64,000 bases of DNA from Tubiluchus corallicola (lineage: Eukaryota; Animalia; Priapulida), in NCBI GenBank assembly GCA_030141605.1, contig JAQGDQ010000008.1, forward strand, positions 1,302,001 to 1,366,000, read 5' to 3'. Under the pieces are notes generated by a model that saw only the letters and a list, made by a program, of their open reading frames with translations, did not search any database and was not told where the DNA came from. This document shows, piece after piece, positions 1 through 64,000 of the stretch. Positions within the stretch are counted from its first letter, which is position 1, and every line of letters begins with the position of its first letter. A program made the position numbers and the translations under genes.

Positions 1-621
1 GCTCATTTACTGATAAAAGTCTTACATGTTAAATTAATTTTACATTATCTTTTTGTTCATCCAGTTTTTTCCTTCATACATACAAGCCAACACTAGGTTA
101 ACAATTAAAATATTAAATCAATTAAAAAATCAAATCTATGTAGGATGTAACAACTGATGCTTTACAGAATGACAAAAGCGTCATTCTATGGATGAAATTA
201 TGCAAATATATTAGCTTAAACTCAATAAATGTTGATGTAGTTAAACCTGCATACCACGAGTTTATTAGTACTATAGACTATTGATAGTACTGAAACAATC
301 CACAATTAGTAAAAATTTTGAAACCAAATTGAACCTAAAAACTTTTAAATGAAAATGTCAGAAGTACGCCTAGAGTACTCATGGTCCAAGCGTACAAATG
401 TACAATGTCAGAGTACAAATTCCAAAGCCATTCCCACTAGAACATACAACCACCTGTCGTCATGATAGTAATTTAGTCCTTACAACTCACCAAAGAATTC
501 AATGTGTATTTAACGAAACACCCACAGCAGCTTTATGGTTACACTGATTTTTAAATTTTTGCTTACCAAACCATTGAATTTGTCTCTCAAAATTAACCAA
601 TCATATAAAAAGTTTTCTCAC

Positions 622-30671
<30,050 letters not shown>

Positions 30672-30778
30672 AGCTGTTGAGAAATTTCATTCAATCTCTA
30701 CAGAAAAACACGACGATGAAAACATCTATCCCAAGTCCTAGAAGTATAAAATATCTAATATTACGCGAATGATTGCTT

Positions 30779-31225
30779 AGGTAAATGTGAGATAAAGTAA
30801 GGTGAGGTGCAAGTAAGGTAAGGTTAAGGTTAAAAAAGGTGACTTGAGGTGAGATGAGGGGAGATAAGATAAAGTAAGGCAAGGGAAGATAAGGTGAGGT
30901 AAGGATTGGATAGGTAAGGTAAGGAAAAGTAAGCATTGGAATAAGTAAGGTAAGATAAGGTAAAGTGAGGTAAGGTAAAGTAGGGTAAGGCGAGCTAATC
31001 TAAGGTAAAGTAAAGTTAGTTGAGATCGGATAAGGTAAAGTAAGGTGAAATAAGATAAGAAGGTGAGGTATGATAAGGTGAGGTGTGGTAAAACGATGCG
31101 AGGCGAGGCAAGGCAAGGCAAAGTAAGGTAAGTTAAGTTAACTTAAGGTAAGGTAATGTAATGCAATGCAATGTATCGTAGTATAAAGTAAGGTAAGGTA
31201 AGGGTAAATAAGATAAGGTAAGTAA
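30779..31225. repeat. Degenerate (GTAAG)n pentanucleotide array
   Basis: Directly visible, immediately upstream of the Ig1 exon. Confidence 0.85.
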
Positions 31226-33321
31226 GAAAAATCAAGTGTATGTCAAGAAAGGGCAGTGTAGGTTACGGTGGACTAAGGTAAAATATAGCGTAAATACTGT
31301 GAGATAATGCAGAGTGAAGAAGAGTGATAGAGCAAAGCAAATGAAGAAAAATCATGACAAGGTATAGGCTGAAGAGTTAGGCTAACGCAAAACAAGGCAA
31401 AACGGGTAAGTGAAGGTAAAATGTAACATCGAGCAAAGGAAAATGACGTATAGACACGTAAACTGTTTAAGTTTCTGCTTGCTAAATGAAATGTCTGAAA
31501 AATGTTTACTGGCAAAAGCTAATCAGCTTTTATTGCTCTAACTTATTAGCGCTATTTTTATCAGATATGTGATGTTTGAGTATTTTTTGTTTTTAGGATG
31601 AAGCCGGTTTTGCCGAGTTGGAAACCAAAAAGATTTGAATTACTATAAACAAAATCTGGCAATTTATTATTATATCCAATAGGACATTTCACACATGTCT
31701 GTCATTTTAGGTTTGCTATGTTTCGTTGGACGTGTGTATTAATTATTATTTTACTTATTTATTTATTATTAATTTATTTTATTTATTTATTTATTTATTT
31801 CACTTCATTACTAGTTAAAGTTCATTGCCTTTGGATAAAAACCAGAGACCACTACATTAACGCAAAAACCGAATAATAGAGCATCTCACCGTTCTAGTTA
31901 ATAAAGTGCCCGCACAATTCGCCTCGTTTTGAAAAAATAGAAGGCAATATAACTTATAAACTACATACCGTTTTAGTCTTAGATTTATAGAAGTTATAGT
32001 CAAGCACAGCATGTATAAAAAGCTACGACGTTTCACTTATTTCAAAAATTTCTCCCTTTGCTCTCAGGGCCTGCTCGAAGTAGTTTGACAACCTAAGCAA
32101 AAGTACTTTTAGCGCCCCACCTCAACTACGATTCCCACTCCACCAGGCCCACACCCAAAATTTAATCTATTTTGTATATATAAAATAATATTATGGTACC
32201 TGCATATCAGTTAGGCTTATGCATGTATTGCAGGGTACTAATTAAGTGTCAGTTACGTAATAAACGTCAATCATTTTCAGTTAATCTCTGCTGACTGTCC
32301 AATCAGCGTGCTTATTTTTCACACGCCTACAGACCCGGTTCATTACCTCGGCTTTCGGGACAATCAGGGGGCATGAGCTGTAATTATATATTATCGGTGT
32401 ATGTTATATTCTTATGAAAAATGCTCAACTTTTCATTAGTTTGCGGGAGAGAAATCAACTTGGTATTGACTGCATTTGAAATGGAATTCTGCACGATCTT
32501 CAAGTATATACTCTTGCCTAGATTAATGTTAAATTGCAAGATTTTTATTGATAATAGAAAGATCTGCTGCTATTAACAATTACTTAGCTGTACTGCTCTA
32601 TGCGTAACTATGAGCAAAAGGAGGGCTAGCGTCAGTAGTATTTATCTGAAATTGCGTAATCTTAGGAAGCCAATTAAAGCGAGTATTTGTAGCAGAAAGA
32701 CAGCTCTGTCGTCGATGTGGGCGATAAATCATACATTTTGGCCCGAAAATAAAGCAGGAAATTCGTTTCATTTAATTAAATGAAACTACATAAGCAACTA
32801 CACATGTACTACATTATTATTTATTGCAAACTTAAAAATTTAAGAATGGCTTATAGAATTAGGCGCCCCGCCCAATACTTCACTAGTCGTTGGATTTTTC
32901 GTTGAGCTTAAGTCTGTAAGGCATCAAATAAACTCGACGAGAGTGATTTTGATTCTAACACCGTAACTCGAGCAATTCTTAGCAGTTTACTCACTTTCCT
33001 GCTGCCTAAGTTCAGTTAGGTAGAATCATCAGCAGCAGGGCTTCAACAGTGCAGTCAGACTCAACCATCAGCAAGACTTCGCACAGCAGGGAAACGGAAA
33101 ACAAAAAACTGTTTTCCATCCCGGTACGCATTAAGGAAGCTTCCATGTTTTTTGTCAACTACGTTTCGCGAACTAAATACAGTAACTGGTTTGGGTTATT
33201 AATATGCACTGCATTCTTCTTAATAAAAGATCAAGAACCCGCTGTACGTTAAACTAGGTAGCTTATTTGACTAAAATACTTGTCAAATGATAAATCAATA
33301 GTGTAATGAATAAAAGTCTTC

Positions 33322-33373
<52 letters not shown>

Positions 33374-33382
33374 CGATGATGA
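33322..33382. repeat. (ATG)n microsatellite
   Basis: Directly visible. Confidence 0.95.
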
Positions 33383-34964
33383 TAACACTTTTTGGGAAAT
33401 GGAAATTGAAAACTTGGGGTGTAGTTCGCAAAATGTTTTTTTTATTATATACAAATACAAAAATACATATATGCGTGTATGAAATTGGTCCTTTCTTGTC
33501 CAGCCACCTCGTTAGTTTAATAAACCATTTAAACGAACTTTTGACTCGAAAGCCTCCCAGCCCCCCGCCTCCGTATTAGTAGGGAACGTAAGAAATGATT
33601 AGAAATAAAAAATAACCAGGATTCAAAGCTTCGGGCCAACTACGAGCAAAAACGGCCTCACCATGTTCGGTGAAGACTACTTTAGCTACTGATTTTTTTA
33701 TATGGTCCAAGGAAATTTCCTTCCCCTAAGATGTTTTTGGGCTAGATCAGTATGCAAACCTCATCTTATTATGAACCAAATCTGTTCAGTTTCTAGAAGG
33801 CAACCAGCTAAGCTAAGGCTGTCAGTAAATGCAGAACTTAGTCGTATTCTTTATTTTTCCAACTGTTCCTCGTACAAACTTTGCGCGCTTTTTGTAAACA
33901 GAGCTGCGGATATAAACATTCTTTCATGGATAGGCCAATTCTGACAGCTGGAGAAATTAACTGTGTAACTTATATAGCGTATATGAGCAACTCTGAAATG
34001 TCCTATTTTGTTATTTTAAAATTTAAAAATATAAAATTTCCTTTATAATTTCTTTTTATCGAAGAGATGCCATTTTTCTCAAGAAAGGTTGTATTATGAT
34101 GGCAACAACTTATAACAACGCCAAACTGATGTCAAGTCTTATAAATCTGCAGCCACAAGCGTTGTATCTTCAAAACAACAAACGTTACAATTTTTTCTGC
34201 CGAAAGAAGTTGTAACGCAGATTAGCAACACAATGATTATAAACATGCTTAATATGGAAGGAAATGAAAATTGTTATTTATATCAGTTAAGATGAAATCC
34301 CTTACAGAATATGATGAGATGGGATCAGGAGTCATGCCAGTTTCTAATTTATAAAAAACGTTATAATGTTTGTCGTTAATTCAATAAATTACTGTGGCAG
34401 TAATTAATAATTAACAAATTAATAAAAAATTGTGGCATTTGTGATTAATTTTAGTAAAATGCAAATTGGGTGAAGTTTATAACGTTTGGAGATAACTTAA
34501 AGCCGACGAGACGTTTGTGGTTGCAGTGTTACAAGGTTTGTATTCACAAGAAGTTGTTACTTTGTTGTTATTTGTTGTTTTGATGTTACAACGTCTGTCG
34601 TTGACGATTTATAACGTTTGACGTTAGTTTTCGTCAATTTTATACTTGTCGGCGAACGACATTTGTCGTCGTTATAACGGTTATGTGTGTTGTAAATGAC
34701 TGTACGATGTGTGAACGATGATGACTATGGTGACACTGATTATGACGACGATAATGACGATGAACATTACGAAATTGACGACTATGACAGTTATGGCGGT
34801 GATATAATGATTCTTTTCCCTTTACTATCAGTTTGCGTTTCTGCACAACCTTGGTTTTTGTTATAAGATATAGCCTGCTGTTTTAGTTTATGCTGGTTTG
34901 TTTGTTCTCACAGACAGCAGGACATGGTGAAATGACTCTCTACTCCTCCCTATCTTCTTTCAGT

Positions 34965-34966
34965 TT

Positions 34967-35000
<34 letters not shown>

Positions 35001-35095
35001 ATTTCTCTCTCTCTCTCTCCCCCTCTCTCTCCCTCTTTCTCCCTCTTTCTGTCTCTTTCTCTTTCTTTCTCTCTCTCTCTTCTCTTTCCTTCTCC
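34965..35095. repeat. (CT)n microsatellite
   Basis: Directly visible. Confidence 0.9.
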
Positions 35096-38000
35096 TCCTG
35101 TAGTTAAAGGATCTACGTCCATTAACCAATCCTGCTTAGTCTCTTACAAAGGCCATTCAGTGTCAAAAGTTACATCTAGCTATTTCGTAACAAAGAGCTT
35201 CAGTTCTTGAAAGGGGTTTCTGATTAAGGACTAGCGCCGCAATGTAACCCAGTACATGCTCCCACTCTGAGCAGGATCACGAAATGGCAGCCCTTGGATG
35301 CTCTCCTTCTCATCCAATGAGCATATGTCGGTGTTTGTTTTCCATTAAAAATTTCAAGGAAAATGAGAAACAGGCTCACATTGCGTTAAAATAACTTTGC
35401 TTACGCTAGAGAGAGTGCCTTAGGCGGCTTAGAGAGCAATGGTGAAGAAAAAGAAGAATACGTCGAATGCGCTTAATTAGGGGAGCCAGGGATATTCGAG
35501 TTCCTCATTTTTTGAATATATTGTGAGCTGTTTGTAAAACTCGGGTGGTCTTTGCATTTTATTGCTTGAGGCGGTGCTAGCGAACTACCTTTGAACTACC
35601 ATGAGCAATCAACGCAATTTTTATTGCATTCATAATAACCTTCCCATAGATGACTTAAAGGAAAGGCCAAGCCTTCTAGGAGGTTAGGCTTACTTCTATA
35701 TCCGCGAAAAATGTTAGAAGGAATTAGTAATAAACCCGCAATAAACGCCTCGCGTAATTAGCAAAATCACTTTTAAAGTCGCGATCATTTCATGCTTGGG
35801 AGCGCCCATTCTTCTTCCAATGACGTCATTCGTCATGAAGAAAAGAAGCGCACTGTCAATTTTCGTCAAAAATATAACATGTTTTTAGAAAAAAATAAAT
35901 AGCCGATTTTGCAACATTTTTGTGTGAATACAGTATTAGCTAAACTGCAGATGTTTGAATTAGTTTAAAGCAGCGCCCGTTTATGGAAAGCCACGATGGG
36001 CTTACGAAAAGTCACAAAAACTCTCCCAGTTACGTAGTAATTTTCAAGCGAATGGCGGCAACCATCACGCCTAAAAATCAATTTTGCAAATTTCTTTGCT
36101 ATTTTTTTCTACGTTTAAGTGATAACAATAAAATAAACCTAACATACTGAGTGACTTGTTATTTCCTTTAAATAATTAAACAGAAGCTGCGCAATGCACA
36201 TGTTCCCAGGCACATACGAGTATAACGCATAACTGAGAAGAATGTTATAAACATAATTATAGGGAGATACTTAGTACGGTAGGATTCCTAATATTCTAAC
36301 ATGCTAAAAGAAATGGAAAGAGTAAAGTACATATTGTGGTCTGTTATTATACACCCATAGTTTTCACTCTTAATCCCCCATTTAAACAGTCAGGGGTCCC
36401 CGCCGTAATTAAGCGACGCTAAAAACTGTCATTCTTGTATAACACGCATCCCGGATATGTGTCTAGACTATCATGCTTTCTCGGTGAAAACCGAAACTCT
36501 GCAAGAAAGCAATGGCGATGTGCAAAAACTTCGGCCTGTGATTTGCCAACTCTCGTTTAGTAAAATGTTATCGGCGAGACGTGTCACCCAAACTGCTGCG
36601 TCAAGCATTACGCAAGTTGCGTTTTATCGATGTCATTCATTTGATTTCAGGACGCCCGATGGTGCCATCGGGCAATTATACCTATTATTTCAATTTGATT
36701 ACGTATAATATGTCGATTATAACAGTTTTTATTTTTCTACTATAAAGACATCAGCGGATTATTTAAAATTCGAATTGTTTAGCGATACTTAGATTACTGA
36801 AGACTGAAATGGCCACTGGACACTGACCACACTGAACACTAGGTCTCCGCAGTCTATAGTGTTCTTCAAGTAGCACGAAAGTTCTATTAATATTCAACCT
36901 TTGTGGAAAAACAAACAAATCTGAGAGTTAATCTCTTCAAGTTATACACGTTGTACAGCCTTAAAATAACAGTCTAAACTGAAATGTTTAAATAATTTTC
37001 ATACAAATGACATTCTTGTTAGATTAAAACTTTAAATTCTTTAACTTCTTTAAGCAGAACAAATTCATGAATAGGGTTTTTATAAGGGATGATAATTTTC
37101 TAATCGAAATCACTAAAACGAGCCCACGTGTTGATAGGCGAAGTCATTTTATTTATTAAACTAAAATGTTCGCTCCCTTCTTGCTACAGTAATGATTCTT
37201 AATGGTGTCAAACAGGTTTTAAAGTAATTTATTGTATGCTGCAAGGCTGTGCATCTGAAATACAAGTAGGGAGGCAAAAACCATAAACGTTTGGTTAAAA
37301 TGGTTTCACTACCCCTCTACTTCCACTACATGCAGCCATTTTTATTGTGTATAAATGTACATCATGTTCAGGGCTTTTCGTTACACTAAAACCCGAAATT
37401 TTTTGCTTGCCTTTATGTAAACACAATCTACTGGCAGTTTTTCTATTCGCCTTGGAAACTGAGAACTTCAGAAAACTGAAAACTTTACGAAGTTCTGTCA
37501 TTGCCATGGAATGACGTAATACGCTTAAGTCAAGAGAACGCATATCGTATACCACCTTTAACACATTGTGCAGCAGCCAGTTGATGCTATGTAAAAGTTA
37601 ATTTTTATCAAACTGACCGGCGCGAGCGAGATAATTATGCGGCCTTGAGCGAGCTAATAATTATTTGTCTCCCAATAACGTATTTTAAAAAATGAACTGC
37701 TTACATGGCATCCTTAGCATCGCAATTTACGTAGATTTCACTTAATTTGGAACAAAATTTACAAAAAGATTCGAAAAATCAGTAAGAAACATCCACTGTT
37801 TTTTTATGCGCTTAGTATACTAGTATTATGTTAGATTATTCGTAACATTGAAGAAAATTCGTTGATTTCAGTTGGTGGTATTAATTTTTGCTGATGTTTA
37901 CCATTTAAATTAATTTTAATTTTTAAATGTTTTCACACAAAAGGCGGGAGAGAGCTATAACTATGCTCGATAACTCACCTACGTACCATACACTTAAAAA

Positions 38001-41000
38001 TATAGCAATTTTGTACGGTATAAGCACGTATGAAATCAGCATTTAAGATTTAATGTAATGAAAACAAAAATGCGGGAACCAAAACAAATTCCCGTAAGGT
38101 GGCTTGCAGAGACAGAGAGCCGTAAAACCATTGAAGCATGTAGAAATGTCTGGAAAAACTTTTACAACTTGAGTAACTGTAAGTAATATCGTGGCTGTAG
38201 ACATGCGGAAACTTTTAACACTTGGACTTCCGCACAAGGAACATATTTAATTTACGCTTAAGTATATTTTTTATACGTCTAGGTATAAAACAATTTGTCA
38301 ACTGTTTTTTTCAAGTGTATTAAGTAGTTTACAAGTTATTATTGTAGATCTGGCATAGCCTTAGACGTGTAAGACTGCGTACGTACATACATACATACTA
38401 CAGGGTTAGCAAAGCTAATCCTTTCCATATTACTGAAACTACATTGTTCTTAATTTTAAGCCATAAAGCATAAATTTGGCCGTTTCTTTTATGTCAGAAA
38501 TTGTACGGCTTACAGCTGGCAATTGAATATAAACAAAAAAGCTCTCAGTACAACAATTAGATTTTACAGGTACAAAAACAATGAATTCACAAGGTAGGTA
38601 CTGAAGCCAAGTAAAAGCCAAGTCAAGCTATAGAAGAGGGACGGTATATAATATTTTTTACCGTTAGAATGATTAATTAAAGAAACGCTCTTGCGTAAGT
38701 AAATTCTTGATCAATTTGAACTATCGTATTGAAAACTTTCGCGTGTATGCGGACCGCAGTTTAATTGCCACAATGATTGAAAAATGTCTTTTCCCTGATA
38801 GGAATCACATAAAACTTTCGTCGATGCGTTACGGTAATGACATCCGCTGCTCATTAACCTATTATCACTTGTCATTACCACAGTCATTACCGCTCGACTG
38901 AAGTTCTAAAACGCCTGTTGCCTCTACTTCCTCGCATTTTTTCACTTTACTAAAGAGGGTATTTTTTTCTAAGGTAGAATAACGTACCTTAAAAATTTCT
39001 TAGATATTTGCGAACATACCAGCGGAGGAAAGCACTCCCACACTTCGCCTGATTGCGCACTTCAGAAACACGAGAACTGAAAATAGATGGCTGTGCTAAT
39101 GTGCTTTCGAACACCCTTGCTCCTCGCCCGCTGGTAACTCAATATAGCACAACAGAGAGTCTCTTTCCATATTTGTAACTGACGTATAAAAGATGGTCAG
39201 AGACTTCAGAGCGGTTTCAACTTGTGGCGGGGACTGACCACTGCACTGACCAGAAGCCGCCACTGTTCATCAGATGTATCAGCTTCGGAGATTTACTACG
39301 ATACACAAGCAGGCTCATTTGACTGGATGAAGTTCTTTTGCTTATAAGCCCCACGCCCTGATACTAATCTTATTTTCTTACAAAACTTATCTAAACTTCC
39401 GTTAACATGAGAGTCAAACCAACTCTTCATAGAGTTGAACCGTGTTCAAAGTTTAATTTTAATTTTTTTTCATGTACGCTTAAAATCGTATGAAAGTCAT
39501 TATTGAAATGAGCTAGGTAAGGTAAAGCAGGGCCGGATTTAGATCAACAGAAACCTTAGGTTATTCCACTCGTGAAGCGTGGTTCCACTCCTTCACCTCC
39601 CTATTAAAGAAAGAGAAGAGTGTTTTAAGAACTTTTAAACAAAATCAAACTCTAAAAATGCAGCTAGTCAAGAACAATGAGAAGGCGGGGAGGATGGGAC
39701 GATAAAAAGCTCGTTAAGCTTAAAACCCCATCCGTGCTGTAGCTATAAGCTACAAAACTTAGTGATGATAATGGGTGTATGTGTATAAAATTATACAATT
39801 AACAGTTTCTCCTCTGCAAGGCATTAAAGTCATTGTTAAATGCATGAGTTATTTTAAAAAATTTAAATTAATGCTGTGAAAAACTTTTTGGAATAAGTGA
39901 ACTTAAACATTCTATTGAATTAGCAGGAATTTTTAAGAAAATGAAATTGTAAGTTTATTATTAGAAGATTACATAGAAGGCCTTCAGCCCAAAGCTTAAC
40001 AATTTTTTGTTGCCTGAAAAGTGCTGGTAAAACGATCATGACCACCTGACAGCCAGTATATGTGACATTTTTAGACCCTACTTTATATATAATATTTATG
40101 TTCTTTTAGCAGTCAGTTTTAAAATGCGTATTAAGAAATAAGGAAGTTACAACTCCAGTAAGAGTATTTCTTCTGGCATACCTCGTATCATCAAAAGTTT
40201 AATGTTTATCAGGAAGGTTGATGATAGTGCAAACACAGAGTTAATTAAGTTTTGATGCCAAACTTGAAGAACAGAAAATATGAAAAAAAGTTGGAATACA
40301 TGGTGGATTTGAATCAGGGTCTACAAAATTAATCAAAAATAAGAAATCAAGAAGTAATTGATTAGAATCACTCTGTATAGTATAGTGTGAACCGTCTAAC
40401 ATTGGACATGTTGAATTTGGTTGGTGGCTAGACTATCTGTAAGGGATGAACTTGAACATATAAGTTGACTTTAAGACTATAATAATTAAAATTTTACCAG
40501 GACTTGTTTAATATTGTCACTTGAATGCACCGAATGTTCAGTGCATTGCTCAACGACTCTTGTTTTTGGGGTCTTAAAAATACCTGTTTGCCATGTAGTT
40601 CGAAACAATTAAGTTAATATTAAGAGTTTCACAATTAAGAAATAACCACAACGTTTTTCCTCTAATTTTATTTGATAAAGGTTTCTGTGAAACAGAAAGC
40701 GCGGTTCTTTAAGCGTGTGTATCACCGTACAAATAAATGAAGCAACAATGTAAAAAATGTATGGCAAATTGACAACGTCAAAAAATATTATACACATTGA
40801 CTTGAGGTCTCATAGATTTTGAGCTCCTAGGCTTAAGCTTGTCTACCTATAAGTAAGTCCGTCGCTGTGGCTAAGTCATAATAATATTTATATACGTTTT
40901 TTGCAAGAATTGCCCGTACAAAGGTAACAACTTCGAATCTAGAAAGTTGTTTTTCCAGGATTCTCTCGCGCACGCGCAGGCTACCAGTGAACCAATGCAT

Positions 41001-42555
41001 TTACTATGTAAATTATTTACAATCTTAAATTCGAGCTTCGAGAATATTGGTTAATGACGAAATAACTCCAGAACTAGAGGAGACTCAACACAATTGCAAA
41101 GCACACCTTCACGTGAAGTCACTATGAGTAAAAATAATTTTGACACCTTTGATCTTGACCTTTAGTCCCAAAAATCAATGGTTTCCTGGTCATGACGTAC
41201 ACAGGTCCCGCTCAGACCCATCTCTTTGCCAAACTCTCGTTGCGTAGGTAACTATTATTGAAACGTTTAAACTAAATCTCGCTGAAATGAAAGAAATGTA
41301 AAAAGTCTGAGATGATGGCGTCGGACTTGCGATGCATAGATCTCTATCTCAAATCACATCTTCTTTTCTTTGATTTCAAAATTTTAATAACTGAGATTAT
41401 AATATACGTACTTATTTTGGTACTTATTTCGCCACGGTTATTTCTACAATAAAAAACATACGAAGGTCTTGCTTGTCTTATAGGTCTGTTTTAGGTCTTA
41501 TTGTTAATATCAATACAATAACAAGGTTTTAAAATAGCGAGCTTGCTGGGCAAGCACGCGAATGCGACCATAAACTCTAGAGGTCTTAAAGCTGTTACAT
41601 TTTACTTGAGTTCCTGCATATCGTATTTTAGAAGCAAAATTAGCCTTAGTGTAGTATATTTAGTAATACTCAAAGGTCAATATAATTATGTGCAACTATG
41701 ATATCTATAATAATGTTGTCTACTGAGATAATAAACCAACAGCGTTTACAAGGATGTAATGGTTCATCTGTAAAAATCACAAATCTCAGTTAGTGTTTAT
41801 AAACCAGTTTATTCCTCTGACTTCTTATCTGTGGAATTCTTTGCCAGAAAGTTGTCTTCCCATAACTACAGGCTCATGAGATTGCACGAAAAACATCAAC
41901 AGATTCCTCCAACAGTTTTATTAAAAGCAAAAATTTTTCTGGACCTGAATCATCTTTACTTTTTTGTTTTAAATTGCAATGTCTTATGTCTTATCCTATG
42001 CGGACGGATTATATGCTTTGTTCTGAGGCGACAGGCGTTAAAAATGTTTAAGAGCTAATAGGAATTAGTTTACCAAACTATTACAAATTCTGGCGTAATT
42101 TTAAACTATTTCCGATTCTCCCGATTATTAGAAAAGTTAAGTGTAAGGTAAGGTGTGCGCAGTCAGTCCAGCACAGCAAGTGGCTCCTAGGTTTCGTTCC
42201 TTGTATGTTGATTGACAACTTATCCAACTCTAATAGGAGCCATGATATGCAAACGTAATACGATCACATTGTGTTGTTGGACGGTATGCAGGACTGCTTG
42301 GGCTTCTAGGCTATGTAATTTCATTTACTGTGCTCCGCCTGCCGTGGCTGCTAACACGCTGCACTTAACTGGGATGGATGAAGCTTCCTTGTCACATGTG
42401 GTTTTTATTGGCCAGACCAGTGGTTCTTCTCGCTTTTTCACTGACTGTACACCACGGGTATATTTGGCAACCAGCTGATACACATGGGTAGAAAAAAATT
42501 CGCATTGCTATAACATATTATTAGAGCCTATTGTTTCTGTTCGCCAATGGTTTTA

Positions 42556-43468
42556 GGTTTTACACGTCAAATGTAGACACAGGAAAGTTCAAATGTGACT
42601 TAGGTATGTCAAATGTAGACATAGGAATTTCGAATGTGTTTTGGTAACTCATATGTGACTTAGGTAAGTCAAATATAGACATAGGAATTTCGAATGTGTT
42701 TTGGTATCTCAAATGTGACTTAGGTAAGTCAAATGTACTTTGAATAAATCGGTAATTAACTAATTTAAGTGCAAATTACAAAAAGTTAAAACCAAATTAA
42801 AATTATATTTTATGGTCATGGTGCTATCGGCAGCATCAATCTTTATTATATTTAATTAATTTGCAACTATTTGTATGGACGTTAATACATTTTTCAAATT
42901 TAAAGAAAATGTTTGTTTGATAAGAACACTTAAAAGTGTTGTACATAAATAAGTTAACAATTATAGAATTATTAATATATACACCAATTCTACATTTTAT
43001 TTGTCAACGTTTTACAAAAACATTTTTTGAATTACTAATCAAATCTGAAAAAATTAAAATTGTAATCCATGAACAGTTAATTACCAATTAGTTTTTTAAC
43101 TAATGCATTAGCACTGCATTAATGAATTAGTTTCTCTCAAGAAACATTGTTTATTTTAAGAATGTATTGTTTTCTTTAACAGTGCCAATGGTATGTAAAG
43201 TTTGCAGAATATTAGTGAACTATTAGTAGGCCTATAACGTTGTTATTTTAATTTAAGAGCAATTATTAAATTGAAATTAAAGCAGATTAAATTTAACATC
43301 CTTAAACTTTAAGACCTATCCACATTTGAGATATATATGTCACATTTGACTTGACATGTGTCTACATTTGAATTACCAAAAGCGCTTAAGATTTGTTGAA
43401 AACCATTGTTAACACATTTGAATTACCTAAATCTACATTTGAGTTAACGCAGGTCTACATTTAAAACC
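42556..43468. mobile_element. Foldback-type non-autonomous DNA element
   Basis: GGTTTTA / TAAAACC termini flanked by TA. A ~20-bp TCAAATGT(A/G)GAC array at 42567-42740 is mirrored in reverse complement (..ACATTTGA..) at 43320-43462. AT-rich spacer. Confidence 0.65.
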
Positions 43469-44232
43469 TATAATTGTTGTCACTCATGAGTCGTTTTAGA
43501 ACCTATTGTTCCCTTTCATCAATGGCTTTATAACCTATTGTCGTCCATCAGTAGTAATATTGTTGCCGTTTATTAGTGGTTTTAGAGTCACTTTTCCGGA
43601 TAGGGGCGTTTGAGTAAGTGTACTCTCAAAATCTAAAGGCTTCTATGAAGCTTAACTGCCCAGTAATAGAATAGGAGTTAGCATGCATGTTTATAAATTA
43701 TTTGATACTAATGCATATAATAATGTCTTAATCGTTAGACCATTTACGCCTTAACACTGCGTAATGCTGCTATCTGTTGGCAGTCAGTTAAGCTATAAAG
43801 TTATGAGCCATGGGTTATGAGAACTGAGATTTGTTTAGTTCTTTCAAAATCGTAATAACTTTTATTGTCTAATTATAAATGTAACCTAAGTTACGTCTCT
43901 TTATAATAAAGGAGCACTGAGATAATGTTCACTGTCTTCACTTGTACATTTATGTTAAAATATTCCCGTAATCTTCATACTCCAATACACCAATATAAGT
44001 ACCACATTCATTTGCATAGCCTAATACTAGAATATGTCCCCACGCCATATATCGTCAACTGGTGACAATTTAACACCAGACCTGTAATCTAAATTCATTT
44101 TTCTTGATTAAAAAACACTAAAGTGTTAATTAAAATAATATGCAATAGTATATTGACAAATTGGGTAAGTTACACTGAAGAAATTAAACAATCACTAGTA
44201 ATTATTATTTATCATCCAAATGTATGGACACG

Positions 44233-44613
44233 TGGGATGAGTATTCTCCACCGGAAAGCGAATTCGAATCGAATTGCATCTGTGACTTTCGAACTCGAAT
44301 CAAATCGAATTTCACCATTTTCTAATCTGAATTTAACTCAAATTTAATTTTAAAGTTTTTCGAATAAATTTTCAAATTACTAATAAAAAGTGGTCTTGCA
44401 GAGATCATACATACTTCTTGTTTTTGTTCTGGAATAAAAACACTAATAATTTGTTTAAAAACTGTGCGCAGGAAACGCAGTCAAATATGTATTGATTGTA
44501 TGATGTTTCAATTTCTTGATAATAAAGAACTATGTAGTTGAAGGGTGAATTATTCGAATCTATAATTTTAGGTTTTATCGAACGTTCGAACTCCAGCGCT
44601 CGATGCTCACCTA
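44233..44613. mobile_element. Second, more diverged copy of the same hAT MITE family
   Basis: Shares AAAAAGTGGTCTT, GAATTATTC..ATAATTTTAGGTT and CGTTCGAACTC..CGATGCTCACC with 11786-12090. Confidence 0.75.
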
Positions 44614-45680
44614 AAAGTTAGGTGGCACTGTTCTGTTTCTAGTTTAACGTTTCTAGTTTCTAGCCACCTGCATAATGTTCAATATAACCGATCAGTATTA
44701 GAATAAAATGTGCCAATAATTACTTTGGTGCTTGTTGTTTCTTTATTTGCAAACCAAAATTTCCATCTCGTTAACTTTAAAACCTGATGGAGTATTAAAC
44801 AGCAAACGTAAAACTTCCAGACATGTTTTCTCACTAAACTTACCTTCTAGTGTCAACATCAATGGAATGAGCAACCTGCAATAATAAAGGTGCGCAATCT
44901 ATTCAGATAGGGTTAATCACCTGCACCTACGTAAAAGTGTGTTGGAACACACTGATATTGACACAAGATGGATATATAGTGTCAGCGATAAAGGTAGAGC
45001 TGTCTGGATATTAATTTGTTATACATAATGACAGGGCTTTCTTTGATGAGTATAATGAAGGTCCAGTAGGTGCAGAGAAAACAATACTGAAATTGATGTT
45101 ATTAATTGGATCCAATTCCAACGGTTAGAAGTGATTAACACCTGTCTTCTGTCCATGTGCGTTTCTTGCTGTAGTTAGAAATATATCCAACAGTAGTATT
45201 GAAGCATATCAGGAAATTTTAGAACGTTTAAATTGCTAAATTTTGAAAAAACTTTTATGCTTTTTATACTCCGTATAGTTTTAAAGCATATTTTAAGTAT
45301 GGAAATTTCAAGATTGTCAGTTGCCAATATTATCATCTCGCACATACTGCTGTAAAACTGAGTGTTTCGACTAATTGCAACGACATTCACTAAATAGAGT
45401 AGAGTAGAGTATACTTTATTTTGAGTCGGATTATACAAATATCAACTAATAGAAGTTAAAAACTATGCCTATAAAAATATCTTACCTAAAAGTCAGAAAA
45501 AATAATTAAAGCTAACCGAAATTCGCAAATAAGATAGGGCCTAACTAACGTCAATTTCATTCTTAATTACAAGAATGGTGATAATTACAAAAAATCCTTT
45601 CATTAATTTTAATTTTTTCGTGTAAATAAGTACAAATTTAGATTTGCCTCTAGTGGCGTTGGTAGATTCGCAATGCAATT

Positions 45681-45790
45681 TGGAGTCAGTTATGGTAAGG
45701 GGAGTGATTTACAATATAGAAACGTGGTAAAGGCTGAATCTGCTGGAGTCAGTTATGGTAAGGGGAGTGATTTACAATATAGAAACGTGG
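45681..45790. repeat. Perfect 47-bp direct duplication
   Basis: TGGAGTCAGTTATGGTAAGGGGAGTGATTTACAATATAGAAACGTGG at 45681-45727 and 45744-45790. Confidence 0.9.
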
Positions 45791-45974
45791 ACTGGAGTAA
45801 CGAAAATAGAAATGGGCAGGATGGAAAAAATTCAGAAGGAAACGTTACGAAAACTATTATCACTGACGGTGTCACCTAGTTATTTGGTGTGTGGCCGATT
45901 GAACAGAGAATAGATAACAAAAGGTTGATGTTCTTACATAATCTACATGTAGTAAATTCAAGTGAGTCCAGAGA

Positions 45975-46005
45975 TGTTGTTGTTGTTGTTGTTGATGATG
46001 ATGAA

Positions 46006-46041
<36 letters not shown>

Positions 46042-46044
46042 AAT
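45975..46044. repeat. (GTT)n(GAT)n microsatellite, left flank of the LTR element
   Basis: Directly visible. Confidence 0.92.
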
Positions 46045-46455
46045 TGTGAGAGACTACTACTTCATGATGCCCAAAGTCAAAAAATTCATGTTTGAGTAGC
46101 TTTATTACGTTTTATCTGTAAAACAAATCATAACAAAATATGACAAACTAATTTGAGCCAAAAAGGAAACAAAGAAATTAATAATAAAGTGAGACTGAAT
46201 AATCAAAATAAACTTACATCATGGCTCTACTACTCTTGACAAATAAATGGTTTAACTGAGACAAAACAACAACAACAACAACTCTCTTAGCCAAGAACAG
46301 ACTGCCAACTAACCAGGTAAACTAGCTCTGTCAGTAGAGCATGACAGAAAGAAGCCAAGTCAAGACTTACATATGAATGCAGTTAAAGGACAGTATAGGG
46401 GGGTTTACAGAATAAGAGAACACTGAACTAATAAAATAACCTAAAATCCTTCACA
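46045..46455 (-). repeat. 3' LTR (411 bp)
   Basis: Direct repeat of 51938-52347, preceded by the PPT; AATAAA near its end. Confidence 0.97.
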
Positions 46456-46465
46456 CCGCCCCCTT
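46456..46465 (-). other. Polypurine tract
   Basis: AAGGGGGCGG abutting the 3' LTR. Confidence 0.85.
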
Positions 46466-46521
46466 AAATGCGACTTTAATTACAAAAGCATTTACCAAAA
46501 TAATTAAGTTTACAACAGAAA

Positions 46522-47110
46522 TTACATGTGTCCTTCAATTAAACATAATTGATTAATATGTTGTCTTAGAATGCCAGAAACTGTCTTCAATGTTGCAAAC
46601 CGCACCAAACCATCTTCATCAGGACTGGCTACTACTACTCTGCCTAGAGCCCAGCTGCTTCGTGGAGTCTGGATGTCTTTAATTAGGACGATGTCACCTT
46701 CTTGGATGTTTTTCTTGGCTCTGTTCCATTTAGACCTTTGCTGGAGCATAACTATATATTCCTTCTTCCACCTTTGCCAAAATATGTTGGCCATATGTTG
46801 AATGTGGTGCCATCTTCTTGAGTACACATCACAGTCGGTGAATTTTCCAGGTGGTAGAGTAGGACCATTGCGCAGCAACAGCAAGTGATTAGGAGTCAGA
46901 GGTTCGCAATTGCGAATGTCATCTGAAACTACAGAAATCGGACGACTATTAGGATATTCTCAACCTGACAAAAATATGTGTGTAATGCTTCATCATCTAT
47001 GGTGTGCTTGTCCATGATAAAGGTAAGTGTTCGTTTTACACTCTTTATCAGCCGCCCCCAAACTCCTCCAGTGTGTGGAGACTGAGGAGCATTAAATCGC
47101 CATTCGATTA
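46522..47110 (-). pseudogene. Frameshifted integrase C-terminal part and DUF5641-type tail
   Basis: VIEWRFNAPQSPHTGGVWGRLIKSVKR...QVENIL / NSRPI...PLTPNHLL...FWQRWKKEY...GDIVLIKD...WALGRV in shifted frames. Confidence 0.88.
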
Positions 47111-50100
47111 CCTTTTTTGTAATGCCTTGGAAATGTCCTCATTGTTCCACTGCTCGATCGATCTCTTCAGTTCACGATCTGCTCCAGTTAAATTAGTGCC
47201 ACAATCAGATCGCAGCATCTTGGGTTCGCCTCTTCGACAAACAAATCTTTGGATAGCATTAATTAAGGAGTCACTTTCCATTGTATATAGCCAACGCTGC
47301 CATCTTTCTTGGATACAACTGTCCAATTCATCATCCCAAGACTTCCTGTGAAGTACAGTGGCTTCCTGAAAGAGAAGTTTTCCTCGAACAACATAGAGAG
47401 ATAAGAAGCCCAGGGGATCATACACCGAGCATAAAATGCTCAACATTCCTCTTCTAGTGTAGGGTTTCTGCTTGAGCTTGATTTTGACATAAAAAACGTC
47501 TCTGTGCATGTCCCACTCGACTCCTAAGACTCTCTCTCTAGGTAAATTGTCGTAATGCAAATCCAAAGTTTTGACCGATTTTCCACGTTTCTCTGCTGGT
47601 GTGCTTTCCAAGACTTCTTTCTTGTTGCTCAGCCATTTGGTAAGGTTGAAACCACCTTCAGCTAATAGTGAAGTCATTTGATGAACTAAGTTACAAGCAG
47701 CTTCCACAGTATCAACCGACTTTAAAAAATCATCGATGTAAAAGTTCCGTTCAACAGCCTGGGTTATTTCCTTGTCGTACTTGTCTTCATTGTCAGTGAC
47801 TGTGCGTCCAAGGGCAAAAGAAGAGATACTGGGAGACCATACACCTCCAAAGAGATGAACTGTCATCCGATAAACTTTTACAGTGTCTTCCAGATTTCCG
47901 TCTCTCCAATATAAGAATCTCAGTGGCCTGACACGGACCTGGTAAAACATGGCTTCAATATCTGCCATGACAGCGACGTCCTCCAGATGAAAGCGTATAA
48001 GAACTCCTATGAGCTTGCTAGTCAAGTCAGGACCTTGCAAGACAACGTCGTTAAGTGAGACTCCATTAAACTTGGCCCTGCAGTCGAAACCAATGCGAGT
48101 TTTATCAGGCTTGTTGACATTAAAAACTGGGAAATGAGGGATATACCATGTCTTCCCCATGACGCCTGAATCGTCATCAACTTCTTCTGCATATCCACAA
48201 GTTAACAGATTGGAGATTTCTGCTGAATACTTTTTGTGCAGTTCTGGATGTTTAGAAAGACTGATCTTCAAACTTGATAGTCTGGATTCAGCCATTGGTC
48301 GATTATCCTCCAAATTTGGATCGTGCTCCTTAAAGGGAATGGCTAATTGATAATAGTTATCAGCGGTTTTTTCTATGCTATTTTCCCAGATTTTTAGTGC
48401 ACGCTTGTCTTGTTTTGAGTGAGTTACAGTTTCATCATTGATGCATCTCTCCAATCTCCAAAATTTTTCAACCTGTGTTGACAGTATGTGATCATTGTTT
48501 ATGTCGACGTGAGCGTAATTGGCTACGTAACATAATGATTGGCTGCCGCCCCCTATGGGCCCGTTTAGAGTCCATCCGAGTGCAGTTCTGATGGCATAAG
48601 GATCCATTGGTGAAGAACCAAGTCTCACCTCAAGAGGTGCCAAGGCAACCGGTACATCCTGTCCAATGAGAAGCATGACACAGTTAAAGTCTACATCAGG
48701 AAATGAGAGGTCACTGAGATGATCTAAAGTGGACAAATCAGTCTTTTTAACAATACTCTCTGTGAGGCTTGGAAAGGCATCTATGGCATAAACTGTATTC
48801 AGTTTAACAGCTTCTTTGGCCTCTCCACAGTTGTTGCCTCTTACTGTAAGAGAAATTTTCTCAGCTGATGTAGTCTGCTTCTGACCTAATGTGGAAAGCA
48901 TCAACGATGTTTTATGTCCTTTTAGACCTAGTAGCTTCAAAAGTCTTTTACAGCAAAAGGAACGATTGCTTCCCCCATCCAGAAAAGCATAAGTAGATAT
49001 GGACTTTGTGCTGCCTTCAGACGTAACAGTTACGGCGACAACTGGCAAAACAATTTTTTCCTTTATAGAAAGTGCAGATGATGCACATACTGTGGCATCA
49101 GCTTCCATTGCCTCACTGGTTTGTGTGCCCTTTTGCTTGCTTGCATCTGATGGCAACCAACTTTCCAATGCTGCATGGAGTAAGTCAGAATGCCTTCTTT
49201 TGCAATTGGCCTGATTGCATCCTTGTCTTCGACACTGCGCTGCTCTATGTCTGCCAGGATTTAGACAATTGAAACAAAGATGTTTTTTCTTGACGTATTG
49301 GAGACGAGCATCATCTGTCATTTTCTTGAATTTTCCACATGCTCTAAGATGGTGATTTTCCTTACACATCAGACATGTCTTTGAAGCTGGCTGGTCAGGT
49401 CTCTTCTCTTTACTTGGAGTTACAACTGAAGAACTCGAATAGCTGACAAAACTGTTTACGGGATCCTTCCTGTTTTTGTAATCTTTGGCATTATCGCTGC
49501 CTCGCTTACTGACCTTTCGAGTGTCAGACAAGCAGCCATACACAGGATGAGACATCTCTTCAGAAACTTCTTGAACAAAGTTCTTTACATCAAACATGTC
49601 TGGGTTCCTATGTTCTGATCTTGCAGTTTGAGTAACCTTAGTCTGCCATCTGCTTTGATATTTGTATGGTAGCTTTTTGATCACGTCCAAGATGTTCGCT
49701 TGAGTGTTAAGCTCCCCGAGACTATTCATTGACCATAGTGTCTCTATACAACTATTTAGCAGATCAGAAAAGTCACGTAGCTTCTCTGGTTCACTTGGCA
49801 TAATGCTTCCAAACTCTTTTAATTTGTTTACCCAGGCTTGTGTTATGATGTAGGGCTGGCCAAAGCGTTCTGCCAACAATCGCTTAGCATGGGCATATGC
49901 AGTGTGTGGTTCCATATAGTTGCACCTTTCAATGACTTGCTTAGCCCTGCCTGTGCACAATTGTAGTAGACGACTAAACCTTGCAGACTCATCTGTAGTG
50001 TAGCACTCTATGCTAGCCTCTAGTCTTCTCATAAAACGCCAGTAATGTAATGGATTGCCGTCAAAAACTTCAACTTCTACTTTAGGCAAATGTAGTGTCT

Positions 50101-51688
50101 GGTAGATACTATTCTGCTGTCTTTGACCTTCCATCATAAAGTTGATCATAGCACTGAGGTCAGGATTGTGTGATGTGGACGGCTCATCCATAATATTAGC
50201 TGCAAATCTGGGAGTAGAACCCTCCATATGAATATTGTTGCCGTTCGTTGGAGATGCACGATGTGGAATAAAATGTGGAGCCATTGCACTCAAGTTTCTC
50301 ATCTGTCTACTGGGAGGCATATTTTCAGAGCGATTTTCATGTTTGAATTTTCGAAAGTCATGCATGAATGGTTGTACACGTGTCTGATATATTTGTCTCC
50401 AAACATCTACATAACGAGAAAAATGCGATGCTTCATGGCGACGCAGCACGTCCATATTCATCCAAGGCTTCTGCTGACCAATAAAGTGTACTACCTTGAC
50501 ATCTCTTTCAAACTGGCGCATTGCAGGAATGTAACCATACCTTGCATCATCATCAACATTGACCATATTGTAAGTATATGGAAGATGTTTGTCGAAATCG
50601 CCTGCCCAGTTATGGAAAAACATATTCAGCAGTCCCTGATCACCTCCATCAAAGCTACCATTTTGACAAGCAAATGCTAGTAACTGTTCATATGTTGTCA
50701 CATCCGGCTTAAACACGAAAACACCAGAATTGAATAAGTCCGGCCAGCCAACATCAGGAGCTGCGGATAATTCCTGCCTCTGAAATAAATCATCTATGTT
50801 TGCCATAACCAAAGTGTCAGCATCAAGGAAAACACATTTACTAAACTGTGTAAGTTTCCAGCAATGCAGTTTCGTGAAACTCACACCCAGCTCAGGTCGT
50901 CCCAATGCACTTAGATTTTCATGATCCAAACTGTCAATGATGTCAAAGGTCTCCACCTGATCAAAAGTCTTTTCAAGAAGAGCCTTCATCTGGACAGACA
51001 CGTCAGTAGATATCATGATTACCAACTGTCGTTGTGTGCCAGTCTGCTTCAATGAATTGGCAAGTACCAAAGCAGCTGTTGCATACTGATCGTTGGTTGC
51101 TAGCGTAACATAAGCCTCGTCTACTGATATTCTATCACACAATGAAGACTTCTTAAACCATTCTGTCACTTTAGTTTTACTTGCAAATTCGTCAACCTTA
51201 ACTTTAAAACTTTTCTGGCTTGCAGTCAGTTTATCAATATCACTTCCCAAATTACTCTCATTTTCAAGCCGCTTTTGCTTCACTTTTAGTGCTTGCAGTT
51301 TTAATTCGCACTCCTGAATCTTTAATTCATTGTCCTTAAGCTTGCGAGAATTCACAGAAAGCTTCCCACCAGTTTTAAAACTCGAGTAACCACTTTTGGA
51401 AATTCTTGACCGAGTGCTTGTGGTGTGTTGCTCCCCCATGCTACCTGTAGCATGTAGCTGCTGCATGTGGCTGACTGTAGCTTCGGCCTTGAAACTACCT
51501 GTGGGGGGTGGGCTGTCTACTGCTGGCACATGATGAGCAATAATTCTCTCCACTAGTTCAGCTTTAATTCCACCAACTGCTAAGCCTTTCTGACGAAGTA
51601 TTTCTTTTAATTGTTCTCTGGTTTTTGTTTTCAGTTCTTCTTCTGTGTATTGCTTTGCAGCCAGTTCATAAAATTTTGGCTCTGCCAT
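47108..51688 (-). CDS. Gag-Pol polyprotein: SAP - coiled coil - glycogenin GT8 - BEL Gag - Zn knuckles - aspartic protease - RT - (deletion) - partial integrase
   Basis: First ATG at 51688. Motifs: LPKVEVEVFDGNPLHY (DUF1759-type Gag); CLMC..H..C / CFNC..H..C / C..C..H..LLH (49175-49375); FLDGGS (48979); WYIPHFPV, ADIEAMFYQV, HLFG..WSP, YIDD (47729-47740); SVYDPLG; RFVCRRG..LRSDCGTN. Confidence 0.93.
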   Translation of the reverse strand: MAEPKFYELAAKQYTEEELKTKTREQLKEILRQKGLAVGGIKAELVERIIAHHVPAVDSPPPTGSFKAEATVSHMQQLHATGSMGEQHTTSTRSRISKSGYSSFKTGGKLSVNSRKLKDNELKIQECELKLQALKVKQKRLENESNLGSDIDKLTASQKSFKVKVDEFASKTKVTEWFKKSSLCDRISVDEAYVTLATNDQYATAALVLANSLKQTGTQRQLVIMISTDVSVQMKALLEKTFDQVETFDIIDSLDHENLSALGRPELGVSFTKLHCWKLTQFSKCVFLDADTLVMANIDDLFQRQELSAAPDVGWPDLFNSGVFVFKPDVTTYEQLLAFACQNGSFDGGDQGLLNMFFHNWAGDFDKHLPYTYNMVNVDDDARYGYIPAMRQFERDVKVVHFIGQQKPWMNMDVLRRHEASHFSRYVDVWRQIYQTRVQPFMHDFRKFKHENRSENMPPSRQMRNLSAMAPHFIPHRASPTNGNNIHMEGSTPRFAANIMDEPSTSHNPDLSAMINFMMEGQRQQNSIYQTLHLPKVEVEVFDGNPLHYWRFMRRLEASIECYTTDESARFSRLLQLCTGRAKQVIERCNYMEPHTAYAHAKRLLAERFGQPYIITQAWVNKLKEFGSIMPSEPEKLRDFSDLLNSCIETLWSMNSLGELNTQANILDVIKKLPYKYQSRWQTKVTQTARSEHRNPDMFDVKNFVQEVSEEMSHPVYGCLSDTRKVSKRGSDNAKDYKNRKDPVNSFVSYSSSSVVTPSKEKRPDQPASKTCLMCKENHHLRACGKFKKMTDDARLQYVKKKHLCFNCLNPGRHRAAQCRRQGCNQANCKRRHSDLLHAALESWLPSDASKQKGTQTSEAMEADATVCASSALSIKEKIVLPVVAVTVTSEGSTKSISTYAFLDGGSNRSFCCKRLLKLLGLKGHKTSLMLSTLGQKQTTSAEKISLTVRGNNCGEAKEAVKLNTVYAIDAFPSLTESIVKKTDLSTLDHLSDLSFPDVDFNCVMLLIGQDVPVALAPLEVRLGSSPMDPYAIRTALGWTLNGPIGGGSQSLCYVANYAHVDINNDHILSTQVEKFWRLERCINDETVTHSKQDKRALKIWENSIEKTADNYYQLAIPFKEHDPNLEDNRPMAESRLSSLKISLSKHPELHKKYSAEISNLLTCGYAEEVDDDSGVMGKTWYIPHFPVFNVNKPDKTRIGFDCRAKFNGVSLNDVVLQGPDLTSKLIGVLIRFHLEDVAVMADIEAMFYQVRVRPLRFLYWRDGNLEDTVKVYRMTVHLFGGVWSPSISSFALGRTVTDNEDKYDKEITQAVERNFYIDDFLKSVDTVEAACNLVHQMTSLLAEGGFNLTKWLSNKKEVLESTPAEKRGKSVKTLDLHYDNLPRERVLGVEWDMHRDVFYVKIKLKQKPYTRRGMLSILCSVYDPLGFLSLYVVRGKLLFQEATVLHRKSWDDELDSCIQERWQRWLYTMESDSLINAIQRFVCRRGEPKMLRSDCGTNLTGADRELKRSIEQWNNEDISKALQKR
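50369..51121 (-). other. Glycogenin-like GT8 catalytic domain embedded in Gag (aa ~193-443 of the listed ORF)
   Basis: EAYVTLATNDQY..ALVL..SL, RPELGVSFTKLHCWKLTQFSKCVFLDADTLV..NIDDLF, ELSAAPDVGWPDLFNSGVFV, GSFDGGDQGLLN.FF..W, KHLPYTYN, YGYIPA, VVHFIG..KPW are colinear with animal glycogenin. Confidence 0.96.
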
Positions 51689-51937
51689 TATAAACAAGCT
51701 GTGAAAAATTTATACTAGTCAAATAAACCAGTTACTGCTGAATCTAGGTCACAGAACTCAAACCAGGTATTGCAAATTTTCAATGTCACTGTCTGATCAA
51801 CACCAGGCTTGTAGGCTGTACAGCTTGTCCTGTATAACAAATGCAGTCATCATTGCTGTCCATGTCTGACTTTGTACTCAGCTAACCGCCTCCTGTCCTG
51901 TAGTTTTCCCAACAAGAATGGTAGAAAGATATAAAAC

Positions 51938-52347
51938 TGTGAGAGACTACTACTTCATGATGCCCAAAGTCAAAAATTCATGTTTGAGTAGCTTTATTAC
52001 GTTTTATCTGTAAAACAAATCATAACAAAATATGACAAACTAATTTGAGCCAAAAAGGAAACAAAGAAATTAATAATAAAGTGAGACTGAATAATCAAAA
52101 TAAACTTACATCATGGCTCTACTACTCTTGACAAATAAATGGTTTAACTGAGACAAAACAACAACAACAACAACTCTCTTAGCCAAGAACAGACTGCCAA
52201 CTAACCAGGTAAACTAGCTCTGTCAGTAGAGCATGACAGAAAGAAGCCAAGTCAAGACTTACATATGAATGCAGTTAAAGGACAGTATAGGGGGGTTTAC
52301 AGAATAAGAGAACACTGAACTAATAAAATAACCTAAAATCCTTCACA
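51938..52347 (-). repeat. 5' LTR (410 bp)
   Basis: TGTGAAGG...CTCTCACA on the minus strand; identical to the 3' LTR except for one A in a homopolymer. Confidence 0.97.
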
Positions 52348-52556
<209 letters not shown>

Positions 52557-53139
52557 TAAACACTTTATTGCTATAAAAATTACGCATCATTGAACGGTGA
52601 ACTACACATTCAAAAACTGATAGTATAACCAGTGTTGCCACTGCTGAGAGAAATAGTACTATACAATAAAATGAATTTACAATTTAAAACACAAGTGAGG
52701 CTCTAATGATTACATAATTATATAAAACCTTATGTTTTATTTCACACACTTCAGAGTATGTAACACATTTACAATACACTATTTATTTATAAACGTAGTT
52801 TTTGTAAAATATGAAGCGTATAAAATTGAAATTGGGTGTGTGATTGGCGTTTTGCATTGGTGATTAGAGTTTTTGTGTGTAATAGGTTTTTTACAATATT
52901 AAAATATGTTGCTGTGATGTAAATTCACGACAGGTTTTGATCTGCCACTGACTACAGACTACTAGGTAAACGTTGATAATTAAAAAAAAAGTGTGATTAA
53001 ATAATTTATTTTTTTTCGTATTAGTTGTTTTTTGAAGGCTAGTACAGTATATTTTTTTTATTTTTAAACTTTTAGTGTCACTGCAGATTTTACATTAAAT
53101 GGGCATGCATTTTATGTATTTATTGCCGATTTTGCAAAC

Positions 53140-53220
53140 AACCTAGCCGCTGGGGAGGGGGGGGGGTCAAGCCAGCCCAACTCAGTGCCGGTCCCAAGCC
53201 CGGATAAATAGGGAGGGTTA
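53140..53220 (+). ncRNA. Twister ribozyme (type P1), 3' cleavage-product portion
   Basis: AA-CCTA-GC...TGCCGGTCCCAAGCCCGGATAAA-TAGG-GAGGG: twister core, P2 CCTA/TAGG, and the GAGGG pseudoknot strand. Confidence 0.8.
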
Positions 53221-53643
53221 GGGTCAGGAAGGGCATGCGCCTGTAAAAACTGCGCCAAAATCTTCTATGAATGAGTCGGTGAGACTTAAAGGTAAAGTCC
53301 ACAAAGAAGTGGTCAGACCCGCTCTAATCTATGGGCTGGAAGTAGCTTCTCTAAAGAAGACCGAAGAGAAGAAAATGGGTGTGGTGGAGATGAGGATGTT
53401 GTGATAGATGGTGGGAATAACAAGAAGAGATAAAATTAGAAATAATAATATCAGAGGAACAGTAAAAGTAGTGGAAGCCTCGCAAGATTGCGATGGTATG
53501 GACACCTGAAAAGAAGAGTCGGTGAAGATCATGTGGGAAGGGAAGACATAAATGAAGAGATGGTCAACAACAGGAATGCGTGGAGAAGACTCATTCACAA
53601 CGGCGACCCCGCATAAGGAAAAGCTGGGAAGAAGAAGAAGAAG
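53140..53643 (+). mobile_element. Short internally deleted (bipartite) RTE-clade non-LTR element
   Basis: 5' UTR joined to a decayed RTE C-terminus (RLKGKVHKEVVRPALIYGLE..EMRML..GITRRDKIRN..IRG..LRWYGHLKRR); (GAA)n tail; TSD ATTGCCGATTT(T)GCAAAC(A) on both sides. Confidence 0.88.
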
Positions 53644-53681
53644 ATTGCCGATTTGCAAACAGAATTGTGTTTATATTAATA

Positions 53682-54153
53682 CAGTGGACTCTCGTTATAA
53701 GAATCAGCTCGATATAAGAATCAAAATCGCGTTTCCCGAATTGATTCGGCATTTTCCTAGTGAAAATCCGCTCGTATAAGAATCACGCTTCTTTCGATAG
53801 TAGAATCAATTTTGGCGCCAACTCCATTGTCTCTCACGCCCTGCTTACAAGGTTCTGCGCAGTGGGCGTGGCGGAAAAAAATTGTGCATTAAAATTTTTT
53901 TAAGGCAATTCTGGCATCATGAAATATTTACCCAACCATGAAATGAAAACATTAGTAATTTTTAGGTCCTTTTTAGGCCAGAAAAACATTATGCTGTTTC
54001 ATGTCGTTTCTAGCGTAATTTCGGGAAATAAATAATTTTTATGTGCATAAAATTTTTTTAAAGCAATTCTGGGTCATGCTCGTTATATGAATCGCTTGTT
54101 ATAAGAATCACTTTGCCTTCTCCCGAGGTGATTCTTATAACGAGAGTCCACTG
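53682..54153. mobile_element. Tc1/mariner-pogo (Tigger-like) MITE
   Basis: Perfect 25-bp TIR CAGTGGACTCTCGTTATAAGAATCA; TA TSD; internal ATAAGAATC repeats. Confidence 0.92.
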
Positions 54154-54249
54154 TATTTGTGTTTATTTGTTTTATGCTGTGCGTTCTTTGGTTTAACGTT
54201 TTTTCTATTGTAAATGGAAGCTGCTTGGCACTAAAAGCTGGCATTACAG

Positions 54250-55520
54250 CATTTAAATATTCATAAAAAAATTAATGGGTGGTATTGGGAATTCGATTCA
54301 ACAGTGGGTGTTTTTAGTTTTTCTCTATTCGTTGTAGCTGAATATTTCGCTTTTGTTGTGTAATGAAGTACGTGTGTTAAGGAGTAATTCTAGGCTAATT
54401 CTAGTCTGTCTAGAGAAGTTTTAGATATATTTGAAAGTATGTAGCAGCCATACGTTAAGTGGGGCAAGACCATGGTTTTGTATATTAGTAATTTTATTTT
54501 TGTATTGAGTTGTCCTTTAATTTGTTTCAAGAATAATTTTCCTCGGCTCGTTTTTTGAATAACAGGTTTTATTTGGTTACCAGTTAAGATTTTTGTCTAC
54601 ATCCATGCCGAAACAATTCATTTCTATTGAAAAATATATCTGTAGTATCTCTTGGTGTTAAAAGCATGAAGGTAGTTTTTCTGGGTTAGTTTTAAGTTGA
54701 TGATAGTCGACAATATATTTCATTTCTTCTCCTTTTTTTAACTTGGTTTGGCAGTTACTTGTTATGTTTGACAAAGTGTGATAAATTGCAGTGAGCCTAG
54801 AATTGTACTTGAGGTACCCCACTAATAGTATTGCTCAAATTCGAGTATCTGTCATTTAATCTCATCCTTTGTTTTCTATTAGATAACTAATCTTGACTAA
54901 GTGTGACAGAATAGTTGTCAAATCCAATTTTTTAAATAATATGGTGTATGAGAGGCTGTCAAAAGCCTTGCTCAAATCAAGAAAAGCACAAGCTGTGTAT
55001 TCATTGCTGTTAAAAAATAGTGCTATATTTCAGTCATATAAGTTATTGCGTCTACTGTGCTAGGTTTCTAATAACCAAATTGGTGTTTGTTTAGAATGTT
55101 ATTTTCTTCCAAGCATTTGTGTATCTAGTCATAAATTATTTTTTCAAAAATTTTAGAAACTGCACGTGCAGTAGATATTGGGAGATAATTTTCTGGTGTT
55201 TCAAAGCCCCTTATTCCTGTTTTTGTGTGATAGGTCACCTTTGTGCTCACCCATTTTTAAGGAAGTATTGTTACCTATATTTACTATATCTTCTTGCTGC
55301 TTGTACACTTCAGATTGTTATTCTTGATAATTTTACTTAAGAGTTTTGTGTACTTGTTTTATTTAGAACCTTGTTCATAGCCATCTTTCTATTGACGTTT
55401 TTACATTGATTTTAAACACATATTTTTGTAATGATTATTTTTCAATTTACAGTTTCATGTATTAAAACGGTTTCTTGCTTTTTTTGTACAAGTTATGGTT
55501 TTTGAGCTGTTTTGTCGAAG
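54250..55520 (-). mobile_element. Degraded LINE RT fragment (L2/CR1 group)
   Basis: Minus-strand ACAFLDLSKAFDS (~54960-54993) and GVPQ (~54810); many stops; ends approximate. Confidence 0.6.
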
Positions 55521-55899
55521 AGATGGGTGTAGGATGATGGAAAGTATGTGGAGCAAAGAAATCGAAGGAAGTTGGACATTGGAAGATATAAGTTTAAGTG
55601 AGAAATATGATATAGTTATACAATTTAGGTATAATTATAAGGACTCTTAAAAAGTCAGCCTAAAAAAACACATAAACAAAAATATGAGAAAATTCATTAA
55701 AGTTGCTGCAGATCACGAGATACACTCAAAAACTAAGTTAAAGTTCTTAACCAATGAGCATGATAAATTTAAAGCCAAGCATTATAACTAAGTTAACACC
55801 AAAATAGACAAAAAAGCGTATTAGTGATAAAGCTTAATATGTTACCATATATGTAATTATAAGAGTAAAAATCTTTAAAAAACTTGATCAAGACGTGAA

Positions 55900-57700
55900 A
55901 TGGTAACTTTTCACAAGCCATGGATAACACCAGTCATACTGAAACTAGAAGCCAACTGTTTAATGTATTTAAAAACTATAACAATGTTTATAATAGAAAT
56001 AAATACAAAGTTTATTCGGACAAACTCAACCATATAAAATATTTAGCAAAAAAAGCTACTATCAAGAAATCTTGCAAAATAGTAAAAATAACACAAAGAA
56101 ACTTTGGTCGACCATAAATAGTTTAATTAATGGTAAATTGCAGCAACGCATAACACCAAAAAAAGGTACACAAAGATGACATTCTCTCAAGTGATATAAC
56201 TGATATCTGTCAAGTCACGAACACTTTTTTTGCTTCCATTGGTCCTTGTATGGCATCTAAAATACAACCCACACAACTGTCATTTCAGTCTTTTCTAGGA
56301 TGCCCTTTGCCAAACAAGTTCTTCTTAACACCCATTATTGAAGCTGAAATAAATGCAGCAATAAATAATTTAAATCAGAACAAAGCCACCGGTCATGAAA
56401 ATATTTATATATCATTCTACAAATCAACTGGTGTCAATATTTCCCCTGTTCTAACTAAATTGTTTAACGCTATTACTGAAGGTACGTTCCCTAGCTGTTT
56501 AAAGATAGCTAAAATTATTCCTATTTATAAAGGCGACTCCCCCGATAACCCCACTAACTATAGGCCAACATCTTTACTTTCACCTATCTCCAAAATTTTT
56601 GAAAAATTGCTTTATAACAGACTAATAAAATTTATAAACGACAACAAAATTCTCTTTAGATTTCAGTTTGGGTTTTGCAAAAGATACTGCACATCTTAGC
56701 TATTGCTGAACTTACAGACAATCTGTTACTAAATATGGATCATAATAAGTACACCTGTGCCATATTTTTAGATTTATCAAAGGCCTTTGATACTGCACAA
56801 CATGATATTTTATTAGCCAAACTTCAACACTATGGTATCAGAGGACTGCCTCTTCAATTGCATATTTACACAATAGAAAACAATATACATCTATAGCGAA
56901 TAAAAACTTAGATCTGGTAAATGTACAGTGTGGTGTTCCTCAAGGCTCAACTCTTGGTCCGATTTACACAAATGATCTCCCTTTAAATACTCAATTACAT
57001 ACTAGACTTTTTGCTGATGATACTAACTTTTTCAGTTCTGATACCAACATAAATCACCTAGAAGAATTTCCTAATGTTGAATTAGCCAAAGTAGATCTAT
57101 GGATGAGAGTCAATTGGCTTTCTATAAACTATTCCAAAACTAAATATATGATGATTGGTAATCCGAGAAAAGTAAAAAAATTGACATTAAATTTTGACAA
57201 TGGGAAATACCAGGAAACAATCTGTACAACAAACAAAATATCTAGGAGTATTAATAGATCACAATCTTTCATGGAAAGTACATATAGTAGTAGTAGTAGT
57301 ACTACTACTACTACTACTACATATACAATATATTGTTAATAAAACCAGTAAAATTATAGGTATTTTTTCAAGAATTAGGCATTTCCTGAATTATGATTCA
57401 AAAAAACTTCTATATTCTCCCTTATTTTCACCGTGTTTAGAATACAGCATACTTACCTATGGCTCAGCATTGTATCCCTTTATTACTAATCAAAATAAAT
57501 TTATAAAACTTTGGACAAATACAAATAGAAGAGCCCATGTTACAGCTTTATACCACCAGCATAAAATCTTAAAACTTCAGGATATATGTAACTTAGAGGT
57601 GGCCAAATTTTTTATATAGATTTAAACACAATATGCTTCCTGAAATTTTTCAGAATTACTACAAATCCGTAGCCCAGATGCACGAGTATCATACACAAGA
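55900..57700 (+). mobile_element. Decayed LINE ORF2 (Crack/Daphne-like, L2 group)
   Basis: FPSCLKIAKIIPIYKG, NYRPTSLL..ISKIFEKL, FLDLSKAFDT..HDILL.KL.HYGIRG, CGVPQGSTLGP, LFADDTN, KYLGVLID.NLSWK.HI across frameshifted ORFs. Confidence 0.88.
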
Positions 57701-58799
57701 GTTGCTGGAATATGTTCAAATATCAACGGAAGCAAGAAAGCAAAGAGGTGTTGAGCTGGGAATTTAGCCAAATTATAATAGTTACAAATGGATTATAAGC
57801 ATTGACATTGATTACCTTACTTAATTTAATTGCGTCTCGTACGGTGACATTCATTTGTGCCCACATGTCTATACAGATAGAGTTGACATTGCTGAAACAA
57901 CGAAATAACGGTGTTTTCACTAGTGTTCTATGAACTCGATTCTGAAGTAAATAAAATTCAATTCACTAACTTCAATTTAATTCAATTGTAAATTTACTTC
58001 AGTAATTAAGGACCTAACTAAAATTACACACCCCAACAAAGGCATAGTGTAAAACTGTGGAGCTGAGCACTGAGCAGATATTGAGCAGACGATCCAGGCA
58101 TGATCGAGGTACATCTTGATGTAACTATAAAGAAAACAGAAAGAAATTGAAGTGTTTGAACTAAAGTAGCGACGATTTTTCATATTGACGAGTCGTGATC
58201 ATTGTCATATTGAAATTATGAGGCATAGATAATAATATTACTTACGTAATCTCGTAGTAATTATACATATCTATGGTATGAGGATCCATCTTGAAACAAA
58301 ATTAAGAATCTTTGATGGACTTGTGGAAACTGTGCTCTACAACTCAGAATCGTGAACAATCGAAGCACATCACTAAGCAGAAATAGATGCATTTTAAAGA
58401 AGAAACTATAGGAGCATTCTAAGGTTGTATCAGCTTTAAAAACTTACCTGAACCAAATAAACTATGTTTAAACTAACATTGTAGGAATGAAAGGGCCAAA
58501 TAAAATATCAAACCGGGATCTGTATAATACAGTCAAATGGACAGTTAAAATCAAAAGAAGAAAAGTTGACTAACAGGGTCAAAAACTGAAGATTTTGTAA
58601 ACAATTATATAGTTAATAATTGAAAACATTGAAAAAGATTACCTTCCTTCGATTACCGTCGAATGATGGGCGAAGCTAATACTAGCTTTTTGCCCGTGGT
58701 TGCGATTCGTAACTTCACATAATGTTGTGCATCCGATTAAACACTCTAACAGTTAATGCTATGCCATAGTCTTTAATTTTAATGTAGTCTTAAGTATAA

Positions 58800-59750
58800 G
58801 AGGTGAGCTTTTTAAGTGGTTCATTTACTTTCTTACCCATCATTTCCATTGTGTTCTTCTTAACGGTATAACCACTAAATGGTGCCCCGTTATAAGTGGT
58901 ATCCCTCAAGGACCCTTGACTGGCCCATACTGCTTCTTTATTTTTATTCATGATATTGCCGATTGTATTTCCCCAGTAACTGCATCCCATTATTTGTTGA
59001 TTTAAATCCCTTTTTTCCAATTTGGGACGATCTTGATCATTCTATTTTACAACATGACTTGGATGAAATTTTAGACTGGTGCATGCAGTAAATGGTTAAA
59101 TCCAGTAAATGTGCTTTACTTAGTATATGCCCTAAATCTTTTACAGTTTACTTTCTAAGTAATACTCAAATAGCCGATAAATGTTGTATCAGAGACTTGG
59201 GAGTAATGATTTCTAATGACCTCAAATGGAATTCCCATGTGAATCATATCATTGCAAAAGAAACCATCGTATTGGCATGATTAAGTGGTGTGTGATATCG
59301 AGAAATGCAGCAGTAATTATTCCTCTCTATAAAGCTGTTGTTCGACCCATTCTGGAATGTGTGTCGGTTGTATGGTCTTCCCAGTATGGTGCTCTCAAGA
59401 ATGCTCTTGAAAGAACTCAGGATAGATGTACTCGTCTTGCTATTGATTTGGATCCCAGTTCAATTTCTACTCTCAAGGAAAGGCATGAGACTATAGACTT
59501 TGTGAACTGCTTCTAAATAATTAGTGAAAATACTGTTCTGACTGAAACAGACCTTTTTCCAGGTCTCACAGAATTCTTCATGGTCATGAGTTTAAGTTAT
59601 TTGTACAACCAGATAGAACCAACGTCAGATCACACTGCCTTGGGCATCGCGTAGTTCAACTATGGAATCATCCTTCATCATCAACCATCAGTGATTCATC
59701 AGTTGACAGTTTCAAAAGGCATATGAGAGAGGATCGTTTACAGATAGTTA
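58800..59750 (+). mobile_element. Decayed CR1-like LINE 3' fragment
   Basis: PVISGIPQG, RDLGVMISNDLKWNSHVNHI, LYKAVVRPILE..SVVWS with frameshifts. Confidence 0.75.
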
Positions 59751-60069
59751 CCATCTAGGTCCTTATTTCTTTGGATTAGGTATTCTCCACCAATTGGGTC
59801 CATTTTGGCTGAAATAGGTCGTTTCAGGATGGTTTTTCCATTACTTATTCAGTTGTGACTTAAGTGTGAAGCATCAGTAGCACACCGTACCTTAGTATTT
59901 AATGCATTCCAATCATTGACAGTCTTGAACATAAACCTATTCCTGTTTCTGCATCTGGGCTAAAGATGTCGGCCTTTTCTTTGAAAGTTCTAACTTTGTT
60001 TTATTGAATTTGCTTTGCATGAATGCATAGGAAGTGCACTTCATAATAAAATGGCAACTTGTAACATTT

Positions 60070-60565
60070 CAACCTGTGACCCAGGGGACAGAGGTTAACC
60101 AATCTCGACATAACTGATACCATTCAATTTGTCTCTACAAGCAAGTCGGTTGAAACTGGAAAGCATTTGTTTCCTCGATGTCCCCTATTTTGTCCCCTAT
60201 AGGGGTTGCAGGTTAACCATTTTCATTGTAACCTATGGCATTTGGTTCGCTTCATCGAGACCTTTCATTTGATATGGTACATGGTACTATTCCTAGACAC
60301 TCGATGCATTTCTGTTTCCAGTTCTCATTTTTCGGTTTTTGACCCTATACCTGGGGTCAGAGATCAACCAATCTCAGAGTAACTTATATCATTCAGTTTG
60401 TCTCTTTGAGACCTTTGATTTGATGTACTAGCTTACTACAAGCTAGTTTCGATCGACAATGGAAGGCGTTTCTTTCCTCGACTTCTATTTTGCCCCCTAG
60501 TGAGTCACAGGTTAATGATTCTCATTGTAACATATACCATTCGATTTGCCTCTTCAAGACCTTAC
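60070..60565. repeat. Degenerate ~140-bp tandem repeat (about 4 units, alternating types), likely TE-derived
   Basis: Recurrent GGTTAACCA(A/T)T..CATTC.(A/G)TTTG.CTCT..GAGACCTTT.ATTTGAT motifs. Confidence 0.55.
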
Positions 60566-61452
60566 ATAGAATTTCGTGCACTTTTTAACGATGTATTTGT
60601 CACTGACGTTTGGTTTCTATAACATTGATGTCATTGTAATTACATTGTCGTTATAGGTGTAATGATGATTATGATTCAGTGGCTTTGGCTCACCAGTGTA
60701 GTTTAAGAGTTTTTGAATATTTCCGTCACAATGTGAGTTAAAATATTTTCATTTGGCGTAATTACTTGTGGATCTATTAACTAATTTACGAACACTAATC
60801 GCAACTTTATCTTTGGAATATATTGACGACAGTAAACTTTTACTTTACTTCAGTCAACTGTTAAAATGTTCAAAATTCCCCATGAAACACTGGAACATCT
60901 TAGAAGTCACTACAGCATGGTCTTCAACTATCATTGTAATGCTGTTTTCTGCATTAACATTTGAAGAAGCCTTTGAGCATTGTAACTTTTGAGTTTTGAA
61001 ACATATAGTGTGAATTTCATTCTCCGCACATCGACTTTTTATATAAATACAGGTTTTTATAATTGTGAATAATTAGAAAGAAAAATTTGCGTAATCATAT
61101 TGAACAATACTGGAAGTTGATGCAGTAGGACTACTGCCACTGGAGTAGTGATGCACCCACGGGAGAAATAAGTCAAATAAACTCATAAATTAAACTTGTA
61201 CAATTTCTGCTGGTAGCATATGAAATATAAAAGATACAGCAGAGAGTAGCTGCTGGTGGCTCCAAATCAAAATACATGTAGTGTAGTTAAATAAAATCCA
61301 TTCTATGGAATGTTCTTGCAGTATATAATAGTAAACAAAGCTAATGACTTGTTTTACATTTTGCCCACAGCTAGGTGGTCCATGGCAACGATGAAATCTC
61401 ATAAGTGACTGAATGCTGTTGCCAATAGGCCGTTGATGCAATTCAAGAATCA

Positions 61453-64000
61453 ATGAAGTGTGCACAAGTGAATCAGAAGCTTCTTCCACTTAAATTGTGC
61501 TACTTTTTCTACTATGCAGGTGATTTTAAACTCTGTTATAAATTGCAAAATCATTATTGGTGAATAGCTTTGTCAAAGTAATCTCCAAATGTGGGGTTGG
61601 AGCACACTGAACTAGAGTTCCAGTTGCAGTTTTTAATCTGACTTGTGGTATGTGGGTCGCAAGTTTGAATTAATATTTCAAGGGAAAGCCTAGTCAGGTA
61701 AATTACTGCAGCGTGTGCGTAGGCAAAATCTCAGGTGAGAATATGTTATTTTTAACTTTTGCATTTTTTGTCTTTTGGCAGGTGCAGGGTGTCTTATCCC
61801 ATTTCTTTCTGTTTATCTAAAGGAAGAAGGATGGAATCCGTTAGAAGTTGGAATCATTTACACCATCTTTCCTTTTGTAGCTGTGTTAGGCAAGCCGTTA
61901 GTTGGTGCATTAGCTGATTACTTACGTGCACACAAAATGGTCTTGTTAGTCAGCATCATTTTAGCAATGGCTTTTTTCATGGCAATTTTGCTGGTACCTC
62001 CAATTCACCGCCACGGATTTTCCCATCAGGTGATGCCACAATGTTCTGAGGATGGATCATCAGCAAAACTACTGTATTGTGATGAGTGTCAGTTGTTAAA
62101 AGTCACTGAACCTCAGTCGTGCAAACTCTTTTGTCCAGTGTTCAATATCTTGACAAATGGAACTGTCTTGAGGGAGAATGAAATTACAATTGGTATTGAA
62201 TTGTTAGTTTCTGAACCTGTGGCTGATAATCAACAAATGGCATTTCTTTCTAGCACAACTATGCCGTCTAAGCTTTTTACGGGTGATATTACTACAAATG
62301 AAAACATTAATACTAGTACTATTGCTGTTACTACTAAAGCTGCATTTGTAAATCGTTTGATTTGCAATTCTTATAGTGTCACTTCCACAAAAACTGACAA
62401 TCTCTCAGTTATATGTGGTGCAGTAGAACATGCCAATAATCATCTTTCTTCTTGCACAGTCAAGTGTAGGGTGGACATGTTGCAATGTGCCGTCGTGGGG
62501 CAGTCTGAGAAAGGAGTTCGATTAGTTTGGGAATTCTGGGCTCTACTTGCGCTGTATGTTTTCTCAAAGATATTCTCTTCGTCGAACCTGTCATTGCTGG
62601 ACATGATAACGTGTGTATGTCTTGGTGAAAAAGATGAACATTATGGAAAGCAGAGGCTATGGGGAACGCTTGGGTGGGGGATTTCTGCCTCGATTACTGG
62701 CATTGTCATGTCGGAAGTTCGACGCATAAATAATGCCGAGTACATGAACTTCAATCCTGCATTTTATTTGTATTTTGGCTTCATGGTAACAGTGGTTATC
62801 ATTAGTCTCATGCTTACTGTAAAAGTTGATCATCAATCTCAGAATATTGCCAAAGACGTGTTTAAAACTTGTCGAAAGCCGGCTGTATTTGTATTTCTGC
62901 TTGCAGTCATAGCACTTGGAATCCAATTTGGTGTATTAATGGCATTTAGTTTATGGTATCTTGGTGATTTGGGTGCATCAGAACTGCTGTATGGTCTTAA
63001 TTTGACTGCAGAGACTATAGGAGAGGTGCCATTCCTATTTATTTCTGGTTACTTGATAAAGAAAATTGGACATGTTAGGTGCTTGTATCTTGCCTTTTTA
63101 GGACATGGTGCTCGGTACCTTATTTTTTCTTTTCTGAGAAATCCGTGGTGGTCTCTTGCCCTGAATCTTTCTCATGGACTTTCGTGTGGGTTGATGGTTG
63201 CCACAGCTGTGTCCTACTGCAATCTAATTTCACCAAGAGGAACTGCGGCCACTATGCAAGCATTTGTTGCTGTTTTGTTTGACGGAATAGGTAATCATCA
63301 CGTTCATGCATAATTTGTAATACATTTACTCAAGCTATTATTCCTTGAGATGCTGCATACAAGTAATGTGCATGTCCTGCGATCACACTTTAGTGATAGT
63401 ATGCCCAAGAAACTTTAATGCTGCTGTTCTTCAAGTTGATAATAAATGTAAGTTTGCAAAACTATCTTTTTGGTGTAAAGAAATTCAAAAGTAAATTTGT
63501 TGGTCGTAAATCTAGCTTTCAGTTGTGAAGGATTTACGTTATTATATACAAATGCAGTTTAATATTATTACCTAATTTAAATTTGCAAATTTGCTTTGAT
63601 TTTTGAGAGAAGCGTGGACAGAAAATAATTTTCCAATTCACAAACTCTTGAGGCTGCTAACTACAGTGTAGAACAGTTTGCAGGTAGAGTGGTGGTATGG
63701 AACCCTACCACTTCAGGTACAATTAGACTACGTGTCTAATTATCAAAAGTCTTTTCTGTATTTGCAACTGTAACTTTCAAAATGTTGATGTTGCACTTGA
63801 CCTTTTAATTTGTCTCACCCTTGATTTGTATAGCACTGTTATTACTATGAACTATGTTTTTTACTCTTAGGCTCAGGGTTTGGTAGTTTGATAGGAGGTT
63901 TCATATATGAGGAGTACGGAGGTGCCATTACATTTCGAAGTTTTGGCATTGGTGCTATTGTTTGCTGCTGCCTCTATGCCTTAGCTCAGTTGTTTGTCAC
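61453..64000 (+). CDS. MFSD6: MFSD6-like major facilitator superfamily transporter, join(61453..61519,61782..63290,63871..>64000)
   Basis: MKCAQVNQKLLPLKLCYFFYYAG | AGCLIPFLSVY..G...KPLVGALAD...YGKQRLWGTLGWG...EVPFLF.SG.LIKKIGH...ATMQ..FDGIG | SGFGSLIGGFIYEEYGGAITFR; both introns GT..AG and phase 1. Confidence 0.87.

Follow-up and report, generated by a model that had tools for sequence, protein, structure and literature searches.

A glycogenin-derived catalytic domain within the Gag of a BEL/Pao retrotransposon lineage from a priapulid

Members of the Belpaoviridae are recognized by LTRs, a gag-pol gene, a polypurine tract and an 18-nt primer-binding site for tRNA-Arg or tRNA-Gly (PMC8742986). 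In the belpaovirid Atlas virus, according to the available part of 10.64898/2026.03.22.711591, the N-terminal end of the capsid protein faces outward and can bear a fused nanobody. Accessory domains that are presumed to be helpful are described in the available part of PMC6431247: MATH, BCL-2, ubiquitin-like and dUTPase domains in Burro, and GDSL esterases in Terminons and rotifer LTR elements. Among viral GT8 proteins are baculovirus P13 (PMC4133818, in part) and mimivirus R707 (PMC9614988, in part). R707 is homologous to glycogenin and works with UDP-glucose and Mn2+; viral proteins have been proposed as its substrates. We found no description in the literature of a glycosyltransferase built into a retroelement capsid precursor.

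Here, we analyze 64,000 nucleotides of the Tubiluchus corallicola genome (the window). We propose, with a probability of roughly 0.6, that the window holds a copy of a BEL/Pao lineage with a glycogenin catalytic domain in Gag, likely an old capture of host mRNA and likely selected as an exterior Mn2+/UDP-glucose glucosyltransferase. The fusion is probably a new form of host-enzyme capture by a retroelement, and probably a selected one. The element is laid out as follows:

46045-52347, minus strand: BEL/Pao LTR element, LTR to LTR
52348..52352, minus strand: candidate target-site duplication, left copy ATTAT, inside a microsatellite, weak
51938..52347, minus strand: 5' LTR, 410 nt, TG...CA
51920..51937, minus strand: expected primer-binding site, lacking the TGG start; its first 7 nt are complementary to a site in the LTR
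47108..51688, minus strand: Gag-(deleted)Pol ORF, 1,526 aa (P0001) from 51688-47111, open frame
51533..51634, minus strand: SAP domain, aa 19-52, PF02037 match
51209..51346, minus strand: Ser-rich, then coiled-coil-like Gag segment, shared with BEL relatives on comparison by eye
50345..51130, minus strand: glycogenin catalytic (GT8) domain, aa about 187-448, intronless, lacking the synthase-binding tail
49550..50086, minus strand: capsid (CA) domain, DUF1759, aa about 535-713, from Pfam and structure comparison
49175..49375, minus strand: nucleocapsid with three Cys/His zinc knuckles, read from the sequence
48965..48985, minus strand: aspartic protease motif LDGGS, read from the sequence, in a region alignable to BEL relatives
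47729..47740, minus strand: reverse transcriptase YIDD motif, read from the sequence
47288..47290, minus strand: pol deletion point, about 460 aa gone (RNase H for the most part and the N-terminal half of integrase)
46522..47287, minus strand: integrase remnant, frameshifted, DUF5641 at its end
46456..46465, minus strand: polypurine tract
46045..46455, minus strand: 3' LTR, 411 nt
46040..46044, minus strand: candidate target-site duplication, right copy ATTAT, weak

An earlier note on this DNA described two matching LTRs and a target-site duplication. The LTRs do match (0 mismatches, one 1-nt indel), but the duplication is weak because the ATTAT 5-mer at both element ends is located in an (ATC)n/(ATT)n microsatellite. 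A Pfam search of the ORF gave SAP (aa 19-52), Glyco_transf_8 (aa 194-411), DUF1759 (aa 542-687) and Peptidase_A17 (aa 1411-1475), bearing out the domain order reported before. SAP is also N-terminal in two BEL relatives without glycogenin (P0266, P0275). The folded domain following the glycogenin domain in Gag is predicted to be the capsid, whose model has a pLDDT of 92; the top Foldseek matches are retro-capsids, albeit weak (E 0.011 and above), and comparison with the PNMA2, dArc1 and Copia capsids gave Z values of 8.0-8.6 (for PNMA2, VIA Z 8.6, rmsd 5.1, 160 aligned).

LTRs within the 0.2-1.2 kb range of BEL/Pao elements surround gag-pol and a polypurine tract; Gag contains both capsid and nucleocapsid (DUF1759, structure model, three knuckles); and the order PR-RT-RH-IN is accompanied by Peptidase_A17 and DUF5641, with RH and IN partly deleted here and longer in a related contig from sequencing run X5. 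The nearest BEL/Pao elements found, including some from sea urchins, a sea star and a nemertean, are 34-37% identical, and placement among BEL/Pao elements is by similarity to such relatives.

Compared with three relatives, the ORF jumps about 460 aa at residue 1467, and a related contig has 1,362 extra bases at this point; a longer pol form is seen in X5. Frameshifts interrupt the integrase remnant near 47112 and 46950. The frame previously presented as an open Gag-Pol is open, but Gag-Pol is not intact. Because the deletion takes most of RNase H and half of integrase, the window copy is non-autonomous; it is a young deletion derivative for which Pol from another copy would be needed.

Between the SAP/coiled-coil region and the capsid domain, the GT8 domain of some 250 aa lies in frame in Gag, as the earlier note had it. 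It matches rabbit glycogenin-1 with an E value of 4e-89, and host glycogenins align to 51121-50363 in a single stretch, uninterrupted by introns or stops. Individual positions in the domain are as follows:

50879..50881, minus strand: Ser at the human Thr83 (lid) position
50816..50824, minus strand: DAD metal-binding motif (human Asp102-Asp104)
50531..50539, minus strand: Tyr195- and Tyr197-equivalents, directly after a 3-residue acceptor-arm insertion
50462..50488, minus strand: HFIGxxKPW motif (human His212, Lys218)

The motifs claimed for the domain (DAD, HFIG, KPW, SFDGGDQG and the Tyr195-equivalent) were located where they had been placed, the Tyr195-equivalent codon being 50539-50537 and the His codon of HFIG 50488-50486. 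Equivalents of Tyr15, Arg77, Lys86, Asp102, Asp104, Asp125, Trp128, Asn133, Asp160, Asp163, Gln164, Tyr195, Tyr197, His212 and Lys218 are all present; except for Asp102 and Tyr195, their roles are those given in the structural literature. The domain model has a pLDDT of 86 and TM scores of 0.79-0.90 to glycogenin structures. The domain combines the GT8 glycogenin fold with DxD, His212, the UDP-glucose-binding residues and an acceptor Tyr195 in the arm.

Other features depart from animal glycogenins. A profile of the glycogen-synthase-binding tail, which finds 117 of 120 control glycogenins, had no positive-scoring match in P0001, and because this C-terminal domain is missing, we refer to a glycogenin-derived catalytic domain and not to a glycogenin. 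The acceptor-arm insertion recurs in 1 of 342 host sequences (P0362, with the same arm length), Ser at the Thr83 position in 2 of 348, and the C loop is shortened. Human glycogenin tolerates Thr83Ser, to which we give no weight as evidence. The description "apparently intact glycogenin" goes too far, given the missing tail and the changes in lid, acceptor arm and C loop.

All sequencing runs are available as assembled contigs, and an assembly artefact that fused a retrotransposon with a transcript or gene of host glycogenin had to be considered. It is largely refuted and has virtually no chance of being correct: a 1,068-nt contig from run X1 spans both junctions (50243-51307) with 10 differences and no gap, a contig from X2, a run of another study, covers 50776-51517 including the upstream junction, and the reading frame is open across both. 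Runs X1, X3 and X4 derive from a single sample, possibly the source of the window; the fusion is present in three studies, including an X5 lineage about 8% diverged with the same arrangement. Contig depth, which is not copy number, is about equal for the domain and the Gag core (70 versus 74-80 in X1; 1283 versus 1145-1298 in X3), and no joint skipping the domain was seen in the five runs examined. A spliced or deleted form, suggested by uneven X2 depth, was rejected: no such joint is listed and adapter ends point to a library effect. The run contigs showed no further full-length copy flanked by DNA of its own. Many different flanks are joined to the LTR end in X1 and X3, which, with the nearly identical window LTRs, fits a recently mobile family. 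Misassembly is hence not the explanation, and the proposed capture of a host glycogenin catalytic domain into Gag is supported, as are the junctions and the occurrence in other samples.

The capture appears to be old. Identity to 119 host domains has a median of 53.5% and a maximum of 56.9%, and at 53-57% identity to animal glycogenins the domain is no fresh one-off near-identical to the host gene, a possibility that the earlier note had wished to see checked. Its terminal branch measures 1.1 changes per site against a median of 0.18. A quick-search tree did not place the domain, which was drawn to a nematode by long branches (support 45); an unsampled host lineage may account for part of this branch length. 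The MFS neighbour did not single out a host phylum either. X5 also has a distinct contig of host-type glycogenin, about 75% identical to the element's domain over 119 nt, where differences were 11/30 as computed, 9/59 from the table and 10/30 counted by hand. The element keeps 77 of 83 near-invariant columns and 12 of 77 variable ones; the 6 of 83 that differ compare with a maximum of 4 in hosts (n=119).

Comparison of X5 with the window, a single lineage pair about 8% diverged, supports purifying selection, and not neutral decay, on the domain sequence. In 40 of the 68 difference rows, 25 changes fall on third, 12 on first and 3 on second codon positions, 24 being silent and 16 replacements, which corresponds to a pN/pS of 0.17 (unweighted) to 0.28 (transition-weighted, p 5e-5). 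In the worst case, with all 24 remaining X5 differences counted as replacements, the silent share would be 38% versus 29% expected (hand calculation). Only 1 of 15 changed residues lies in a near-invariant column (70 of 189 columns; p 0.01); silent and replacement codons do not differ significantly in their distribution over the conservation classes (Fisher p 0.10), and the chance of no stop over 64 neutral changes, 0.08, is weak evidence from a check of the listed rows. No indels separate the X5 and window domains, which differ by 8.3%, compared with 10.9-12.3% for Gag core and pol. A pol control for dN/dS (11 silent, 18 replacement, 29 rows) was dropped, being a small selection of 708 rows, many private to the defective window copy.

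These data also bear on whether the domain is a tolerated passenger, or is constrained through one copy that serves the host. The X5 contigs of the element have a depth of 13-17.5 versus 20 for the host-type glycogenin contig, and the element may hence be low-copy there, insofar as contig depth reflects copies; among the matches listed, no other lineage has the fusion; and the domain has drifted beyond any host sequence. We nevertheless regard this as very improbable in view of the low pN/pS, the lack of indels, a divergence below that of Gag core and pol, the near-identity of the window LTRs with the many LTR-end flanks in X1 and X3, and the longer pol of the X5 relative.

A purely structural role, in which a folded dimer pre-organizes Gag or docks particles on host glycogenin or glycogen granules with catalysis incidental, would also maintain the domain, since a misfolded insert would damage Gag and this by itself is enough for pN/pS < 1. 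The captured stretch stops at folded-domain boundaries, and the inter-subunit contact residues named in the available part of PMC12267440 are kept. Yet Asp102, Asp104, His212, Lys218, Gln164, Lys86 and Arg77, polar active-site residues without an obvious folding role, have all been kept over 1.1 changes per site, which makes this reading quite improbable.

Catalysis is the preferred role. Glucosyltransferase activity is fairly likely, judging from the kept catalytic residues, whereas self-glucosylation is uncertain because the tail is absent and there are changes in the lid, acceptor arm and C loop. The latter three segments are said to govern self-glucosylation in the available part of PMC12267440, where human GYG2, with the same Tyr, is described as self-glucosylating rarely; R707 has the same Tyr and does not self-glucosylate (PMC9614988, in part). 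A retooled transferase, active but no longer self-priming, could accordingly act on some other acceptor, whether elsewhere in Gag, on a protein of host defence or on a small molecule, in the manner of R707. We consider this unlikely, given that Tyr195, Tyr197 and their partners Trp128 and Asp160 are kept, that the domain is 53-57% identical to true glycogenins compared with 26% for R707, and that the acceptor arm has its length in common with P0362.

Under the reading we favor, the domain would have been acquired by template switching onto spliced host mRNA. By analogy with the Atlas capsid, it would be displayed on the particle exterior, and since all catalytic residues are kept, particles likely carry a working sugar-adding enzyme at their surface. 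Using the contacts of the glycogenin dimer, neighboring Gag molecules may pair and attach short alpha-glucose chains either to their own acceptor Tyr or at some other exposed site in Gag; for the acceptor Tyr itself, we see a little less than an even chance. Without the tail, glycogen synthase would not be recruited directly. Unless host glycogenin serves as the partner of the domain, the product would then be a short sugar stub rather than a granule. What the element gains is least certain: through mimicry of a glycogen primer, particles might come to lie among glycogen granules or Gag might escape recognition by the host, either of which is somewhat unlikely. More doubtful still is a fully self-glycosylating capsid, in which every Gag starts an alpha-glucan on itself while in the cytosol and the particle poses as a glycogen granule, is stored or inherited with glycogen (e.g. 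in oocytes) and is shielded from host defences; if true, no other retroelement is known to produce a sugar coat of its own. An active domain would give a cytosolic particle the means to glycosylate itself without the secretory pathway, and would tie transposon biology to glycogen granules. A tail-less glycogenin domain under selection, with altered lid, acceptor arm and C loop, also constitutes a natural experiment on what self-priming needs.

Similar fusions were sought in several sets. No Gag-glycogenin fusion was found in the best 150 of 13,604 matches among 1.84 billion protein representatives, and none outscored a lone glycogenin; none was present in the best 120 of 416 long GT8 proteins. 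Of 487 proteins, 365 match the glycogenin part only, 122 Gag and Pol only, and none both. Seven proteins with an internal GT8 domain revealed no retroelement family, a metagenome scan returned 3 loci, none with Gag or Pol, and an ESM Atlas search gave no usable match. These negatives are weak because the sets are poor in unannotated animal repeats and Repbase was outside the search.

Compared with described systems, the element resembles Belpaoviridae in its LTRs, polypurine tract, single gag-pol frame, capsid fold, three zinc knuckles, PR-RT-RH-IN order and DUF1759/Peptidase_A17/DUF5641 content; unlike the family type, the copy in the window is deleted in pol and shows no TGG start where a primer site is expected. 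It differs from BEL relatives in having 519 residues ahead of the Gag core (median 214, maximum 476 in 116 relatives) and a GT8 domain, which is absent from the best 120 of 187 relatives. Its domain is like animal glycogenin-1 in fold, DxD, His212, Lys218, Gln164, acceptor Tyr195 and dimer-contact residues, and unlike it in being embedded in Gag without the glycogen-synthase-binding tail, with Ser for Thr83, a 3-residue acceptor-arm insertion and a short C loop. R707 and P13 are likewise GT8 enzymes, borne by viruses; as far as the available parts of those sources go, however, both are stand-alone genes of large DNA viruses, and R707 is more distant from glycogenin, whereas the present domain forms part of a retroelement's shell protein. 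Burro, Terminon and rotifer LTR elements likewise carry host-type domains, in frame or alongside, but these follow Gag or occupy ORFs of their own, and the available part of PMC6431247 has no glycosyltransferase among them; in the present element, the enzyme precedes the capsid domain, and therefore one copy per Gag would be made.

The glycogenin-like (GT8) domain lies in the Gag of a BEL/Pao LTR retrotransposon with the following features:

52347-46045, minus strand: LTR element (LTR pair and internal ORF)
51688-47111, minus strand: Gag-Pol ORF of 1,526 aa, a single open frame
ORF aa 19-52, minus strand: SAP, by domain search
ORF aa 194-411, minus strand: Glyco_transf_8, by domain search
ORF aa 542-687, minus strand: DUF1759, by domain search
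ORF aa 1411-1475, minus strand: Peptidase_A17, by domain search, first 64 of 162 positions only

The two LTRs, 410 and 411 nt long, show no substitution and are separated by just one extra base in a T run, which indicates a young insertion. The 5-mer ATTAT is found at both element ends, within a trinucleotide microsatellite that surrounds the element (45963-46044 and 52347-52560), with a (TAA)n run of ~200 nt on the 5' LTR side. Elsewhere in the window are minus-strand exons with Ig-like repeats (2309-9095), presumably resembling twitchin/titin-type muscle proteins; an MFSD6-like transporter in a long single-exon stretch (61739-63313, plus strand); broken fragments of a LINE-type reverse transcriptase, read from translation (56154-57619, plus strand); and pairs of inverted repeats (53678-54157 and 42567-43442) of the kind usual in small DNA transposons that are non-autonomous.

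The Gag-Pol frame, described as open in the earlier note, is indeed open, but Pol is incomplete. The alignment to three BEL relatives jumps by ~460 residues at aa 1467, and a contig from the sequencing run X5 has 1,362 extra bases at 47288-47290 relative to the window copy, which lacks most of RNase H and the integrase front; what remains of its integrase has frameshifts near 47112 and 46950, and the copy is non-autonomous. A contig from run X2 crosses the deletion point without the two frameshifts, and since it does so by 27 bases, where our comparison required a minimum crossing of 31, it gives no more than a hint that another sample has the deletion too. Such a form may constitute a non-autonomous subfamily retaining the complete Gag-glycogenin frame. 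With respect to BEL/Pao criteria (PMC8742986), the element has LTRs, a capsid domain and BEL Pol families; the primer-binding position (51920-51937, minus strand) is without the TGG of a tRNA primer, and its opening 7 bases could pair with an LTR site at position ~340, a match of insufficient length to back self-priming here. In runs X1, X2 and X3, but not in X5, depth over the LTR (51938-52347) exceeds that over the internal region tens of times, candidate readings being many solo LTRs or related families with a common LTR. A 6,690-nt X1 contig matches the element only at 48584-48870 (12.5% different), with no match further Gag-ward at 85% likeness, and may represent either a truncated copy or a sister element whose Gag differs.

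The fusion itself is real. The element stretch is present, in whole or in part, in five of the six listed runs, from three studies. X1, X3 and X4 represent one sample, possibly the window's own source; X2 and X5 come from other samples and studies. Both domain junctions lie within one 1,068-nt X1 contig (50243-51307; 10 differences, no gap), the upstream junction is crossed by a 742-nt X2 contig, and no domain-skipping joint was listed in two contig comparisons, of four and three runs. Misassembly, raised earlier as a possible undoing of the fusion, is contradicted by these contigs, and the chance of an artefact is practically nil. In X1 and X3, domain contigs are about as deep as Gag-core contigs and ~6 to 11 times deeper than a few diverged relatives; contig depth does not equal copy number, and several copies per genome are likely. 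The LTR end is joined to many different flanks (20 contigs in X1, 19 in X3), among which may be solo LTRs.

The GT8 stretch matches rabbit glycogenin-1 with an E-value of 4e-89, and its predicted fold is glycogenin-like (pLDDT 86; TM 0.79-0.90 across 40 glycogenin rows). The glycogenin motifs named in the earlier note were all found where it had placed them. All 15 checked catalytic, donor-binding and dimer-contact residues are present (rabbit sequence numbering): Tyr15, Arg77, Lys86, Asp102, Asp104, Asp125, Trp128, Asn133, Asp160, Asp163, Gln164, Tyr195, Tyr197, His212 and Lys218, with functional roles that are in part presumed. Host columns at least 95% conserved are kept in 77 of 83 cases, the most variable ones in 12 of 77. 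Identity to 119 host domains has a median of 53.5% and a maximum of 56.9%, compared with 57.6% among hosts, and in a quick 64-row tree, built from the element with 33 named and 30 unnamed sequences out of the 119 hosts, the element's branch measures 1.1 changes per site and has no well-supported position. A further, distinct contig of 316 nt in X5 reads like a normal glycogenin that has Thr at position 83, and is taken here as the putative host gene; over 119 bases it shares ~75% identity with the element, a rough figure given that the flanks were loose ends picked for unlikeness. Divergence, branch length and this distinct contig indicate that the captured domain is not a recent copy, against a one-off fresh passenger.

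Between the X5 relative and the window copy, the domain shows 8.3% divergence and no indels, compared with 10.9-12.3% for Gag core and pol. The codon analysis covers 40 of 68 difference rows in one lineage pair: third codon positions account for 25 of them, first positions for 12 and second positions for 3; 24 changes are silent and 16 are replacements, with a pN/pS of 0.17 unweighted (binomial p 4e-8) or 0.28 with the observed transition bias (p 5e-5). Near-invariant columns (70 of 189) hold 1 of 15 changed residues (p 0.01); a direct contrast of changed residues with silent codons by conservation class is not significant (p 0.10). The domain is probably under selection, and a passenger tolerated by the element, or a copy selected by the host, is very improbable. 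A fold requirement alone would also depress pN/pS; a structural or docking role is somewhat less improbable than a passenger, though still a poor candidate.

The segment after the linker has a confidently predicted fold (pLDDT 92). Its Foldseek matches are weak (PNMA2, E 0.011), with the top seven rows all capsids, and it aligns to the retroelement-type capsids PNMA2, dArc1 and Copia with Z 8.0-8.6, placing the enzyme upstream of the capsid domain. The element has 519 residues ahead of the Gag core, 257 without the domain, compared with a median of 214 in glycogenin-less relatives, two of which share the SAP domain at their start; the glycogenin domain has the look of a clean insertion in a variable Gag front. 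The belpaovirid Atlas virus exposes its capsid N-terminus on the particle exterior, and assembly survives nanobody fusion (10.64898/2026.03.22.711591). With an analogous layout here, the glycogenin domain would be exposed to the cytosol, the site of UDP-glucose, with one copy per Gag unless protease removes it at maturation.

The glycogenin part stops where the catalytic domain does, and the C-terminal tail profile, which recovers 117 of 120 control glycogenins, found nothing in the element. This tail binds glycogen synthase, self-glucosylation is governed by the lid, acceptor arm and C loop, and human glycogenin-2 (GYG2) retains the Tyr yet self-glucosylates rarely (PMC12267440). The element's acceptor arm has three residues more than in 341 of 342 hosts, an insertion common to the X5 relative, whose contig is gapless there; position 83 is Ser, a residue found in 2 hosts where 346 have Thr, and the C loop has 20 residues (host mode 26). 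The patient allele Thr83Met abolishes autoglucosylation (PMC13671788), and the mimivirus homologue R707 keeps the Tyr yet cannot self-glucosylate (PMC9614988). Together with GYG2, R707 shows that the retained Tyr is no proof of self-priming, and a domain retooled to glucosylate something other than a glycogenin-type self-acceptor is unlikely, if the strongest of the rivals.

Based on these observations, we propose that an ancestral element, while being reverse transcribed, most likely captured glycogenin coding sequence from an mRNA, as suggested by the intronless domain, and that the lineage has retained it as a Gag-borne, active glucosyltransferase (probability roughly 0.65). We favor dimer-assisted transfer of short glucose chains onto Gag itself; the tail-less domain would not make glycogen unless paired with host glycogenin. 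The benefit, particles lodged among glycogen granules or a shielded Gag, is guesswork, doubtful, and the weakest link of the mechanism.

Host-type domains within retroelement polyproteins are already known (PMC6431247). The matches listed in protein, BEL-relative, GT8, metagenome and ESM Atlas searches include no glycogenin-Gag fusion, nor does the literature listed, outside subscription journals and Repbase, on glycogenin or glycosyltransferases with retroelements or viruses and on BEL/Pao Gag domains. A BEL/Pao survey mentions, in its available text, env as the sole extra gene (PMC3118150), and its supplementary element sequences could bear on the question. The fusion is apparently undescribed. 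The domain resembles the catalytic domain of glycogenin but, since the defining tail is missing, is classed as glycogenin-derived. Viral GT8 genes offer a precedent for virus-borne GT8 enzymes, from which this element differs in having its GT8 fused into Gag.
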